DNA from: a virus
Taxonomy: Duplodnaviria; Caudoviricetes
Length of the DNA stretch: 64,000 nucleotides
IMG/VR virus record: IMGVR_UViG_3300042314_000891
Span: 1 to 64,000 of that record
Direction: 5' to 3' (one strand)
Of this stretch, positions 1 to 64,000 are shown one piece after another (positions within the stretch are counted from its first letter, which is position 1; every line of letters begins with the position of its first letter). Position numbers and translations under genes: made by a program. A model generated the notes under the pieces. That model was not told the origin of the DNA. It worked only from the letters and a program-made list of their open reading frames with translations, and did not search any database.

Positions 1-1
1 G

Positions 2-1495
2 TTATGTGAAGAAGAAAACTATAAAGTAAAGTTTCATTTTGTAGGAAATCAAGCTGGTAACTTCCAATTCTATTGGGGACCGTTGATGGAAAACAAACCT
101 GATAATTGTATAATATGGGGAGAGCAAAGTGATACTGAAAAGTTCTACAAAGGGGCTGATTTATTTTATTTTCCATCAAAGTGGGAACTAAACCCATTAG
201 CAGTTAAAGAAGCATTATCATATAGATTACCCCTTTTTCTTAAAAAACTACACACTTACGAAAATTACTACGATAGTATAGCAACATATATAAGTGATAA
301 TCAAAAAGTAAATTTACAAAATATAGTAAAAGAATTAAAACCAGAAAAAGTGATTTACAATAATTTAATTAAAAGACCAAATTTATTAAAACCTACATTT
401 GAGGTAAATTTTGTAGATGGTCCTTATTTAGATGTAAAATCACCAACAACCGATGAATATGAAGTTAAATTTATAAACAAAGATACAAATGGTTTAGAAT
501 TTACTACTAAATTAAAAGATGGCCATTGGGCAAAAGCTGGTAAAAAGTATTTTGTAAATTGGAAAATTGAAGTATATAAGGATAATATATTAGTTTATGA
601 GCACGATTATGATGCAACTGGTAAGCGAGTTTATATTGCATTAGAGTCTAAATCATTGGGTGATACATTAGCTTGGTTTCCAATAGCAGAAGAGTTCCGT
701 AAGAAATGGAATTGTGATGTAGTTGTATCTACATTTAGTAATCAGTTTTTTAAAGAACAATACCCGCAATTACAATTTATAGAGCCAGGTGAAACTGCAC
801 CTAATTTATATGCTATGTATCGTATAGGTTGGTTCTATAAAGATGATACATCCGCAGAATATGATAATGCAAAAGTTCCAACCGATTTCAAACAACATCC
901 TTTACAAAAAACGGCAACCGATATATTGGGATTAGAATACAAAGAGGTAAGACCTTTACTAAAACTAAACACAGAAATCAAACGTGAAAAGCAAATAGCA
1001 ATTGCAATACACGGAACTGCTCAATCAAAGTATTGGAACAACGATGGTGGGTGGCAAAAGGTAGTAGATTGGTTAAATAATAAAGGATATAAAGTTGTTC
1101 TTTTAAGTAGAGAGGGTGATGGGTATATGGGAAATAATCATCCAACTGGAATTACTCAACTACCAAACGGACCGATAGATAATGTAATAGAAGAACTACA
1201 AAAGAGTGAGGCATTCATAGGAATTGGTAGTGGATTGAGTTGGGTAAGTTGGGCTACCAAAACACCAACCATACTAATATCAGGATTCTCCGAAGGATTT
1301 GCAGAAACTGGATTAGATACATATAGAATAACTGCACCACAAACTAAATGTAGTGGTTGTTTTAACCGCTATCGTTTGGACGCTGGGGATTGGAATTGGT
1401 GTCCAGACCACAAAGGTACTGAAAGACAATTTGAATGTTCTAAATCAATAGAATACACAGAGGTAATTAAAATGTTGAAAAAGGTATTAGACTGA
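2..1495 (+). CDS. Glycosyltransferase fusion, 5'-truncated: GT4-type end plus TibC/AAH-like (autotransporter heptosyltransferase, GT9-like) domain
   Basis: Frame is open from base 2. ADLFYFPSKWELNPLAVKEA (GT4 end), SLGDTLAW, FIGIGSGLSWVSWA and C-terminal CSGCFN...WCPDHKGTERQFECSKSI Cys motif. Confidence 0.75.
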   Translation, partial: LCEEENYKVKFHFVGNQAGNFQFYWGPLMENKPDNCIIWGEQSDTEKFYKGADLFYFPSKWELNPLAVKEALSYRLPLFLKKLHTYENYYDSIATYISDNQKVNLQNIVKELKPEKVIYNNLIKRPNLLKPTFEVNFVDGPYLDVKSPTTDEYEVKFINKDTNGLEFTTKLKDGHWAKAGKKYFVNWKIEVYKDNILVYEHDYDATGKRVYIALESKSLGDTLAWFPIAEEFRKKWNCDVVVSTFSNQFFKEQYPQLQFIEPGETAPNLYAMYRIGWFYKDDTSAEYDNAKVPTDFKQHPLQKTATDILGLEYKEVRPLLKLNTEIKREKQIAIAIHGTAQSKYWNNDGGWQKVVDWLNNKGYKVVLLSREGDGYMGNNHPTGITQLPNGPIDNVIEELQKSEAFIGIGSGLSWVSWATKTPTILISGFSEGFAETGLDTYRITAPQTKCSGCFNRYRLDAGDWNWCPDHKGTERQFECSKSIEYTEVIKMLKKVLD

Positions 1496-1526
1496 TATTT
1501 ATATTAGTTGAATAATACTTTTATAT

Positions 1527-2897
1527 ATGCCTTTACCATCATCAGGTTCAAAAATATCATTAGGGGACATACGGACAGAAATGTCATTGACAGCTAGTTC
1601 GTTTTCATTAACTGCAGCTCAAAATGATGTATATAAGAATGTCAATCTAACCGGAGCACCGGATATAAACGATACATATCCAGTAACTATTGGTGAGTTT
1701 GGTGGATACAATGATACATCCGCATCTGCAAATTGTGGTAGATTATATGATGGGTTAGTGTTGGGTTATTGGTCTGTATTAGGACCAAATGTACCATTCA
1801 AAGCAAGAAGATTTCACGAAAAATGGTGGATGGTCCAACAACAACAGGGTGTTGGATATGCATCCGTAGCAGCTGCTTACTCATCAAGTGTAGATGCATT
1901 CTTACCACGTGGTGCTGAAATGATAATAAATGGAAATTTAGTATTATATAGTGCATCTTATGGTGAATTGTGTTCTTGTTTTGCATTTGTTTCATCTGCG
2001 TATGGTGGATTGGCTGGTCCTGATAGAACAACATTTCCAATACCTGAAGCATATTATTATCACGAAGATGCTCCAAACGATTTTTATACATATACATCTC
2101 AATATAATTTACCAGCAACTGGTTCTCTAACTACATTGGCAGCAGATGTTGCGGAGGTTAAATATTTAGGTGGGGTAACTGGTTCGTATTCATATTCAGT
2201 AGATTTAGGAACAACATTTGGTGCAGTTACACTTACTTATGATTCGGGTGAATTACCTGATAGATTTATAGTTCAATACTCTGGTTCTAATGTAATTGAT
2301 ACTGGATTTAGAGGTAGTACTATTCATAACAGAGCTCTAAAAAGACGTGGTAAAATAAATGGAATATCAGGTTCGGCAGCTGGAAGTGCAAGTTTTAATA
2401 AATTATCAACGGTAACTGGTTCAATAGTAATTGTTGAATCACCATTGGGTAATACAAACTTTGGATTTACATTGAGTTCTCCTGTACAATCCGCACAACA
2501 AACCGTTACATTTTACGCAAGAGTTAGTGGTAGTGTATCACCTACTAATACAAATCCTAAAATATTTTGGAATACGAATAATGATATATTTGCAACTACT
2601 ACATCTGGATATTTATCTGGTTCGGCTGTATCTTCATCTACTTATGTAAATATGGGAGTTGTAACTTTAACAACTGGTTCAACCATATCATACTTTGCAA
2701 CAAATAATGCTGGTACTAACATATCAGCGTGTTATACGCAAAATTGTACGGGTTCATTTATATGTGGCGCAGCTAATTCAATTGTTGGTTCTAATATAGA
2801 TGTACATGTAACAATCCCAATAGATAGTAGTGGTGCTTATGTTTCTTGCACCGAAGTATTTGGGCCTGGTATATACTATACATTAACAGGAGTTTAA
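1527..2897 (+). CDS. Virion/tail-associated protein
   Basis: S/T/G-rich; N-terminus LPSSGSKISLGDIRTE typical of phage fibre-associated proteins; C-terminal domain paralogous to the end of 5414..8203. Confidence 0.55.
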   Translation: MPLPSSGSKISLGDIRTEMSLTASSFSLTAAQNDVYKNVNLTGAPDINDTYPVTIGEFGGYNDTSASANCGRLYDGLVLGYWSVLGPNVPFKARRFHEKWWMVQQQQGVGYASVAAAYSSSVDAFLPRGAEMIINGNLVLYSASYGELCSCFAFVSSAYGGLAGPDRTTFPIPEAYYYHEDAPNDFYTYTSQYNLPATGSLTTLAADVAEVKYLGGVTGSYSYSVDLGTTFGAVTLTYDSGELPDRFIVQYSGSNVIDTGFRGSTIHNRALKRRGKINGISGSAAGSASFNKLSTVTGSIVIVESPLGNTNFGFTLSSPVQSAQQTVTFYARVSGSVSPTNTNPKIFWNTNNDIFATTTSGYLSGSAVSSSTYVNMGVVTLTTGSTISYFATNNAGTNISACYTQNCTGSFICGAANSIVGSNIDVHVTIPIDSSGAYVSCTEVFGPGIYYTLTGV

Positions 2898-2901
2898 TAT
2901 T

Positions 2902-5412
2902 ATGGGGTATTCATCGTACATTCAAGCAAAAGACAGGATTACTAATCCTAGATTAGATAATAGTGGCTCTATACTTTATGCTAGTGATAATTTTTTTACA
3001 TTGGGTACAACATTTTATACAGATGCATCTAAATCTGTGTTAGCACCTGCTGGTAATTATGTAATCCCCACACACTTTAAAACATACTACGCAACGTTGG
3101 GTTCTAATGGGAGATTTACAACACAACCATTAGAGTTAATGACGGGTAGTTTTGATACAAACTGGACAGATTGTACGGGATATAGTGGTTCAGCTAAAAT
3201 GGATTTAACTTGTTCTCGTTCCGATGGTAATGGTGGTTATTTTCAATGGTGTGGGATGAAATTATCATTATCACAATCCGCACAAGGTAGAATTTATGTA
3301 ACGGATGATTATTGGGATACAACATATGTAAGACCGGATGCAAATGGTGCATTTAAATCATTTGTAATAGAAAATGGAAAATTACATTCAGCAGGTGGTT
3401 CTGGTAATAATGCATTTGTATCTCGTTCATTAAAATCCATAGATATTACAGATATGAAGGGATATGACCTTCGTGTAATAAATGGTGAATACCATACTGG
3501 TAGTAATAGAAACGAAAATTTAAGTGGTACTCCAGATACATCACCCGGATATACATTAAATAGTATAGTTCAAGGTGTAATTCATTTAGCAGATGACCCA
3601 TATAGAGTAGTAACAACTGGGAGTTTAACTTATACATTTAAACCAGATTACTGGTATGCAAATGAAAACTATGAGGCATCAACCATTATAAGAAGAATGC
3701 CAAAAGTAAATCATATAAAAGATAAGTTTGGAAAGCAAAAATTATTTAGTGATATGTCACTACCTCTTGCCGATATAACACCATTAAGTAATGGAACACC
3801 CCCATATTCAAAAAATGTAGATTGGAGAATACAGACTTGGAAAAATCAAGGAATAACTGAAAAGCAAAGAGTTTCAACAAAAAAGATTATGGATTTGGAA
3901 CTCAATTGGTACACCGAACCTGATTTTGATGAAGCTAGTAGTGGTGTTGGAAAAATGGTTTTTGGTGGAGATTTTCCAATTAGAAACGCAATGCAAAGAG
4001 CAGTTCCTGGTATTCCATCTTGGCCAAATGGTATGGAAATACCGGCTATGATGATTTCATTATTTGTAGATAATTTTACTTGGGAAAACGGTAGTTATTC
4101 AGGATTTAGATATAATTATGTAAATCCATACCATTGGACTACTGAAATAAACTCTGGAACTGCTTATCAAAGCGAAGGACCTGCAAATCAACTATGTACT
4201 TATTTGGGAAAACCTGGTGGTTACGATGCAACATCTGCAAATTTATATTTAGCAGACCACATACAAGAAGATTTTGAGGTATATAATGGAACTAACGATT
4301 ATTATGTTGGGTATGCATTAAAGAGATGTTATGATAGTGTAGTTGCATATGGAATTGCAACTGGTCAAATACCAAATAAAGAACGTTTCCCAAAATGGTC
4401 TTATTATGGTGGTGGAATAGATAATAGAGGCAAATACGGAGCCGTAGGTGATGGTTGGTTTTATTTTTCTACTGGTTCAAATGTAAATGAAAATTATAAA
4501 TTATTTGAACGCTATGATAAATTTGTTACAAATGGGACTTGGACAATAGACCAAGCAGTTGGGGATTATGGGTTATGGCAAGGTTTTGGTGAATATGTTA
4601 AATATTGCTTTGTAACAAATTACTTTAACGATGCGGCTCCACAATGGTTTACATATTCTTTAGTTTACAATTATGATGTAGCAAGGAAAGTAATAGATAC
4701 AACCTATAATGAGGCAACGGCCTCAACCATGCAATGTGCTGGATATTTATGGAGAAGACATGAACCGGTAGCTGGCGCCGATTTAACATATGTAAGGAAT
4801 GGTACAAATTATGGGGGATATTTACCTGGTACTGGTGGGAATGCGGGTTCTAGGGCATATATAGCTCCATCCGTTTTTCAATCATACGCAGTCTGGTGTA
4901 TGGCTTATGCAGATGGTTTATTTATGTGGGATGGTGGTTCAATAGGACAAGATGAAGATAAAGATGCATTTAAATATTGGGCAAATTATTATGGTTGGAA
5001 TGGATTGGAAGATAGTAGTGTAACTGGTAATATCAACGCTATGTACGGGGATACTGGTGACCATGCTAATAGTCCTATGGATTGGTTATACATTGGTTAT
5101 TTCCAAGTATTACAACATAAAGATATTATAGAAGCAAATACGCCTTGGGTAAAACCAGAAGTTTATTGGAATGGTGAATGGAAAACCGGAAAGTATAATA
5201 ATCCAGTATATCTATATAATAGAGATGCTCCAATATCCGCATATAAATTATCCGCAGATGGAACGGAAGCTCTTCTTATAACTCAAAACGCTTGTAATAT
5301 TGGATACACTAAAACTGATTTTAGTTTAAGATTACCAACTAAAGCAAACAAAGAAATATTAGTAAGTACTTGGGGTAATTATACTTCGGTAATAAGAATT
5401 AAAGATTTATAA
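2902..5412 (+). CDS. Large virion protein, paralogue 1 of 3
   Basis: Shares LAPAGNYVIPT, F(K/R)PDY, VWxMxYADG and WGNYTSVIRI with the next two ORFs. Confidence 0.6.
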   Translation: MGYSSYIQAKDRITNPRLDNSGSILYASDNFFTLGTTFYTDASKSVLAPAGNYVIPTHFKTYYATLGSNGRFTTQPLELMTGSFDTNWTDCTGYSGSAKMDLTCSRSDGNGGYFQWCGMKLSLSQSAQGRIYVTDDYWDTTYVRPDANGAFKSFVIENGKLHSAGGSGNNAFVSRSLKSIDITDMKGYDLRVINGEYHTGSNRNENLSGTPDTSPGYTLNSIVQGVIHLADDPYRVVTTGSLTYTFKPDYWYANENYEASTIIRRMPKVNHIKDKFGKQKLFSDMSLPLADITPLSNGTPPYSKNVDWRIQTWKNQGITEKQRVSTKKIMDLELNWYTEPDFDEASSGVGKMVFGGDFPIRNAMQRAVPGIPSWPNGMEIPAMMISLFVDNFTWENGSYSGFRYNYVNPYHWTTEINSGTAYQSEGPANQLCTYLGKPGGYDATSANLYLADHIQEDFEVYNGTNDYYVGYALKRCYDSVVAYGIATGQIPNKERFPKWSYYGGGIDNRGKYGAVGDGWFYFSTGSNVNENYKLFERYDKFVTNGTWTIDQAVGDYGLWQGFGEYVKYCFVTNYFNDAAPQWFTYSLVYNYDVARKVIDTTYNEATASTMQCAGYLWRRHEPVAGADLTYVRNGTNYGGYLPGTGGNAGSRAYIAPSVFQSYAVWCMAYADGLFMWDGGSIGQDEDKDAFKYWANYYGWNGLEDSSVTGNINAMYGDTGDHANSPMDWLYIGYFQVLQHKDIIEANTPWVKPEVYWNGEWKTGKYNNPVYLYNRDAPISAYKLSADGTEALLITQNACNIGYTKTDFSLRLPTKANKEILVSTWGNYTSVIRIKDL

Positions 5413-5413
5413 A

Positions 5414-8203
5414 ATGGCATTCGCAAATATAACAGAAGCTAGAGCAAGATTGATAGACCCAACGCAAGAACATAGTTCATCCATATTATATGGTAGTGAT
5501 AATTTCTTTACGGTGGGAACTATCTTTTATACAAATGCATCCAAATCGGTTTTAGCACCAGCTGGGAATTATGTAATTCCAACTCATTACAAATCATATT
5601 ATGTAACATTAGGTTCAGATGGTAGAATGGTAACTCAACCATTGGAAGTAATGACCGGTAGTATGGATACAAGTTGGGTAGATGATACTATAAATAGTGG
5701 TGGTGTAAAGATAGCAAATTACCCTTGGAGTTATATAAATGGTGGTGGTACTGCAATGGTTTTAAATACCTCTAGTTTATTACTTACCGATACTATATGG
5801 CATACCCAACAACCAGAAGATGGTTCATATAAAGTATGGCAAGTTGATATGGGTATTTACAGGTCTTCTTCGTTAGAAAATATAAACCTTTCGGATATGA
5901 AAGGATACGAAGTAAAGATAACTTGTGGTAATTGGGTAACTAGTGGTAGAACTTGGAGAGGACAACCATCAGGTCCTGGTTTTAAAGACCGTACACAAAC
6001 AAGTGCAATTGTTCATTTAGCTGCTGACCCAAATCGTGTAGTAACAACTGGTAGTATAACTTATACATTTAGACCAGATTATTTTATACCATCTTACAAT
6101 TATGAGTATAGTTCATTTTTTAGAAGATTACCAGATACATTACCAATAATAGATAATTCAGGTTCAGTAAAAGAATTTATTGATATGGGTACTCCTTTGG
6201 GAGATTTAATATATAAAAGTCCTGGTTTGGGTTCTCAAAACAGAGTTAGACGTATATCGACTAGAAGAAAGAAATGTGTGACAACGCTAGTTCAAGCTGG
6301 ATTTGCACAATACCCATATGGAACGGAGTATGAAGAAACTTTTACAAACCCAGCCAATAGATTAGTATTTGATAATGATTTTTTTATTAGAGATTCCGTA
6401 GGATTTATCATAGGAAGAGCAATTGATTTACGAGAGGAAGATACTTGGAGATGTGCTGCAATGATGGAATCTTTGGTAGTTGATAATGCTACTTGGCAAG
6501 ATGGTTATAGTCCTCACGGTATTAAATATTCTACTATAAACCCATATCAATGGACTTGGGAAATTAATTCAGGTACAAACGGAGGAAACCATTCTCCCGC
6601 TAATAATTTATTGGGATTGTTTAACCAAAATGGTAATAGTTATATACGCGAATTTGATTTTGAATATTTTTCAGGAGCTGGTGCAGATAGTTATAATTGT
6701 GGATTGGCCTTTAAAAAATGTATAGATGCTTGTAAAGTTTACGCCCAAGCTAACAATTACTTTGCATATTCAGACCCAAATGGTTTTATTCCTAAATTAA
6801 GTAATTATGCCGGTGGCATATATGCACCCGGTTGGTACGGTGGTTGGGATGATGCAAATAACGCTAGTAACAACCAATCTCTTACTCAATTAAGAAATAA
6901 TACTCTATATTATGATTATAATAATTACTATACAAGTCAAAGTGTAGATTATACTGCGTTGGGAGCAAGGGTAACTGCATTTTATGCTGGCGCCGGAGAT
7001 GCTATAAATAGACATTATGTAACTAATTATCAAAATTTAGGAAAAGAAGCTTGGAGAGCATACGGATTGGTACATAGTTACGATGTTACTAAAAAACTGT
7101 TATTAGAGTTATTTGGTCCAACCGTTGCTGGTAATGCTAGAGCTATGGGTTATTTTTGGCAATTTCAAGAACCGATAGATGCTTCCGATTTTTATTTTGA
7201 AAGAATTTATACCGATTGGACTGGCGCTAATAATGGTTGGTATCGTCCTCAACCTGCACCATCTACTATACAATCGCAAGCGGTATGGTCTATGGCGTAC
7301 GCAGATGGAAGTTGGTGTTGGGAATCATATACACAAGGAGAAGAACCTGAATCTATAAATTATTGGCAAAACTATTTTGGATACGATGGTACTGAAAATC
7401 AAGTATTTTACAAAACAATTGGTGCATATGGTGAAACTCGTTCTCGTAGTAATGGGAGTTGGGATTGGTACTATATTGGATATTGGCAAGTATTACAACA
7501 TAAAGATATAATAGCGGCAAGTACGGTTTGGGAAAAAGCCGAAACTTATTGGAATAGTGAGTGGTTGACTGGTGAAAAGAATTATCCTGTATTTTTATAT
7601 TATTTAAGAGCACCAATAGTTAAATATAAATTATCAGATGATGGTTCGGAAGCATTGATGTTAGTTATAAGTCCGTATAATAATGGATATACAAAAGAAA
7701 CACATAGAGTAAGATTACCAACAGAGGATAATAAAGAATATTTAGTAGATACTTGGGGTAATTATACATCGGTAATACGAATTAGAAATATATCAGCTCC
7801 AAACCAACGAACTTTAACATTCTTTGCAAGAGTTAGTGGTAGTGTATCTCCGGAATATAATAATTCTAAAATATATTGGAGCTCAAATGATATTTACGCA
7901 GATATAACATCAAGTTATATGACCGGTTCATCTGTATCTAGCTCAACTTATGTAAATATGGGTTCAATGAAAATAACATCGGGCTCAACTATTTCATATT
8001 ATCCTACCGATGTAACGGGTAGTAATTTATCAGCAAGATATGGTGAAACTAATACTGGTTCATTTGGATGTAGTCCATATACACAATCTATAAGTGATAA
8101 TACAAACATATACGTTACGATTCAGTTGAATGCAAGTGGTAGTTATGTTAATTGCACAACGGGTATATATGGTTCGGGAGTTTATTATACACTAATTGGA
8201 TAA
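5414..8203 (+). CDS. Large virion protein, paralogue 2 of 3, with extra C-terminal domain
   Basis: Same motifs, plus C-terminal TFFARVSGSVSP...GVYYTLIG domain. Confidence 0.6.
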   Translation: MAFANITEARARLIDPTQEHSSSILYGSDNFFTVGTIFYTNASKSVLAPAGNYVIPTHYKSYYVTLGSDGRMVTQPLEVMTGSMDTSWVDDTINSGGVKIANYPWSYINGGGTAMVLNTSSLLLTDTIWHTQQPEDGSYKVWQVDMGIYRSSSLENINLSDMKGYEVKITCGNWVTSGRTWRGQPSGPGFKDRTQTSAIVHLAADPNRVVTTGSITYTFRPDYFIPSYNYEYSSFFRRLPDTLPIIDNSGSVKEFIDMGTPLGDLIYKSPGLGSQNRVRRISTRRKKCVTTLVQAGFAQYPYGTEYEETFTNPANRLVFDNDFFIRDSVGFIIGRAIDLREEDTWRCAAMMESLVVDNATWQDGYSPHGIKYSTINPYQWTWEINSGTNGGNHSPANNLLGLFNQNGNSYIREFDFEYFSGAGADSYNCGLAFKKCIDACKVYAQANNYFAYSDPNGFIPKLSNYAGGIYAPGWYGGWDDANNASNNQSLTQLRNNTLYYDYNNYYTSQSVDYTALGARVTAFYAGAGDAINRHYVTNYQNLGKEAWRAYGLVHSYDVTKKLLLELFGPTVAGNARAMGYFWQFQEPIDASDFYFERIYTDWTGANNGWYRPQPAPSTIQSQAVWSMAYADGSWCWESYTQGEEPESINYWQNYFGYDGTENQVFYKTIGAYGETRSRSNGSWDWYYIGYWQVLQHKDIIAASTVWEKAETYWNSEWLTGEKNYPVFLYYLRAPIVKYKLSDDGSEALMLVISPYNNGYTKETHRVRLPTEDNKEYLVDTWGNYTSVIRIRNISAPNQRTLTFFARVSGSVSPEYNNSKIYWSSNDIYADITSSYMTGSSVSSSTYVNMGSMKITSGSTISYYPTDVTGSNLSARYGETNTGSFGCSPYTQSISDNTNIYVTIQLNASGSYVNCTTGIYGSGVYYTLIG

Positions 8204-8219
8204 TAATTAAAATAAAATT

Positions 8220-10511
8220 ATGGCATACTCATCATTAAGTGACGCAAGAGCAAAACTAATAAATCCAAGAGCAGAAAACGCATCTATTAAATTATATGCA
8301 AGTAATACATCTTTGGATTTAAATACAATATTCTATACAAACGAAGCAAAAACTACACTAGCCCCCGCCGGTAACTATGTGATACCTACCAACTATTTAA
8401 GTTATTATATTACAATCGGAAATGATGGTAAAATGACAGGTGAACCACAAGAACTAATGCAGGGTACAGATGCAAGTTGGGTAGAGGATAGATTAAAAGA
8501 TGGTGATAATTTAATAGCAAATACTTCAAGTGTAGGTGGAACATCTTTATCTTTAAGTGGCTCATTACTAACAGATGCAGTTTGGGAATCAAGACAATAC
8601 AACAATCCCAAAGCGTGGATTATAGATGTTGGTACAATTTATTCATCATCTATTACAAATATTGACTTATCCGCAATGAAAGGTTATGATTTACGTTTAG
8701 TTACTGGTCAGTATGCTAACAATGCATTTGTTGGGGGAGATGATGGTATAAATACTACAACTGCAATTATACATTTGGCACCAGATGTAGATAGACAAGA
8801 TATAGTTGGAAATAAAACTTATTTTTTTAGACCAGATTATTGGATACCCAACATAACACATAATGAACCGTCTTATTTTAGAAGAATGCCGGATATTACT
8901 CCTATACAAAATGAAAAGGGAGCAGATAAAAAATGGGTAGATATGGCCGTACCTTTGATGGATATATTATATACAGGTTCCCACGCGGTAAGAACATCCA
9001 CACGATTAAATAAAGGTATATCTGAATCAACAGATATAAATACGCAATGGGGATATAATCAACAAATTCCCAAAGATAAAAGATTACATTTTGATGGTGA
9101 TTTAATCTTTAGAGGTGCAGTAGCATACGCTTGGGGTGTTGACTTTGCTACTGTGGATTTAAGTGAAATGTGGCAACACAGAACAACTGCACTATTATTG
9201 GCACATGGTGTATCGGAGGCAAGTCGTAGTAGTTGGACCTATAATGGTGGAGGTTTTACTTATACATACGCACAAGCAAACCCATATCAATGGACAACTG
9301 CATGGGGGAGTGGAACAGAGGGTGAAGGTTTGACGGGTAGAATGTTAGGATATTTTGTGGAAAGTGTTCCATTTAACGCTATACATTTTGAGTACGATTT
9401 TGAACACCTATCACCCGCATTATTTATCGAAGAGGCGGGGGCTGTTTGGAATGAATGTTTTAATAATGCTTTAGCAAAGGCTCAAGCTTTAAAAAATGAT
9501 AATACACCTTTATATATTGATTGGGTAACTCCTCAATTTTCAAATTATGGAAATGGTATTTATCAATCACGTTACACAGGTGCTGCTGGTTTTGGTTGGG
9601 AATCAATGGAACCAGGTAATTCTATTACATCTACTAGATTATATTCGGATTATCACGACTATTATATAAATGATACAATTACATATTCCCAAACGGGTTT
9701 ATACTATCCTTGGTTTAAGGGTGCATTGGAAAATTATAAGTATCACTATGTTACTAATTACCAATTCAGAATGGAATCTGCATTTCACGTGTATTCAATC
9801 GTACATAATACCGATATTACTAAAAAAATGTTAGATGAAATATTGGGACCTAGTCATGATAGATTAGCAGTTTCTTATTTTTGGTATAAGCAAGAACCAA
9901 TAGAAGGTTCTGATTTTGGAATGGCAAGAAAAGAAGTAAATATAAATAAATCACTACGATTTACAGACCGTAACCGATTAGAAGCTTGCCCATCATTAAT
10001 GTATGCTATGGGAGTATGGTCTATGTGTTATGCGGATGGTTTATTTATGTGGTATCAATCCGTTGTTGGTGAAGAAATTGGTACTGCTCGTTTGGATAGA
10101 GAAAACTCATCATTAAGTGATGATACGTTTGATGCAAAGTGGGGTGATACCACTTGGTTGGGTAAGAGTTCTTTGGATTGGGCATATGTGGGATACTTAC
10201 ACGCTAAACAAAATGAAGATATTATATCTGCAAATACTGAATGGTTAGTTCCTGATTTATCTATTGGTGGTGGTTCTTGGACTAGCGGTACACAAAACTA
10301 CCCAGTATCACTTTACAATAACGCTAGACCAATATGTAGATACAAATTATCAACGGATGGTACTGAAGCATTAGTATTGATATTTAACGGATTTAATAAT
10401 GGATACACAAAGGATACGTTTACTTTCCGTTTACCAACTAAATCAAATTACGAATTTACGGCAGATGTTTGGGGAAATTATACATCGGTGATAAGAATTA
10501 AAAATCTATAA
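8220..10511 (+). CDS. Large virion protein, paralogue 3 of 3
   Basis: Same conserved motifs as 2902 and 5414. Confidence 0.6.
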   Translation: MAYSSLSDARAKLINPRAENASIKLYASNTSLDLNTIFYTNEAKTTLAPAGNYVIPTNYLSYYITIGNDGKMTGEPQELMQGTDASWVEDRLKDGDNLIANTSSVGGTSLSLSGSLLTDAVWESRQYNNPKAWIIDVGTIYSSSITNIDLSAMKGYDLRLVTGQYANNAFVGGDDGINTTTAIIHLAPDVDRQDIVGNKTYFFRPDYWIPNITHNEPSYFRRMPDITPIQNEKGADKKWVDMAVPLMDILYTGSHAVRTSTRLNKGISESTDINTQWGYNQQIPKDKRLHFDGDLIFRGAVAYAWGVDFATVDLSEMWQHRTTALLLAHGVSEASRSSWTYNGGGFTYTYAQANPYQWTTAWGSGTEGEGLTGRMLGYFVESVPFNAIHFEYDFEHLSPALFIEEAGAVWNECFNNALAKAQALKNDNTPLYIDWVTPQFSNYGNGIYQSRYTGAAGFGWESMEPGNSITSTRLYSDYHDYYINDTITYSQTGLYYPWFKGALENYKYHYVTNYQFRMESAFHVYSIVHNTDITKKMLDEILGPSHDRLAVSYFWYKQEPIEGSDFGMARKEVNINKSLRFTDRNRLEACPSLMYAMGVWSMCYADGLFMWYQSVVGEEIGTARLDRENSSLSDDTFDAKWGDTTWLGKSSLDWAYVGYLHAKQNEDIISANTEWLVPDLSIGGGSWTSGTQNYPVSLYNNARPICRYKLSTDGTEALVLIFNGFNNGYTKDTFTFRLPTKSNYEFTADVWGNYTSVIRIKNL

Positions 10512-10565
10512 ATGGTATATTTATAGGATGTATAGATATTTATATAAGAAAGAAATACAGATATA

Positions 10566-13500
10566 ATGGCAATTACAACTTTTCAGATAAGACGCGGTAG
10601 TCAAAGTGATAAAACAAATACATCACCTGGCTATTTAGCACAAGGTGAACCTTACTTAAATACTACAAAAAATACATTAGAAATCGGTACAGATGGTGCT
10701 GGTGGTGAAGCGGTATTTGTTGTATTGGGTACTAACACAGGTTCTTTAACTCTTACTGGAAACGTAACGGCATCAAATGCATCATTTTCAAACAATGTTA
10801 CTATTGGTGGTAGATTAACTGCAAACGAATACTATGTAACAACTATATCATCTTCAGTTTTACAAACATCAGGTTCAACTAGATTTGGTAATACATCGGA
10901 TGATAAGCATGAATTTACTGGTTCTGCTTGGCTAAATAACTATTTGTATTTAAAAGATTTATCAGCAGTAACATCTGATACTTTTTTAGTTATAGATGCA
11001 TCATCGGAAAATCGTGTTGGATATAAGACGGTTACAATGGGTGGAACTGGTCCACAAGGTGCTCAAGGAGCAACCGGTAATGCGGGTTCATCTGGAGTTA
11101 GTGGAACAAATGGTTCATCTGGTACATCAGGTTTACCTGGTACATCGGGTTTAAGTGGAACAAGTGGTTTAAGTGGTACAAGTGGGGATGAAGGTACAAG
11201 TGGATTAGATGGTACATCTGGTACGGATGGAGCACAAGGTAGACAAGGACCAACTGGTGTTCAAGGAGCACAAGGAAATCAAGGAGCAACAGGTCCACAA
11301 GGAAATCAAGGAGAAATCGGAGCACAGGGTGTACAAGGAATTGAAGGACCACAAGGAACGCAAGGTAATCAAGGTAATCAAGGAAATGTAGGACCGCAAG
11401 GAAATCAAGGAAATGTAGGACCACAAGGAACTCAAGGTACACAAGGTAATCAAGGAGAAACAGGTCAGCAAGGAGTACAAGGTAATCAAGGTATAACTGG
11501 TCCGCAAGGAACGCAAGGTACACAAGGAACTCAAGGAGAAACAGGTCAGCAAGGAGCACAGGGTAATCAAGGAAATGTAGGACCACAGGGTAATCAAGGA
11601 ATCGAAGGACCACAAGGTAATCAAGGAATTGAAGGGCCACAAGGAAATCAGGGTAACACAGGTCCGCAAGGAACGCAAGGTAATCAAGGTGTACAAGGAA
11701 TTGAAGGACCGCAAGGTAATCAAGGAAATGTAGGACCGCAAGGAACGCAAGGTACACAAGGAACGCAAGGTAATCAAGGAATTGAAGGACCGCAAGGAAC
11801 GCAGGGTACACAAGGTAATCAAGGAACACAAGGAACGCAAGGAACGCAGGGAATTGAAGGAGCACAGGGTAATCAAGGAGCAAGCGGTACAAGTGGAAAC
11901 GATGGTACATCAGGAACTACTGGTACAAGTGGAACGAGTGGTACAAATGGTACAAATGGTACTAATGGTACATCGGGAGCACAAGGTTCACAAGGACCGC
12001 AAGGTAATCAAGGAGCAAATGGTTCATCGGGTACGGATGGAACGGGTGGTACATCTGGTGTAAACGCACCAGTGGTTGCAAACTATTATGGTGAGTTCTT
12101 ATCATCAGGTTCCCAAACCGTAACTGCAGCAAATATAGCAACAACTGCATCATTTGATACCACAAATGAAAATCAAGGTATAATAAGACAAAACGCTACA
12201 CATATTCAATTCCAATATAGTGGTACATATGAGGTTGCATATACTGCAAATGTATCAAAAACTACACCTGGTTCTGATATAGTTGATATTTGGGCAAAAT
12301 TAAATGGAACAAACATTTCTGGTTCAAATTTAGAAAGAACGATACGTGATGCAAATTCAATAGGAGCAATTACTAATGTATTTTTAATACAAGCAAATGC
12401 TAATGATTTTATTGAGATTTGTTTTTCATCAGCTGATAACACAATTAAATTAATATCCACAGCAGCTCAAGTTTCACCTAATAGACCATTTGCACCATCT
12501 ATTTTGGTAAGTGCAAAGCAAGTTGATAGAGTATTTGGTTCTACATCAGGTACATCTGGAGCAAATGGTACATCGGGAACAACTGGTGTAGATGGTACAT
12601 CGGGTATAAATGGTACATCTGGTATAAATGGTTCGCAAGGAGCACAAGGACCAACTGGTCCACAAGGTAATCAAGGAATTGATGGAACACAGGGTAATCA
12701 AGGACCAACTGGAGCACAAGGAAATCAAGGTGTTCAAGGAACACAAGGAACGCAGGGTGTAAATGGAACACAAGGTACACAAGGACCACAAGGGGTACAA
12801 GGTATAGATGGTGTTCAAGGAACACAAGGAACGCAGGGAGTACAAGGAACTCAAGGAGTTGAAGGTACACAAGGTACGCAAGGAAATCAGGGACCAACTG
12901 GTCCACAAGGAAATCAGGGTATAACTGGACCTCAAGGTAATCAAGGAACAACTGGTCCGCAAGGAAATCAAGGAATTGATGGAACGCAGGGAAATCAAGG
13001 ACCAACTGGTACACAAGGAACGCAGGGAGTACAAGGAACACAAGGTAATCAAGGTACAATCGGCCCACAAGGAAATCAAGGTATTGATGGAACGCAAGGT
13101 AATCAAGGACCAACTGGTCCGCAGGGAAATCAAGGAAATACTGGACCTCAAGGTAATCAAGGAATTGAAGGGACGCAGGGAACACAAGGAGAAACCGGAG
13201 TACAAGGAAATATCGGACCGCAAGGTAATCAAGGACCAAATGGTACACAAGGTAATCAAGGGCCAAACGGACCACAAGGTGATATTGGTTCTCAAGGTAG
13301 ACAAGGACCAATTGGTCCACAAGGATACCAAGGAGAAACTGGCCCACAAGGAGTTCAAGGAGAAACTGGAGCAAATGGTACAAGTGGTGTAAACGGAACA
13401 TCTGGAAGTAGTGGAACACATGGTTTAAGTGGCTCATCGGGAACTTCGGGTGAAAATGGTACTAGTGGATTAAGTGGCTCATCGGGAAGTAGTGGAAACA

Positions 13501-15227
13501 ACGGAACATCGGGTTCTTCTGGTTTAGATGGTACAAATGGAACATCGGGTGTAAGTGGAACATCTGGAGCAAATGGTACAAATGGTACATCCGGAGTAAA
13601 CGGAGCAAATGGAACAAGTGGAGTAAATGGAGCACAAGGACCGCAAGGTACAATTGGTACATCTGGAATAAGTGGAGCAAGAAACTTTAGCGTTGTTAAT
13701 AGTGGAGCATCTGCATATACAATAGATGGTGCATCTAATCCAACTTTAAATTTAATACGTGGATTTACATATACATTTACAGTAAGTGCAACAGGTCATC
13801 CGTTTTGGATACAAACTACTGCTGGAGCATATAGTTCTGGTAATGTATATAATAGTGGTGTAACAAATAATGGAACTCAAAGCGGTACTATTACATTTGC
13901 AATACCATACAATGCTCCTAGTACATTATACTATGTTTGTCAGTTCCATTCTTCAATGCAAGGAACGATTAACATTTCCGATTTAGGACCAATTGGACCA
14001 CAAGGAAATCAAGGAGCAAGTGGAACATCGGGAACAACTGGAACATCGGGTACAACAAATGGTTCGGCATACACACATACACAAGTAGTAGAAGATACAA
14101 ATTGGGTAATAACCCATGCTTTAGGAAATGAATACCCATCAGTAACCGTATATGATGTTAATGGGTATGTAATGATACCACAATCAATTAAATCCGATTC
14201 TATAAACCAAACAACAATAACATTTAGTGTTCCATTCGCTGGTTATGCTATGTTTACATTTGGTGTAGGAACGGGGGTATCTGGTTCATCTGGTTCATCT
14301 GGTGTAAATGGTACTTTCTTTGGAACAAACGGTACAAGTGGAGCACAGGGTAATCAAGGACCAACTGGTCCACAAGGTAATCAGGGTGCAACTGGTCTAT
14401 TAGGACCTCAAGGTGCAGAAGGACCACAAGGAAATACTGGCTCAAATGGAGAAAACGGAACATCGGGAGCAAACGGAACATCTGGTACATCTGGCGTAAG
14501 TGGTACAAGTGGAGTTAATGGTACAAGTGGAGTTAATGGTACAAGTGGAATAAACGGAGCACAAGGAAATCAAGGAGCAACTGGTACATCGGGTGTAAGT
14601 GGAGCACAAGGAGCAACTGGACCACAAGGAGCAGCTGGCTCAACTGGACCAACCGGTCCACAAGGAAATCAAGGAGCAACTGGAGCAAGTGGAACATCGG
14701 GTACATCGGCAACTGGTGGTACGGTGAGTGTAAGTGGAACTACAAATAAAGTAGTTAAATTTGCAACCTCATCTACATTAGGAACTGCAACTCAAATTAC
14801 TGATAATGGTACTAATGTTTTAATTGGACCTGTTGCATCTGATAATACAACTGATAGATTACAAGTTTCTGGTTCAATAGTAGCAAGTGGTGATGTTGCA
14901 TCATTTGGTACTCCATCTGATATTCAGTTAAAAGATAATCTAACTCCAATCGCTGGGGCATTAGATAAGGTAATGGGATTAAACGGATACGAATACGAAT
15001 GGAATGGTAAAGCAATCCACGCAACCTTTATGGGTGTTACGAAAGATATAGGAGTTATAGCACAAGAAGTAGAAAAGGTATTCCCACAATTAGTAAGAAT
15101 GGGTGATAATGGATATTTAACGGTAAGAGAAAGAGGTTTAACTGCGGTACTTATAGAAGCAATTAAAGAACAACAATCTCAAATTGTAGAATTAAGAAAC
15201 GAAATACAAAAATTAAAAAATAGTTAA
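10566..15227 (+). CDS. Collagen-like long tail fibre with C-terminal peptidase S74 intramolecular chaperone
   Basis: N-terminal FQIRRG...LAQGEP; hundreds of G-X-Y triplets (GPQ, GNQ, GTQ, GTS); SDIQLKDNL...GVIAQEVEKVFP S74 motif. Confidence 0.85.
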   Translation: MAITTFQIRRGSQSDKTNTSPGYLAQGEPYLNTTKNTLEIGTDGAGGEAVFVVLGTNTGSLTLTGNVTASNASFSNNVTIGGRLTANEYYVTTISSSVLQTSGSTRFGNTSDDKHEFTGSAWLNNYLYLKDLSAVTSDTFLVIDASSENRVGYKTVTMGGTGPQGAQGATGNAGSSGVSGTNGSSGTSGLPGTSGLSGTSGLSGTSGDEGTSGLDGTSGTDGAQGRQGPTGVQGAQGNQGATGPQGNQGEIGAQGVQGIEGPQGTQGNQGNQGNVGPQGNQGNVGPQGTQGTQGNQGETGQQGVQGNQGITGPQGTQGTQGTQGETGQQGAQGNQGNVGPQGNQGIEGPQGNQGIEGPQGNQGNTGPQGTQGNQGVQGIEGPQGNQGNVGPQGTQGTQGTQGNQGIEGPQGTQGTQGNQGTQGTQGTQGIEGAQGNQGASGTSGNDGTSGTTGTSGTSGTNGTNGTNGTSGAQGSQGPQGNQGANGSSGTDGTGGTSGVNAPVVANYYGEFLSSGSQTVTAANIATTASFDTTNENQGIIRQNATHIQFQYSGTYEVAYTANVSKTTPGSDIVDIWAKLNGTNISGSNLERTIRDANSIGAITNVFLIQANANDFIEICFSSADNTIKLISTAAQVSPNRPFAPSILVSAKQVDRVFGSTSGTSGANGTSGTTGVDGTSGINGTSGINGSQGAQGPTGPQGNQGIDGTQGNQGPTGAQGNQGVQGTQGTQGVNGTQGTQGPQGVQGIDGVQGTQGTQGVQGTQGVEGTQGTQGNQGPTGPQGNQGITGPQGNQGTTGPQGNQGIDGTQGNQGPTGTQGTQGVQGTQGNQGTIGPQGNQGIDGTQGNQGPTGPQGNQGNTGPQGNQGIEGTQGTQGETGVQGNIGPQGNQGPNGTQGNQGPNGPQGDIGSQGRQGPIGPQGYQGETGPQGVQGETGANGTSGVNGTSGSSGTHGLSGSSGTSGENGTSGLSGSSGSSGNNGTSGSSGLDGTNGTSGVSGTSGANGTNGTSGVNGANGTSGVNGAQGPQGTIGTSGISGARNFSVVNSGASAYTIDGASNPTLNLIRGFTYTFTVSATGHPFWIQTTAGAYSSGNVYNSGVTNNGTQSGTITFAIPYNAPSTLYYVCQFHSSMQGTINISDLGPIGPQGNQGASGTSGTTGTSGTTNGSAYTHTQVVEDTNWVITHALGNEYPSVTVYDVNGYVMIPQSIKSDSINQTTITFSVPFAGYAMFTFGVGTGVSGSSGSSGVNGTFFGTNGTSGAQGNQGPTGPQGNQGATGLLGPQGAEGPQGNTGSNGENGTSGANGTSGTSGVSGTSGVNGTSGVNGTSGINGAQGNQGATGTSGVSGAQGATGPQGAAGSTGPTGPQGNQGATGASGTSGTSATGGTVSVSGTTNKVVKFATSSTLGTATQITDNGTNVLIGPVASDNTTDRLQVSGSIVASGDVASFGTPSDIQLKDNLTPIAGALDKVMGLNGYEYEWNGKAIHATFMGVTKDIGVIAQEVEKVFPQLVRMGDNGYLTVRERGLTAVLIEAIKEQQSQIVELRNEIQKLKNS

Positions 15228-15229
15228 TA

Positions 15230-16144
15230 ATGCAAATACATAGTAGTTCGATTACTGGCTCATTAAATGTAACAGGTAGTTTATCTGTAAAAGGAAATAT
15301 TACTGCCGAACAATATATCATATCAACATCTGTATATTATGTTACTCAATCATCCGTATCAGGTTCATTTAACTTTGGTAATTCGTTAGATGATGCACAT
15401 ACTATGACTGGTTCATTTGGTTTAACTGGTTCATTATCATTATTAGGACCATTAAGTATAAATGGTACATCATATACTGCGGCTACTTCTGGTACATCTG
15501 GAGTACAAGGACCACAAGGAAATCAAGGACCAAACGGAAACGATGGTTCAACAGGTCCACAGGGAAATCAGGGACCAAACGGAAACAATGGTTCAACCGG
15601 CCCACAAGGTAATCAGGGACCAACTGGTCCACAAGGAGCAGCGGGTTCTAATGGAGCACAAGGAGCAGCAGGTTCTAACGGTTCAACTGGTCCACAAGGT
15701 GTACAAGGAACTGCTGGTTCTAACGGCTCAACAGGTCCACAAGGACCAACAGGTCCGACGGGTAATCCATTTGGTGGTGGAACTTTTACAGGTGGTATAG
15801 CAGTACAAGGTTCAATTACTGCAACTGGTGATATTACTGCTTACGATACATCAGATAGAAGATTAAAAGAAAAAATTGAACCAATTGTAAATGCATTATC
15901 TAAAATAAACAAAATTAGTGGAAATACATTTGATTGGAAAGAAGGATTTGATGAAATACATTCTCATAAAGGCAAAGATGTTGGTATAATAGCACAAGAG
16001 ATACAAGAAATCTTACCTGAAATAGTAGTAGAAAGAAATAGTGGATACCTTGCAGTTCAATATGAAAAAATAATAGCTCTTTTAATCGAAGCAATCAAAG
16101 AACAGCAAAAACAAATCGAAGAAATTAAAGAAAAAATCGGTTAA
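15230..16144 (+). CDS. Short collagen-like fibre with S74 chaperone
   Basis: G-X-Y repeats; SDRRLKEKI...VGIIAQEIQEILPE. Confidence 0.8.
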   Translation: MQIHSSSITGSLNVTGSLSVKGNITAEQYIISTSVYYVTQSSVSGSFNFGNSLDDAHTMTGSFGLTGSLSLLGPLSINGTSYTAATSGTSGVQGPQGNQGPNGNDGSTGPQGNQGPNGNNGSTGPQGNQGPTGPQGAAGSNGAQGAAGSNGSTGPQGVQGTAGSNGSTGPQGPTGPTGNPFGGGTFTGGIAVQGSITATGDITAYDTSDRRLKEKIEPIVNALSKINKISGNTFDWKEGFDEIHSHKGKDVGIIAQEIQEILPEIVVERNSGYLAVQYEKIIALLIEAIKEQQKQIEEIKEKIG

Positions 16145-16203
16145 ATTTTAACGTTTGAGTAGAAAACCATATATTTATATATATAAAATAAACAATATAA
16201 GTT

Positions 16204-16446
16204 ATGCAAATTAAAGAAGAATACAAGAATAAAATTATCGAATTACGTGATAGTTTTAATGATATTGTTATTTCATTAGGTCAATTGGCAATTCAGAAAG
16301 CTACAATTGAAAGAGATGAAAAATTCTTACAAGAACAATATCAACAATTTGGTTTAGAAGAGAAAGAATTATTATCTAAAATCCAAACCGAATATGGTGA
16401 AGGAAATTTAGATATTGATACTGGGGAATTTACACCAAAACAATAA
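16204..16446 (+). CDS. Small coiled-coil hypothetical protein
   Basis: 80 aa with heptad pattern; upstream TATTTATA motif. Confidence 0.65.
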   Translation: MQIKEEYKNKIIELRDSFNDIVISLGQLAIQKATIERDEKFLQEQYQQFGLEEKELLSKIQTEYGEGNLDIDTGEFTPKQ

Positions 16447-16522
16447 ACAAATATATCTTTTCATCACAATCTTATATATTTATATTAAGATAAAAAATTA
16501 TTATTAAAAGGAGAAATTAAAA

Positions 16523-18799
16523 ATGGCTGAAAAAATCGTATCACCTGGTGTTTTCACTAGAGAGAATGATTTATCTTTTATAGCACAGGGTGTTGGTGCA
16601 ATCGGTGGAGTTTTCATCGGACCTTTAAAGCAGGGACCAGCATTCAAACCTACAATTGTAAATACTCAATCTGAATTTGAAGATATTTTTGGTGTTGTTG
16701 ATAGCACTTACTATACTGAAAACGCAGTACAAAATTATTTAAGAGAAACTGGTGTAGCAACAATCGTAAGAGTTGCTGGATTAGGTGGATATAAAGAATT
16801 AGGACCAATCGGTGTTATAGCATCTGGTAGTGGATTTAAAAAATTAGTTTATACATTAAACAATACCGAAACGGCAAATACATCCGCATCATTTAGTGAT
16901 GTAGCTATTACCGCATCTACTTCACCTGCTCCACTTGCTGATTTATTAAGCATAAATGGAACTCACATTGGTACTTTTGGTGATTCTAACCAATTTTCAA
17001 TTTCACCAGCTGACCCATATGCAGTTACTAAAACTTTTGGAACATCTCCATTGGGAGCTAAAAACGCATATGCATATACTTATTTTGAAAATATTTTAGG
17101 AACTACGCATTATAGTGCATCTGCAGTAATTTTACCATTACAAAACTTTAGTGAGGGTGCAGTTGGAGCTTCAACTCCATACATTCAATCTCAATTAGTT
17201 GCAGGTACTAACTACGATTTATTTAAAGTTAAAACTATTGCAGATGGTAACGCTGAAAACACAAGATTTAAAATTGTAATTTCAGATGTTAAAGCAGCTG
17301 GTTCAGTTGCTGGTTCAGATTACGCAACATTTACATTACAAGTTAGAAAGTACAACGATACTGATAAGAGAAAATATGTATTAGAAACTTATTCTAACTT
17401 AAATTTAGACCCAACATCACCTAACTATATTGCAAGAGCAATTGGTGATAGATATATAACAACTGATGCAAGTGGAAAGATTACCGAATATGGTGATTAC
17501 TCTAACAAATCTCGTTACATCTATATTGAAATGGGTAACATAGATGCAATACCTGTAACGGCTGCACCATATGGTAACGCTGGTTACTCACACCCAATTG
17601 CAGCTGGTATTTATACTGGTTCATTGGTAGATGTTTCTTACAAATCTACTTCTGTATCTTCAACTACACCTGGTGGATTTGATTTTGAAGGAACATTATC
17701 AGCAGATAATACACAATTCTTAAAACCAATTCCACAAGGATTTACAACATCATCGGCATTTTCATTAGATGTAACCGCTGGTTTACCATTAACTGGTTCA
17801 GCAGCAGATGCGGTAGCTAAAAGAGCATTTGTAGTAGCATTACAAGGTGGTTTTGATGGTATGAGCCCGGCTAAATCAATTGCTAAAGGTTCATCTATTA
17901 CAAACACAAATTCACAAGGATTTGATTTATCATCTGCTAGTACAAGTGGTTCGATAGCATACCAAAGAGCATTAGACGCAATTTCTAATCAAGACGAATA
18001 TGATATTAACTTGGTAGTTATGCCGGGTGTTATTCAAACATTACATACATCGGTAGCACAAGCTGGTATTGATTTGTGTGAAGCTCGTACTGATTGTTTC
18101 TACATTATGGATTCAGTAGCACAAGATGGTACAATCGCTGGAGCAGTTGGAGTAGCAGAAGGTTTAGATACTAACTACGCAGCAACTTACTACCCTTGGA
18201 TTAAGACAATTGATTTGAATACTAACAAAATGGTAGCAGTTCCACCATCGGTATTAATGCCAGCGGTATTTGCAGCTAACGATAATTCAGCAGCTGAATG
18301 GTTTGCACCGGCAGGTTTGAATCGTGGTGGTATTACGGGAGCAATTGGTGTAGTAAATCGTCTAACTCATTCTGATAGAGATACATTGTACGAAGGAAAA
18401 GTAAACCCAATCGCACAATTCCCAGGACAAGGTATCGTAGCATTTGGACAAAAGACTTTACAATCTAGACCATCTGCATTAGATAGAATTAACGTAAGAA
18501 GATTGTTGATTACAGTTAAAAAGTATATCGCATCTACTTCGAGATATTTGGTATTTGAACAAAATAGTACAGAAACTAGAAACAGATTCTTAAACACAGT
18601 AAATCCATATTTAGAGGGTATCCAACAAAGACAAGGTTTATATTCGTTTAGAGTTGTAATGGATGATTCAAATAATACACCTGACGTAATTGATAGAAAC
18701 ATATTACAAGGAGCAATTTTCTTACAACCTACTAAAACTGCTGAATTTATCCAAATTGACTTCAACATTTTACCAACTGGTGCAACTTTTGGAGCATAA
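16523..18799 (+). CDS. Contractile tail sheath protein
   Basis: SPGVFTRENDLS, WFAPAGLNRG, DRINVRRL, LQPTKTAEFI. Confidence 0.95.
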   Translation: MAEKIVSPGVFTRENDLSFIAQGVGAIGGVFIGPLKQGPAFKPTIVNTQSEFEDIFGVVDSTYYTENAVQNYLRETGVATIVRVAGLGGYKELGPIGVIASGSGFKKLVYTLNNTETANTSASFSDVAITASTSPAPLADLLSINGTHIGTFGDSNQFSISPADPYAVTKTFGTSPLGAKNAYAYTYFENILGTTHYSASAVILPLQNFSEGAVGASTPYIQSQLVAGTNYDLFKVKTIADGNAENTRFKIVISDVKAAGSVAGSDYATFTLQVRKYNDTDKRKYVLETYSNLNLDPTSPNYIARAIGDRYITTDASGKITEYGDYSNKSRYIYIEMGNIDAIPVTAAPYGNAGYSHPIAAGIYTGSLVDVSYKSTSVSSTTPGGFDFEGTLSADNTQFLKPIPQGFTTSSAFSLDVTAGLPLTGSAADAVAKRAFVVALQGGFDGMSPAKSIAKGSSITNTNSQGFDLSSASTSGSIAYQRALDAISNQDEYDINLVVMPGVIQTLHTSVAQAGIDLCEARTDCFYIMDSVAQDGTIAGAVGVAEGLDTNYAATYYPWIKTIDLNTNKMVAVPPSVLMPAVFAANDNSAAEWFAPAGLNRGGITGAIGVVNRLTHSDRDTLYEGKVNPIAQFPGQGIVAFGQKTLQSRPSALDRINVRRLLITVKKYIASTSRYLVFEQNSTETRNRFLNTVNPYLEGIQQRQGLYSFRVVMDDSNNTPDVIDRNILQGAIFLQPTKTAEFIQIDFNILPTGATFGA

Positions 18800-18850
18800 T
18801 AAATTTAAAAAACATATATTTATATAAAAGATATAAGGAGAATATAAAAA

Positions 18851-19339
18851 ATGGCAGACGTATTAGGGTATGATAAGATTTTTTATCAAAATTTTGAACC
18901 CAAATTAGCTAATAGATTTGTAATGGAAATCGGTGGTATCCCATCGTTTATGATAAAAGCGGCTAACAGACCAAAATATACAAGTGAAACAGTAATATTG
19001 GACCACATCAACGTAAAACGTAAGATTAAAGGAAAATCTGATTGGTCTGATTTAACAATCACTTTGTATGACCCAATTGTTCCATCTGGAGCACAGGCGG
19101 TAATGGAATGGATTAGAACTTCACATGAATCTATTACAGGTCGTGATGGTTATGCAGATTTCTACAAAAAAGATATTAGCATTTACGCATTAGGACCAGT
19201 TGGCGATAAAGTAGAAGAGTGGAAATTGATAGGAGCATTTATTTCAGCAGCCGAATTTGGTGATATGGATTGGAGTTCAAATGACCCTGTAAATATTACA
19301 GTAACTCTTTCAATGGATTATTGTGTATTAGAATACTAA
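18851..19339 (+). CDS. Tail tube protein (gp19-like)
   Basis: Follows sheath; FEPKLANRF, WSDLTITLYDPI, YKKDI. Confidence 0.9.
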   Translation: MADVLGYDKIFYQNFEPKLANRFVMEIGGIPSFMIKAANRPKYTSETVILDHINVKRKIKGKSDWSDLTITLYDPIVPSGAQAVMEWIRTSHESITGRDGYADFYKKDISIYALGPVGDKVEEWKLIGAFISAAEFGDMDWSSNDPVNITVTLSMDYCVLEY

Positions 19340-19363
19340 TATTAACAAAATTAAAAATTTAAG

Positions 19364-19394
19364 AAAAGTGTGTAATTTTTTACACACTTTTTTT
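19364..19394 (+). terminator. Intrinsic terminator after tail tube
   Basis: AAAAGTGTGTAA/TTACACACTTTT stem followed by T run. Confidence 0.8.
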
Positions 19395-19428
19395 GTTTTG
19401 GTATATTTATATATACAAAAATAATGTT

Positions 19429-19653
19429 ATGGAATTAGGACAATTTGCAATAATCAAATCTCTATTAACTGAAATTAGAGATTTACTCAAAGAGCAACAA
19501 CCTGCTCAAACTAAAGGATTACTTTTGGATAGTGTGCAAAAGTTTTCATCACATATAGATGAAAATAAATGTTCTTGTGGTAATCTACCAAATGAACTAT
19601 GTACAAGACCAGATTGTATTAGACAAATAGGAATAAAAAACAATTTATTATAA
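19429..19653 (+). CDS. Hypothetical protein with Cys-rich C-terminus
   Basis: Start moved to ATG 19429, downstream of the terminator and TATTTATA; CSCG...CTRPDC. Confidence 0.55.
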   Translation: MELGQFAIIKSLLTEIRDLLKEQQPAQTKGLLLDSVQKFSSHIDENKCSCGNLPNELCTRPDCIRQIGIKNNLL

Positions 19654-19658
19654 GTTAT

Positions 19659-20504
19659 ATGGAAGAGAATTTAAGTATTTCACGTGGTACGCAACCAATT
19701 CAGGCGAAACCACAAACGGAACAAACACCACAACCAACACCAGTAAAAACATTTGATTTTCCAACTCAAATAATTTCATTACCATCGGAAGGAAAGTGCT
19801 ATCCTGCATCAAATCCGTTAAGTAAGGGAACTTTGGAAATTAAATATATGACTGCAAAAGAAGAAGATATACTTTCTTCACAAAATTTAATCCGTAAAGG
19901 TATTGTATTAGATAAATTATTTGAATCGGTAATTGTTCAACCGGATGTGAATTGTGATGATATTGTAATTGGTGATAAGAATGCAGTATTTCTTGCAACT
20001 CGTGTGTTGGGTTATGGGCCTGATTATGAAGTAGAAGTTACTGACCCATTTAGTGGTGAAAGACAAAAAGTAACAATAGACCTTTCGGAAATACAAACAA
20101 AAGATATTGATTTCAGTATATTAAATGCAGAAAATCGTTATGAGTTTGAATTACCAACATCTAAAAAGAAAATAACATTTAAGTTATTAACTCACAAAGA
20201 TGAAAAGGATATAAACGCTGAAATCCAAGCATTAGAAAGATTATCTAAAAACAAAGATAATACTTCAGATGTATCTACTCGTTTAAAATATATGATTACA
20301 TCGGTGGATGGTGATACTGATAAGGGAAATATCAATAAGTTTGCTAAAAATATGTTAGCAAGAGATACAAGAGTAATTAGAGATTATATTAAATTAATCT
20401 CACCTGATTTGAACCTTAAATACGATTTCACATCTGAAATCACAGGCGAAACGGAGGCGCTAGACATCCCATTTGGGATTAGCTTTTTTTACCCTACCAA
20501 TTGA
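19659..20504 (+). CDS. Baseplate hub assembly / tail assembly chaperone (gp26-like)
   Basis: LPSEGKCY, IKYMTAKEEDIL, C-terminal IPFGISFFYP. Confidence 0.8.
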   Translation: MEENLSISRGTQPIQAKPQTEQTPQPTPVKTFDFPTQIISLPSEGKCYPASNPLSKGTLEIKYMTAKEEDILSSQNLIRKGIVLDKLFESVIVQPDVNCDDIVIGDKNAVFLATRVLGYGPDYEVEVTDPFSGERQKVTIDLSEIQTKDIDFSILNAENRYEFELPTSKKKITFKLLTHKDEKDINAEIQALERLSKNKDNTSDVSTRLKYMITSVDGDTDKGNINKFAKNMLARDTRVIRDYIKLISPDLNLKYDFTSEITGETEALDIPFGISFFYPTN

Positions 20505-20685
20505 TTATAGTTTAAAACTTCACGAAGAGATATTCTTTTTGATATTGGGTGGAGGAGGTGGTTTTACATTTGCGGATGTATATAATTTACCACTACATAT
20601 ACGCAGATTATATGTGAATCAATTGATTAAAGTTAAAAAAGAAGAAAAGGAACAAATTGAAAAAGCAAACAGAGTTAGGAGATAA
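20473..20685 (+). CDS. Tail assembly chaperone extension (gp51-like), possibly made by frameshift
   Basis: Overlaps the previous gene in +1 frame across a T7 run; GGGFTFADVYNLPLHIRRLY; no ATG start. Confidence 0.6.
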   Translation: MGLAFFTLPIDYSLKLHEEIFFLILGGGGGFTFADVYNLPLHIRRLYVNQLIKVKKEEKEQIEKANRVRR

Positions 20686-20703
20686 TAAATCCTAACTTTT
20701 TTT
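20673..20703 (+). terminator. Intrinsic terminator
   Basis: AGTTAGGA/TCCTAACT stem plus T run. Confidence 0.75.
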
Positions 20704-20739
20704 GTTTATGGATATTTATATAAGATAAATCACATCATT

Positions 20740-20952
20740 ATGAAACTAAAAGAAAATAAAGCCGTATTATCAGAAAGTCTATTAAATAAAATTGTTGATA
20801 ATTTCTTCAAAGCATTACAAAAAGGTGTATCGGATAACTATATAGCAGCAGCTGATAAAGCTGGTATGCACCCAACTGCAATAAAAGCAATGAAAAATAT
20901 TGAAGACCAATATGGCGATTTATTGAAGCAAATTAGACAAAGTAATAACTAA
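20740..20952 (+). CDS. Hypothetical protein
   Basis: ORF after TATTTATA motif. Confidence 0.6.
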   Translation: MKLKENKAVLSESLLNKIVDNFFKALQKGVSDNYIAAADKAGMHPTAIKAMKNIEDQYGDLLKQIRQSNN

Positions 20953-20957
20953 TAGTA

Positions 20958-23567
20958 ATGGCTGATAATACGCAAGAACAATCAAATGCTCGTTCACTAA
21001 ACGACCTTAATAAGTCTAACCTAGCCCTTCAAAAAGAAATTAATGCGGCAAAGGAGAGACAACTTGCTCTAATTAAAAAAGAAAATGAATTAAAAAAAAC
21101 AAGTGGAAAATTAGACGAAAAAGAAGCAAAGGAGTTAAAAGAAATAACCACAAATCTTGTAGTTTTAAATAAACAACGTGCACTCGGATTAACTCTTGCA
21201 AAAGAACAAAGAGATGAACTAAAAATACAAATGACCCAATATTCAAATATTGAGTCATCAATTGGTTCAATAAGTTCGGCAATGGGTGGTTTGCAAACTG
21301 ATTTAAGAAATGCAACAAAATTAGGTATTGATTTTGGAACTTCAATTGCAAATAGTACAGAGGCACAAAGCGATAAGTATAAATCGGCAAATTCAGCAGC
21401 TGCCAATGCTATTAGTGCAATTACATCTTTAGCTCAATTAAATAAAGAAGATGCAGCGCAGATAGCAGAATATACGCAAGAATATCAAAACCAATATACA
21501 ATAATGTTGCAACAATTGAAAGAGTTGCAGGATATGAAAGACGATGGCAGAACAAAGCAAGGTAAAGCAGCCAAAGAAGCACAGGCACAATTGATTGCTC
21601 AAATGAAATCATTGGATGAAGCGTATATAAAAGCATCTAAATTTGCTAATATGCAAAAAGATGTAAAAGAGTTATATGAGGAAATGAATGAGGAGTTAGG
21701 AGCTGGTAATAAATTTTTCCAAAAATTAATTAATTATGGAAAAGTATTTTTTAGTAGTTGGACTGGTGCAATGACAGTAATTGGATTTGCAGCAGGATAT
21801 GTGGCAGATGAGTTTGGTAAAATAAATGCTCAAATAGGTGGTGGTTTTGCTCAATTGGTTGGTTTTAAATCACAACTTACAGCAATATCTTTAATATTGG
21901 GTGAAGAAGCAGTTGGAGCAGTAACTGAATTTGGTGCTAGAATTGGTAATGTAAATAAAATATCAAATGAATTGGCATTTGATTTGGGATTACTACCAGC
22001 CCGTTTGGGTGTTAGTGGACAAGAAGCTGGTGTTTTAGTAAATGAATTTGGTAATTTATCAAATTTATCAAATGAAGTAGCTTTAAATTCATTAGAAGCA
22101 GCATCTCAATTAGCAGCTGCTAATGGTGCAATACCATCGCAGGTATTTAAAGATTTGGCTCAAAACACAGAGTTGTTTGCCGTATATTCAAAAAATGGTG
22201 GTAAAAATCTACAAGATGCAGCTATAAATGCGGCAAGGTTAGGAGTTGATTTATCAACTGCTGGTAAGATTTCAGATAATTTATTAGATTATCAAACATC
22301 GGTTGCTAATGAAATGGAAGCATCTGTAATACTTGGCAGAAATTTAAATTTACAAAGAGCAAGAGAGTTAGCTTATGCTGGTGATATAAATGGTGCAATG
22401 AACGAAACGTTAAAAGCAGCTGGTGGTATTGCAGCATATGATAAAATGTCTCCAATTGAAAAAAGAGCATTAGCAGCTGCAATTGGTGTATCAAACCAAG
22501 AGTTACTACAAATGATTGCTAATGAAAAAGAAGCACTAAAACCAGTTGGAGCAATGACGGCATCATTTAATACAATGAGTGCAATGGTTGACCAAATTGG
22601 AACAACCGGTTTTGGAAAATGGCTTGGTATATTACCAGGTGTATTTAGCTTATTAGGAAATATAGGATTTGCTTTCAATACATTTGGAACTAGTTTACCA
22701 CAAATATGGACAGGACTTAAAAAATGGGTTTCTGGATTATTTGCAGTAAAAGCTGCACAAGATTCCGTTAATGCATCAAGTGCAGGTTCTTCTTTAGCAG
22801 GTGGCGCGGGCTCTTTAACAAAAGCTAGAGATTCAGCAGGACGTTTTACATCAAATAAATCAATTGCACCAAAAATGGATACAAGCGGTGTTGATAAAAC
22901 AAGTAAATCAGTTGGTGGTGCAGGTAATAATGCTAGTGCAATGCTTAAAGGTGCAGCTGCATTATTAATAGCAGCAGCTGCTATATATGTATTGGGATTA
23001 GCGTTACAACAATTTACAAAGATTGGTGCTAATGAAATTATATCATTGGCAGGTGCATTGGTTGTAGTTGGTTTGGCATTAGCAGCATTCGGCGCATTTG
23101 CTGCACCAATTATGTTAGGAGCAGTTGCATTAGGTTTTGCATCAATTGCGTTGGGTATGTTTGGCGCGGCATTGATGGTAGTTGGTAATGGTTTATCGAG
23201 TATTAGTAGCCCATTTGGAATGATTACTGAAAATTTATCAGTATTATCTTCATTAAACATTACACCAATATACGGAATGGCAACTGCATTAACTGCATTG
23301 GCTACATCATTAGGATTAGTAGCGGCAAGTGGTGGTTTAGCATTGCCTATTTTAAGTGGATTAAATGAATTAGGTATAGCGGGTGTACCGGTAGGTGGAA
23401 CTGCAACCACTACAACTCAAACAACTACGGGTGGTAGTACCAATGTAGCTGGATTAATTGAAGAAGTTAAAAAATTAACAAATGCTATAATGGGTGAAGA
23501 GTTAGTGGTGAATATAGATGGTAGAGAAATTGCAAGAGGAATGCGTAAATTTTTGAAAAATAGTTAA
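20958..23567 (+). CDS. Tape measure protein
   Basis: Helical, Ala-rich, hydrophobic C-terminal repeats, VVNIDGREIA end; position in tail module. Confidence 0.85.
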   Translation: MADNTQEQSNARSLNDLNKSNLALQKEINAAKERQLALIKKENELKKTSGKLDEKEAKELKEITTNLVVLNKQRALGLTLAKEQRDELKIQMTQYSNIESSIGSISSAMGGLQTDLRNATKLGIDFGTSIANSTEAQSDKYKSANSAAANAISAITSLAQLNKEDAAQIAEYTQEYQNQYTIMLQQLKELQDMKDDGRTKQGKAAKEAQAQLIAQMKSLDEAYIKASKFANMQKDVKELYEEMNEELGAGNKFFQKLINYGKVFFSSWTGAMTVIGFAAGYVADEFGKINAQIGGGFAQLVGFKSQLTAISLILGEEAVGAVTEFGARIGNVNKISNELAFDLGLLPARLGVSGQEAGVLVNEFGNLSNLSNEVALNSLEAASQLAAANGAIPSQVFKDLAQNTELFAVYSKNGGKNLQDAAINAARLGVDLSTAGKISDNLLDYQTSVANEMEASVILGRNLNLQRARELAYAGDINGAMNETLKAAGGIAAYDKMSPIEKRALAAAIGVSNQELLQMIANEKEALKPVGAMTASFNTMSAMVDQIGTTGFGKWLGILPGVFSLLGNIGFAFNTFGTSLPQIWTGLKKWVSGLFAVKAAQDSVNASSAGSSLAGGAGSLTKARDSAGRFTSNKSIAPKMDTSGVDKTSKSVGGAGNNASAMLKGAAALLIAAAAIYVLGLALQQFTKIGANEIISLAGALVVVGLALAAFGAFAAPIMLGAVALGFASIALGMFGAALMVVGNGLSSISSPFGMITENLSVLSSLNITPIYGMATALTALATSLGLVAASGGLALPILSGLNELGIAGVPVGGTATTTTQTTTGGSTNVAGLIEEVKKLTNAIMGEELVVNIDGREIARGMRKFLKNS

Positions 23568-23570
23568 AAG

Positions 23571-25760
23571 ATGGCAAAGCAATTAAAAGATTTATTGGGA
23601 GAATTTCAATTTAATAATTCTAACTTTGACCCAAATAAAGTTAAAGCTGATATGCTATCTTCCAAAGAAGTAGGACCAACAACTGGTAATATAAACATCC
23701 CCGCTATTGGTTTAAACGTTGAAGGTGTAAAATTACCATATGATAGGCAATATCAAAAATTAGCAGAAAACGTTATTGAAATATATGGTGTAGATTCTGC
23801 TAGAATTTTAACTCGTGGTGCAGTAGAACCAATGCAATTGGCAAAACGTGGAGTAGATAGACTTTCAAGAGGTTTATTGGCTGGTACATTTGGTAATAAT
23901 ACTTTGGTTGGTGGTTTTGTAAGAAACGCTTTAAATTCATTTACAAATCCACAATTTCCAAGTGATGAGGTAAATGATTTACCTTTCCTAGGTCTATCTA
24001 CAAAAAATGGTTTATATACTAGTTTATATAATGGTGGCGTAAATAACAACAAAAATGCAATAGGAAATCTATTAACATCATTTGCAACACCAAAACAAAT
24101 TTCACAAAATATAGGTTCACCTGGTCAGGGTGGTAGAGTTAGGATAGGTGGCGCGGCGATTGATTTGGCATTAAATGTTGGATTTTCTGCTTTACAGGGT
24201 ATTGGTAAAAAATTTGGATTAAGTTCTAAAAGAGGTGGTGGGAATGGTTCTTTACGTGAAATAAAAAATCCATTAAATAGTAAAGATAATGATTTACCAA
24301 TATATCCATCCGATTACGCAACAAAAAGTTTTGGAAAAAGTAATGGAACATTAACGGGTATTGCAACTGGTGAAGACCAATTGATGCGAGAAGGAGAGCG
24401 TTTTTATACAAAATATGAAGGTATAAATGCAGAAAAACAACTTAATACAATCAGATTAGATGGTAAAAAATATACATCATTAAAACCTGCTTTATCAAAC
24501 TTTATAGGTTCATCCGGATTTAAAGGGTATATTACATACGATGAAGGAGCCAAAGATAACATACAAGGAATTAAATATAAATTTATTGATGTTGAAGGTT
24601 TAACAAAAGAAGATTTAAAAGAAGTTTCATTTTCAAAAAATGTTTATAAAGAACAGGGAAAAGGTGAAAGTACTTTATATAATGGCAAAAATGCAATTAA
24701 TACAAAATTATTCGTAGGTGTAAAACGTCAAAAATCTGGAGCTAATATAACTCCAAGCGGTGCTACACCCGGTGGTGATTTGGAAGAAGTGGATGTACTA
24801 AATTCAAAAAGACACACATCATTATCATCTTTGACACTTGATGGAAATACAAAAAAAAATTCAGATTTAATATCAATATATTTAAAAGATGTTAATAGTA
24901 AAGACTATATAATGTTAATGTCAAATCTAACTGGTTTAACTGATACACCCACACCAACTTGGGGAGATGTTAAACCGATTGGTTCTCCAAACAAATTTTA
25001 TTTTTATGAATCATTTGAAAGGGAAATATCATTTAAAGGTCAATTGTATGCAAAAAATGAAAAACAATTAGTTCAACTTTGGCAAAAAGTAGAATTTTTA
25101 CAAAATCTTACATTGGCTAGTTGGGGAGGTACTAATGGTATTCAGGGGAAAATATGTGAATTAAAAATAGGAAACTTTGTTGATTCATCCTATGGATTTT
25201 TAACAAATTGTACAATAACAATACCTGATAATTCACCTTGGGAAATACAAGAAAATTCACAAGTCCCATTTATATGTGAATTTGATATTACATATAAAGT
25301 TATACCAAGTGCTATGAGTGGGTTTAATGAAATGTTTAAATCAAATGAACCAATTTATGACTATAATCAACCATCATTACCAGGATTAAATTTTGGCAAA
25401 AAATTACAACCTGGAAATACGGATATTAAAAAGTTACAAGGACTTGGACCATTTTTTGGAAAACAAGGTTCTGACGAAGCCGGTATGGAAGGAACTATAA
25501 ACCAAAATTCATTTACCGGTGGTGAAACATCAACGAGCGAAGTACCAAATATATTAGACCCGGAAAAATGGCAAACCGAAGGTTCGGGTGAAGCACCAAA
25601 TGGTAGTGGTATATTTAACACAATTGGCACAGATACTACGGACGAATTAATACCAACTTCTGAAAGAGGACGTGATTTAAATAGTAGTAATGAATTTAAA
25701 ATAAATCCAACAAGTACACCAAAATCATCAACTGGAATGTTAGGTGGAGCACCACAATAA
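23571..25760 (+). CDS. Baseplate / tail tube initiator-like protein
   Basis: YESFEREISF...PWEI motif; follows tape measure. Confidence 0.55.
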   Translation: MAKQLKDLLGEFQFNNSNFDPNKVKADMLSSKEVGPTTGNINIPAIGLNVEGVKLPYDRQYQKLAENVIEIYGVDSARILTRGAVEPMQLAKRGVDRLSRGLLAGTFGNNTLVGGFVRNALNSFTNPQFPSDEVNDLPFLGLSTKNGLYTSLYNGGVNNNKNAIGNLLTSFATPKQISQNIGSPGQGGRVRIGGAAIDLALNVGFSALQGIGKKFGLSSKRGGGNGSLREIKNPLNSKDNDLPIYPSDYATKSFGKSNGTLTGIATGEDQLMREGERFYTKYEGINAEKQLNTIRLDGKKYTSLKPALSNFIGSSGFKGYITYDEGAKDNIQGIKYKFIDVEGLTKEDLKEVSFSKNVYKEQGKGESTLYNGKNAINTKLFVGVKRQKSGANITPSGATPGGDLEEVDVLNSKRHTSLSSLTLDGNTKKNSDLISIYLKDVNSKDYIMLMSNLTGLTDTPTPTWGDVKPIGSPNKFYFYESFEREISFKGQLYAKNEKQLVQLWQKVEFLQNLTLASWGGTNGIQGKICELKIGNFVDSSYGFLTNCTITIPDNSPWEIQENSQVPFICEFDITYKVIPSAMSGFNEMFKSNEPIYDYNQPSLPGLNFGKKLQPGNTDIKKLQGLGPFFGKQGSDEAGMEGTINQNSFTGGETSTSEVPNILDPEKWQTEGSGEAPNGSGIFNTIGTDTTDELIPTSERGRDLNSSNEFKINPTSTPKSSTGMLGGAPQ

Positions 25761-25770
25761 TTAAACTAAT

Positions 25771-26049
25771 ATGGGAAGATACGATAAACTCAATATACAG
25801 AAAAAAGCAAATGGTTTAGTATTTCATTCAAATCTTATGCCGTATTTTAAAGCAGTTGATTCCGATGTGTTAATAATAACGGAAGAAGATGATAGATTAG
25901 ATACGCTTGCATTTCAATTTTATAAAGATGCATCTTTATGGTGGGTTATTGCTGTATATAATAATATGACGGATGTTGATTTAAAATTGGAACCTGGATT
26001 ACAATTAAGAATACCGAATAATCCATCCAATGTTACAAATAAAATATAA
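25771..26049 (+). CDS. Baseplate wedge / tail X (LysM-like) protein
   Basis: DRLDTLAFQFYKDASLWWVIA...PGLQLRIP. Confidence 0.85.
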   Translation: MGRYDKLNIQKKANGLVFHSNLMPYFKAVDSDVLIITEEDDRLDTLAFQFYKDASLWWVIAVYNNMTDVDLKLEPGLQLRIPNNPSNVTNKI

Positions 26050-26055
26050 ATAGTT

Positions 26056-28185
26056 ATGAATCATTTTCCATTATTTGAACCTTTACCATCCTCTAAAACG
26101 GCTGCAATATCAGGTACATCTGCTTATTTTAAGCAAACGTTCTCTGGTGCAATGCCGTTTGTTAGGTTTATATCTTATCAAAAGGGTTCATTTGTTATAG
26201 GAAACGATTCAGATTATACATCATTTGTACCAGGACAAATGGGTTGGAGATTTCCACCAATGGTGGTTGGGCTTGAAGTAAAACCCGGTGGTAGTATGGG
26301 TGTATTGCGTGAGGGGCATATAACTATTAAATTCCCATCAATGGGAGCTATGGAATATCATAGCGAATTTTTTCGAATTGGTACTCCAAAGGCAATTAGA
26401 TGGGGCTGGACAAAGAAAAGAAGTAGTGGTGCAGATTATTCAGTACCACAGGGATTAGATGCTCCAACCGCTAAAACATTGGTAGATAATATAGATACGT
26501 GGGAAAAATTTTGTGGAGATGGTACGGAAGATGTAATGGTAGGACCACTTATTGATTTTAGTTATACCATAAATAATGATGCAAGTGTCGATGCTACATT
26601 TGTAGTTGGTACAAAAAATGAAATACCTGCTTATTTGGGTACTAATAGACAGGATAAAAAAAATACTAACTCATCAACCAAAGATTCGGTAGCAGACAAT
26701 CGTTTGGCACGTGTATTAGAATTAGAAAATGGTCAATTTTTAGGATTAAAAAATGATATAGCAAAAAAGCATACTATAAATTATAATTTTTCAAATCAAG
26801 GATTCTTTTCTGCATTATTATCTAGAATTGGTACTCTTTTTAATCCAGTAATAGAATATGACCACGATGCATATAGTGATGATGTGTTTATTAGTATGGA
26901 ATTTTTAGTAGATTATACTATAAACAAAGGAAAAGGAAAGCAACAAAATGATTATAAGTTAGATATATCAAATGCAGTAGCAGCTGCCCATCCAAATATA
27001 ATAAGTAATTCTGAAAATGTTATTTTTCCAAACGCAACAATGGCAAATCCAATAGTTGCACAGAATGTTGATGGCGCTACTTTGGTTTTGGATACTAAAA
27101 ATACTCAAAATTTAAAATTACAATCTGGTAAAGAATTTCCAGAACAAATTGCAAGTAAAGGTATTTTAAAAATTTACAATGGAGATAGAAATAATTATGA
27201 AAAAGGAAAATGGGGGTATATAAAAAATATATTTTTAAAGGTTGATTTTGTATTAGATGTTGCAAAAAGTATGGGTGAAAATGGTAAAATGGGTGATTTT
27301 ATACAAAAATTATGCGATGAAATAAATGTTGCAGGAGCCGGATTAATGGAACTAGCACCACAAGTTCAATCGGATAGTAATGGTACTATGATTTATACAA
27401 TTGTTGATTATGCATTAATACCATCGGTGGTAGCTATGCCATCAACTATACATTTATTTAACGATAATACTACCATAACAAACATAAATTTTTCAGCAGA
27501 TTTACCAAAGGAAATTATTGCAATGGCTATGCTTGGTAATCAAAAATCAAAAGAAATTGGAAAAAATTTATTTTTTAAATTTCAACAAGACCCAACGGAT
27601 ATATTAAATTTAAAATCATATATACCTGATGCATCATTTGCAAACACAGGTGGATTTATTCCTGGAACTGGATTTGGTAATATTCCTGGTATAAATGTAA
27701 ATGTCCCTACACAATTTCCAATGTCGGATGGAACTACTCCAAGAACACCAGCAGCTGCGGCTGGAGGCGCTGCAGCCGGAGGAACACCTCCTGCGGGAAA
27801 CATTATTACTGGATTTAATACAGCAGGACCAATTACACCCACAAATACTTTAATTGATGATAATTGTATTGTAATTCATTCAGATGATGATATAATGACA
27901 AACGGGTCACCAACAAAAGATGTTAGTGCTATATTAAAAGATACCGCATTGTGTAAAAATTTATACTTTGGCAATAGTGGATTAAATAAAAATAACCCAT
28001 TATTACCAATTGAATTGGAATTAACAGTATTAGGTATATCCGGAATTACTGTTGGAAAAGTTGTAAATATAGATAGAGTACCATTTGATAAAAGTGGAGT
28101 ATTTCAAGTAACGGAAGTAACACATAAAGTTTCTGATACTTGGGAAACAACGATTAAATTCAGATATAGACCTACTAACGTTTAA
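26056..28185 (+). CDS. Baseplate hub protein
   Basis: LELTVLGISGI...FQVTEVTHKVSDTWETTI C-terminus; position. Confidence 0.65.
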   Translation: MNHFPLFEPLPSSKTAAISGTSAYFKQTFSGAMPFVRFISYQKGSFVIGNDSDYTSFVPGQMGWRFPPMVVGLEVKPGGSMGVLREGHITIKFPSMGAMEYHSEFFRIGTPKAIRWGWTKKRSSGADYSVPQGLDAPTAKTLVDNIDTWEKFCGDGTEDVMVGPLIDFSYTINNDASVDATFVVGTKNEIPAYLGTNRQDKKNTNSSTKDSVADNRLARVLELENGQFLGLKNDIAKKHTINYNFSNQGFFSALLSRIGTLFNPVIEYDHDAYSDDVFISMEFLVDYTINKGKGKQQNDYKLDISNAVAAAHPNIISNSENVIFPNATMANPIVAQNVDGATLVLDTKNTQNLKLQSGKEFPEQIASKGILKIYNGDRNNYEKGKWGYIKNIFLKVDFVLDVAKSMGENGKMGDFIQKLCDEINVAGAGLMELAPQVQSDSNGTMIYTIVDYALIPSVVAMPSTIHLFNDNTTITNINFSADLPKEIIAMAMLGNQKSKEIGKNLFFKFQQDPTDILNLKSYIPDASFANTGGFIPGTGFGNIPGINVNVPTQFPMSDGTTPRTPAAAAGGAAAGGTPPAGNIITGFNTAGPITPTNTLIDDNCIVIHSDDDIMTNGSPTKDVSAILKDTALCKNLYFGNSGLNKNNPLLPIELELTVLGISGITVGKVVNIDRVPFDKSGVFQVTEVTHKVSDTWETTIKFRYRPTNV

Positions 28186-28189
28186 TACT

Positions 28190-28546
28190 ATGACTAATAT
28201 AGATATATATAAATCTTTACAGAGTAATGTGAAATTAGTTGAAACTGGTTTTCCAACATTTGAAGCTCAACCAAATGAGCAAGATTATAACATTGGTTTT
28301 ATTTATCGGTATTTTGTAAGAAAAAGAAACGAACCATTTGGTGTTATTTCTGAAATAAACAAAGAATTATACGATAAATTTACAAGTAGTCCTTTTTATT
28401 TACAATTAAAAATGCGTTGGAAAATAACTGGTACAAACAAATTTGAAGTAGAACAACTAAATCAGCGTTCAATCAACTACGCACAAGAAACTATGGGTAA
28501 CATAGATACTTATGTAAAAAATCTTACAAAATTTTATAGAGGATAA
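28190..28546 (+). CDS. Conserved phage hypothetical protein
   Basis: PNEQDYNIGFIYRYFVRKRN. Confidence 0.65.
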   Translation: MTNIDIYKSLQSNVKLVETGFPTFEAQPNEQDYNIGFIYRYFVRKRNEPFGVISEINKELYDKFTSSPFYLQLKMRWKITGTNKFEVEQLNQRSINYAQETMGNIDTYVKNLTKFYRG

Positions 28547-28578
28547 TTTGGATATACCAAATCTTTTTGTTATATTTG
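28547..28578 (+). promoter_or_regulatory. Bacteroidota sigma-A-type promoter
   Basis: TTTG (-33) and TATATTTG (-7). Confidence 0.7.
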
Positions 28579-28582
28579 TAAG

Positions 28583-29926
28583 ATGGTTATATACATAGAG
28601 GATTCTAAATCGTTTAATGATTTCTTATTGGAGTTTAATACTCGTCCAAGTAGAATATACATTCAACTTTCGGATGTGGACAAGCATGCTCTAAACAATC
28701 GTATATCATTTATTGTAGTTTGCTGTATGCAAAAATTCTATGTAATCAATCTAAACCACACCGATGGTTTGAGTTTAAGAGAAGATGCGTTAAAACTATT
28801 AGAAGAATCGCCACGAAGTAAAGCACTAATAAATGGTAAGAGTGTGGGACATTTGATTGGATTAAAACAATCGGTTGACATAGATTTATACAGATTCATT
28901 ACAGATGTAAAAAACGAAGAAGAACCATTTAGAGAAATACAATCATTCTACAAACGAAGTACACCACTACAATATCAAAACAACTTAAACGATAGTATTC
29001 CATTATCAAAGCAAGTTGGTATAATAAAAAACATATTACAATATGAATTAGAAGATGGAGTTGGTGAATCTGTATTTAATTTTGTAAAAGATGCAACCAA
29101 AGTATTCCAATGGATAGAAAAATCAGGCATATTTGTAGATGAAAAATTAAGAGATTTACTACCACAAAAACATATCAATAAAGATGGGTTAGTATTCACC
29201 GAATACAACCTCCATACTTCCACACTACGTCCATCAAATAGACATGGTGGGATAAACTACTCGGCTATACCAAAAAAGAGTGATATGCGTAAAGCATTCG
29301 TTAGTAGATTCAAAGATGGTAAGTTAGTGAGTATAGATTATTCGGCATATCACCCACATTTACTTATTGATTTAATAAAAACACAAATTGGAACTAAAGA
29401 ATGGATGAGTAAATTCAATTCTCAATTAGATTTTTATGATTGGGTTGCTGCTATATGTGGTGTAGCTGATTTGGATGGTGCAAGAGATGGGGCTAAACAA
29501 TTAGTATTCCAATCCATATATGGTGGTGTAAGTTCTGAAATGCAAGAGTTACCATTTTTTAATGAGGTAAATTTATTAGCATTAAAATACAAAGCAGATT
29601 TAGATAGATATGGGTTCGTAATGACTCCGCACTATAACATACAAATCAAAAAGGAAAAGTTTGGTGAAGATAATCCACCACCGGCAAAAGTATTAAACTA
29701 TGTAATTCAAGCATATGAAACGGAACGAAACATTCAAATCCTAAAACAAATAAAAGAAAAGTATAAAGGATTGGGAAAACTGATAATGTATAACTATGAT
29801 GCATTTGTTTTTGATGTTCCTAATTACGAAATTACATATTTATATGAACAGATATATGAAAAAATAATAGACTCAAAAGAGTTTCCAGCAACAATAGTAA
29901 CGGGTGAAAATTATGATTTTAGATAA
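28583..29926 (+). CDS. Divergent family A DNA polymerase-like protein
   Basis: TSTLRPSN, RKAFVSR..LVSIDYSAYHPHL (motif A), AKQLVFQSIYG (motif B), NYVIQAYE, MYNYDAFVFD (motif C). Confidence 0.75.
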   Translation: MVIYIEDSKSFNDFLLEFNTRPSRIYIQLSDVDKHALNNRISFIVVCCMQKFYVINLNHTDGLSLREDALKLLEESPRSKALINGKSVGHLIGLKQSVDIDLYRFITDVKNEEEPFREIQSFYKRSTPLQYQNNLNDSIPLSKQVGIIKNILQYELEDGVGESVFNFVKDATKVFQWIEKSGIFVDEKLRDLLPQKHINKDGLVFTEYNLHTSTLRPSNRHGGINYSAIPKKSDMRKAFVSRFKDGKLVSIDYSAYHPHLLIDLIKTQIGTKEWMSKFNSQLDFYDWVAAICGVADLDGARDGAKQLVFQSIYGGVSSEMQELPFFNEVNLLALKYKADLDRYGFVMTPHYNIQIKKEKFGEDNPPPAKVLNYVIQAYETERNIQILKQIKEKYKGLGKLIMYNYDAFVFDVPNYEITYLYEQIYEKIIDSKEFPATIVTGENYDFR

Positions 29927-31505
29927 TTTAGATGAGATTTATCAAGAAGTTTTAGAAGAACTTTCTTATAGAGTAGGTATAGTAAATTTACGAAATAAAA
30001 ATCACGTAGATATTTTAAGTGAAATATTAGATACTACCGAACTTGCGGAGTACAAATCCGATATTTTGGGTGAGTTGTATAAAAATGTAATAGCTGAACT
30101 TGATTTTCCAGATAAAGATGCACTTGCTGATTATAAATCTCAACACAAAATGCGTTCAGATACACCCGTAACAATTGCGGGTAAGGAAACAACGGTAGGT
30201 GCAGTAAGTGATACATCTAAAGAAAAACAAAATAAACAAAAAGAAGATTCTAAAAATTCTCAAAAACAACCACCTAAAAGCGATAATTTAAAAAAATTCT
30301 CAAAACCAATGGTTGTGGATAGAACTAATAGATTAGTAAAACTTGCCGAAAAAGTTAAAAATAGCGATAAAGATACACAAAAAAGAGCAGCAATTCTTAT
30401 TAAAAATTGGAATAAATTTATGAATGCTACAACTGAAAAAGAAAAAGTTGAAGCAATGCGTGAAATGGCTGAATATAATCTAATACAAGGACACGCTGGT
30501 GGTAAAAAAGTATATGTTAGTAATTCATTGCCGGTAGATGAAAAATATCTTACAGGTGATAGTGGGGATGAAATAACCAAAGAGATGAATAGGGTTATGA
30601 AAGAAAATGATATTTACATTCCAATGCGTGGTTCTACTCTAGATAGACAAAAAGCTGATTTAAGTGGAAAACATAACGAAGCTGGTGTAGTTGCTGAATT
30701 AGATGCATCAAATGAAAATATAAAAAATAGAGATGAAGTTGCAAAAAAATATTCAGAAGTAGGTGGAGATGTAAAAAAATCAGATGAAGATAATAAAAAA
30801 GCTGCAAATGCTGTAAAAGAAAGTATATTACAAAATTTTCCAAATTCAAAAATTATAAAAGCAACTCAAGTTGGTGGTAGAGGTTCAACTGCTTTAAATA
30901 AACTTGGTATAGACCCAAAAACAGACCCAACTGATATAATGGTTGAAATACAAACGGAATCTGGAGAAACTGTATTTGTAAAATATTCTCTTAAAGTTTA
31001 CGATGACCCAAGAAATATAACCATGAAAAATTCGGGTGTAAATAACGCCGGTGAAGTATATCTTGGTGGAGATGCGGGAAATCAAATTGATACATTTAAG
31101 CGTGAATTGGATAAAAAGTATAGTTGGACAAACGAAATGAGTTCAGCTGAACAAAATAAAAATAAAACAGCATACAGACAAGAGTATTTGAAAAAATATG
31201 CAGAAGAATTGGAAAAAATATCAAAAACACCAGAGGGACAATCTCAATTATTAAAAATGTGGCAATCGGTACATGGGTGTGGTAAAGGTGTAAGTACATT
31301 GATTACAAACAAAAGAACAGGTGAATCTGTGGTACACTCGCCAGAATACTATTGTAACCCAAAACAACCATTTAAAATAGAATATGATGGGGTAAAAATT
31401 GTTGTAAATATGAGTGGTAAAGATGATTCTACATATCTACAATTAGACTTGAAAACTGAAAAGAATAATTCTAAAAAATTATTATTCAGACATAGAATAA
31501 AATAG
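29904..31505 (+). CDS. Hypothetical protein with possible PD-(D/E)XK nuclease domain
   Basis: DPTDIMV...KYSLK pattern. Confidence 0.45.
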   Translation: MKIMILDNLDEIYQEVLEELSYRVGIVNLRNKNHVDILSEILDTTELAEYKSDILGELYKNVIAELDFPDKDALADYKSQHKMRSDTPVTIAGKETTVGAVSDTSKEKQNKQKEDSKNSQKQPPKSDNLKKFSKPMVVDRTNRLVKLAEKVKNSDKDTQKRAAILIKNWNKFMNATTEKEKVEAMREMAEYNLIQGHAGGKKVYVSNSLPVDEKYLTGDSGDEITKEMNRVMKENDIYIPMRGSTLDRQKADLSGKHNEAGVVAELDASNENIKNRDEVAKKYSEVGGDVKKSDEDNKKAANAVKESILQNFPNSKIIKATQVGGRGSTALNKLGIDPKTDPTDIMVEIQTESGETVFVKYSLKVYDDPRNITMKNSGVNNAGEVYLGGDAGNQIDTFKRELDKKYSWTNEMSSAEQNKNKTAYRQEYLKKYAEELEKISKTPEGQSQLLKMWQSVHGCGKGVSTLITNKRTGESVVHSPEYYCNPKQPFKIEYDGVKIVVNMSGKDDSTYLQLDLKTEKNNSKKLLFRHRIK

Positions 31506-31551
31506 TATTTATACCATTTTCTTATACTTATAAGGAGTATAAAATGAAGAT

Positions 31552-31965
31552 ATGATAAAGACGCAGTTACTATGTACGTTCTCAACAAAAAAAGATATTG
31601 AGAATAATTTGGATTTTATAAAAAAAAGTTATAAATTAGCATATAATTACATTTATGTTTTACAAAATAAAAACGTCCCTAACGATTTGTTTGTAACTTA
31701 TAATGTGGTGGTGGAAGGACAACATCCAGAAAGCGAGTTAAAGACTATTTTAGTACATAGAAAAAAACAAACTAATACCTTATATACAATCAACGCTCTA
31801 AACCAATTAATAATGGAAAAGACGGGTGGTATGTTGGATGAAAAGTATGAGGTAGATTGGGAAGAGTACAGAAATTGTATATTACTTACAAATGCAGAAG
31901 GAGTTAGAAAAATAACAACAAGAGTATTTGATGTGATTGAGATTGAAGGATTGCAAATTAATTAA
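31552..31965 (+). CDS. Conserved phage hypothetical protein
   Basis: TQLLCTF, HRKKQTNTLYTINALN. Confidence 0.7.
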   Translation: MIKTQLLCTFSTKKDIENNLDFIKKSYKLAYNYIYVLQNKNVPNDLFVTYNVVVEGQHPESELKTILVHRKKQTNTLYTINALNQLIMEKTGGMLDEKYEVDWEEYRNCILLTNAEGVRKITTRVFDVIEIEGLQIN

Positions 31966-31978
31966 AACCAAAATAAAT

Positions 31979-32338
31979 ATGTTACAGAACGATTACACAG
32001 ACCCACAAATAGTGGCTCAAGCGGAAAAAGATTATCCAGAAACTACTGCGGAATACAAACGCATTATGGTAGAACAATACGAACTATTCTGCCGAAAACA
32101 ATCAAACTATGGACCAGGTAACATTTCAGTAGGAACTGAATGTAGAACTGATGCAGATATTAAACTATCTCTTACTGGATTATGGTTTCGTATCAACGAT
32201 AAAATCAACCGCTTAAAACAAATGATTATTATTGGTGCACAAGATAATGTAGGCGAATCACTTACGGATACATATCAGGACTTATCAGTCTATGGAATCA
32301 TAGCACAAATCGTACAAAACAAAAAATGGGGTAAATAA
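31979..32338 (+). CDS. Nucleotide modification associated domain 1 (DUF1599-like)
   Basis: KQSNYGPGNI, RINDKINRL, ESLTDTYQDLSVYGII; ATG 31979 preferred. Confidence 0.75.
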   Translation: MLQNDYTDPQIVAQAEKDYPETTAEYKRIMVEQYELFCRKQSNYGPGNISVGTECRTDADIKLSLTGLWFRINDKINRLKQMIIIGAQDNVGESLTDTYQDLSVYGIIAQIVQNKKWGK

Positions 32339-33873
32339 TGGAAATAGTAATAGCTGGTGGTGGAACTGCAGGATGGTTGACTGCTTTATATGCACAACAC
32401 ATATGTCCAAAAGATAATATAACACTTATAGAAAGCGAAGATATTGGTATATTGGGCGCGGGAGAAGGTTCTACCCCACAACTACCTTGGATATTATTTG
32501 CATTGGGCATTAGTGAAAATGAGCTTATAAAGTATGCAAACGCAACTTTAAAAATGGGTATTAGTTTTGAAAATTGGAGGGGTGATGGTAAAAAGTATAT
32601 GCATAGTTTTGGAATTTCCGATTCAAATTTAAGTCCTTATAATTTTACAAAAACAAAAAATACATTAGTAAGTGGTTTACCCGATAATGGACAGCAATAT
32701 GCGTATATAAATGCTATTGCGAATGGTGAAACGATGGATGATATTAGTTTGGTTTCTAAACTTGCTTACAATAATAAATCACCATTTATCAATGAAAACG
32801 GAAAAGTAAGTTTTGTTTCAAATTATAGTTACCATTTTGATGCAAGTTTATTGGCTAAATTTTTAAGAATGAAAGCCGAAGAGCGTGGTGTAAAAAGAAT
32901 TGAAGCCAAAATAACCGATATTATATCAAATGAAAATGGTGGAATTGGTTCAATAAAATGTGGTGATGTTGAAATAAAATCAGATTTTGTTTTTGATTGT
33001 ACCGGATTTGCAAGATTATTTATTGGAAAACATTTTGGTGTAGAATGGAAATCGCATCAGGATAAATTAAAAGTAAATACTGCTATACCATTCTTTTTAC
33101 CAAAATCAGATACTCTACCACCATACACTAAAGCGGTAGCAATGAAATATGGTTGGATGTGGCAAATACCTTTACAGAATAGATGGGGTTGTGGATATGT
33201 ATTTGATGACAAATATATTAACGTAGAAGAAGCAAAGAAAGAGGTTGAAGAAATGGTAGGACAGGAAATAAAAATCAATAAAGTTATACCATTCGATGCT
33301 GGAAGATATGTTACATCTTGGGTTAAAAATTGTATAGCGGTTGGTTTAAGTTCAACATTTACCGAACCAATTGAAGCAACATCCATTTGGTTGATAATAA
33401 CACAATTGAGAAATCTAACATCTGATAATATACATAATATAGATGAAGATGAGATTGATGATTACAACAAACTAATAGGAGATACTTGCGAAACAATAAT
33501 TGATTTTTTACAATTCCATTATATTACGGATAGAAATGATACTGATTTTTGGAGAGATTACCAAAAAAGAACCACATTAAGTCCAAAAATGAAAAGACGT
33601 TTAAATAGTTGGAAAAAAAGAACTGTAAACATTAATGATAGCGATTTTTTATTTACTCAATTTGAAGAACATAGTTGGTTTGCAGTTGCATATGGTAATG
33701 GTGTAATTGATAAATCGGTGTATGAACGTGAAAATGAAGAATACGATTTAGATAATAAATTAGGAAATTGGTTTATAAAATATGATAATGATATAAATTA
33801 TGCAGAATCTCTAGCATATACACATGAAGAGTTAATTGAGTTAGTTAAATCAAATGATATTATCCTCAATTAA
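32338..33873 (+). CDS. Tryptophan halogenase-like flavoprotein
   Basis: GGGTAGW, GAGEGSTP, GWMWQIPL, EPIEATSI. Confidence 0.9.
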   Translation: MEIVIAGGGTAGWLTALYAQHICPKDNITLIESEDIGILGAGEGSTPQLPWILFALGISENELIKYANATLKMGISFENWRGDGKKYMHSFGISDSNLSPYNFTKTKNTLVSGLPDNGQQYAYINAIANGETMDDISLVSKLAYNNKSPFINENGKVSFVSNYSYHFDASLLAKFLRMKAEERGVKRIEAKITDIISNENGGIGSIKCGDVEIKSDFVFDCTGFARLFIGKHFGVEWKSHQDKLKVNTAIPFFLPKSDTLPPYTKAVAMKYGWMWQIPLQNRWGCGYVFDDKYINVEEAKKEVEEMVGQEIKINKVIPFDAGRYVTSWVKNCIAVGLSSTFTEPIEATSIWLIITQLRNLTSDNIHNIDEDEIDDYNKLIGDTCETIIDFLQFHYITDRNDTDFWRDYQKRTTLSPKMKRRLNSWKKRTVNINDSDFLFTQFEEHSWFAVAYGNGVIDKSVYERENEEYDLDNKLGNWFIKYDNDINYAESLAYTHEELIELVKSNDIILN

Positions 33874-34004
33874 ATTTGGAGATACGAAAAAATATTCGTA
33901 TCTTTGTTTCAACATTTTAAGAATCCGATATTTATATGTGTAAGATTTATCGCGATAATCTTAAAATCTAAAATAAATAAAACTTAAAAACAAAAACGTA
34001 CATT

Positions 34005-34865
34005 ATGGACATTAGTGCAATCAAGCAGCGTCTCAATTCGTTGCAAAACACATCCAAAAAGACAGATGCTTTATGGAAACCAAAACCAGGAAAATATGTA
34101 TTACGCATAGTTCCTTATAAGTTCAACAAACAAAATCCTTTTATTGAACTTTTATTTCATTACAACATTAACAACAAAACTTATTTATCACCAGCTTCTT
34201 TTGGAAGACCTGACCCGATTTTAGAGTTTGCCGAAAAGTTAAAACGATTAGGTGATACTGAAAATTGGAAAGCAGGTAAGAAGATGGAGCCGAAATTGCG
34301 TACATTCGCACCTGTGGTTATTCGTGGACAAGAAAGCGAAGGAGTTAAGTTTTGGGGATTTGGTAAAACTGTATATCAAGAGATTCTTGCAATCATTGCA
34401 GACCCTGATTATGGTGATATTACCGATGAGAACGAAGGTCGTGATGTGGTAATCGAAATCGTAGAAGAAGCTGGTAAAACATATCCAGAGACTCGTATCA
34501 GAGTAAAACCAAATGTAACAAAACTAACTGAAAACCCAGAGTTAGAAAACAAATTACTAAATGAGCAGACGGAAATTACTGACATTTATAGTGAGTTATC
34601 TTACGCTGAATTGAAAGGTGTTTTAGAAAATTGGTTAAACCCAACTGCACAACATGAGGATGAAGAATCACCTGCACCATCGGTTGCATCTGAAACATTA
34701 GCACCTAAACCACAATCGGTTCAGGAGCAAGTAGCACCTCAACCTGTTTCAGTACCTAAATCAACAGAGCCAATTACAGAGTTACCTTGGGATGTAGCAG
34801 AAGAAAAACCTGCTTCTACAAAGGTTGATGTAGCATCGGCATTTGAAGATTTATTCAATTCATAA
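34005..34865 (+). CDS. Single-stranded DNA-binding protein (gp32-like)
   Basis: WKPKPG, VKFWGFGKTVY, YGDITD, acidic tail ending AFEDLFNS. Confidence 0.85.
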   Translation: MDISAIKQRLNSLQNTSKKTDALWKPKPGKYVLRIVPYKFNKQNPFIELLFHYNINNKTYLSPASFGRPDPILEFAEKLKRLGDTENWKAGKKMEPKLRTFAPVVIRGQESEGVKFWGFGKTVYQEILAIIADPDYGDITDENEGRDVVIEIVEEAGKTYPETRIRVKPNVTKLTENPELENKLLNEQTEITDIYSELSYAELKGVLENWLNPTAQHEDEESPAPSVASETLAPKPQSVQEQVAPQPVSVPKSTEPITELPWDVAEEKPASTKVDVASAFEDLFNS

Positions 34866-34882
34866 AATAAAAAGGAGTTATA

Positions 34883-36010
34883 ATGGCAAAAGTTCAAGCA
34901 GATTTAGCACAACAAATTGCCGATAATCTAAATAAGAAATACAAAGACCAAAAGGTTGCTTTCTTTTTAGATGATGACTCGGAGGATGCACCCACCAATA
35001 TAACGGGGTGGGTGTCCTCTGGGGCAACTATGTTGGATGTTGCAGTTTCCAATAGACCATTTGGAGGTTTTCCAATTGGTAGAATTACGGAAATTACGGG
35101 ATTAGAGCAGAGTGGTAAATCATTACTATCAGCACACGTGTTAGCGGAAACGCAAAAGCAAGGTGGTGTTGCAGTGTTGATTGATACCGAAACTGCGGTA
35201 AGTAGAGAGTTCTTTGATGCGATTGGTGTAGATGTATCTAAACTATTATATATTACGGCAGATACCGTAGAGGATATATTTGAAACAATTGATACAATCA
35301 TTGAGCAAGTAAGAAAAGGTGATAAAGATAAGTTAGTAACTATCGTAGTTGATTCAGTAGCAGCAGCATCTACAAAGAGAGAGCTGGAAGCTGATTACGA
35401 TAAGGATGGATACGCAACTGATAAGGCAATCATTATTTCAAAGGCAATGCGTAAAATCACAAATGTGATTGGTAGACAAAAGATTACATTAGTATTCACA
35501 AACCAATTACGCCAAAAGATGAACGCAATGGCATTTTCAGACCCTTGGACTACATCGGGTGGTAAAGCAATTGCTTTCCACGCTTCGGTTCGGTTGCGAT
35601 TAGCATCAACCGGTAAAATCAAAGCAAAGGATGAAAAAGGTAATGAGAGAATTGTTGGTATCAAAGTAAGAGCCAACGTTATTAAGAATAGATTAGGACC
35701 ACCATTACGTTCAGCAGATTTTGATATTTTCTTTGATAGAGGTATTGACAACTATGGAGCATGGTTGGGAGCAATGAAAGATTATAACTTTGTTAAGCAA
35801 GGTGGAGCGTGGTACACATATGTTGATACTGAAACTGGTGAAGAATTTAAGTTCCAAGCCAAAGAGTTACAAGAAATATTGGAAAACAACCCATCTGTAA
35901 AAGAACAAATCTATAAACGAATTTGTGAATTTACTATTCTACAATACAAAAAGGATTCATTAGATACTGATAATCTGGTAGTAGATGCGAGTGTATTAAG
36001 TGATGAATAA
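34883..36010 (+). CDS. recA: RecA/UvsX recombinase
   Basis: GLEQSGKS, VVDSVAA, TSGGKAIAFHASVRL. Confidence 0.95.
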   Translation: MAKVQADLAQQIADNLNKKYKDQKVAFFLDDDSEDAPTNITGWVSSGATMLDVAVSNRPFGGFPIGRITEITGLEQSGKSLLSAHVLAETQKQGGVAVLIDTETAVSREFFDAIGVDVSKLLYITADTVEDIFETIDTIIEQVRKGDKDKLVTIVVDSVAAASTKRELEADYDKDGYATDKAIIISKAMRKITNVIGRQKITLVFTNQLRQKMNAMAFSDPWTTSGGKAIAFHASVRLRLASTGKIKAKDEKGNERIVGIKVRANVIKNRLGPPLRSADFDIFFDRGIDNYGAWLGAMKDYNFVKQGGAWYTYVDTETGEEFKFQAKELQEILENNPSVKEQIYKRICEFTILQYKKDSLDTDNLVVDASVLSDE

Positions 36011-36018
36011 ACAAACAT

Positions 36019-37074
36019 ATGAACGAGTTATATAAAAGGTTATTAGATGAGGTTAGCGATGAGCATACAAAAGTAAAAAAACAATCCTTAAACTCAAAAG
36101 TTCTATTAGTAGATGGATTAAATACTTTTATCAGAGCATGGACGGTAAATCCCACAATGGATGATAATGGTGACCACATCGGTGGTATCACTGGATTCCT
36201 AAAGAGTATAGGTTACGCAATCAGAGAATACAAAGCAACTCGTTGTATCATTGTATTTGATGGTAAAGGTGGTTCGGATAGCCGTAAAAAGATATTTAGT
36301 GGATACAAAGCTGATAGAGGTAAAAGCCGTTTTAGAGTAAATCGTCAATATGAAGATATGATGTCCAAGGAAGATGAGAGTGTTTCTATGAAACGCCAGA
36401 TGATTGGCTTAATAGAACTGCTTGAATATCTTCCTGTGGATATTATGTTGTTTGATAATATAGAAGCAGATGATGTGATTGGATATATTGCATCACAATT
36501 AGTTACAGAAGATGAAGGAGCGATAGTAATGTCATCCGATAAAGATTTTTTACAATTAGTTAAATCAAATGTTGAAGTTTACTCGCCAAGCAAAAAGAAA
36601 TTATATACGGAGCAAAAGGTTGTTGAGGAGTTTGGCATCCATCCCAACAATTTTATGGTATATCGCTGTCTTGATGGTGACACCTCTGATAATATCAATG
36701 GTATTAGTGGGTGTGGTCTTAAAACAATTATTAAGAGATTTCCGGAAGTGGTGGAATCGGAAAGAGTAGAGTTTGATAAACTATACGAATTATGCGAAGA
36801 ACGTGGAGCCGGAAAAGGACCTAAAATCTACAAAGATATTTTAGACGGAAAACCAATTGTAGAAAGAAATTTCAGATTGATGCAATTAGAAAACCCTGAA
36901 ATATCATCTAATACAAGAATGAAGATTAACGCCAAATATAAGGAAAATGTATCTAAATTAGATAAATTATCTTTTATTAAAAAGGCAATGAGTATAAAAG
37001 TTATTGATGCACTTGGAGATGTGAATAGCTGGGTGGTAAAAACTTTTGCAACAATAAACAAATATAGTAAATAA
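36019..37074 (+). CDS. 5'-3' exonuclease / RNase H (FEN family)
   Basis: VDGLN, EADDVIG, SSDKDFLQL, GDTSDNINGI. Confidence 0.93.
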   Translation: MNELYKRLLDEVSDEHTKVKKQSLNSKVLLVDGLNTFIRAWTVNPTMDDNGDHIGGITGFLKSIGYAIREYKATRCIIVFDGKGGSDSRKKIFSGYKADRGKSRFRVNRQYEDMMSKEDESVSMKRQMIGLIELLEYLPVDIMLFDNIEADDVIGYIASQLVTEDEGAIVMSSDKDFLQLVKSNVEVYSPSKKKLYTEQKVVEEFGIHPNNFMVYRCLDGDTSDNINGISGCGLKTIIKRFPEVVESERVEFDKLYELCEERGAGKGPKIYKDILDGKPIVERNFRLMQLENPEISSNTRMKINAKYKENVSKLDKLSFIKKAMSIKVIDALGDVNSWVVKTFATINKYSK

Positions 37075-37098
37075 CAATTAAACACGGAGATAAAATCT

Positions 37099-37311
37099 AT
37101 GAAGTGCATTAAAAGTAAAGAAGGAGAAATCCGAAGAGTAGTAGAAACGGAAGCTGACCAAAAGGTAGCAAATTACGGATGGGTGTTCGTTCCCAAATCA
37201 GAGTGGAAAGCCCTACGTCCAAAGAAAGAGGACAAACCAAAAGTTGAAGTAGACGCAAATTTATCAATTGAAGAAAAAAGATTAGCTAGAAAGAAGAAGG
37301 ATAAAAAATAA
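37099..37311 (+). CDS. Small basic hypothetical protein
   Basis: ORF in replication operon. Confidence 0.65.
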   Translation: MKCIKSKEGEIRRVVETEADQKVANYGWVFVPKSEWKALRPKKEDKPKVEVDANLSIEEKRLARKKKDKK

Positions 37312-38678
37312 TGGAAGCAATAGATAATCTACAAAAGTTCGGACAATCGTACCAAGCTAAAGTAGTTGCATCATTATTGGAATCCCAACCTTTCTTAAAT
37401 CAAGTTTCAGATATAACCAAAAAAGATTTTTTTGAAACAGAAGCAGATAGATGGATAGTTGGAGAAATTGTATCCTATAATCAAACAAGTAATGCTGCAC
37501 CTACATTGGATGTATTCAAAGTTAAATTGAGTACAATAGAAACAGATGCGCAGAAGAAAATGATTGTAGATAGATTACAACAAATCTACGATTTATTTGG
37601 TTCACCTGATGCTGATTTTGTTAAGAAAGAATATCTACAATTTTGTAAAAGACAAAAACTTAAATCTGCAATTTTCCAATCCGTAGACTTATTACAAAGT
37701 GGTAAGTACGATGAAGTAGGAACAATCATTCAGGATGCATTAAGAGCTGGTTTAGAAAACAATTTAGGACACGATTACTTTTTAGATATTCTATATCGTT
37801 TAGAAGATGTAAAGAGAAATTCCGTACCTACCGGTTGGAAACCAATCAATGAGTTAATGGATGGTGGTTTAGGACCTGGTGAGTTAGGTGTTGTAGTAGC
37901 ACCATCGGGTATTGGTAAAACTTGGTTGTTATGTAAGTTGGGTGCAGATGCAGTAGCAATGGGTTTTAATGTTTTGCATTATAGTTTGGAGTTAAGTGAG
38001 AACTATGTGGGGTGTAGATACGATACAATCTATACAGGTATTCCTTTAGCTGATTTAAAGAACAACAAAGAGGAAATCCAACGTAAGTTGAAAAACTATA
38101 CATCTCGTTTGATGATTAAAAATTATCCAAACAGAGGTGCGAGTGTTAAAACTATGAAGGCACATATAGATAAGTTGAGAGCAACTGGTTTTATCCCACA
38201 TCTTATCATTGTTGATTATGCGGATTTACTTAAACCTGTAAACAAACGTGATGGTTTATATGCAGAATTAGGTGGAGTGTATGAGGAACTGCGTGGTATG
38301 GGTGGTGAAGTTGGTGTTCCAATTTGGACAGCATCACAAACCAATAGAGGTGCATTAGAAGATGAAGTAATCCACGCAGATTCAATTGCAGATAGTTACG
38401 CTAAAGTAATGACAGCCGATTTTATTATGAGTGTATCTCGTAAGGATAAAGATAAGTTGGCAAATACTGCAAGGGTTCACGTGATGAAAAACAGATTTGG
38501 ACCAGATGGTTTAACGTTCCCAACAAAGATGGATACGATGAAAGGTGAGATAGAAATATACGATGCTCAATCATCAAATGGTATTATGGCAACCAAAGAA
38601 AGTAATAACGGAGTTCAGATTGAAAAGAAATTATTACACAAAAAGTACTTGGAAACGATGCCAACTGATATGGGATAA
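37311..38678 (+). CDS. Replicative DnaB-family helicase (gp41-like)
   Basis: APSGIGKT, IIVDYADLL, WTASQTNR, KNRFG. Confidence 0.93.
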   Translation: MEAIDNLQKFGQSYQAKVVASLLESQPFLNQVSDITKKDFFETEADRWIVGEIVSYNQTSNAAPTLDVFKVKLSTIETDAQKKMIVDRLQQIYDLFGSPDADFVKKEYLQFCKRQKLKSAIFQSVDLLQSGKYDEVGTIIQDALRAGLENNLGHDYFLDILYRLEDVKRNSVPTGWKPINELMDGGLGPGELGVVVAPSGIGKTWLLCKLGADAVAMGFNVLHYSLELSENYVGCRYDTIYTGIPLADLKNNKEEIQRKLKNYTSRLMIKNYPNRGASVKTMKAHIDKLRATGFIPHLIIVDYADLLKPVNKRDGLYAELGGVYEELRGMGGEVGVPIWTASQTNRGALEDEVIHADSIADSYAKVMTADFIMSVSRKDKDKLANTARVHVMKNRFGPDGLTFPTKMDTMKGEIEIYDAQSSNGIMATKESNNGVQIEKKLLHKKYLETMPTDMG

Positions 38679-38789
38679 TATCCTAAAATACTACCACACT
38701 TACATAGAAAAATCCTATGAAAAGTTGGGTTGAAAAGGGGATATATACAATACTTATCTATACCTAAAATTAAAATTGGATAAAAAACT

Positions 38790-39803
38790 ATGAGCAAATT
38801 ATTTACAGAAAGGGTAGCATATAAACCATTTGAATACCCTGTTTATTATACGGAAGGTTGGTTACTACAAGCTCAAGCGTTTTGGTTACATACGGAAATA
38901 CCGATGCAAGGTGATGTTAAAGATTGGAACGAAAATCTATCACCTGCTGAAAAGAATTTAGTTGGAAATATTCTTTTGGGCTTTGCTCAAACAGAATGTG
39001 CGGTTTCCGATTATTGGACAGGGATGGTTACTAAATGGTTTCCAAAGCATGAAATAAGACAAATGGCTATGTTGTTTGGTTCACAAGAAACAATCCACGC
39101 AGTAGCATATTCTTACTTAAATGAAACATTGGGGTTAGATGATTTTGAAGGATTCTTACACGATGATGCAATGAGAGCAAGATTTGAGATGCTAACACAA
39201 ACTACGGCAGATTGGACACCAGAAGACATAAGAACAAACTCAATTGCAAGAAAAGAGGTAGCACGTTCATTAGCAATCTTTTCAGCATTTGCAGAAGGTG
39301 TAGCACTATACTCTTCATTTGCAGTTCTATATTCTTTCCAAATGAGAAATCTATTGAAAGGAATTGGACAACAAATGAAGTGGAGTGTAAGAGATGAATC
39401 ACTACATTCTAAAATGGGTTGTCAATTATTCAGACATATGTGTGATGAGTATCCTGAATTGTTAGAAGAAGCAAAATCTTCTATATATGAAGCAGCACAT
39501 ATAATGCAAGGTTTGGAACATAAGTATATTGATAAGATATTTGAAAGAGGTGATTTAGAAAATCTTAAAAAAGATGATTTAAAACACTTCATTACAAAAC
39601 GAATCAATGAAAAGTTAGGAGAATTAGGTTACAATCCATTCGTAGGTGGAGATGATTATTTTCAATACAATGAAAAGAAAGCAAGTGAATTAGATTGGTT
39701 CTACCATCTTACAGGTGGAGTAACACATACTGATTTCTTTGCAATGAGACCAACGGATTATTCAAAAGCAGGTGAAGGGGAAGATTGGGGAGATATATTT
39801 TAA
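38790..39803 (+). CDS. nrdB: Ribonucleotide reductase class I beta subunit
   Basis: ETIHAVAY, EGVALYSSF, RDESLH. Confidence 0.95.
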   Translation: MSKLFTERVAYKPFEYPVYYTEGWLLQAQAFWLHTEIPMQGDVKDWNENLSPAEKNLVGNILLGFAQTECAVSDYWTGMVTKWFPKHEIRQMAMLFGSQETIHAVAYSYLNETLGLDDFEGFLHDDAMRARFEMLTQTTADWTPEDIRTNSIARKEVARSLAIFSAFAEGVALYSSFAVLYSFQMRNLLKGIGQQMKWSVRDESLHSKMGCQLFRHMCDEYPELLEEAKSSIYEAAHIMQGLEHKYIDKIFERGDLENLKKDDLKHFITKRINEKLGELGYNPFVGGDDYFQYNEKKASELDWFYHLTGGVTHTDFFAMRPTDYSKAGEGEDWGDIF

Positions 39804-39810
39804 TTAAATT

Positions 39811-41592
39811 ATGAGAAATTACGGAGAAGAATTTGGTTGGGAAGTTGATGTAGACTTCCCACAATGGGGAAATAATGAGATATATGTAAAGACTATATCT
39901 AAAGGTTACTTACAAGATGGTGAAAAACCAAAGGATGCGTATTGGCGTGTATCTACAAAGGTAGCACAACGATTGGGTAAACCTCAATTGGCTACAAAGT
40001 TTTTTGATTACATTTGGAAAGGGTGGTTATGTTTAGCAACACCCGTATTATCGAACACGGGTACAGATAGGGGATTACCAATTTCATGCTTTGGTATTGA
40101 TGTAGGTGATAGTATCTATGAGATTGGTTCAAAGAATTTAGAACTAATGTTGTTAGCAAAGCATGGTGGTGGTGTTGGTATTGGTATAAACCAAATCAGA
40201 CCAGCTGGTGCAAAGATTACTGGTAATGGTACATCGGATGGTGTAGTTCCATTCTGTAAAATTTATGATTCAACTATACTTGCTACAAATCAAGGTTCAG
40301 TTCGTAGAGGCGCAGCTTCGGTAAATATGAACATTGAGCATAAAGATTTTGAGGATTGGTTGGAGATTAGAGAACCAAAGGGCGATGTGAATCGTCAATC
40401 ATTAAATATGCACCAATGTGCAGTAGTGGGTGATAAGTTTATGCGTAAGTTGCAGGATGGTGAAACCGAAGCTCGTAGAAAATGGGGTAAGTTATTACAA
40501 AAAAGAAAAGCAACGGGTGAACCATATATTATGTATAAGGGTAATGTAAACAAACAAAACCCAGAAGCATATAAAAAGAATGGTTTGAAGGTGTATATGA
40601 CAAACATTTGTAGTGAGATTGTATTACATACTGACGAATCCCATTCATTCGTATGTTGCCTTTCATCACTCAATCTTGCTAAATACGATGAGTGGAAAAA
40701 TACTGATTTAGTATATACTGCTACTATGTTTTTAGATGGTGTATTAGAAGAGTTTATACAAAGAGCTAAAGGTTTAGTTGGATTTGATAATTCAGTTCGT
40801 TCAGCAGTAAAAGGAAGAGCATTAGGGTTGGGTGTATTAGGGTGGCATACATACCTACAACAAAAGGGTATTCCATTTGAAGGTTTGCCAGCACAATTTG
40901 AAACTCGTAAGATTTTCTCTCAAATGAAAATTGAGAGTGAAAGAGCAAGTAGAGATATGGGAGCAGAGTATGGTGAGCCATTGTGGTGTAGAGATACTGG
41001 TTTCCGTAATACACATTTGAGAGCAGTGGCACCAACAGTATCAAACTCTAAATTGAGTGGTAATGTTAGTAGTGGTATTGAACCTTGGGCAGCAAATGTA
41101 TTTACAGAGCAGACATCAAAAGGAACATTCATTCGTAAGAACCCAGAGTTAGAAAGAGTGTTAAGAAAGATGACCAAAAACACCAAAGAGGTATGGGATA
41201 AAATCCTTGCAGATGGTGGCTCTGTACAAGATTTAGATTTCTTGGATGAGTGGTGTTTCTTTGAAGGTAAATTAGTTCAATGTAACGAAGTAACTACTGA
41301 AGACCATATGCATAAATGTAGTTCAGTTAAAGATGTATTTAAAACATTTAAGGAAATAAACCAATTAGATTTAGTAAAGCAAGCTGGTGTTAGACAACAA
41401 TATATAGACCAGGCTGTTTCTCTTAATTTAGCATTCCCTGCAACCGCAGAACCAAAGTGGATTAATCAGGTTACTATGGAAGCATGGAAAGAGGGTGTAA
41501 AAACTCTATACTATATGAGAACAGAATCAGTATTAAGAGGAGATATTGCGGCAAGAGCAATGGACCCTGATTGTGTTTCGTGTGAAGGATAA
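39811..41592 (+). CDS. nrdA: Ribonucleotide reductase class I alpha subunit
   Basis: ATPVLSN, SCF, TNICSEI, APTVSNS, C-terminal CVSCEG. Confidence 0.95.
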   Translation: MRNYGEEFGWEVDVDFPQWGNNEIYVKTISKGYLQDGEKPKDAYWRVSTKVAQRLGKPQLATKFFDYIWKGWLCLATPVLSNTGTDRGLPISCFGIDVGDSIYEIGSKNLELMLLAKHGGGVGIGINQIRPAGAKITGNGTSDGVVPFCKIYDSTILATNQGSVRRGAASVNMNIEHKDFEDWLEIREPKGDVNRQSLNMHQCAVVGDKFMRKLQDGETEARRKWGKLLQKRKATGEPYIMYKGNVNKQNPEAYKKNGLKVYMTNICSEIVLHTDESHSFVCCLSSLNLAKYDEWKNTDLVYTATMFLDGVLEEFIQRAKGLVGFDNSVRSAVKGRALGLGVLGWHTYLQQKGIPFEGLPAQFETRKIFSQMKIESERASRDMGAEYGEPLWCRDTGFRNTHLRAVAPTVSNSKLSGNVSSGIEPWAANVFTEQTSKGTFIRKNPELERVLRKMTKNTKEVWDKILADGGSVQDLDFLDEWCFFEGKLVQCNEVTTEDHMHKCSSVKDVFKTFKEINQLDLVKQAGVRQQYIDQAVSLNLAFPATAEPKWINQVTMEAWKEGVKTLYYMRTESVLRGDIAARAMDPDCVSCEG

Positions 41593-41608
41593 ACTAAACA
41601 ATAATGTT

Positions 41609-42337
41609 ATGGGTGAGAATGTATCAAATAAAAACAAAGAATTGACCGAAAAGATAAAAGAAGAAATTATTGAGAAGCCGAAAGGACCAATTAAATTTCA
41701 AATTCAACTTAACGAAGAACAAAAAGAAGCAAAGGAAAAAATCCTAAATAACGCAATTACAATATTAAGTGGTAAAGCAGGTAGTGGTAAAACACTACTT
41801 GCCTGCCAAGTAGCATTGGATATGTTATTTAAAAAGACGGTTCACAAAATCATCATCACTCGCCCAACGGTAAGTAAAGAAGAGATTGGTTTCTTACCTG
41901 GTGATTTGAGAGAGAAAATGGAACCTTGGATGCAACCTGTTTATTCTAATTTTTATCAACTATATAATAAAGAAAAGATTGATAAGATTTTAGAAAACGG
42001 ACAAGTGGAAATTGTACCTTTGGCATTTATGAGAGGTAGAACATTTTTGGATTCATTTATTATTGTAGATGAAGCACAGAATTGTACAAACGACCAGATG
42101 GAAATGATTACATCTCGTTTGGGATTAAGAAGTAAAATGGTTGTTTGTGGTGATTCACAACAAGTAGATTTAAAGTATAAAGGAGAAAGTGGATTTAAGT
42201 TTTTAGTAACTGCAGCAAAAAAGATTAAAGATATGGATTCACAAACTCTATTAACAAATCACAGACATCCAGTAGTAGATGCATTATTGGATGCATATGA
42301 TGAATTTAAAGAAAAACAAAATAAAGAAGGAAGATAA
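41609..42337 (+). CDS. phoH: PhoH-like ATPase
   Basis: GKAGSGKT, IGFLPG, FMRGRTF, DEAQN, GDSQQVD; ATG 41609 preferred. Confidence 0.93.
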   Translation: MGENVSNKNKELTEKIKEEIIEKPKGPIKFQIQLNEEQKEAKEKILNNAITILSGKAGSGKTLLACQVALDMLFKKTVHKIIITRPTVSKEEIGFLPGDLREKMEPWMQPVYSNFYQLYNKEKIDKILENGQVEIVPLAFMRGRTFLDSFIIVDEAQNCTNDQMEMITSRLGLRSKMVVCGDSQQVDLKYKGESGFKFLVTAAKKIKDMDSQTLLTNHRHPVVDALLDAYDEFKEKQNKEGR

Positions 42338-42339
42338 AA

Positions 42340-42600
42340 ATGATTAGTGTAAAGAAATTTTCAGCTAGCTGGTGTGGACCATGCAAAACTCTAAAACCAA
42401 TTTTTGAAGAAGTTAAACAATCCGTTAGTGGTGTTAAGTTTGAAGAATATGATGTAGATGAAGCATTTGAATTAGCAACTAAATATAATATCCGTTCAGT
42501 TCCTACTGTAATTATTGAAAAAGATGGTAAGGAAGTACAAAGATTCGCTGGTGTATCTTCAAAAGTTGCATATGTAAACGCTATAAACGAAAGTTTGTAG
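42340..42600 (+). CDS. Thioredoxin
   Basis: WCGPCK. Confidence 0.95.
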   Translation: MISVKKFSASWCGPCKTLKPIFEEVKQSVSGVKFEEYDVDEAFELATKYNIRSVPTVIIEKDGKEVQRFAGVSSKVAYVNAINESL

Positions 42601-42644
42601 TAAAAAATTAGGTTATATAAAAAAGTTTTATTATCTTTGTAACT

Positions 42645-43409
42645 ATGAAAGTAGAAGGTAAGGAGTATTGTAATACATCCAAACTCATAGTTAGACCTGT
42701 GAACAAATCCGTTGCAAAGGATATTATTGTAAATAACCATTATAGTGGTATATGGACAAAGGTATCCTATGCATTGGGTTTGTTTTATCAATCAGAGGAT
42801 GAGCATCAATTTTTTAGTGGAGTAAATGAAAAGCTAATAGGTGTAGCTTGTTATGGTGACCCTATTGGTAGAAATACCGGAGCATCTATTTCCGATATGT
42901 TGGATAGAGATACAGTATTAGAATTGACTCGTTTATTTGTATTTGATGGATATGGTTCTAATATAGAGAGTTGGTTTGTAGCACAAACATTTCAATGGTT
43001 ACGAGATAATACACCAAAGATTAGAGCACTAATTTCATATTCAGACCCAAAGGTTGGACACAAAGGAACTATTTACCAAGCTACTAATTGGATTTATCAA
43101 GGTAACAAAATTAGGTGGAGTGATAGTTGGAGTTTTAAGTGGAGTGAAATAGATGAGTGGCAACATGGTAGAACTATATTTCCATATTATGGTACTAATG
43201 ACCCAAAGAAAATACAAACAATGGTAACATCGCCATTTTGGATTAAACGAGAACCGCAAAAACATCGTTATGTGTATTTCCTAACTAAAGATAAAAAGGT
43301 TAGAAAGCAATTAATTAAATCCTTAAAGCATGAAACTTTCCCATATCCAAAAGAAAGTGAAGAGCATGTTGATGAAATATATAAATTAGAACCAATTGAA
43401 AGAAGCTAA
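42645..43409 (+). CDS. Mom-family (GNAT-fold) adenine-modification enzyme 1
   Basis: NNHYS, LIGVACYG, LELTRL, LISYSDPKVGHKGTIYQATNWIYQG, KHRYVY. Confidence 0.8.
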   Translation: MKVEGKEYCNTSKLIVRPVNKSVAKDIIVNNHYSGIWTKVSYALGLFYQSEDEHQFFSGVNEKLIGVACYGDPIGRNTGASISDMLDRDTVLELTRLFVFDGYGSNIESWFVAQTFQWLRDNTPKIRALISYSDPKVGHKGTIYQATNWIYQGNKIRWSDSWSFKWSEIDEWQHGRTIFPYYGTNDPKKIQTMVTSPFWIKREPQKHRYVYFLTKDKKVRKQLIKSLKHETFPYPKESEEHVDEIYKLEPIERS

Positions 43410-44199
43410 CAAAAATTATTGTGATACAACCAAAGTATCCGTTAGGGAGATTAGTACATCTATTGCAAAAGAAATTATTGTAAAGAAACACTATACTCAC
43501 GCTTGGACTGCTTGTAGATATTCGTTGGGTATATTCTATAAAACGGATACTGAAAATGCTTTGGGTGATGCAGAAAAACTGATAGGTTGTTTAATCTATG
43601 GGTTTCCAGTTGGAGCTAAAGCACCTACATCTGTATGCGATGGTTTGACTAAAGATAATATTTTAGAATTGACTCGTTTATATTGCGATGATGGGTATGG
43701 TTCTAACATTGAGAGTTTTGCTTTAGGGCAATCTTTTAAGTGGTTGAAGGAAAATGATAAGGCAATCAAAGTTTTGCTCTCATACGCTGATAATGGACAG
43801 GAACATTTGGGTGGAATATACCAAGCAACCAATTGGATTTATCAAGGATTAAATACTGATATTGCACTAATGCCAAATTATGGTATCTCAATCCAAAAAG
43901 ACCCATACAAATGGATACATAGTAGAAGTGTATTTACTAAATGGGGAAGTGGTAATTTGGAACATCTTCGTAGAGAAATTGGTAAAGATGGATATACTGA
44001 ATTTTGGAGAAGAGAAGAACCACCAAAACATAGATACATTCAGTTGATACCACAAGATAAACGTGAGAAGAAAGATTTGATGAAACGATTAAAACATCCA
44101 ATCAGAGAGTATCCAAAAAATGCAAGAGAGTATAATAAGGGAATTGAACACCATACTACAATAGAACCAAGTACGGAAATAGCTAAAAACTTTTGGTAA
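43396..44199 (+). CDS. Mom-family (GNAT-fold) adenine-modification enzyme 2
   Basis: KKHYT, LIGCLIYG, LELTRL, LLSYADNGQEHLGGIYQATNWIYQG, KHRY. Confidence 0.8.
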   Translation: MKEANKNYCDTTKVSVREISTSIAKEIIVKKHYTHAWTACRYSLGIFYKTDTENALGDAEKLIGCLIYGFPVGAKAPTSVCDGLTKDNILELTRLYCDDGYGSNIESFALGQSFKWLKENDKAIKVLLSYADNGQEHLGGIYQATNWIYQGLNTDIALMPNYGISIQKDPYKWIHSRSVFTKWGSGNLEHLRREIGKDGYTEFWRREEPPKHRYIQLIPQDKREKKDLMKRLKHPIREYPKNAREYNKGIEHHTTIEPSTEIAKNFW

Positions 44200-45323
44200 T
44201 GAACACAGAATTAGAGAAATTATATACGGCAGGACATGGTGATGACTTTTCTATGGGCAAATACATTGCCTTAAAGACTGGTAAATTGTATAACACCACA
44301 AAGTTTTCAAATGATATAAAATTTGATAAGAAGGTTTTAGCATTAATAGAAAATGCAGGATTTAATCAAATTCAGCAATCGGAGTATTTTATATCAACAA
44401 AGGATTCAAAACGTAATTCAACTTACGAAAAGAGGCTTGATGGTATGGATTTAATTTTAATAAATGTATCGGAGATTTCAGGTGATTTCTTTGAGGAACC
44501 TGATTATATAGAACCAGAGGCAAAATCAATAAAGAAAAATCAATATAGATTATCATTTGCATACACTTGTTCAAACGATGTATTAAAGAACATTATATTA
44601 AATGATGTTACAAAACTATCCAAACAAAATAAAGAGGGTAAGATACATTTATTGAAAGCAACATCCTATGGGTTTGAAACGGAAGAGTTTAAATTACCAA
44701 AACCAAAGATTGATTTAGAATTAAACTATGGTAAGGATTTTGTTAAGATAAACGATTCAATTGTAACCGCACTTACATCCAAAAAGGAACAACGAGGTAG
44801 ATTAGTTCTACTACACGGATTACCAGGTACGGGTAAAACTACATACATCAAATGGTTGGCAAATCATATGAAGAGAAAGGTATTATTTTTACCACCAATT
44901 TTGGCAGAGAGTATTGTGAATCCTGATTTTGTTCCATTCTTAATGGATAATAAAGATTGTATTTTGGTGATTGAGGATGCTGAAAAGATTATTGGTGATA
45001 GGAATAATTCACACTCATCTACTGGTGTATCCAACATTCTTAATTTAACCGATGGTATATTGGGTGATATTCTAAACATTAGTATTATTGCAACATTCAA
45101 TATGGATAAGGAGAAGATTGATTCTGCTCTATTAAGAAAAGGTAGATTGATTGCGGAACATAAGTTTGATAAACTAAATGTAGATGATACTAATATTCTT
45201 ATTAAACATTTGGGTATGGATAATGTAGTAACGGAAGGAATGACATTAGCTGACATCTACAACATCAACACAGAACAATTCAAAACAGAAATCCAAAAGG
45301 GTAAAATCGGTTTTGGTAGGTAA
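44193..45323 (+). CDS. AAA+ ATPase
   Basis: GLPGTGKT, LVIEDAE, ILNLTDG, DSALLRKGRL. Confidence 0.9.
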   Translation: MVMNTELEKLYTAGHGDDFSMGKYIALKTGKLYNTTKFSNDIKFDKKVLALIENAGFNQIQQSEYFISTKDSKRNSTYEKRLDGMDLILINVSEISGDFFEEPDYIEPEAKSIKKNQYRLSFAYTCSNDVLKNIILNDVTKLSKQNKEGKIHLLKATSYGFETEEFKLPKPKIDLELNYGKDFVKINDSIVTALTSKKEQRGRLVLLHGLPGTGKTTYIKWLANHMKRKVLFLPPILAESIVNPDFVPFLMDNKDCILVIEDAEKIIGDRNNSHSSTGVSNILNLTDGILGDILNISIIATFNMDKEKIDSALLRKGRLIAEHKFDKLNVDDTNILIKHLGMDNVVTEGMTLADIYNINTEQFKTEIQKGKIGFGR

Positions 45324-45362
45324 AATAATAATTTATTATATTTATTAGTATAATAATATAGA

Positions 45363-46070
45363 ATGGAAAAATTTCATAAATTAGACGAAGCATCATTAGC
45401 ACGGGCATATCAACACGTGGTAGATAAAAAAGTTCCTAGTTGGGGAATGGCAAGTGCATATCGTTACGCCAATACACCTGCTGAAAATAAAAAATTAAAT
45501 AAACAATTAGAAGCGGATTGCAGAAAAAGGGGTTTAGGGTTTTTTAAAGTAAGTGGACATTGGAGAGAGTGTCAAGATTCAGCCATACCATATGCAAAGT
45601 GCCCATCTGATAAATTGGTAGACGCAGTAGAAGAAACTTTGTTTATACCAGGTGCACCAAAAGAATTTATGGAACATATTGTAAAAAAGTATAACCAAGA
45701 TTCTGTTATATATGGTGGTAAGGATACAAAAGGAAATGCACATTTAATTTTTAGAGAAGGTGGTGAGGAAAACATAGGTAAGTTTCACCCAAATCAAATA
45801 GGCCAAGCGTACTCTAATTTTAGAGATAAAGAAAAAACGATGATGTTTAAGACTGGAAAAAAAGCACAAAGTGGAACAAAAGCCGGTGCAGAAAAACAAC
45901 AAGCCAATATTAAAAAATTATCATCTATGATACCGGTAGGTGCATTAGATAAGAGAATAAAGAATCCAGAAACAGGTAGAAACATTAAAGTTAAAACTGC
46001 ATTGGGTTACGATAAAACATCACCCGCATATAAGACGGCATTTGCAGCAATAAAAAAACCTAAAAAATAA
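45363..46070 (+). CDS. Hypothetical protein
   Basis: KYNQDSVI motif; C-terminal IKNPETGRNIKV module. Confidence 0.65.
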   Translation: MEKFHKLDEASLARAYQHVVDKKVPSWGMASAYRYANTPAENKKLNKQLEADCRKRGLGFFKVSGHWRECQDSAIPYAKCPSDKLVDAVEETLFIPGAPKEFMEHIVKKYNQDSVIYGGKDTKGNAHLIFREGGEENIGKFHPNQIGQAYSNFRDKEKTMMFKTGKKAQSGTKAGAEKQQANIKKLSSMIPVGALDKRIKNPETGRNIKVKTALGYDKTSPAYKTAFAAIKKPKK

Positions 46071-46136
46071 TTTACAAAACGCTTGACTTTTTAATTTATT
46101 TTACTTATCTTTACTATATAACAAAACGATAAAGAT

Positions 46137-46502
46137 ATGGAAAATTTAATAGGTCAAATGGTTCACGTAGTAGTTTCCAAAGATGGTAAAAAGGGAACTA
46201 AATTCCTTAAAGTTTGTAAGGTCAAAGCTCGTTCAGTTCTATTCATCGAAGTAGATAAAGAAAATCGTAAGAATATCTTCCGTAAGGTTGCTAAAAAGGA
46301 TATTAACCCTATGGGAATTATTGGTGATTCTCAATCTTTTTATATAACAGAGGGTGTATTGCCTGATAAATGGGAATCAGATTGGGATGCGATTGGTAAT
46401 ACCTCTCGAATGGCAGCAGGTTCATTTGCTTACACCCCCCGTCCAACATATAGTAATCACTCCAAAGGATGGGCATCAAACGGAGCACACTTTAGAACAT
46501 AA
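46137..46502 (+). CDS. Hypothetical protein
   Basis: ORF with own upstream promoter-like leader. Confidence 0.65.
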   Translation: MENLIGQMVHVVVSKDGKKGTKFLKVCKVKARSVLFIEVDKENRKNIFRKVAKKDINPMGIIGDSQSFYITEGVLPDKWESDWDAIGNTSRMAAGSFAYTPRPTYSNHSKGWASNGAHFRT

Positions 46503-46506
46503 TAAT

Positions 46507-46623
46507 ATGTATAGAATAGCAAAAGATATTTGGATGGTTTCAATCATCATTGTATTTTCAGTAGTGTGTTTAGCTGAATTTATTTTTTTAGAAACTTATG
46601 AAAAGTTTTTTAGAAAAGACTAG
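46507..46623 (+). CDS. Small membrane protein
   Basis: ATG 46507; one hydrophobic helix. Confidence 0.45.
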   Translation: MYRIAKDIWMVSIIIVFSVVCLAEFIFLETYEKFFRKD

Positions 46624-46687
46624 GAAATGTGAAAACTTTTACCTATCTTTATAGAGTAATAAGAGTTAAACATAAAACAACAAAGAT

Positions 46688-47008
46688 ATGAAAAACTACA
46701 ATAACCCAATCGTTGACGCATTTATTGCCAAAGTTAATTTAGAAATTGCAGAATACTACGCAACTAGTTTATCAAACTTAACTGTGCCAGTATTAGAGAT
46801 GCGAGTTGGTACTAAATTTATTAAATTGATTAAGGATGGCTCGGTGTGGGGTTTTATCTCTCGTTACGAAGGTGAATACAAAGGAGTACCAATTAAGAAA
46901 GGTGATTTAATGAAAGCCGCTTCTCGTGACTCTCCTGCCAAACATAGTAGAGGAAACATCATTGATGGAACTGCAGCATACGGCGTATGGGGTGTAAATT
47001 ATTTGTAA
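46688..47008 (+). CDS. Conserved phage hypothetical protein
   Basis: SVWGFI...GDLMKAAS...PAKHSRGNI. Confidence 0.7.
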   Translation: MKNYNNPIVDAFIAKVNLEIAEYYATSLSNLTVPVLEMRVGTKFIKLIKDGSVWGFISRYEGEYKGVPIKKGDLMKAASRDSPAKHSRGNIIDGTAAYGVWGVNYL

Positions 47009-47087
47009 AATAAATGGTTAAAAATTAGGAAATGTGAATTTTTTTGCTTACCTTTATAGAGTAGTGAGAGTTAAACATTAAAAAGAT

Positions 47088-47468
47088 ATGAAAAGAGAAC
47101 AAAATTACAAAACAATTTTTAGTGATATAGATGGGACTTTGATTGAGCAAGTTCGTTTTGAAGATTTAAATCCAAATGTGGTAAATGTTTTACCAGGTGT
47201 TGCGGAGAAAATGAATGAATGGTATGAAGCCGGACATCACATTGTATTAACTACTGCTAGGCCGTGGAACTTGGAACTAATCACTAAACAACAAATGGAA
47301 ACCGCAGGTATTCGTTATCACCAAATCGTAATGGGTATCGGACGAGAAGAAAGAATTTTAATCAACAACAATTCAAAGGGTGAGCCCGAAAACGCACGTG
47401 CTATGGCAGTTGCCGTTGGTAGGGATGCTGGGTTCATCAATTCGAATTGGGAAAATGTAGGACTTTAA
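47088..47468 (+). CDS. HAD-family phosphatase
   Basis: SDIDGTL, LTTARP. Confidence 0.8.
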   Translation: MKREQNYKTIFSDIDGTLIEQVRFEDLNPNVVNVLPGVAEKMNEWYEAGHHIVLTTARPWNLELITKQQMETAGIRYHQIVMGIGREERILINNNSKGEPENARAMAVAVGRDAGFINSNWENVGL

Positions 47469-47471
47469 TAA

Positions 47472-47645
47472 ATGTTAAAAGGCGAACAACATCCAAACCA
47501 CAAACTAACGGATGTACAGGTTATATCTATCAGACACCTATGGGAAATAGGACATCGTAATTTGAAAGTAATTGCAAGAAACAATGGAGTATCAACTACC
47601 AATGTTCGTAAGATAGTTAAAAGGCAAATTTGGACACATATTTAA
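47472..47645 (+). CDS. Small HTH protein resembling the DNA-binding tail of HNH homing endonucleases (not in ORF track)
   Basis: MLKGEQHPNHKLTDVQVISIR...IARNNGVSTTNVRKIVKRQIWTHI. Confidence 0.65.
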   Translation: MLKGEQHPNHKLTDVQVISIRHLWEIGHRNLKVIARNNGVSTTNVRKIVKRQIWTHI

Positions 47646-47682
47646 AAAAAATATATATTTATACTATATAAACAATTAAACT

Positions 47683-48483
47683 ATGTCTAAACATTTATTG
47701 AACGAAGCGGTAGATGAACTATCTACGTTAAGTATATACTTACAAAGAACAAAGCAAAAGTTGCAAGAGCAAATGATTGCAGAGGGTGTTGATGACCCTG
47801 GTATCTTTAAGTGTGTATTTTTAGCAGGTGGAGCCGGTAGTGGTAAGGGTTATATGGCAAAAGAAATATTTGGTGTATCTGATTATACAAAATTCGCACC
47901 GGCTGGTTTAAAAGTAGTTAATTCAGATGCTGCATTTGAAGCTGAATTAAAAAAGAATGGCATCAGTCCAAAAGATTTATCAAAAATTGAGAAGGAAGAC
48001 CCTCAATTGTGGGATAAGATACAAGGAAACGCACCAGATTCGATGCGTAATGTGGCTAAAGGTATAACAAAACAATTAAAAGATTTCTATGAGGCTGGTA
48101 GATTGGGAATGATTATTGATGGAACTGGACATGATTATAGTAAAATAGCTAAACAAAAAGGACACGCAGAAGAGTTGGGGTATGATTGTTATATGGTATT
48201 TGTAAATACATCTTTGGAAGTAGCAAAAGAAAATAATAGAAAAAGAGCAAGAACATTATCGGATGAACTAGTTTCAAAGACTTGGAAAGATGTTCAAGAA
48301 AATCTTGGTAAGTTCCAACAATTATTTGGTGGATATAAATTTTCAATTGTTGATAATTCAGTAAAGGGCGTTAAGCATGGTGATGTAACAAAAGCAGCAT
48401 CTAGATTTTTAGCACAACCAATAACAAATCCAATTGCTAAAAAATGGATAGCAACTGCAAGAGCATTAAAAAGTATGAAATAG
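47683..48483 (+). CDS. P-loop kinase (zeta toxin/AAA_33-like)
   Basis: FLAGGAGSGK, VNSD, IIDGTG, FVNTSLEVA..NRKRAR. Confidence 0.75.
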   Translation: MSKHLLNEAVDELSTLSIYLQRTKQKLQEQMIAEGVDDPGIFKCVFLAGGAGSGKGYMAKEIFGVSDYTKFAPAGLKVVNSDAAFEAELKKNGISPKDLSKIEKEDPQLWDKIQGNAPDSMRNVAKGITKQLKDFYEAGRLGMIIDGTGHDYSKIAKQKGHAEELGYDCYMVFVNTSLEVAKENNRKRARTLSDELVSKTWKDVQENLGKFQQLFGGYKFSIVDNSVKGVKHGDVTKAASRFLAQPITNPIAKKWIATARALKSMK

Positions 48484-48497
48484 GAGAATAATAAGTT

Positions 48498-49100
48498 ATG
48501 ATTAGTTACGAAGAAATTGGTTTTTTAAATCATAAAATTTACAAAATACCTATAAGTGGTATTGATAATAAAAAGGTTATTACTGAAGTCCAAATTGATA
48601 GGGATTTGTGGATGCCAGATAAGAGATTCAATGATACTCGTATGAGAGCACCTGGTTTACAAATGGATGGCCAAACTCTATGTGGTGATGAGACACGTAA
48701 TATGTTTTCATTGTGTTATAATAAAGTAAGAGATTTTTTTACGGAGTTAAATAATGAAAAGTATTTAAGTGGATACCAAAGAACTTGGATATACATAGCA
48801 GTACCCGAATTAAAGGAAGCACATTATCACAATCATTTAAAATTTCATCCAGATTTCGATACATTTACAGATTGGACTTGGGTATATTATGTACAAGTTC
48901 CTAATAATTGTAAAGGACCAGAAGGTAAATTGTTTTTTAGAGATGATAAAGACCATAGTATAACACATACATTTTTTCCAGAAGAAGGATACATCTATGC
49001 ATTTGATGCAAATTTGGAACATCTACCATCTCTAGCACCTACATCTACAAAAGAAAGAATAGTAGCAGCTGGAAATGTTATTTTAAATTTTGAAAATTAA
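48498..49100 (+). CDS. 2OG-Fe(II) oxygenase
   Basis: HYHNH, VYYV, LEH, RIVAAGN. Confidence 0.75.
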   Translation: MISYEEIGFLNHKIYKIPISGIDNKKVITEVQIDRDLWMPDKRFNDTRMRAPGLQMDGQTLCGDETRNMFSLCYNKVRDFFTELNNEKYLSGYQRTWIYIAVPELKEAHYHNHLKFHPDFDTFTDWTWVYYVQVPNNCKGPEGKLFFRDDKDHSITHTFFPEEGYIYAFDANLEHLPSLAPTSTKERIVAAGNVILNFEN

Positions 49101-49103
49101 ATT

Positions 49104-49664
49104 ATGATTAAAGGGATTGAATGTCCATATATCATTTCCAAACTATCGGAGCATGATTTAATAAAGGAAGATGTTTTAGATTTAATTAATGATGCTGAAT
49201 CAAATCGTTATACATACGCAGAAGATTATACTGATATAACGAGAACTGATTGGAATATTAGTAGAGATATTGAAAGAGAATACACAAAAATTGCAATGCC
49301 TCCTATTGTGGCATTAATGCAAAACAGATTTTTAGAATTGGGTTATAATGAAATGAACATACATAATGTATGGTTTCAACAATACAAAAAAGGTTCAGAG
49401 CATGGTTGGCATGTTCACTTAAATTGCCAATTTACCAATGTTTATTATTTAGATTTACCAGAAGGGGCCCCTAAAACGCAACTTTTAAATCCAATGAACC
49501 AAAAAGAGATTATAGAGTTAGATGTAAATGAAGGTGATGTTTTAACATTCCCAAGTTTCATTTTACATAGAGCACCAAATGTGGAAAGTAATATAGTAAA
49601 AACTATTATATCATTTAATTCAGATTGTAATATTAAATCAGTTGCTGGTTTATACGATTTTTAA
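49104..49664 (+). CDS. 2OG-Fe(II) oxygenase
   Basis: HGWHVH, NVYYL, FPSFILH, IISFN. Confidence 0.8.
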   Translation: MIKGIECPYIISKLSEHDLIKEDVLDLINDAESNRYTYAEDYTDITRTDWNISRDIEREYTKIAMPPIVALMQNRFLELGYNEMNIHNVWFQQYKKGSEHGWHVHLNCQFTNVYYLDLPEGAPKTQLLNPMNQKEIIELDVNEGDVLTFPSFILHRAPNVESNIVKTIISFNSDCNIKSVAGLYDF

Positions 49665-49694
49665 AAAAGTTATAATAAACTTAAAAGATTAGAT

Positions 49695-50231
49695 ATGCAA
49701 AGTATTGATATTTTTCCAATAAGAATATTTGAAAATTATATAGAAGTTCCAGATTCTTTAACCGATGGTATTAGGGAAGATATAAAAGATGATACCAAAT
49801 ACGATACTCCAATTGATTGGGATGGCGGTGTGTATTCATCTTTTAATTATGAAAGCAAACTATTATATGGTACTAAAGAGCATAATCAAATAATAGATAA
49901 TGTTATAGAAATAGTTAAAACTACACCACCTTACAATGGATTTGGTGATAATTTTATTTATGAATATAATATGTGGTGGAATTATTATACGGCGGGAAAG
50001 TATCAAGAATACCATAGCCATGCTAACAATATACTTTCTGGAGTTTGGTATTTGAATGATTCAAATGCACATACCGTATTTTGTGATAGGGGTCTTAAAC
50101 ACAAAGTTTTACCAACGAAAGGTAAAATAGTTTTCTTCCCATCGTACCTACCACACTATGTAGAACCATCCGATGATGAAAGAATGACAGTAGCATTCAA
50201 TTTTCAATTATCAAAGCGGAACGTAAAATAA
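49695..50231 (+). CDS. 2OG-Fe(II) oxygenase
   Basis: QEYHSH, SGVWYL, FPSYLPHYV, RMTVAFN. Confidence 0.85.
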   Translation: MQSIDIFPIRIFENYIEVPDSLTDGIREDIKDDTKYDTPIDWDGGVYSSFNYESKLLYGTKEHNQIIDNVIEIVKTTPPYNGFGDNFIYEYNMWWNYYTAGKYQEYHSHANNILSGVWYLNDSNAHTVFCDRGLKHKVLPTKGKIVFFPSYLPHYVEPSDDERMTVAFNFQLSKRNVK

Positions 50232-50300
50232 AAAAAAAGATATATATAATTTGGAATTACGAAAAAAGTTTCGTATATTTGTAAACGTTATTTGAAATAT

Positions 50301-50686
50301 GGGGATGACCGGCTTTTGACAGGTATGAAGACTGGTTGTATTGATGCAAGTAAGGTTAGATGGAAACCTTTGAAGACCTATCAAACAATAAGTGCAAACG
50401 TAGAATTATCTACAATGACGTTCGAAGATGCTATGGCATGGATGAACTCATTCGATTACGCAGTAGCTGCCTAATCAATCCCGCATCACTCGTGGGACTT
50501 AAAAAGAAGTGAACAATTTAAGGTCTCGTTTGAGGTTCTACCTATTAAAGTGAATCTTCCACATTTGAGAGTGGCAATGGCAAAATAGAAACTCTATATT
50601 TTTTCAGTTTAGAAAAATTGAATAAACTTGTGAACGATTTACATTAGAAACTTATTTGGACTTGGGTTCGAATCCCAACATCTCCA
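50301..50686 (+). ncRNA. ssrA: tmRNA
   Basis: GGGGATG/CATCTCC-A acceptor with G3:U70; T-arm TTGGGTTCGAATCCCAA; tag frame 50394-50474 ANVELSTMTFEDAMAWMNSFDYAVAA*. Confidence 0.95.
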
Positions 50687-50688
50687 CA

Positions 50689-50880
50689 AAAAATAAATGA
50701 GAAATCATTTGGATATATGAAAAAAGTTTCGTATATTTGTATCATAATAAATCGCGGGGAGGATGTTGGTTTCCCACCGGTCTCATAAGCCAGGTCTACG
50801 ATAGTTCGATTCTGTCTCCCGCAACCAAAAATAAATGAGAAATCATTTGGATATATGAAAAAAGTTTCGTATATTTGTAT
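50689..50880 (+). repeat. Perfect 54-bp direct repeat carrying a promoter (50689-50742 and 50827-50880)
   Basis: AAAAATAAATGAGAAATCATTTGGATATATGAAAAAAGTTTCGTATATTTGTAT twice, flanking a tRNA. Confidence 0.9.
50753..50827 (+). tRNA. tRNA-Met(CAT), initiator-like and divergent
   Basis: C1/A72 mismatch, CTCATAA loop, encoded CCA; weak D and anticodon stems. Confidence 0.7.
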
Positions 50881-51078
50881 TATAGAAAATGAGGTTAGTA
50901 TGCCGGTGTGGAGAAGTCCGGTGTTAAGAGGACCCGAGAGGTAGAAATACCATCCCACTACTCATCCAACAAAAAAAAAGTAAAAATAATTTTGATATAT
51001 GGAAAAAGTTTCGTATATTTGTATTATAGATTTGAGACCAATAGGTGATGAAAGATACTCGGTTAATCAAATTAAAAA

Positions 51079-51090
51079 TGTTCTTTAAAA
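51079..51090 (+). promoter_or_regulatory. boxA-like antitermination element
   Basis: TGTTCTTTAAAA between a promoter and the giant ncRNA. Confidence 0.5.
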
Positions 51091-51095
51091 TATAA

Positions 51096-51931
51096 GCACA
51101 TAGTAGACTAGTTCTACATAGTGTACATCGGCCGCCTATGGTCGTGAAATAAACTACGAAAGTAGGATAAAGTGAATCATTTGGTTTAAGTGATTTGCGG
51201 CTTCGAAAGGAGCTTGAGTAGGCAAGTGGAATATCATTTCACCTTTAGTATTGAGGGTAACACTGTAAAGAGGGTGGTGAAATGACTGGGCTAAAGTAGA
51301 TAGTTCAGTTGAGGTGGGAACACCAATAAGAATAATCCATAGAGTTATTGCGAGAAACTGAAACTTAATCCCTTTCAACAATTGCGTGATTCAATATTAG
51401 AGTTTGCTTAAAACCGAAAGGTAAGATAAAGTACGAGTGGTGTCGTTATTATCCTTACTCTTCACCTACCAAGGTAGGAGTTATGAAGCAAACTTAAAGT
51501 ATGGTGTTAGGGATAACACATCGAGTAGTTCAGTATTCTGTTGTTCAAAAGATAACGGAGCAGGTTGGCGAACCACTACTTGAAACCATCTACAAACCAA
51601 ACTCAATTTGCCGGTTAGTGCAAACTATAAACAAAAAGAGCAAAAGTGTTCGTCAGTTGCAAACGAAAGGTGCGTACATAGTAGGGAGTTGTTCCTTGCC
51701 ACGATACCTCCGCAAGAGGTCTGTGATTCTTTCGAAAAACTTCTAACACCGCAAGTGTGAATCTGTTCGGCAGAGTAGAAGAAGCGGAGTAAAGAGAGAG
51801 TAGTTTGTAACTTTATGAGTGGTTGGCTTAACTAACCCGCATTGAATCGGTACTATCCAAAAGATAGTGGAAAAGTTGGGAAACAATAATCCAACGAAAG
51901 CTGGTTCTTTTACGTGAGTATTCTCATCCGT
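51096..51931 (+). ncRNA. Large structured RNA, probably GOLLD (boundaries approximate)
   Basis: About 830 nt with raised GC and no credible ORF; many GNRA hairpins (CTAC-GAAA-GTAG, ACC-GAAA-GGT, CCTCC-GCAA-GAGG, CACC-GCAA-GTG); adjacent to tRNAs; resembles my recollection of the GOLLD 5' end. Confidence 0.7.
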
Positions 51932-51941
51932 AATAATATAA

Positions 51942-52015
51942 GCGAGATTGGTGTAATGGTAGCACATCGGCCGTCCAGGTCGGAGGAGGGGGTTCAATTC
52001 CTTTGTTTCGCTCCA
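51942..52015 (+). tRNA. Non-canonical tRNA-Gly(TCC) with G33
   Basis: GCG/CGC-U73-CCA Gly acceptor; loop CGTCCAG; T-stem GGGGG/CCTTT. Confidence 0.75.
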
Positions 52016-52018
52016 TAA

Positions 52019-52091
52019 GCGGAGAAAGTGTTCCGGTAGCATGTGTACATTCCTGTACAATGAGGTGGTTCGATTCCATCTCTCCGCTCCA
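52019..52091 (+). tRNA. Non-canonical tRNA-Gly-like with 6-nt anticodon loop
   Basis: GCGGAGA/TCTCCGC-U-CCA; TGTAC-ATTCCT-GTACA. Confidence 0.75.
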
Positions 52092-52176
52092 AAATTTAAA
52101 TTATAAAATAATAACCAATATTACTATTTTTAACTTAAAATAAAAAAAAGTTATATATATTAAAAGAAAAAAGAAA

Positions 52177-52320
52177 ATGAAAACTCTTAACCTACATACG
52201 ATAGCTTATCAACCGACATCAAATTTGATGTGGGCAGGCAATCGCGTGTGTGATTTTAGTTCGAAAGGAATTAAAAATCAGTTAGGGGCAACAATATTAA
52301 ACGATGTAGACTTGGGATAA
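52177..52320 (+). CDS. Putative attenuator leader peptide, 47 aa (not in ORF track)
   Basis: MKTLNLHTIAYQPTSNLMWAGNRVCDFSSKGIKNQLGATILNDVDLG*; A-rich Bacteroidota-type start context; contains a copy of the terminator 3' arm. Confidence 0.75.
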   Translation: MKTLNLHTIAYQPTSNLMWAGNRVCDFSSKGIKNQLGATILNDVDLG

Positions 52321-52347
52321 AACCAAACTACATACTTAAATTAAAAC

Positions 52348-52379
52348 AACCCCTGACTCAAAAAGTTAGGGGTTTTTTT
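52348..52379 (+). terminator. Intrinsic (attenuator) terminator before the tRNA operon
   Basis: AACCCCTGACT-CAAAA-AGTTAGGGGTT followed by T run. Confidence 0.9.
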
Positions 52380-52393
52380 ATGTTTAAAAATAA

Positions 52394-52465
52394 GTTGATG
52401 TGGCGCAGTGGTAGCGCAGTAGACTGTTAATCTATTGGTCGTAGGTTCGAATCCTACCATCAACG
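52394..52465 (+). tRNA. tRNA-Asn(GTT)
   Basis: Cloverleaf; loop CTGTTAA. Confidence 0.92.
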
Positions 52466-52473
52466 CAAGAATA

Positions 52474-52486
52474 AGTTCTTTGACAT
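52474..52486 (+). promoter_or_regulatory. boxA-like antitermination element
   Basis: AGTTCTTTGACAT, similar to rRNA spacer boxA. Confidence 0.55.
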
Positions 52487-52497
52487 AATGGTGAAAT

Positions 52498-52570
52498 AGT
52501 GGGTTAGCTCAATTGGTAGAGCGCCGTCTTTACATGGCGGATGTTGGGGGTTCAAGTCCCTCACTCACTA
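52498..52570 (+). tRNA. tRNA-Val(TAC)
   Basis: Cloverleaf; loop TTTACAT. Confidence 0.9.
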
Positions 52571-52578
52571 CAATAGAT

Positions 52579-52652
52579 GTCCGTATGACGTAATTGGCAA
52601 CCGTGCTGGTTTTAGAAACCAGATTGTGTAGGTTCGAATCCTACTATGGACA
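52579..52652 (+). tRNA. tRNA-Leu(TAG), short variable loop
   Basis: CTGGT-TTTAGAA-ACCAG. Confidence 0.85.
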
Positions 52653-52691
52653 CAGGTAGTTCCCGATGCTACATATCAAAATCGGACTTGG

Positions 52692-52768
52692 GGAGTAGTG
52701 GCAGATGAGGTTCATTGCGCTGGACTGAAAATCCAGAGGAACAGGTTCGATACCTGTCTGCTCCACCA
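52692..52768 (+). tRNA. tRNA-Phe(GAA)
   Basis: CTGGA-CTGAAAA-TCCAG; CCA. Confidence 0.92.
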
Positions 52769-52770
52769 AT

Positions 52771-52843
52771 GAACTCGTAGCTCAATTGGTAGAGCACTAC
52801 ACTTTTAATGTAGGGGTTTTGGGTTCGATTCCCAACGGGTTCA
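52771..52843 (+). tRNA. tRNA-Lys(TTT)
   Basis: CTACA-CTTTTAA-TGTAG. Confidence 0.92.
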
Positions 52844-52849
52844 CAATAT

Positions 52850-52922
52850 AGGGTGGTATATCAATGGTTAGATTACTTGCTTTGGGAGCAAGAGGCTGTG
52901 AGTTCGAGTCTCGCTCACCCTA
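52850..52922 (+). tRNA. tRNA-Pro(TGG)
   Basis: CTTGC-TTTGGGA-GCAAG. Confidence 0.9.
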
Positions 52923-52925
52923 CAC

Positions 52926-52999
52926 AGAGATATAGCTCAATTGGTTAGAGCACCGACCTGATACGTCGGGGGTTATAGGTTCGAGTCCTATTTTCTCTA
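52926..52999 (+). tRNA. tRNA-Ile(GAT)
   Basis: CCGAC-CTGATAC-GTCGG. Confidence 0.9.
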
Positions 53000-53069
53000 C
53001 ACTTTTTCAACTTTTAGATAAAGGTTGGAAAATTTTTTGAAGGTAATTTTTTACTTTGGAAATAAATAC

Positions 53070-53140
53070 ATGTCTTTGGTGCAATGGTAGCATATCGGTC
53101 TCCAAAACCGCAGATGAAAGTTCGAATCTTTCAGGACGTG
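53070..53140 (+). tRNA. tRNA-Trp(CCA)
   Basis: CGGT-CTCCAAA-ACCG. Confidence 0.9.
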
Positions 53141-53144
53141 CAAT

Positions 53145-53216
53145 GGTTCTATGGTGTAATGGATAGCACCTGACACTACGGATGTCAAAGTTGGAGTTCG
53201 AGTCTCTATGGAACTA
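53145..53216 (+). tRNA. tRNA-Arg(ACG)
   Basis: TGACA-CTACGGA-TGTCA. Confidence 0.92.
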
Positions 53217-53222
53217 CATTAT

Positions 53223-53293
53223 GGTGAATTGTCCGAGTGGTTAGGGAGTGCTCTGCAAAAGCATTTACATTGGTTCGAATCCAATATTCACCT
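53223..53293 (+). tRNA. tRNA-Cys(GCA)
   Basis: GTGCT-CTGCAAA-AGCAT; U73. Confidence 0.92.
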
Positions 53294-53294
53294 C

Positions 53295-53371
53295 GTTGTT
53301 TATAGTGTTAATGGTCAGCACGTCAGTTTGTGGTACTGATAGTATGGGTTCGAATCCCATTAAACACCCCA
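53295..53371 (+). tRNA. tRNA-His(GTG)
   Basis: TCAGT-TTGTGGT-ACTGA; G-1:C73; CCA. Confidence 0.9.
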
Positions 53372-53374
53372 TAT

Positions 53375-53447
53375 TGCGTGGCTTGGTGGAAAAGAGCTAT
53401 CTCTCATAAGGAAAGCCAAGTGGGTTCGAACCCCACACACGCAACCA
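53375..53447 (+). tRNA. tRNA-Met(CAT), divergent
   Basis: CTCATAA loop, intact T-arm and ACCA end; atypical D arm and weak anticodon stem. Confidence 0.6.
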
Positions 53448-53525
53448 TAAAATAAAAAAGTAAAAAATGTTAGGAAATATAAAATAAATGTTGTATATTT
53501 GTTAAATAAAATCTAAAAGTTAAAT

Positions 53526-55715
53526 ATGAAAAAGTTACAAATCACTCTAATAGGTATTTTCCTATTATTAGGTTGTGCAAAGGAAGAAGCACTACAACCA
53601 ACAATAATTGATACTCCACCATCTGTATTCACAGAGGATGCAATCAATGTTACACTAAAATCTGCATTTGTTGTAGGTAAAGTACAAGATGTTGCATATT
53701 CACCTACAATTGAACGTGGGTTTATTTATGCAAGTAATGCAGATGTGAATGGATATGGTAATACCATTAAATTAGATACGAATATTACAATATTCAAATC
53801 ACAACTAACCAAACTAACCCCCAATAAAACTTATTACTATAAAGCATACGCCAAAAACAAATATGGTACTGCTTATGGTGAATTGAAGAATTTTACAACG
53901 GGAGATTATCTTTTACCAACTTTAACTACCGATAGTTTAGGCAATATAACTCTTACATCGGTAAAACTATATGGTAATATCACAGATGATGGCGAAACGC
54001 CCATATTAAAGCGTGGATTCTGTATTAGTACTAACCCAACACCAACAACTACCGATAGCACATTCAATACGGGTAATGGGATGGGTTTATTTGATTTAGT
54101 TGTAATCAAACTAAAAGCAGGTACAAAGTACAATGTTCGTGCCTTTGCTACAAATGCTATGGGTACATCCTATGGTAAAGAAATCAGTTTTTCAACATTA
54201 GATTATAAACTACCTACAATCCAAACAAATTCAGTAACGGATATTGGATTAAATGTAGCAACATTAAGTGGGAATGTAAAAGATTTAGGTAGAGGTGAGT
54301 TAAAGGAACGTGGGATAGTTTTATCCAAATCACAAAACCCAACTATTGATGATATGAAATTCAAATCATCGGTTACGGATTTGGGAGAGTATAAGATTGT
54401 AGTTACTAAATTAGAAGTAAATACTAAATACTACGCAAGAGCATATACGCAGAATGAAGCAGGTATTGTATATGGTGATGAAGTAAATTTCTCAACATTA
54501 GATTATACATTTGCAAAAATATCTACCAACGATATTGGGAATATCTCATTTAGGAGTGCAAGAATTGGTGGTGAGGTTACAAACGAAGGTAATACACCCG
54601 TAACTGAAAGAGGTGTAGTAATTAGTAGAGAGAAAACACCTACAATTTCAGATAGAAAACTTACAGTAGGAAATGGTTTGGGTGGATATATGGTAGATGT
54701 AAATGAACTGATACCTAATTCAACATACTATATTAGAGCATATTGTATAAACTCAAAGGGTATAGTTTATGGTAATGAACGAAATTTCAGAACTTTGGAT
54801 GATACACCTCCACCAGCTCCAATAGTATCTATACCTACTATACCATCATCGCCTACAACACCACCACCAACAACATTTGTACCTGGACCTGTTGTAACAA
54901 CACCACCACCAACACTATCGGCATTGCCGGAGTATGTGAGTGTACCTGATAGTAGATTTGAACAGGCACTAATAGATAGAGGATACGATTTTGTATTGGA
55001 TGGTAGAATAAGAACTGCACCAATCGCAAATGTAACTACAATTGAGATATTAGATAATATGAATATCAGTAATATCAGAGGTATAGAAGCATTCCCTAAT
55101 CTACAACGATTGCGTATTATTCACAATCAAATTAGTAGTGTAGATTTATCTAAAAATCCTAACTTAACTTGGGTTTCCTTTTGGGATAATAAATTGACAA
55201 GTATTGATGTGAGTTCATTGTATAAGTTAGAGTATTTTGGAGCAGGTGATAATGATATTGTAACATTTGATGTTTCCAGAAATTACAATCTAAATGAATT
55301 GGATTTTGGTAATACGGAAGGTAGAGCTGGATATGGAACAACTCGAGGTGTAACATCTATTGATATTTCACACAATCCAAAAATGCGCAGATTATATATG
55401 CAAAACAATAGATTGACAAGTTTGAATATTAGTAGAAATAAATTGATTGAAGATGTTTGGGCGCATGATAATAAAATTGAATCTTTGGATTGTAGTAATA
55501 ACCCGAATTTATCATTTATAATAATGTGGAATAATAATTTAAGATACTTAAATATAAAAGGAACATATCAGGGTGGAGTGCCAGCACGTTTATATACAAA
55601 AAATAACCCTAATTTAGCAGAAATTAAAGTTACAAATGCAAGTAATATTTTAGCAAGAAGACAATTTTGTGAATATTGTTTCGTAATAGATAGTTGGACA
55701 AAATATGTAGAATAA
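53526..55715 (+). CDS. Lipoprotein with four FN3-like repeats, Pro-rich linker and leucine-rich repeats
   Basis: Lipobox LLLGC; repeated YYxRAYxxNxxGxxYG; LxxLxxxxNxLxxxDxSxN repeats. Confidence 0.85.
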   Translation: MKKLQITLIGIFLLLGCAKEEALQPTIIDTPPSVFTEDAINVTLKSAFVVGKVQDVAYSPTIERGFIYASNADVNGYGNTIKLDTNITIFKSQLTKLTPNKTYYYKAYAKNKYGTAYGELKNFTTGDYLLPTLTTDSLGNITLTSVKLYGNITDDGETPILKRGFCISTNPTPTTTDSTFNTGNGMGLFDLVVIKLKAGTKYNVRAFATNAMGTSYGKEISFSTLDYKLPTIQTNSVTDIGLNVATLSGNVKDLGRGELKERGIVLSKSQNPTIDDMKFKSSVTDLGEYKIVVTKLEVNTKYYARAYTQNEAGIVYGDEVNFSTLDYTFAKISTNDIGNISFRSARIGGEVTNEGNTPVTERGVVISREKTPTISDRKLTVGNGLGGYMVDVNELIPNSTYYIRAYCINSKGIVYGNERNFRTLDDTPPPAPIVSIPTIPSSPTTPPPTTFVPGPVVTTPPPTLSALPEYVSVPDSRFEQALIDRGYDFVLDGRIRTAPIANVTTIEILDNMNISNIRGIEAFPNLQRLRIIHNQISSVDLSKNPNLTWVSFWDNKLTSIDVSSLYKLEYFGAGDNDIVTFDVSRNYNLNELDFGNTEGRAGYGTTRGVTSIDISHNPKMRRLYMQNNRLTSLNISRNKLIEDVWAHDNKIESLDCSNNPNLSFIIMWNNNLRYLNIKGTYQGGVPARLYTKNNPNLAEIKVTNASNILARRQFCEYCFVIDSWTKYVE

Positions 55716-55716
55716 T

Positions 55717-55747
55717 TTGGATATATGAAAAAAGTTTTGTATATTTG
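55717..55747 (+). promoter_or_regulatory. Bacteroidota-type promoter for the second tRNA block
   Basis: TTTGGATATATGAAAAAAGTTTTGTATATTTG. Confidence 0.75.
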
Positions 55748-55754
55748 TAGAGTT

Positions 55755-55837
55755 GCTCGAATGTTGGAATGGTAGACAAGACAGACTTAAAATCTGTTGT
55801 CCGTATGGGCGTGTGGGTTCAAGTCCCTCTTCGAGTA
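55755..55837 (+). tRNA. tRNA-Leu(TAA)
   Basis: ACAGA-CTTAAAA-TCTGT; long variable arm. Confidence 0.92.
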
Positions 55838-55843
55838 CATAAT

Positions 55844-55920
55844 GGGGATTTAGTTCAGTTGGCTAGAACGCTTGATTTGCATTCAAGAGGTCGTGGGTTC
55901 GAATCCCACTTTCTCCACCA
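55844..55920 (+). tRNA. tRNA-Ala(TGC)
   Basis: G3:U70; TTTGCAT loop; CCA. Confidence 0.92.
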
Positions 55921-55930
55921 AAAGAAATAT

Positions 55931-56038
55931 GCCGGAGTGGCGGAACAAATGGGAAGTACAACCATTAGACGTGCCTGATTCGAAGTGGTGCAGTAACCGA
56001 AAAGGACTGCGTGTGGGTAGCCAATCCCTCCTCCGGTA
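55931..56038 (+). ncRNA. Remodelled tRNA-Leu-like RNA
   Basis: GCCGGAG/CTCCGGT-A acceptor; hairpin inserted in D loop; irregular anticodon arm; T loop TAGCCAAT. Confidence 0.6.
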
Positions 56039-56045
56039 CCTTATT

Positions 56046-56093
56046 TATCGTTGAAAGAAACGATATTAGATTTTATCGTTAGATTAAACGATA
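56046..56093. repeat. Two tandem inverted repeats TATCGTT-N6-AACGATA
   Basis: 56046-56065 and 56074-56093. Confidence 0.85.
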
Positions 56094-56094
56094 T

Positions 56095-56168
56095 GGACTT
56101 GTAGCTCACTCGGTTAGAGCAGTTGACTCATAATCAAAAGGTAGTAGGTTCGATTCCTACCTGGTCCA
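56095..56168 (+). tRNA. tRNA-Ile2(CAT) (or Met)
   Basis: GGTTAGAGCAGTTGACTCATAATC, Ile2-like context. Confidence 0.8.
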
Positions 56169-56388
56169 CAACGAGTAAGAGATACTCGGTAGTCTTTAAT
56201 CCAAGACTCATTTAACAATGGATAGGGTATTGGACCGGACATCCTTAAACGCCGGTGTCGTGGGAATAAAGGAGAACGACACATCTCCTCCCCGTAGTGT
56301 TGACTTTTTAAGCAGTAAGATGCATTGGGTTTTTGAAAGGAAAAACTATAAATAACTACTCACAAGTAATCTCAATGTGGGGAAATTT

Positions 56389-56463
56389 GCAGGTATAGCA
56401 CAGTGGTTAGTGCTCTGGTCTTCCAAACCGGAGACGTCAGTTCGAATCTGACTACCTGCTCCA
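56389..56463 (+). tRNA. tRNA-Gly(TCC), canonical
   Basis: CTGGT-CTTCCAA-ACCGG; U73-CCA. Confidence 0.93.
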
Positions 56464-56578
56464 TAAGGAGCTCCCGCTTTAAGGTGAAGGACACGCGGGC
56501 GAATAACTTTCAGAGTAAGTTGTAAAAGAACTCGAAACCTTAAGTCTAGTGTGGGATGAGACTCCTACCCACACATTT

Positions 56579-56662
56579 GGGAGTATCGCATAGTGGCAAT
56601 TGCGGGTGACTGTAAATCACTTCTCTACGAGTTCGGAGGTTCGAGTCCTTCTACTCCCACCA
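56579..56662 (+). tRNA. tRNA-Tyr(GTA)
   Basis: CTGTAAA loop, variable arm, CCA. Confidence 0.93.
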
Positions 56663-56677
56663 AATAATCCCAATAAA

Positions 56678-56710
56678 GTTTGGAATTATAAAAGAAAATA
56701 CTTATATTTG
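56678..56710 (+). promoter_or_regulatory. Bacteroidota-type promoter before tRNA-Glu
   Basis: TTTGG...TATATTTG. Confidence 0.7.
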
Positions 56711-56715
56711 TAAAT

Positions 56716-56789
56716 GCTCCGTTCGTCTAATTGGTTAGGACATCCGCCTTTCACGTGGAAGCTTACGGGTTCGATTCCCGTACGGAGTA
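56716..56789 (+). tRNA. tRNA-Glu(TTC)
   Basis: CTTTCAC loop. Confidence 0.92.
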
Positions 56790-56887
56790 CAAAAGATTAA
56801 CGTAAGTCGCCTATGTGGGTGAAACTAATTCCTCATTTGGGGAAGAGAAGATGTGATTTCTTTAATAGGTGTAGTTAATCTTTAATT

Positions 56888-56960
56888 GCTTCCGTAGCTC
56901 ATATGGTAGAGCAGCTGACTTGTAATCAGCAGGTGGTTGGTTCGAGCCCGACCGGAAGCT
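56888..56960 (+). tRNA. tRNA-Thr(TGT)
   Basis: GCTGA-CTTGTAA-TCAGC. Confidence 0.93.
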
Positions 56961-57051
56961 CCGATTGATGTTTCGTTTGATGGTATGTTTTTAAGTTGCC
57001 AAAGTGCCGAAAGGATTACTTGATAAGTAAAAAGGATAAACCATCGTATTT

Positions 57052-57201
57052 GGCTCTATAATTGTTGAGGTAGCACCAAAGACAATGAGTGGGTGAATGA
57101 TGATTAAATGTAGGTGACACTCCTTAATACTAGGATTGGAGAGAAGAGTTGGTGCATTTAGTAAGTAGTTCATAAGATGGGTTCGATTCCCATTAGAGCT
57201 A
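57052..57201 (+). ncRNA. tRNA-like RNA: acceptor stem and T-arm with ~115-nt replaced core
   Basis: GGCTCTA/TAGAGCT-A; ATGGG-TTCGATT-CCCAT; inner GCACCAA/TTGGTGC. Confidence 0.6.
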
Positions 57202-57392
57202 CAAAACAAACGAAGACTATGGTGTAACCCCATGGTATATAAAATCCAAAATGGTCCTGTTGAAGCCGGAATAGTCATACAGGTCAGGAGAGAGTTACTA
57301 TAAGTGGGGAGTAATTAACCCAATACGAAATGTAACCACCAATGAAAATTGGTTATGATGTGTAGAAGGACACAAAAAGTTTGTTTTAATTT

Positions 57393-57466
57393 AGTTCGTT
57401 GGTGTAGAGGCCCAACATGCTTCCCTGTCACGGAAGAGACCACGGGTTCGAATCCCGTACGAACTG
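57393..57466 (+). tRNA. tRNA-Asp(GTC)
   Basis: CTTCC-CTGTCAC-GGAAG; G73. Confidence 0.92.
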
Positions 57467-57471
57467 CGAAT

Positions 57472-57542
57472 TGCTCGATGGTGTAGCGGTAGCACAACTG
57501 TTTTTGGTGCAGTTAGGGTTGGTTCGAATCCAGCTCGGGTAA
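57472..57542 (+). tRNA. tRNA-Gln(TTG)
   Basis: TTTTGGT loop; U1:A72. Confidence 0.9.
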
Positions 57543-57559
57543 CATTAAATAATATTATT

Positions 57560-57901
57560 ATGAAAGAATTAGGAATGTCTATTATGCTTTTATTCAACAC
57601 ATTGGGTGGTTCAATTGACCCAAAGTTTAGTGATGAAGCACCTTTGGTTGAAACTATAAAAATTGAAATCAGAGAATTACAAAGAAAAATCCAATGGGTT
57701 GATGCAACCGATGAGGATTATGCAAGTAAGTATGTTCGTATAGAAAAATTATCGAAAGATATTATAAAGAAAAAAGAACAACTTAAAAATATGGAGAAAC
57801 GTGCCAAACTTAAACAAAAGTGGGCATTGGAAGATTCATTGGAAATCCGTAAGAAATATCCACCAATTGTTTTGGATACTTTAAAGTCAGAACAAATTTA
57901 G
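57560..57901 (+). CDS. Hypothetical coiled-coil protein with signal-like N-terminus
   Basis: ORF inside tRNA cluster. Confidence 0.6.
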   Translation: MKELGMSIMLLFNTLGGSIDPKFSDEAPLVETIKIEIRELQRKIQWVDATDEDYASKYVRIEKLSKDIIKKKEQLKNMEKRAKLKQKWALEDSLEIRKKYPPIVLDTLKSEQI

Positions 57902-57906
57902 TAAAA

Positions 57907-57992
57907 GGAGGGTTGGCAGAGTTGGTCTATTGCACCGGTCTTGAAAACCGGAGTCTGTAACAGGACCGTGAGTTCGAATCTCACACCCTCCT
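57907..57992 (+). tRNA. tRNA-Ser(TGA)
   Basis: CCGGT-CTTGAAA-ACCGG; long variable arm. Confidence 0.93.
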
Positions 57993-57997
57993 CATCT

Positions 57998-58069
57998 GGC
58001 TCCATAGGTAAACGGATATACCGTCGCTCTTCTAAAGCGAATTTCCAAGTTCGATTCTTGGTGGGGCTA
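57998..58069 (+). tRNA. tRNA-Arg(TCT)
   Basis: TCGCT-CTTCTAA-AGCGA. Confidence 0.92.
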
Positions 58070-58075
58070 CAATAT

Positions 58076-58164
58076 AGAGGGTTGGGTGAGTGGCTTAAAC
58101 CAGCAGTTTGCTAAACTGTCGTGGGGGTAATTCTCCACCAGCGGTTCGAATCCGCTATCCTCTA
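58076..58164 (+). tRNA. tRNA-Ser(GCT)
   Basis: GCAGT-TTGCTAA-ACTGT; long variable arm. Confidence 0.92.
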
Positions 58165-58192
58165 CATTTGTTATAAGTTAATATTTATAGGT

Positions 58193-58519
58193 ATGATAAA
58201 GTTAAAACACATATTGAAAGAAGAATTGGTAAAAGATACTGATTTTTTAGATTTTGCAGATAACAGATTGGGTGGAGCTACAAAAATAGCACAAACTGCT
58301 AAAGAAAAAGGTGGAGATGCATTACTAACATACCATCACTTTGCTGTTAAGCTACCTTATTATGAGAAAGCAAAAAATGGTGAACTAGATATTGATACCG
58401 CTAAAAAAGAGTTTATAGAAACATTGGGTAAAATATCATTAGATATGGACCAAACTACATTTCAAATTGAAGTAGGTAGATTGGAAGTATTGGGTGAACT
58501 ATTCATAAAAAATAAATAA
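58193..58519 (+). CDS. Hypothetical protein (possible head-packaged protein)
   Basis: ATG 58193 after TATTTATA; MIKLKHILKEE start. Confidence 0.65.
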   Translation: MIKLKHILKEELVKDTDFLDFADNRLGGATKIAQTAKEKGGDALLTYHHFAVKLPYYEKAKNGELDIDTAKKEFIETLGKISLDMDQTTFQIEVGRLEVLGELFIKNK

Positions 58520-58551
58520 TAAAAATATAAGGTTACACAAACCTTAAAAAT

Positions 58552-58712
58552 TGTGATGTGGCGAAATTGGCAGACGCACCCTCCTGTCTCGGGGGCGGGG
58601 ATAAATAAATAAAGTAAGAATAATAAAGGGGTTGACCACCTAGCTTCCGGAAGCGCCAAAAATTGTTCTTTACCTAATTACCTTATGGATGGTTCGAATC
58701 CTCCCATTACAG
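58552..58712 (+). ncRNA. tRNA-like RNA, GTC anticodon, ~90-nt variable arm
   Basis: TGTGATG/CATTACA-G; Leu-type D arm GCGAAATTGGCAGACGC; CCCTC-CTGTCTC-GGGGG; T loop TTCGAAT. Confidence 0.7.
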
Positions 58713-58729
58713 CAATTAAACCAAACAAA

Positions 58730-59260
58730 ATGAAACTGCGTAAGATATTAAAAGAAATACAAAAGACACCATATCAGTATGGGTGTGCAATGTTATACAT
58801 AGATTTTGATGAATCTATATTGACAAGTACAATTAGTAATGTTGATGTATATGATGATGAGAATGGTCACTATGGTTTAGAAACAGAACCACACGTTACA
58901 TTACTATATGGTTTACATACAAATGTACCAGATGGTGTAGTTTCTCAAATTATCAACCAAGTTCCGTTTGGTGATATTAAACTAACAAACCCATCTATTT
59001 TCGAAGGTAACCCAGATTACGATGTATTAAAGTTTGATGCAAGTGGTGAGGGATTACAAAGAGCAAATGAGTTATTAAAAAAGCTACCACATTCAAACGA
59101 TTACCCAGAATACAATCCACATATGACTGTGGCTTACTTAAAGAAAGGTAAGTGGCAACAATATACAAATAAGTTTATGCAGATGCAATTTGAAGTTTCA
59201 CCATTATATGTCATTTATAGTAAAAGCGATGGTAGTAAACACAAATTTAAAATAAGGTAA
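58730..59260 (+). CDS. 2H phosphoesterase, T4 gp57B/Acb1-like
   Basis: PHVTLLYG and YNPHMTVAY (two HxT motifs); ATG 58730. Confidence 0.8.
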   Translation: MKLRKILKEIQKTPYQYGCAMLYIDFDESILTSTISNVDVYDDENGHYGLETEPHVTLLYGLHTNVPDGVVSQIINQVPFGDIKLTNPSIFEGNPDYDVLKFDASGEGLQRANELLKKLPHSNDYPEYNPHMTVAYLKKGKWQQYTNKFMQMQFEVSPLYVIYSKSDGSKHKFKIR

Positions 59261-59264
59261 GGAT

Positions 59265-59729
59265 ATGGAAAAGGTATTCAGAAGATTAATTGACAGAAAA
59301 AAAGTAGAATTAGTAACATATATATCTGAATACCTATCTAATAACGATGGTATTGAAATACTCATTGGATGTGATTCACAAGTATTCAAAACAAAAACAA
59401 TCTATGCAATTGTAATTGCACTTTACACTCCCGGCAAAGGAGCTCACTTACTTTTCACTCGTTGGAACACTAATAGAGAGAACTATTCAGGTAATCGTTT
59501 GATACATGAAGTATGGTCTTCTATTGAGGTAGCAGAGTATTTAAGAGAAGCGGGATTACCAAAGGCAACATATATTGACGTAGATTTAAACCCAGACCCA
59601 CAATTCAAATCAAATGAAGTGTTCCGTCAAGCAGTAGGAATGGTAGAAGGAATGGGTTACAAATGTAGACACAAAGGAACAAATGCAGCAGTAACATATG
59701 CGGCAGATAGTTTAGTAAAAATGTACTAA
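59265..59729 (+). CDS. RNase H-like YkuK/DUF458 protein
   Basis: IGCDSQ, GKGAH, RLIHEVWSSIEVA, DVDLN, YAAD. Confidence 0.8.
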   Translation: MEKVFRRLIDRKKVELVTYISEYLSNNDGIEILIGCDSQVFKTKTIYAIVIALYTPGKGAHLLFTRWNTNRENYSGNRLIHEVWSSIEVAEYLREAGLPKATYIDVDLNPDPQFKSNEVFRQAVGMVEGMGYKCRHKGTNAAVTYAADSLVKMY

Positions 59730-59787
59730 ACTATTTGTTCTTTTGGTTTATATTTCGTATCTTTGTAAAAATTAAACCAATAATAAG

Positions 59788-62316
59788 TTGTATCAAAATA
59801 TATTTTATCAAAAGGGCAAAAACAAAGTACATTTGTGGGATGACCTTACGGGCTATCACGTTTTAGATTTCAAACCATATGCTTGGAGAGCTGACCCATT
59901 TGGGGATGCAACATCGTTGAGTGGGGTTAAAGTTTCCAAAACGTATGAGTTTACAAAGGATGACCCAAATCTATTCGAATCGGATGTACCCGAAACAACT
60001 CGTATATTGGTAGATTTATATAATTCAAGCGATATTCCATCGGTTGGACACGTTATAATGACATTCGATATTGAGGTAGAAATGTTATCAGGACTACCGG
60101 ATACTCAAAAAGCAAAGAATGAAATTACAGCAATTGCACTACATGATAGTGCAACGGATGTATATTATGCTTTGGTTTTGGATAAGGATGATAAAGTTAA
60201 AAACACTACAACTGGAAACAGAATTGTTAAATCTTATAGTAATGAAAGAGATTTGTTGAGAGCATTCTTAACAATCTACGAAGAAATACACCCATCAATT
60301 ATCACAGGTTGGAACATTGACTCATTTGACGTTCCGTATTTATTCAATCGTATTACAAACGTATTGGGTAGAAGTAACGCAACTCGTCTTTCACCAATTG
60401 GTGAGTGTTTCTATTCACCATACAGAAATCGTTGGAGTTTTGCTGGGGTAAGTGCATTGGATTATATTCACTTATATAAGACATACACATATACATTAGA
60501 ACCATCTTATACCTTAAACTATATTGCAACCAAAGAGTTGGGTAAAGGTAAGTTAGAATACAAAGGTAATTTGGATGATTTATTCAGAGAAGATATAAAC
60601 AAATACATTGATTACAACATAGTAGACGTTGAGTTAGTGGTTGGTTTAGAAAAGAAACTACAATTCATTGAACTATGTAGAGCAATCTGCCATGCGGGAC
60701 ACGTTCCGTATGAGGATTTTGTGTATTCATCAAAGTATTTGGAAGGTGCTTGTTTGAACTACCTTAAACAAAAGAATTTAGTAGCACCTAACAAACCTGC
60801 GGATAGAAGAGAAAGGATGCAGGAAATCAATGATAATAATCAAGAGAAGTTCATTGGAGCATATGTAAAAGAACCTATCGTTGGTAAGTATGATTGGATT
60901 TATGACTTGGACTTAACATCTCTATATCCATCAATCATTATGACCCTAAACATCTCACCTGAAACAAAAATGGGTAAGATTGAAAATTGGGATGCAGAAG
61001 AGTGGATTAGAGGTACGGATAAAACATACGATGTAACATCAGCTGGAAGTACTGAAACTTATAGTAAGAATGAAGTACAACAAATGATTAAAGAGCACGG
61101 ATTGGGTGTAGCCGCCAATGGGGTTCTGTATGACCAGAGTAAACCTGGACTTATTGCAGATATTTTAGATTTATGGTTTTCACAAAGGGTTGAATTTAGA
61201 AAATTAGAAAAACAATATGGTGAAGCGGGTGATACGGAGAAATATGAATTTTATGCTAAAAGGCAGTTGGTTCAGAAGATTCTTCTTAACTCTATGTATG
61301 GTGTTCTTGGTCTTCCTGCCTTTCGGTTTTACGATATTGATAATGCAGAGGCAGTTACGATTACGGGTCAAACTGTTATTAAGAAAACGGCAGAGATGGC
61401 AAACATTAAGTACCAAAAGGAATTAGGTACTAAAGAAGATTACAACGTGTATATAGATACAGACTCAATCTATATGCTGGCAGAACCTTTGGTAAAACAT
61501 AGGTTTCCGGAGTATAAAACATTTGATGAGAAACGAATGGCTTCGGTAGTAAACGATATTGCAGAAGAAACACAACTATTTCTTAATAAGTTCTATGATA
61601 TATTAGCCGAAAGGTTCTTCTTTATATCAAAGGATAAGCACAGATTTGAAATTAAAAAGGAATACATTTCTAAAGCAGGATTTTGGGTAGCAAAGAAACG
61701 ATATGCACAATGGATGATTTTAAAGAATGGTATTCCATGTGATAAACTTGATGTAAAGGGGTTAGATGTAGTTCGTTCATCATTCCCAAAAGCATTTCAA
61801 GACTTTATGAGTGGTATTCTTCGTGATATTCTTACGGGTAAAACGAATGAAGATGTTGATAAAGAATTAAGAGAGTTTAAATTAAGTTTATCTGGATTGG
61901 ATGTATCAGTTATAGCAAAGGGTGGAGCAGTAAAAGAGATTAGTAAATATGATACCAAAACTTTAGATAAACGTATTGGTTCATTTGAAAAAGGAACACC
62001 TGCACACGTTAAAGCAGCAATCACATATAATCGATTACTCAAACACTACAATTGTGCATTTATGTATGAACCAATTAGAGATGGTGATAAGATTAAGTGG
62101 GTATATTTAAAACAAAATCCATTTGGATTAGATACGGTAGCATTTAAGAACTATAATGACCCGGATGAAATTATGGATTTTGTTAAAAAATACATTGATG
62201 TAGATAGAATTTTCGAAGCAGAGTTGGAGAATAAGATGAATGACTTTTATAGAGCATTGAAATGGGAGAAGGTAAACCACGCAGAAAAAAAACTCTCACA
62301 ATTTTTTGGATTCTAA
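59788..62316 (+). CDS. Family B DNA polymerase (gp43-like)
   Basis: FDIEV, GWNIDSFD, DLDLTSLYPSII, KILLNSMYG, YIDTDS. Confidence 0.96.
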   Translation: MYQNIFYQKGKNKVHLWDDLTGYHVLDFKPYAWRADPFGDATSLSGVKVSKTYEFTKDDPNLFESDVPETTRILVDLYNSSDIPSVGHVIMTFDIEVEMLSGLPDTQKAKNEITAIALHDSATDVYYALVLDKDDKVKNTTTGNRIVKSYSNERDLLRAFLTIYEEIHPSIITGWNIDSFDVPYLFNRITNVLGRSNATRLSPIGECFYSPYRNRWSFAGVSALDYIHLYKTYTYTLEPSYTLNYIATKELGKGKLEYKGNLDDLFREDINKYIDYNIVDVELVVGLEKKLQFIELCRAICHAGHVPYEDFVYSSKYLEGACLNYLKQKNLVAPNKPADRRERMQEINDNNQEKFIGAYVKEPIVGKYDWIYDLDLTSLYPSIIMTLNISPETKMGKIENWDAEEWIRGTDKTYDVTSAGSTETYSKNEVQQMIKEHGLGVAANGVLYDQSKPGLIADILDLWFSQRVEFRKLEKQYGEAGDTEKYEFYAKRQLVQKILLNSMYGVLGLPAFRFYDIDNAEAVTITGQTVIKKTAEMANIKYQKELGTKEDYNVYIDTDSIYMLAEPLVKHRFPEYKTFDEKRMASVVNDIAEETQLFLNKFYDILAERFFFISKDKHRFEIKKEYISKAGFWVAKKRYAQWMILKNGIPCDKLDVKGLDVVRSSFPKAFQDFMSGILRDILTGKTNEDVDKELREFKLSLSGLDVSVIAKGGAVKEISKYDTKTLDKRIGSFEKGTPAHVKAAITYNRLLKHYNCAFMYEPIRDGDKIKWVYLKQNPFGLDTVAFKNYNDPDEIMDFVKKYIDVDRIFEAELENKMNDFYRALKWEKVNHAEKKLSQFFGF

Positions 62317-62357
62317 ATTAAATTTCCGTATATTTGTAAAAATTAAAACAATAAATT

Positions 62358-63077
62358 ATGAACAAAGTAAGATTAAATCGTTTCATTCAAAAGTACAACT
62401 TGGCTGGACTTATTGAAAGTGTTGCTTGGAAAACAGATGGTAGTACATTAACTACAAAGTTTATTTCCGATGATAAAACTTTATTAGGTGAGGTTGAATT
62501 AGCAAATTTCACATTTGATACCGCAGAGTTGGGTGTTTACACTACATCAAATCTAAATCGTATGTTATCTGTAATGGGTGATGATATTGAATTGGAGGTT
62601 GGTAAGATGGAAGAAAAGAGTATTTCATTAAACATCAAAAGTGACAAGACAAAGGTAAACTATCAGTTGGCTGAATTAGCAGTTATTCCAGCGGTACCTG
62701 ATTTGAAATCATTGCCTGATTTTGATATTCAAATTGAATTAGATAATGCATTCATTGACCGTTTTATCAAAGGTAAAAACGCATTATCGGATGTAGATAC
62801 ATTTACAATTCTTACAGAGAAGGGTGATTTAAATTTGGTGTTGGGTTACTCAAATGTAAACTCTAACCGAATTACATACACTGTACATTCATCGTATGGT
62901 GCAGAAGTTAAAGCAATTTCATTTTCCGCTAAATATCTTAAAGAGGTATTGGTAGCAAACAAAGATGCAAATTCAGCTAAATTACAAATTTCAACACAAG
63001 GATTAGCACACGTTGCATTCCAAATTGATGACTTTACATCAAAATACTATTTAGTTGAAGTTCAAGCTGGAGCATAA
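62358..63077 (+). CDS. Sliding clamp (gp45-like)
   Basis: Size, position after PolB, clamp-like C-terminus ending SKYYLV. Confidence 0.7.
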   Translation: MNKVRLNRFIQKYNLAGLIESVAWKTDGSTLTTKFISDDKTLLGEVELANFTFDTAELGVYTTSNLNRMLSVMGDDIELEVGKMEEKSISLNIKSDKTKVNYQLAELAVIPAVPDLKSLPDFDIQIELDNAFIDRFIKGKNALSDVDTFTILTEKGDLNLVLGYSNVNSNRITYTVHSSYGAEVKAISFSAKYLKEVLVANKDANSAKLQISTQGLAHVAFQIDDFTSKYYLVEVQAGA

Positions 63078-63089
63078 TAAATTACATAT

Positions 63090-64000
63090 ATGAAATTTTG
63101 GGATACCGAAGAACCAAAGGAGGTTTTTAATTACGATGAGATGAAACGTAAGTTCATTGAGAACTTGGATTATCTTAAAGAAATGTCCGTTGAAGAACAA
63201 ACACTATACAAAAAGTGGATGGAATGGAATGCGGACTTAAAGACAACGTTTCCTAAAAAATCATATTTAGGTCAATACTACGATGTGTTGTGGAGACCAA
63301 CTGATATATACAATAAGGAGCTAACTCTGAAAGAATTAGATGAGTTAGACCCTTATGTGGAAATTGTTGAAGATGACCCAAAGCAATCAACTCGATGGAC
63401 GGATATTCGTAGACTTATCCATACGATGGAGTTTTCAGCTAACCCAGGTCGTAATGTTAAGATTTACGCCAAAGATAGAACGAGTGGTAAGATATTAGGG
63501 CAGATTTGTTTAGGTTCTGATATTACATCTTTGGGAGTTAGAGATGCATATATCGGTTGGAGTAAAGATGATAAGTTTAAGAAGGGTAAATTGAATTGTA
63601 CTGCTATTGCAACTACCATCGTATCAACACAACCATTTGGTTACAATTTTTTGGGTGGTAAACTAATCGCAGCATTAGCAACCGCACCGGAGATACGGGA
63701 TTATTGGAAACGCAAGTATAGTAATCCATTAGTTGGTATAGGTACAACATCCCTGTATGGTATTCACTCACAATATAATGGTATCCCACATTTCAAAACA
63801 TTAGGCGAATCTAAAGGTAAAATTTCTACAAAGCCAGATGATTCGGTTTATGACCCTTGGCATCAATGGATTAAAGAAAATCGTTCAGAATGGTATAGTA
63901 AAAATATCACACAAGAACGTGAAAGGAATGGTGCTAGTATGGGTTATGAAAAGAATGGACCTGTAAGTGGTATTAAGCAAAAGATTATTCAATCAATCTA
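63090..64000 (+). CDS. DUF4338 / Druantia DruA-like protein, 3'-truncated (not in ORF track)
   Basis: NPGRNVK, GQICLGSD...RDAYIGW, QPFGYNFLGGKLIA, TTSLYG..SQYN. Confidence 0.8.
   Translation, partial: MKFWDTEEPKEVFNYDEMKRKFIENLDYLKEMSVEEQTLYKKWMEWNADLKTTFPKKSYLGQYYDVLWRPTDIYNKELTLKELDELDPYVEIVEDDPKQSTRWTDIRRLIHTMEFSANPGRNVKIYAKDRTSGKILGQICLGSDITSLGVRDAYIGWSKDDKFKKGKLNCTAIATTIVSTQPFGYNFLGGKLIAALATAPEIRDYWKRKYSNPLVGIGTTSLYGIHSQYNGIPHFKTLGESKGKISTKPDDSVYDPWHQWIKENRSEWYSKNITQERERNGASMGYEKNGPVSGIKQKIIQSI

What the first reader, a model, noticed from the sequence alone, without database searches (positions are those of the whole stretch)
51942..52091. Two non-canonical tRNA-Gly genes as possible dedicated glycyl donors for the Mom-like DNA-modifying enzymes
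Seen: both keep GlyRS identity elements (G1-C72, C2-G71, G3-C70, U73, CC in the loop, encoded CCA) but look unfit for decoding. One has G instead of U33 and three G-U pairs in the T-stem; the other has a 6-nt anticodon loop and U51-A63. A normal tRNA-Gly(TCC) exists separately at 56389, and these two lie upstream of the attenuator. Established: staphylococcal non-proteinogenic tRNA-Gly evade EF-Tu through T-stem changes to feed Fem transferases. My recollection, to be verified, is that Mu Mom makes N6-carbamoylmethyladenine using Gly-tRNA(Gly). Inference: two odd tRNAs supply the two Mom paralogues at 42645-44199 without draining translation.
Basis: partly seen in the sequence, partly recalled or inferred. 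Interest (0 to 1): 0.82.

Follow-up and report, generated by a model that had tools for sequence, protein, structure and literature searches.

The report
Private glycine tRNAs for phage DNA modification
A lake-water phage carries two tRNA-shaped RNAs that look chargeable with glycine but cannot read codons, and they come and go across related phages with the Mom enzymes that use glycyl-tRNA to modify DNA.

Summary
Window 51942-52015 and 52019-52091 encode two tRNA-Gly-like RNAs. Both keep G1-C72, C2-G71, G3-C70, U73, UCC and CCA. One has G33 and three G-U pairs in the T stem; the other has a 6-nt anticodon loop.

They are not decaying pseudogenes. Nineteen homologues keep the cloverleaf at 94.9% of cells paired, with 12 of 21 pairs changed on both sides.

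They start 12 nt after a GOLLD RNA. That slot holds other tRNAs in other GOLLD lineages.

Their Gly identity tracks Mom:
- All 7 records at least 90% complete that have Mom also have such a tRNA.
- Two near-identical relatives swapped the Mom pair for another DNA-modification cassette, and both lack exactly these two tRNAs.
- GOLLD-less Mom phages encode only tRNA-Gly genes. Copy numbers matched in 13 of 17 records.

Mom's use of Gly-tRNAGly is published (PMC13219725). My searches found no paper linking phage tRNA-Gly genes to Mom.

Best reading (about 0.6): these are dedicated glycyl donors for Mom. This is a viral analogue of the staphylococcal non-proteinogenic tRNAGly.

The scan had already noted the GOLLD RNA, the Mom pair and the attenuator on this same window.

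The parts
51942..52015 (+). Non-decoding tRNA-Gly-like gene 1. It has the GCG/CGC acceptor top, U73, CCA, G33 and a possible C32-G38 pair. Its T stem has three G-U pairs.
   Evidence: ARAGORN; RF00005 37.9 bits; sequence; fold; model R1 89 bits; T stem
52019..52091 (+). Non-decoding tRNA-Gly-like gene 2. It has the GCG/CGC acceptor top, U73, CCA, a 6-nt anticodon loop holding UCC, G50-U64 and U51-A63.
   Evidence: ARAGORN 'tRNA-??? (tc)'; no RF00005 match; R1 73.4 bits; acceptor stem compensates against homologues
51521..51930 (+). Conserved 3' domain of a GOLLD RNA. The whole RNA probably starts near 51148. It ends 12 nt before gene 1.
   Evidence: RF02032 292.6 bits, model positions 1-416. 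RNA-library contigs of 4 studies lie on 51148-51907.
50992..51019 (+). Best promoter-like site upstream of GOLLD. No terminator-like site lies between it and the two tRNA-like genes.
   Evidence: consensus scan, 10 of 12 matches; this is a consensus match only
52177..52320 (+). 47-codon ORF downstream of the two genes.
52348..52374 (+). Intrinsic-terminator-like hairpin before the main tRNA array.
42645..43409 (+). Mom paralogue 1 (254 aa).
   Evidence: PF25680 E 1.3e-42. It matches the Mu Mom structure 8bv8 at E 3e-09, with the residues aligned to Mu R111 and S124 conserved.
43396..44199 (+). Mom paralogue 2 (267 aa). It is 42% identical to paralogue 1. Each paralogue has its own orthologues in relatives.
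   Evidence: PF25680 E 4.4e-43; alignment A3
56389..56463 (+). Ordinary decoding tRNA-Gly(UCC), with a 7-nt loop, U33, and G49-C65 / U50-A64 / C51-G63.
   Evidence: (70.8 bits)

Best explanation
The two genes encode tRNA-shaped RNAs that keep what glycyl-tRNA synthetase needs but have lost what the ribosome needs.

Proposed mechanism:
- They are transcribed with the upstream GOLLD RNA from one promoter. They lie ahead of the attenuator that gates the ordinary tRNA array.
- The normal tRNA-processing enzymes cut them out.
- The host GlyRS charges them with glycine.
- They serve as glycyl donors for the phage's two Mom enzymes, which put glycine-derived carbamoylmethyl groups on adenine in phage DNA.
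- Shortened or G33 anticodon loops, and weak G-U, A-U or mismatched pairs at T-stem positions 50-64 and 51-63, would keep them away from the ribosome and EF-Tu. DNA modification would then neither drain translation nor compete with it.

What is shown:
- the sequence features;
- their conservation with compensating changes;
- the co-variation with Mom genes;
- Mom's use of Gly-tRNAGly, from the literature on Mu.

What is inferred:
- charging by GlyRS;
- poor EF-Tu and ribosome binding;
- use by these Mom paralogues;
- co-transcription and processing.

Their position right after GOLLD reflects a general 'tRNA slot' at the GOLLD 3' end. It does not show a need of GOLLD for them.
For: 1. Identity is kept while decoding is lost. 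In 19 homologues (A2), G1-C72, C2-G71, G3-C70 and U73 never vary and UCC is always in the loop. Acceptor pairs 4-7 and all five anticodon-stem pairs change on both sides. Loops are 4, 5 or 6 nt, or 7 nt with G, C or U at 33 and a possible C32-G38 pair. Eleven further copies read keep GCG/CGC and U73.

2. Structure is under selection. 94.9% of cells are paired; 0 of 500 shuffles reach this; versions with the 3' partner slid by 1-3 columns reach 41-55%.

3. T stems are weak. At 50-64, G-U occurs in 19 of 29 odd copies against 28 of 148 normal tRNAs of the same phages. At 51-63, G-C occurs in 1 of 29 against 49 of 148. Two copies have U-U at both pairs.

4. Mom uses Gly-tRNAGly and probably reads the acceptor end (PMC13219725, sections 9, 10, 14). 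Both window paralogues keep the residues aligned to Mu R111 and S124.

5. Co-occurrence. All 7 Mom-bearing records at least 90% complete (G004, G005, G006, G007, G024, G047, G078) have a copy.

6. A natural experiment. G001 and G002 match the window at 80-98% identity on both sides. The Mom pair is replaced by a methylase-like plus PLP-enzyme-like cassette, with Asn-synthase-like and thymidylate-synthase-like genes added in G002. A 194-nt deletion removes exactly the two tRNAs. Over 20 kb, G001 differs from the window by only three indels. G001 keeps GOLLD and all 23 ordinary tRNAs.

7. Mom-less relatives with tRNA arrays have no match above 52 bits to model R1. These are G001, G002, G014 (89% complete), G017, G018, G020 and G029-G033. 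The odd copies score 55.8-94.

8. The link does not depend on GOLLD.
- G054: 1 tRNA in 165 kb, and it is Gly.
- G056: 2 tRNAs, both Gly.
- G066 and G067: 2 tandem Gly-like genes.
- G068 and G069: 3 tandem Gly-like genes, the only tRNAs in 140 kb.
All have Mom and no GOLLD. L154 and L160 carry an odd copy away from any GOLLD.

9. Copy numbers match in 13 of 17 records:
- 2 Mom and 2 tRNAs in G000, G004-G007, G024, G066, G067;
- 3 and 3 in G068, G069;
- 1 and 1 in G009, G078, G070.
Against: - No biochemistry was done. Charging, EF-Tu binding and use by Mom are untested. A 4-6-nt loop could present C35 and C36 so badly that GlyRS fails.
- Most records belong to one broad phage group and many are close relatives. 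The independent events are few: one nested co-loss (G001/G002), one deeper Mom-less clade (G029-G036), and the copy-number changes.
- Copy numbers do not match in 4 of 17 records: G047 (complete; 2 Mom, 1 tRNA, the second cleanly absent), G050 (2/1), G054 (3/1), G056 (3/2).
- Five records have an odd tRNA but no Mom in the contig (G003, G008, G022, G023, G028). All are fragments. For G003 and G008 the expected Mom site lies beyond the contig end.
- Mom-bearing G044 and G045 (84% and 81% complete) have no tRNA at all. Mom-bearing fragments G064, G080 and G083 hold other tRNAs and no Gly-like one.
- Of 331 cultured phage records with a Mom match, the 5 I examined have no odd Gly-like tRNA. Melnitz-2 has a tRNA-Trp next to its Mom-like gene.
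- Mu itself needs no tRNA of its own.
- A-U pairs are common in the T stems of the normal tRNAs of these AT-rich phages, so the T-stem contrast is modest apart from the G-U excess.
- The GOLLD-less copies have ordinary 7-nt loops, so they could simply serve translation.
Confidence: 0.6

Rival explanations
1. They are GOLLD accessories. A tRNA-shaped element right after GOLLD gives RNase P a site that makes the GOLLD 3' end, or it is cargo or a partner of the GOLLD nanocage. Gly ancestry is incidental and Mom is unrelated.
For: Gene 1 starts 12 nt after the GOLLD model's end.

Of 20 GOLLD loci with at least 100 bits to the window's GOLLD, 16 have a tRNA or tRNA-like element starting within about 20 nt of the 3' end (the start in L024 is 13 nt after the GOLLD end), and L074 has one at 34 nt. 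These include initiator-type tRNA-Met, tRNA-Thr, tRNA-Met with an odd D arm, and tRNA-likes with A73 and 4-6-nt loops.

G014 (89% complete, no Mom) has such a tRNA-Met.

The literature places GOLLD in tRNA arrays, sometimes with tRNAs embedded (passages read in 10.1101/2024.12.08.627333 and PMC12990946).
Against: - G001 and G002 keep GOLLD at 98% and 92% identity with no tRNA-like element after it.
- Odd or private Gly copies exist without GOLLD nearby or in the record: L154, L160, G054, G056, G066-G069.
- RNase P needs no GCG/CGC, U73 or UCC, yet these never vary while the rest of the stems change.
- This rival does not predict loss together with Mom, or matching copy numbers.
Confidence: 0.2
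2. They are decoys or sponges. Charged or uncharged, they soak up a host factor aimed at tRNA-Gly, such as a GNAT toxin that acetylates Gly-tRNAGly or an anticodon nuclease. This would protect the real tRNA-Gly.
For: Identity elements are kept while decoding is lost, as a decoy would need. PMC13219725, section 10, notes that specificity for tRNAGly is a theme among GNAT toxins. That particular toxins or nucleases target tRNA-Gly is my recollection, not a call.
Against: It does not explain the tie to Mom presence and copy number, or the loss when the Mom cassette was swapped. No host is known and no defence gene was tested here.
Confidence: 0.1
3. They are extra tRNA-Gly supply or unusual decoders. 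They would be ordinary codon-usage helpers for GGA/GGN, or frameshift or suppressor tRNAs with non-standard loops.
For: AT-rich phages often carry tRNA-Gly(UCC); this is general knowledge, not a call. The GOLLD-less relatives' copies have normal 7-nt loops with U33.
Against: The window already has a normal tRNA-Gly(UCC). Loops of 4-6 nt, or G33 with a closing C32-G38 pair, are not decoding loops. G001 drops both genes and keeps all 23 ordinary tRNAs.
Confidence: 0.06
4. They are decaying duplicate tRNA-Gly pseudogenes.
For: They score low or not at all against the general tRNA model. One relative lost the second copy.
Against: The cloverleaf is kept through compensating changes in 12 of 21 pairs, and identity nucleotides are invariant over 19 copies from at least 12 records. 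The same two anticodon-arm types recur in distant relatives.
Confidence: 0.03

Closest known systems
Staphylococcal non-proteinogenic tRNAGly isoacceptors feeding FmhB/FemA/FemB (PMC7826273; abstract and passages read)
   Same: - Extra tRNA-Gly genes keep the GlyRS determinants (G1-C72, C2-G71, U73, C35, C36).
- They are changed elsewhere so that they interact poorly with EF-Tu and the ribosome.
- They serve a transferase that takes glycine from Gly-tRNA for a non-ribosomal product.
   Different: - Here the genes are viral.
- The proposed consumer is a GNAT enzyme acting on DNA, not a Fem transferase acting on peptidoglycan.
- The anticodon loop itself is destroyed (4-6 nt, or G33), which the staphylococcal tRNAs do not show.
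- The sequences are not of the staphylococcal lineage.
- Partition away from EF-Tu is measured there and only inferred here.
Phage Mu Mom with host Gly-tRNAGly (PMC13219725)
   Same: It is the same enzyme family (PF25680), the catalytic Arg and Ser are conserved, and the donor is proposed to be Gly-tRNAGly.
   Different: Mu has one mom gene and no tRNA gene, and it scavenges any host isoacceptor. These phages have 1-3 Mom paralogues and bring tRNA-Gly(-like) genes of their own.
GOLLD RNAs in phage tRNA arrays, some with embedded tRNAs (10.1101/2024.12.08.627333; PMC12990946)
   Same: GOLLD sits directly beside tRNA genes in a phage.
   Different: The known cases involve ordinary tRNAs and no function is known. 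Here the flanking tRNAs are non-decoding, and their presence follows Mom rather than GOLLD.
Phage tRNAs with altered anticodon loops that escape host anticodon nucleases
   Same: These are phage-encoded tRNAs with non-standard anticodon loops.
   Different: Those still decode. Loops of 4-6 nt cannot, and that idea predicts no link to Mom.

Membership tests
tRNA (Rfam RF00005) / cloverleaf RNA | Scores over the family's gathering cut-off (29 bits) | tested here: inconclusive
   Gene 1 passes at 37.9 bits. Gene 2 has no match to RF00005; its only match is tRNA-Sec at 24.4 bits against a cut-off of 47.
tRNA (Rfam RF00005) / cloverleaf RNA | Four-arm cloverleaf supported by covariation | tested here: met
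   In 19 copies, 94.9% of cells are paired and 12 of 21 pairs changed on both sides. 0 of 500 shuffles reach the pairing or the covariation score.
Decoding-competent elongator tRNA | 7-nt anticodon loop with U33 | tested here: not met
   Gene 1 has G33 and a possible C32-G38 pair. Gene 2 has a 6-nt loop. The folds give 5-nt and 4-nt loops.
tRNA-Gly (substrate of bacterial GlyRS) | Identity set: G1-C72, C2-G71, (G3-C70), U73, C35, C36. The set is as listed in PMC7826273; G3-C70 is recalled. | tested here: met
   All are present in both genes and invariant in the 19 aligned copies.
tRNA-Gly (substrate of bacterial GlyRS) | Is actually glycylated | not testable with these tools
   This needs an aminoacylation assay. 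The short loops might misplace C35 and C36.
Non-proteinogenic tRNAGly (staphylococcal kind) | [quoted passage not shown] | not testable with these tools
   Only indirect: G-U at 50-64 in 19 of 29 copies, G-C at 51-63 in 1 of 29, and defective anticodon loops.
Non-proteinogenic tRNAGly (staphylococcal kind) | Preferred donor of an aminoacyl-tRNA-dependent transferase | tested here: inconclusive
   Genomic co-variation with Mom only. There is no enzyme assay.
Non-proteinogenic tRNAGly (staphylococcal kind) | Belongs to the lineage found only in staphylococci | tested here: not met
   These are genes of uncultured lake-water phages. The nearest Mom of a cultured phage is from a Polaribacter phage at 42% identity. 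So this works like that family but is not a member of it.
Mom family (PF25680) | Profile match over the cut-off, with the Arg and Ser essential in Mu Mom (R111, S124) | tested here: met
   146.2 and 147.8 bits against a cut-off of 27.1. The aligned R and S are invariant in 6 sequences. The mapping of structure-chain index to Mu numbering is my inference.
GOLLD RNA (RF02032) | Covariance-model match over 150 bits, full length | tested here: met
   292.6 bits, model positions 1-416, at 51521-51930.

The most novel reading that the evidence does not exclude
Each Mom paralogue has its own private, translation-blind glycyl carrier. The enzyme-tRNA pairs would co-evolve as orthogonal units (1 with 1, 2 with 2, 3 with 3). 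Each Mom would read features of its tRNA body beyond the acceptor end. The two conserved anticodon-arm types would mark which Mom, and so which DNA sequence context, a carrier serves. This would be a virus-encoded, tRNA-based cofactor system for DNA chemistry that runs beside translation.
Probability: 0.2. Interest if true: 0.92.

Novelty: new variant of a known kind. Interest (0 to 1): 0.82.

Why it matters
Mom was shown only recently to use charged tRNA to modify DNA, and that work treats the tRNA as a host resource to be scavenged.

If phages carry tRNA-Gly-like RNAs built only for this job, several things follow:
- It is the first viral case of a non-translational tRNA.
- It is the first case tied to DNA modification.
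- It explains a class of 'broken' phage tRNAs that annotators discard as pseudogenes or 'tRNA-???'.
- It predicts which uncultured phages carry momylated DNA.
- It offers ready-made tRNAs that are charged but invisible to the ribosome.

It also sharpens the GOLLD question. The RNA has a conserved tRNA slot at its 3' end, and the occupant of that slot varies with the phage's other needs.

Tried and rejected
RNA evidence. One search for sequencing runs and one laying of contigs from four RNA libraries showed GOLLD (51148-51907) at high depth. The two tRNA-like genes had no cover, apart from one low-depth contig at 52015-52101 in X16. Standard RNA libraries capture tRNAs poorly and these are contigs, so this says nothing about expression or processing of the two genes.

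Cultured phages.
- The GOLLD and tRNA stretch has no close relative in the phage collection.
- I examined 5 of the 331 Mom-matching records with model R1: Melnitz-2, Polaribacter P12002L, S-SSM6a, PX29 and LP-Mix_6.2.
- None has an odd Gly-like tRNA.
- The 'tRNA-OTHER' beside the S-SSM6a Mom-like gene has a UAU-type loop and is not Gly-like.
- The Melnitz-2 match is a tRNA-Trp.
- So no culturable test system was found.

The strict 'one tRNA per Mom' reading is rejected as a rule, because 4 of 17 records do not match.

The pseudogene reading is rejected on covariation.

The pattern scan for the G33 arm gave 13 loci. Four of them (L153, L157, L158, L159) were chance matches in GC-rich coding DNA and were dropped.

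Of the 100 GOLLD pattern loci, 42 gave no nhmmer match to the window's GOLLD. Most of the rest are distant GOLLD types with no ARAGORN tRNA nearby. I did not test them for tRNA-likes that ARAGORN misses.

The gene after the tRNA-Gly in G054 is DruA-like. I drew nothing from that.

One paper look-up failed: PMC1869040 is not held. The claim that the 51-63 pair sets EF-Tu affinity therefore rests on that paper's title, as cited in PMC7826273, and on recall.

Supplementary files were not opened. The supplements of PMC13219725 (homologue lists, tRNA tables) might bear on whether the authors saw phage tRNA genes.

Complex prediction, structure prediction, the protein homology searches, and the metagenome and genome collection scans were not used.
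Full report
WHAT IS THERE

ARAGORN finds 25 tRNA genes and a tmRNA in the window. Two stand out: a tRNA-Gly(tcc) at 51942-52015, and directly after it at 52019-52091 a 'tRNA-???' with a two-letter anticodon, meaning a 6-nt loop. A normal tRNA-Gly(tcc) lies at 56389-56463.

Read from the sequence, both odd genes have G1-C72, C2-G71, G3-C70, U73, UCC in the loop and an encoded CCA.
- Gene 1 has the loop C-G-U-C-C-A-G, with G at position 33. Its T stem has G-U at 49-65, 50-64 and 51-63.
- Gene 2 has the loop AUUCCU, with G50-U64 and U51-A63.

Energy folding closes the loops to 5 nt and 4 nt. Against Rfam, gene 1 scores 37.9 bits, while the ordinary tRNAs score 51.6-77.2. Gene 2 misses the tRNA model altogether.

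SURROUNDINGS

A full-length match to GOLLD RNA (RF02032, 292.6 bits, gathering score 150) occupies 51521-51930 and ends 12 nt before gene 1.

The best promoter-like site is at 50992-51019. No terminator-like site follows until 52348-52374, after a 47-codon ORF at 52177-52320.

The likely unit is therefore: promoter, GOLLD, odd tRNA 1, odd tRNA 2, leader and terminator, tRNA array.

Eight kilobases upstream lie two overlapping Mom-family genes (PF25680, E 1.3e-42 and 4.4e-43). Their neighbours are a ribonucleotide reductase, PhoH, thioredoxin, an AAA ATPase and a SAM-lyase-like gene.

The window is part of an 85.8-kb viral record estimated at 39% complete. Nearly the whole 1.6-kb stretch is held by 14 lake-water DNA runs, one of which may be the source.

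IS THE MOM PREMISE TRUE?

Yes. PMC13219725 (Nat Commun 2026; abstract and sections 9, 10 and 14 read) shows the following:
- Mu Mom transfers glycine from Gly-tRNAGly to N6 of adenine in double-stranded DNA.
- All three E. coli tRNAGly isoacceptors work, and Gly-tRNAAla does not.
- The authors suspect recognition of the acceptor end.
- R111 and S124 are essential.

The window's Mom 1 matches the Mu Mom structure 8bv8 (E 3e-09). The residues aligned to R111 and S124 are invariant in six Mom sequences of both paralogue types. The offset between chain index and Mu numbering is my inference from the S124A construct.

The two paralogues are 42% identical to each other. Each is 75-81% identical to its own orthologues in other phages, so the duplication is old and both copies are kept.

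ARE THE ODD tRNAs CONSERVED?

A GOLLD motif scan of the viral collection gave 100 loci. Those closest to the window's GOLLD were inspected. A second scan used the arm motif of gene 1, and later searches added more copies.

Nineteen copies from 12 loci were aligned (A2).
- The cloverleaf is 94.9% paired, against 78.8% in shuffles and 41-55% with slid partners.
- 12 of 21 pairs have changes on both sides.
- All five anticodon-stem pairs and four acceptor pairs covary.
- G1-C72, C2-G71, G3-C70 and U73 never vary, and UCC is always present.
- CCA is often not encoded.

Two anticodon-arm types recur. One has a 5-bp stem and a loop C-(G/C/U)-U-C-C-A-G, in which C32 and G38 could pair. The other has a longer stem with a 4- or 6-nt loop holding UCC. 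Most phages with two copies have one of each type, in either order. This is selection for a tRNA shape that shows the GlyRS determinants but not a decoding loop.

In the T stem, G-U at 50-64 occurs in 19 of 29 odd copies against 28 of 148 normal tRNAs of the same phages. G-C at 51-63 occurs in 1 of 29 against 49 of 148. These are the pairs reported to set EF-Tu affinity; that rests on a title cited in PMC7826273 and on recall, since the paper itself is not held.

DO THEY FOLLOW MOM OR GOLLD?

A covariance model of the 19 copies (R1) separates odd copies from the normal tRNA-Gly and other tRNAs. Odd copies score 71-94 bits, with two divergent ones at 55.8 and 57. The normal tRNA-Gly scores about 47-55 with one at 60.8, and other tRNAs score less.

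(a) Complete genomes. All seven Mom-bearing records at least 90% complete have an odd copy: G004, G005, G006, G007, G024, G047 and G078.

(b) The natural experiment. G001 (120 kb) and G002 are collinear with the window at 80-98% identity.
- In both, the Mom pair is replaced by a methylase-like gene and a PLP-enzyme-like gene. G002 adds asparagine-synthase-like and thymidylate-synthase-like genes. This looks like a different DNA-modification cassette.
- In both, a 194-nt deletion removes exactly the two odd tRNAs, and GOLLD, the leader ORF and the array stay.
- Over 20 kb, G001 differs from the window by three indels only.
- G001 has 23 tRNAs, the window's ordinary set.
- The deletion junction is shared, so this counts as one event.

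(c) A deeper Mom-less clade. G029-G036 have the AAA gene at about 50% identity, then tmRNA, tRNA-Met, GOLLD and the array. They have no Mom, nothing tRNA-like right after GOLLD, and only the normal tRNA-Gly. G014 (89% complete, no Mom) also has no match.

(d) GOLLD-less Mom phages.
- G054 (165 kb) has one tRNA in the record, a tRNA-Gly(UCC).
- G056 has two tRNAs, both Gly.
- G066 and G067 have two tandem Gly-like genes and two Mom genes.
- G068 and G069 (140 kb) have three tandem Gly-like genes as their only tRNAs, and three tandem Mom genes 6.6 kb away.
- These copies share the acceptor top, U73 and D arm of the odd family, but have 7-nt loops. Two of them carry U-U mismatches at 50-64 and 51-63.

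(e) Other placements. Odd copies lie away from GOLLD in L154 and L160. In G078 the copy lies about 670 nt before the GOLLD 3' domain.

(f) Copy numbers agree in 13 of 17 records. The exceptions are G047, G050, G054 and G056. In G047 the second copy is cleanly absent.

WHAT COUNTS AGAINST THE LINK

- Most of these records are related, so truly independent events are few.
- Five fragments have the tRNA but no Mom on the contig (G003, G008, G022, G023, G028). For G003 and G008 the expected Mom site is beyond the contig end.
- G044 and G045 (81-84% complete, with Mom) have no tRNA at all.
- Three Mom-bearing fragments hold only other tRNAs.
- The five cultured Mom phages I checked have nothing of the kind.
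- Mom therefore does not require a private tRNA. The claim is that this phage group supplies one.

THE GOLLD SIDE

Of 20 GOLLD loci with at least 100 bits to the window's GOLLD, 16 have a tRNA or tRNA-like element starting within about 20 nt of the GOLLD 3' end. The occupants are initiator-type tRNA-Met, tRNA-Thr, tRNA-Met with unusual D arms, the Gly-like family, and tRNA-likes with A73 and short loops.

A tRNA slot at the GOLLD 3' end is therefore general, and RNase P cleavage there plausibly sets the GOLLD end (inference). This explains where the two genes sit. It does not explain why their Gly identity is frozen, why they vanish with Mom while GOLLD stays, or why they persist with Mom where GOLLD is absent.

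RNA-library contigs of four studies cover GOLLD heavily and stop before the tRNAs. By the tool's own rules, and given how poorly tRNAs are captured, that is not evidence either way.

VERDICT

These are translation-blind, glycine-chargeable carriers that feed the Mom enzymes. They work like the staphylococcal non-proteinogenic tRNAGly (PMC7826273) without being members of that lineage.

A coherent history can be inferred. Mom phages of this group carry their own tRNA-Gly genes. Where a full tRNA set, including a normal tRNA-Gly, is also present, the Mom-linked copies lost their decoding loops.

My literature searches for momylation, for tRNAGly with Mom, phage and hypermodification, and for phage-encoded tRNA with anticodon loop found no paper that links phage tRNA-Gly genes to Mom. 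The passages I read in PMC13219725 treat the tRNA as a host resource, and a term search in it for 'encoded tRNA' found nothing. Its supplements were not seen.

I put confidence in the functional link at about 0.6. The GOLLD-accessory reading gets about 0.2. The rest is shared by the decoy, extra-supply and pseudogene readings.

Noticed in passing
window 51148-51930: GOLLD RNA (RF02032, 292.6 bits over 51521-51930). In RNA libraries of four studies it is covered at depths of hundreds to thousands. Contigs of three studies begin at 51148 or 51149, a weak hint of the 5' end.
   Followed up: partly
L125:18099-18304, L156:8745-8957, L247 (minus strand, just downstream of 1501), L360: A conserved element of about 210 nt lies between odd tRNA 1 and odd tRNA 2 in G004, G024, G047 and G073. 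Its ends look complementary. It has no Rfam match at gathering score in L156. It may be an undescribed structured RNA.
   Followed up: partly
L374:1192-3202 (G001) and L375:1188-5499 (G002): At the exact place of the Mom pair, close relatives carry a methylase-like and a PLP-enzyme-like gene. G002 also carries asparagine-synthase-like and thymidylate-synthase-like genes. This looks like a swap of one DNA-hypermodification module for another.
   Followed up: partly
L008, L011, L013, L017, L020, L024, L054, L077, L091, L092 (just 3' of GOLLD): Other GOLLD lineages have a tRNA or tRNA-like element starting 2-18 nt after the GOLLD end. The occupants are initiator-type tRNA-Met, tRNA-Thr, tRNA-Met with odd D arms, and tRNA-likes with A73 and 4-6-nt loops (one loop holds CAU). 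A general GOLLD 3' tRNA slot does not seem to be described as such in the passages I read.
   Followed up: partly
L353 (G069:81817-82060): Three tandem Gly-like tRNAs are the only tRNAs of a 140-kb record. One has the anticodon ACC. One has U-U mismatches at T-stem pairs 50-64 and 51-63.
   Followed up: partly
L382:1501-1574 (Methylophilales phage Melnitz-2, record 68570-68643): A tRNA-Trp(cca) lies about 930 nt upstream of the Mom-like gene, inside an annotated hypothetical CDS. Its D arm is identical to one class of the odd Gly-like tRNAs. No tRNA feature is listed there in the record's table.
   Followed up: no
window 63090-63998 and L248:1631-2824: DruA-like genes (PF14236) occur in these phages. 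In G054 the gene lies directly after the lone tRNA-Gly.
   Followed up: no
window 58685-59260: An ORF after the last tRNA block matches the 2'-5' RNA ligase / 2H phosphoesterase superfamily and, below its cut-off, the anti-CBASS Acb1 family.
   Followed up: no
window 50301-50687: A phage-encoded tmRNA (87.5 bits) lies just upstream of GOLLD. The order tmRNA, GOLLD, tRNA array is conserved in many relatives, and the tag peptides differ between lineages.
   Followed up: no
L124:16725-17527 (G001): G001 has an insert of about 0.8 kb between the tmRNA and GOLLD that resembles the window's 2OG-Fe(II) oxygenase gene (68% identity). It is the third of only three indels between the two phages over 20 kb.
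   Followed up: no

What the first reader, a model, noticed from the sequence alone, without database searches (positions are those of the whole stretch)
52177..53447. Pan-codon leader-peptide attenuator controlling a phage tRNA operon (candidate sensor of tRNA depletion)
Seen: an unannotated 47-codon ORF (52177-52320). Its first 27 codons encode 19 of the 20 amino acids (only Glu is absent), and its first 29 codons are 27 different triplets. These include GC-rich codons unexpected in this AT-rich genome (ACG, CCG, GGC, CGC, GTG, TCG) and three different codons each for Leu, Thr and Ser. Just past this stretch, AGTTAGGGG (52280-52288) exactly copies the 3' arm (52364-52372) of the 11-bp terminator at 52348-52379, so it can sequester the 5' arm CCCCTGACT. 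A nested hairpin (ATGTAG..TTGG/CCAA..CTACAT, 52304-52333) brings the two together. Twelve tRNA genes start 15 nt after the terminator. Established: amino-acid operon attenuators work this way but use runs of one amino acid; hosts use anticodon nucleases (PrrC, PARIS-type) against phage. Inference: a ribosome stalled at any of the first ~29 codons leaves the antiterminator free, so loss of almost any tRNA switches on the replacement tRNAs. I know of no description of such an all-codon attenuator.
Basis: partly seen in the sequence, partly recalled or inferred. Interest (0 to 1): 0.95.

Follow-up and report, generated by a model that had tools for sequence, protein, structure and literature searches.

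The report
Leader-peptide attenuator gating phage tRNA genes
A freshwater phage places its tRNA genes behind a tiny translated gene that uses almost every amino acid and is wired to a switchable transcription stop, so it probably makes these tRNAs when ribosomes read slowly.

Summary
The 47-codon ORF (52177-52320), the copy of the terminator's 3' arm inside it, the hairpin between them and the terminator (52348-52379) are all present.

An ORF-blind DNA-pattern search found 52 loci (40 distinct sequences) in phage and metagenome contigs.
- The frame is open in 40 of 40 (31-53 codons).
- Changes are spread evenly over the three codon positions.
- A same-strand tRNA follows in 51 of 51 loci with enough flank. 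It lies 0-25 nt after the T-run in 48, which leaves no room for a promoter.
- Region 2 covaries with the terminator's 5' arm (GAGG with CCTCT in 16 of 16, against 0 of 24) and with region 1.
- 33 of 40 peptides hold all 20 amino acids. Of 11 sequence clusters, 7 are complete where 0.77 is expected.

I read it as a trp-style, ribosome-mediated attenuator that lets transcription into the tRNA array when decoding of any amino acid lags.

Not shown: translation itself, the direction of control, and any link to tRNA-cleaving defences. The GC-rich codons lie in RNA helices. This window's own leader lacks Glu.

Eight literature searches found no description. Earlier follow-ups in this scan noted the same element in related phages.

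The parts
52127..52161 (+). Promoter-like conserved block: an upstream GAAAA-type box and a TATA(T/C)(A/T)TAT box ending about 15 nt before the ATG.
   Evidence: The block is kept in divergent relatives while the sequence further upstream differs completely. In the close relative G001 the homology resumes here, directly after the GOLLD RNA. Function as a promoter is inferred.
52162..52176 (+). A-rich spacer without a Shine-Dalgarno sequence before the start codon.
   Evidence: It is A-rich in all relatives and variable in sequence.
52177..52320 (+). Leader ORF, 47 codons, holding 19 different amino acids (no Glu).
   Evidence: The frame is open in 40 of 40 distinct relatives. In the 17 sequences counted, the other two frames carry 3-7 stops each.
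52184..52191 (+). Region 1 (CTCTTAAC, codons 3-6), the 5' strand of helix P1. It pairs with region 2.
   Evidence: 93.1% of cells are paired in 18 sequences. C-G changes to U-A together with region 2 in 15 of 16 GAGG-type sequences.
52193..52252 (+). Inner arm: P2 (52193-52200 with 52245-52252) enclosing hairpin P3 (52213-52233).
   Evidence: RNAalifold consensus. P3 is 97.9% paired, and 5 of its 8 pairs change on both sides.
52254..52276 (+). Hairpin P4.
   Evidence: The inner pairs are kept with G-U/A-U changes; the outer pairs are not conserved.
52280..52288 (+). Region 2 (AGTTAGGGG, codons 35-38). It is a copy of the terminator's 3' arm and pairs with either region 1 or region 3.
   Evidence: only two copies in the window. 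The 2:3 duplex is -15.4 kcal/mol, reached by 0.07% of random 80-nt zones of the genome.
52304..52333 (+). Hairpin D between regions 2 and 3. The stop codon (52318-52320) lies in its loop.
   Evidence: It is kept with a quite different sequence in L011/L015-type relatives; 3 of 10 pairs change on both sides.
52348..52379 (+). Intrinsic terminator: region 3 (52350-52358), loop, region 4 (52364-52372), T-run.
   Evidence: 93.2% paired in 18 sequences. It is present in all 52 family loci by construction of the family criterion.
52394..53371 (+). Gated tRNA array: Asn, Val, Leu, Phe, Lys, Pro, Ile, Trp, Arg, Cys, His.
   Evidence: tRNA-Asn(GTT) is the first downstream gene in 48 of 51 family loci.

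Best explanation
This is a ribosome-mediated (leader-peptide) transcription attenuator that gates the first tRNA block of a large freshwater phage.

Proposed sequence of events:
1. A dedicated promoter-like block starts a transcript about 10-15 nt before the AUG.
2. The leader ORF is translated while the RNA polymerase moves on.
3. Region 2, inside the ORF, can pair with region 1 (codons 3-6). This closes a structured domain (P1-P4).
4. Alternatively, region 2 pairs with region 3, the 5' arm of the terminator, and so prevents the terminator.

Outcomes:
- If no ribosome is loaded, P1 holds region 2 and the terminator forms.
- If the ribosome keeps pace, it sits on or next to region 2 at the end of the ORF, and the terminator also forms.
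- If the ribosome lags anywhere in roughly the first 30 codons, region 2 is free, pairs with region 3, and transcription runs into the tRNA genes.

Because the leader holds (nearly) every amino acid once or a few times, slow decoding of any of them would raise tRNA output. The new tRNAs would then relieve the stall, closing a negative feedback loop.

Shown here: the ORF, the three alternative pairings with covariation, and the position directly before the tRNAs. Inferred: translation itself, kinetic control, and the direction of the response.
For: Anatomy in the window.

Family. A DNA pattern covering only the first 23 nt found 17 viral loci and 34 metagenome loci with a terminator. With the window this makes 52 loci and 40 distinct sequences.

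Evidence that the ORF is translated:
- The frame is open in 40 of 40, at 31-53 codons.
- Frames 2 and 3 carry 3-7 stops each in the 17 sequences counted.
- A random open frame of 47 codons has P = 0.037.
- Length differences between relatives are all in frame.

No selection on the peptide sequence as such:
- Variable columns at codon positions 1, 2 and 3 number 33, 34 and 35.
- Codon differences over all pairs are 3,658 synonymous and 16,899 nonsynonymous.

Switch:
- Duplex energies are -10.0 to -17.8 kcal/mol for 2:3, -6.1 to -13.8 for 1:2, and -13.4 to -19.4 for 3:4.
- Region 2 GAGG goes with region 3 CCTCT in 16 of 16 sequences, against 0 of 24 others. Region 4 follows in only 6 of the 16. 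Region 1 is CTTTAAC in 15 of the 16.
- L025 carries a matching one-base insertion in regions 2, 3 and 4.
- Cognate 2:3 duplexes beat non-cognate arm types in 388 of 520 comparisons.
- P1 is 93.1% paired, the terminator 93.2% and 2:3 89.5% in 18 sequences.

Placement of the stop codon: it lies from 2 nt before to 29 nt after region 2.

Target: a same-strand tRNA follows in 51 of 51 loci with flank. It is Asn(GTT) in 48, with a gap of 0-25 nt.

Amino-acid completeness:
- 33 of 40 peptides hold 20 amino acids, 6 hold 19 and 1 holds 18.
- The null P(20) for open frames of this composition is 0.011 to 0.082 for 40-53 codons.
- Holding the 9 invariant columns fixed, 0.77 of 11 clusters (60% identity) are expected to be complete; 7 are.
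- Only 2 of 80 control frames reach 20.

Folding with a masked ribosome footprint and region 4 not yet made: region 3 pairs with region 2 (P 0.6-0.9) for P-site codons 1 to about 30. It does not when the ribosome covers region 2.
Against: - No direct evidence of translation, of termination or of regulated read-through.
- Equilibrium folding does not give the default-off state. Without a ribosome, and before region 4 exists, 2:3 already beats 1:2 (first column). Once region 4 exists, 3:4 wins in most relatives wherever the ribosome sits. The model therefore needs kinetic control, which I could not compute.
- In the window type, a ribosome at the last sense codon does not cover region 2 under a -12/+14 nt footprint. 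Blocking of 2:3 there rests on steric argument only.
- The 40 sequences are related, so the counts are not independent. The GAGG/CCTCT change may be a single event.
- Completeness is not strict. This window and 3 other distinct sequences of its cluster lack Glu. L045 and L046 hold 19 amino acids and L101 holds 18.
- The same sequences read in the other two frames still give 13-20 different amino acids, mostly 16-18. The excess in frame 1 is therefore about two residues.
- Family membership required a terminator-like end, so 'terminator in all' is by construction.
Confidence: 0.6

Rival explanations
1. It is a translation-dependent switch with different logic. Any ribosome that initiates melts P1, because region 1 lies inside the initiation footprint. 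That frees region 2 for the antiterminator. The element would then report ribosome availability or transcription-translation coupling rather than slow decoding, and the rich amino-acid content would be incidental.
For: Region 1 sits at codons 3-6. At equilibrium 2:3 beats 1:2 whenever region 2 is uncovered. Over the whole 47 codons the window's 19 amino acids are unremarkable (P = 0.20).
Against: The ORF runs through or up to region 2 in 40 of 40 sequences, and its stop lies from 2 nt before to 29 nt after region 2. Neither feature is needed just to melt P1. ORF length is kept at 31-53 codons. Completeness exceeds the conditional null (7 clusters against 0.77 expected).
Confidence: 0.17
2. It is a translation-independent RNA switch. 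The P1-P4 domain binds a ligand or an RNA such as an uncharged tRNA, and so sets the choice between P1 and the antiterminator. The ORF would be a by-product.
For: The domain is strongly structured (z = -6.1) and shows covariation in P3 (5 of 8 pairs). The first 23 nt are conserved at synonymous sites too.
Against: The frame is open in 40 of 40 sequences, while the other frames carry 3-7 stops in the 17 counted. All length changes are in frame. The middle of the domain (the P4 region) differs between the 43-47-codon and the 50-53-codon subfamilies, which does not fit a conserved binding pocket. No Rfam family matched above chance in 52092-52393.
Confidence: 0.08
3. It is an ordinary small protein gene with its own, somewhat leaky, terminator. 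It merely happens to lie before the tRNA array.
For: Gene callers annotate it as a hypothetical protein in public data.
Against: There is no excess of third-position change, and nonsynonymous differences outnumber synonymous ones 4.6 to 1. Pairwise peptide identity between clusters falls to 16-30% while the ORF, the four regions and the position are kept. Region 2 covaries with the terminator arm. The tRNAs have no room for a promoter of their own.
Confidence: 0.05

Closest known systems
Leader-peptide transcription attenuators of amino-acid operons (trpL, hisL, leuL, pheL, thrL, ilvL of enterobacteria). This is textbook knowledge, recalled. A pheL paper, PMC3082878, was seen only as a search listing with the start of its abstract.
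   Same: Both have a short translated leader, four regions with 1:2, 2:3 and 3:4 alternative pairing, and an intrinsic terminator directly before the regulated genes. In both, the stop codon is placed so that a finishing ribosome sits at region 2.
   Different: There is no run of codons for one amino acid; instead 18-20 different amino acids each appear once or a few times. The leader is longer (31-53 codons). An extra structured domain (P2-P4) lies between regions 1 and 2. The regulated genes are tRNAs, not biosynthetic enzymes. The element is encoded by a phage. There is no sequence homology.
The whiB7 uORF attenuator of mycobacteria (PMC10274678; outline and abstract read).
   Same: In both, a uORF is coupled to antitermination. 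According to that abstract, the whiB7 uORF responds to starvation for many amino acids and to knock-down of tRNAs and tRNA synthetases. It is therefore a general sensor of stalled translation whose response depends on the uORF's coding sequence.
   Different: By its abstract the whiB7 uORF is specifically enriched for alanine and controls a transcription factor. Here the composition is even, and the output is the tRNA supply itself. The two are unrelated in sequence and host.
Antibiotic-sensing uORF or attenuator leaders: vmlR (PMC9226507) and topAI-yjhQ (PMC12121999). Both were seen only as search listings with the start of the abstract.
   Same: Ribosome stalling in a short leader ORF changes expression of the downstream genes.
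   Different: Those elements respond to drug-bound ribosomes at specific codons or contexts and control resistance or toxin genes. Nothing here points to antibiotics.
T-box riboswitches (recalled).
   Same: Both are a terminator/antiterminator choice that reports on the state of the tRNA pool.
   Different: T-boxes bind the uncharged tRNA directly, need no ORF and control synthetase or amino-acid genes. There was no Rfam T-box match here.
GOLLD RNA (Rfam RF02032), the neighbour upstream at 51521-51930.
   Same: It is phage-borne and lies next to tRNA genes. It sits in the same island and directly abuts the leader's promoter block in relative G001.
   Different: It is a separate large non-coding RNA and is not part of the switch. 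In other relatives the leader follows other sequence.

Membership tests
Leader-peptide (ribosome-mediated) transcription attenuator | A short ORF in the 5' leader of the regulated transcript that is kept open in relatives. | tested here: met
   The frame is open in 40 of 40 distinct sequences found by an ORF-blind DNA pattern. The other frames carry 3-7 stops in the 17 sequences counted.
Leader-peptide (ribosome-mediated) transcription attenuator | An intrinsic terminator between the leader and the regulated genes, with no promoter after it. | tested here: met
   The gap from T-run to tRNA is 0-25 nt in 48 of 51 loci. Presence of a terminator-like end was part of my family criterion.
Leader-peptide (ribosome-mediated) transcription attenuator | An antiterminator (2:3) that excludes the terminator and is supported by covariation. 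| tested here: met
   GAGG with CCTCT in 16 of 16 against 0 of 24. 89.5% of cells paired. Energies.
Leader-peptide (ribosome-mediated) transcription attenuator | An anti-antiterminator (1:2) that overlaps the translated region. | tested here: met
   93.1% paired. C-G changes to U-A in 15 of 16 GAGG-type sequences.
Leader-peptide (ribosome-mediated) transcription attenuator | Regulatory codons: a run or cluster of codons for the amino acid that is sensed. | tested here: not met
   There is no run. 17 amino acids are present in every one of the 11 cluster representatives, at 1-7 copies each.
Leader-peptide (ribosome-mediated) transcription attenuator | Read-through rises when charged tRNA is short, and leader translation is required. 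| not testable with these tools
   This needs reporters, Term-seq and Ribo-seq. The RNA contigs give only a weak hint.
Riboswitch or T-box leader | A conserved ligand- or tRNA-binding core that matches a curated model, with no need for an ORF. | tested here: not met
   No Rfam match reached a gathering score in 52092-52393. The best were a few low-scoring matches far below their gathering scores, chiefly over the terminator end of the stretch. The middle of the domain differs between subfamilies. The ORF is conserved.
whiB7-type uORF attenuator | Homology or shared composition (an alanine-rich uORF) upstream of a WhiB-type regulator. | tested here: not met
   Ala makes up 4.2% of residues, 1.2 times the null. 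The downstream genes are tRNAs. The resemblance is in function only (abstract read).

The most novel reading that the evidence does not exclude
The leader is a universal decoding-speed probe that gives the phage closed-loop control of its own tRNA supply. Shortage of any one working tRNA stalls the probe ribosome and switches on the replacement tRNAs. Such a shortage could come from host shut-off, a codon-usage mismatch, or host defences that cleave tRNA (anticodon nucleases). The element would then be a built-in sensor and counter-measure against tRNA-targeting immunity. It would also be the first attenuator known to regulate tRNA genes.
Probability: 0.3. Interest if true: 0.9.

Novelty: new variant of a known kind. 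Interest (0 to 1): 0.8.

Why it matters
Why phages carry tRNA genes has been debated for decades; codon compensation and escape from tRNA-targeting defences are both proposed (the eLife paper PMC10264068 was seen only as a search listing with the start of its abstract). How phages regulate these genes is hardly known.

This element suggests that a lineage of large freshwater phages makes its tRNAs on demand, using translation speed itself as the signal. If that holds, three things follow:
- The classical attenuation principle extends from 'one amino acid, one operon' to 'any amino acid, the whole decoding set'.
- It gives a natural, compact sensor of general decoding speed, about 200 nt long, that could be used as a reporter.
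- The demand hypothesis for phage tRNAs becomes directly testable.

Tried and rejected
Searches that found nothing useful:
- Phage GenBank collection. It matched only individual tRNAs and gave no relative of the leader.
- Rfam. No family matched the leader. Weak matches over the stretch (Thr_leader 23.6 bits, trpB motif 25.9, BTnc005 22.6) lie far below their gathering scores and I treat them as chance.
- Exact 20-mer and a central degenerate pattern in viral contigs. Both found only the 5-7 contigs already known.
- Genome contigs. Of 6 hits, none had a terminator or tRNAs, so none belongs to the family.

Metagenome scan: 119 stretches matched and 80 were delivered as loci.
- 44 are unrelated coding regions: 36 gut-type, 6 of a 16-codon type also found in an actinobacterial genome, and 2 of a 15-codon type. 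I dropped them because they lack the terminator pattern and because the 6 representatives I checked have no tRNA.
- 2 are cut by contig ends (L047, L080).
- 34 were kept.

Counts made on a subset:
- The family criterion (pattern plus a terminator-like end 140-300 nt on) would miss members without a terminator.
- Stops in frames 2 and 3 were counted on 17 of the 40 distinct sequences.
- Alignment A7 used 18 of the 40, namely the 31-53-codon subfamilies that align well. The 50-53-codon subfamily was analysed only by anchored extraction.

Equilibrium folding with a masked ribosome did not reproduce a default-off state. It cannot decide the direction of control.

RNA data: all four runs are Logan contigs from freshwater metatranscriptome libraries.
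- One contig (X1 record 6, depth 5.7) covers 52127-52419 and so bridges the terminator by 40 nt.
- A second (X2 record 12, depth 4.6) stops 20 nt past the terminator and does not count as bridging.
- DNA carry-over cannot be excluded, and contigs show no ends.
- Stretches without cover (51968-52109) say nothing.
- I draw no conclusion on expression from these runs.

Other points:
I did not test this. I saw only that Asn and Thr are about 1.7 times enriched.
- Supplements of papers are closed and none was consulted.
- I ran no structure prediction or complex job, because the peptide shows no protein-level constraint.
Full report
CONTEXT

The window is the first 64 kb of an 85.8-kb IMG/VR virus record that CheckV rates 39% complete. 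It is AT-rich, at 30-41% G+C.

The finding lies in an RNA-gene island, in this order:
- a tmRNA (50301-50687);
- a GOLLD RNA (51521-51930; 292.6 bits against a gathering score of 150);
- a weak tRNA-Gly and an odd tRNA-like gene (51942-52091);
- the finding itself;
- 11 tRNAs from 52394 to 53371;
- after one protein gene, 13 more tRNAs.

THE OBSERVATION

- The 47-codon ORF is at 52177-52320. It has 19 amino acids in its first 27 codons and 27 different triplets in its first 29.
- AGTTAGGGG sits at 52280 and again at 52364 in the terminator's 3' arm. These are the only two copies in 64 kb.
- The hairpin is at 52304-52333 and the 11-pair terminator at 52348-52379.
- ARAGORN gives 11 tRNAs, not 12. 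The twelfth, at 53375-53444, scores 18.6 bits, below threshold.

Taken alone, the codon and amino-acid diversity is an extreme-tail value that a scan of this much DNA should meet by chance.
- 7 loci in the record reach 19 amino acids in 27 codons. Markov-simulated genomes gave 0-7 such loci.
- Over the whole ORF, 19 amino acids has P = 0.20.

The case therefore had to be made from relatives.

RELATIVES

A word-indexed protein search found the peptide and two clusters at 83-87% identity. A profile search of 1.84 billion representatives found more distant short ORFs with the same start, MKTLxLHT.

Protein searches can only find intact ORFs. I therefore searched with a degenerate DNA pattern that covers only the first 23 nt.
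- Viral contigs gave 17 loci.
- The metagenome collection gave 80 delivered loci out of 119 matches.
- Of those 80, 44 are unrelated coding regions without terminator or tRNA, 2 are cut by contig ends and 34 belong to the family.
- With the window this makes 52 loci and 40 distinct sequences, falling into 11 clusters at 60% peptide identity. Identity between clusters is 16-57%.
- None of 6 hits in prokaryotic genomes belongs to the family.

IS THE ORF TRANSLATED?

- The frame from the ATG is open in 40 of 40 sequences, at 31-53 codons.
- In the 17 sequences where I counted, frames 2 and 3 hold 3-7 stops each.
- A random open frame of 47 codons of this composition has P = 0.037.
- All length differences between relatives are whole codons.
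- The peptide sequence itself is not under ordinary purifying selection. Variable columns at codon positions 1, 2 and 3 number 33, 34 and 35, and nonsynonymous codon differences outnumber synonymous ones 16,899 to 3,658.

An ORF that must stay open but whose sequence may drift is the signature of a regulatory leader peptide. It fits neither a small protein nor an untranslated RNA.

THE SWITCH

Four regions recur in every member:
- region 1, at codons 3-6;
- region 2, inside the ORF;
- region 3, the terminator's 5' arm;
- region 4, the terminator's 3' arm, of which region 2 is a copy.

Region 2 can pair with region 1. This closes helix P1 around a domain of P2, P3 and P4. Alternatively it pairs with region 3.

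Pairing in an alignment of 18 sequences:

| Helix | Cells paired | Note |
|---|---|---|
| P1 (1:2) | 93.1% | |
| P3 | 97.9% | 5 of 8 pairs change on both sides |
| Terminator (3:4) | 93.2% | |
| Antiterminator (2:3) | 89.5% | |

The most telling result concerns one position across all 40 sequences.
- Region 2 reads GAGG in 16 of them. All 16 have CCTCT in region 3, and none of the other 24 does.
- Region 4 follows in only 6 of the 16; the rest keep G-U.
- Region 1 changes to match in 15 of the 16.

Region 3 thus tracks region 2 more tightly than it tracks its own terminator partner. That only makes sense if 2:3 pairing is functional.

Further support:
- L025 has a matching one-base insertion in regions 2, 3 and 4.
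- For the window, the 2:3 duplex (-15.4 kcal/mol) is reached by 0.07% of random 80-nt zones of the genome.
- Hairpin D, between regions 2 and 3, holds the stop codon in its loop in the window. It is kept with a quite different sequence in other clusters.
- The stop lies from 2 nt before to 29 nt after region 2, so a finishing ribosome sits on or next to region 2.

WHAT IT CONTROLS

- In 51 of 51 loci with enough flank, a same-strand tRNA follows. It is tRNA-Asn(GTT) in 48 of them.
- The gap after the T-run is 0-25 nt in those 48, with a median of 7. That leaves no room for a promoter.
- Upstream, a promoter-like block is conserved while everything before it differs. In relative G001 the two odd tRNAs are absent, and the block follows the GOLLD RNA directly.
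- The unit is therefore promoter, leader, terminator, then tRNA array.

ALL 20 AMINO ACIDS

- 33 of 40 peptides hold all 20 amino acids, 6 hold 19 and 1 (31 codons) holds 18.
- For open frames of the family's composition, P(20) is 0.011 at 40 codons, 0.020 at 43, 0.036 at 47 and 0.082 at 53.
- Holding the 9 columns that never vary fixed and redrawing the rest, 0.77 of the 11 cluster representatives should be complete. Seven are, and all 11 exceed their null mean.
- Only 2 of 80 control frames reach 20.
- Single-copy residues sit at different columns in different clusters: Cys at three columns, Tyr at two, Asp and Arg at several.

The clusters share ancestry, so these figures overstate the independence. 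I take completeness as probably selected but not proven.

The GC-rich codons it noted lie in helices P2-P4.

MECHANISM AND ITS LIMITS

I folded the RNA with a ribosome footprint masked.
- Before region 4 is made, region 3 pairs with region 2 for P-site codons 1 to about 30. It does not when the ribosome covers region 2.
- However, the same calculation gives 2:3 even with no ribosome at all.
- With region 4 present, the terminator wins at equilibrium in most relatives.

Default termination and the outcome for a ribosome at the stop codon therefore rest on kinetic and steric arguments, by analogy with trp. They are not results from here.

RNA-library contigs are too thin to help. One contig of depth 5.7 bridges the terminator.

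COMPARISON AND NOVELTY

The architecture is that of classical leader-peptide attenuators. It fails one of their defining features, the run of regulatory codons, and it has a new target, tRNA genes. The nearest functional analogue is the whiB7 uORF, which by its abstract responds to starvation for many amino acids and to loss of tRNAs.

Eight full-text searches found no description of an attenuator before tRNA genes or of an all-amino-acid leader. I saw only listings and abstracts. Subscription journals are largely outside that library.

Earlier follow-ups in this scan reported the same element in related phage records. I treated these as leads, not as evidence, and re-derived every count here.

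VERDICT

The element is a new variant of a known kind of regulator, of high interest. Its regulatory direction and its link to tRNA-targeting defence have still to be shown at the bench.

Noticed in passing
window 51521-51930: A full-length GOLLD RNA (Rfam RF02032, 292.6 bits) lies just upstream. In four freshwater metatranscriptome runs, contigs matching it carry depths in the hundreds to thousands, against about 5 for the leader. Depth of contigs cannot rank genes.
   Followed up: partly
window 51934-52126 versus L002 (G001): The two odd tRNA-like genes (a weak tRNA-Gly at 51942-52015 and a '???' tRNA with a short anticodon loop at 52019-52091) are an insertion or deletion. The 97-99% identical relative G001 lacks exactly this stretch, and its GOLLD RNA abuts the leader's promoter block.
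   Followed up: partly
window 50301-50687: A phage-encoded tmRNA with an unusually long predicted tag of 26 residues ending in YAVAA. A related phage (L011) carries one with a 9-residue tag, GEYNYAIAA.
   Followed up: no
window 52180-52191 and 52364-52379: Region 1 plus the A-run before it is also complementary to region 4 plus the U-tract. In the window type, the minimum-energy fold of the full leader pairs 1 with 4 and 2 with 3. This may be a second way to hold off the terminator, or only a side effect of region 2 being a copy of region 4.
   Followed up: no
family peptides: Asn and Thr are about 1.7 times more frequent in the leaders than composition predicts, and tRNA-Asn is almost always the first gated tRNA. 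Arg, Tyr and Val are under-represented. Only Ala, Asp and Glu are ever missing.
   Followed up: no
window 50644-51100: Repeated promoter-like blocks (near-identical stretches of about 60 nt, visible as repeated reverse-frame peptides) precede several of the small RNA genes between the tmRNA and the GOLLD RNA.
   Followed up: no
window 53526-55715: A 729-residue predicted lipoprotein with repeated beta-rich modules and a leucine-rich-repeat-like C-terminal part separates the first tRNA block from the second.
   Followed up: no
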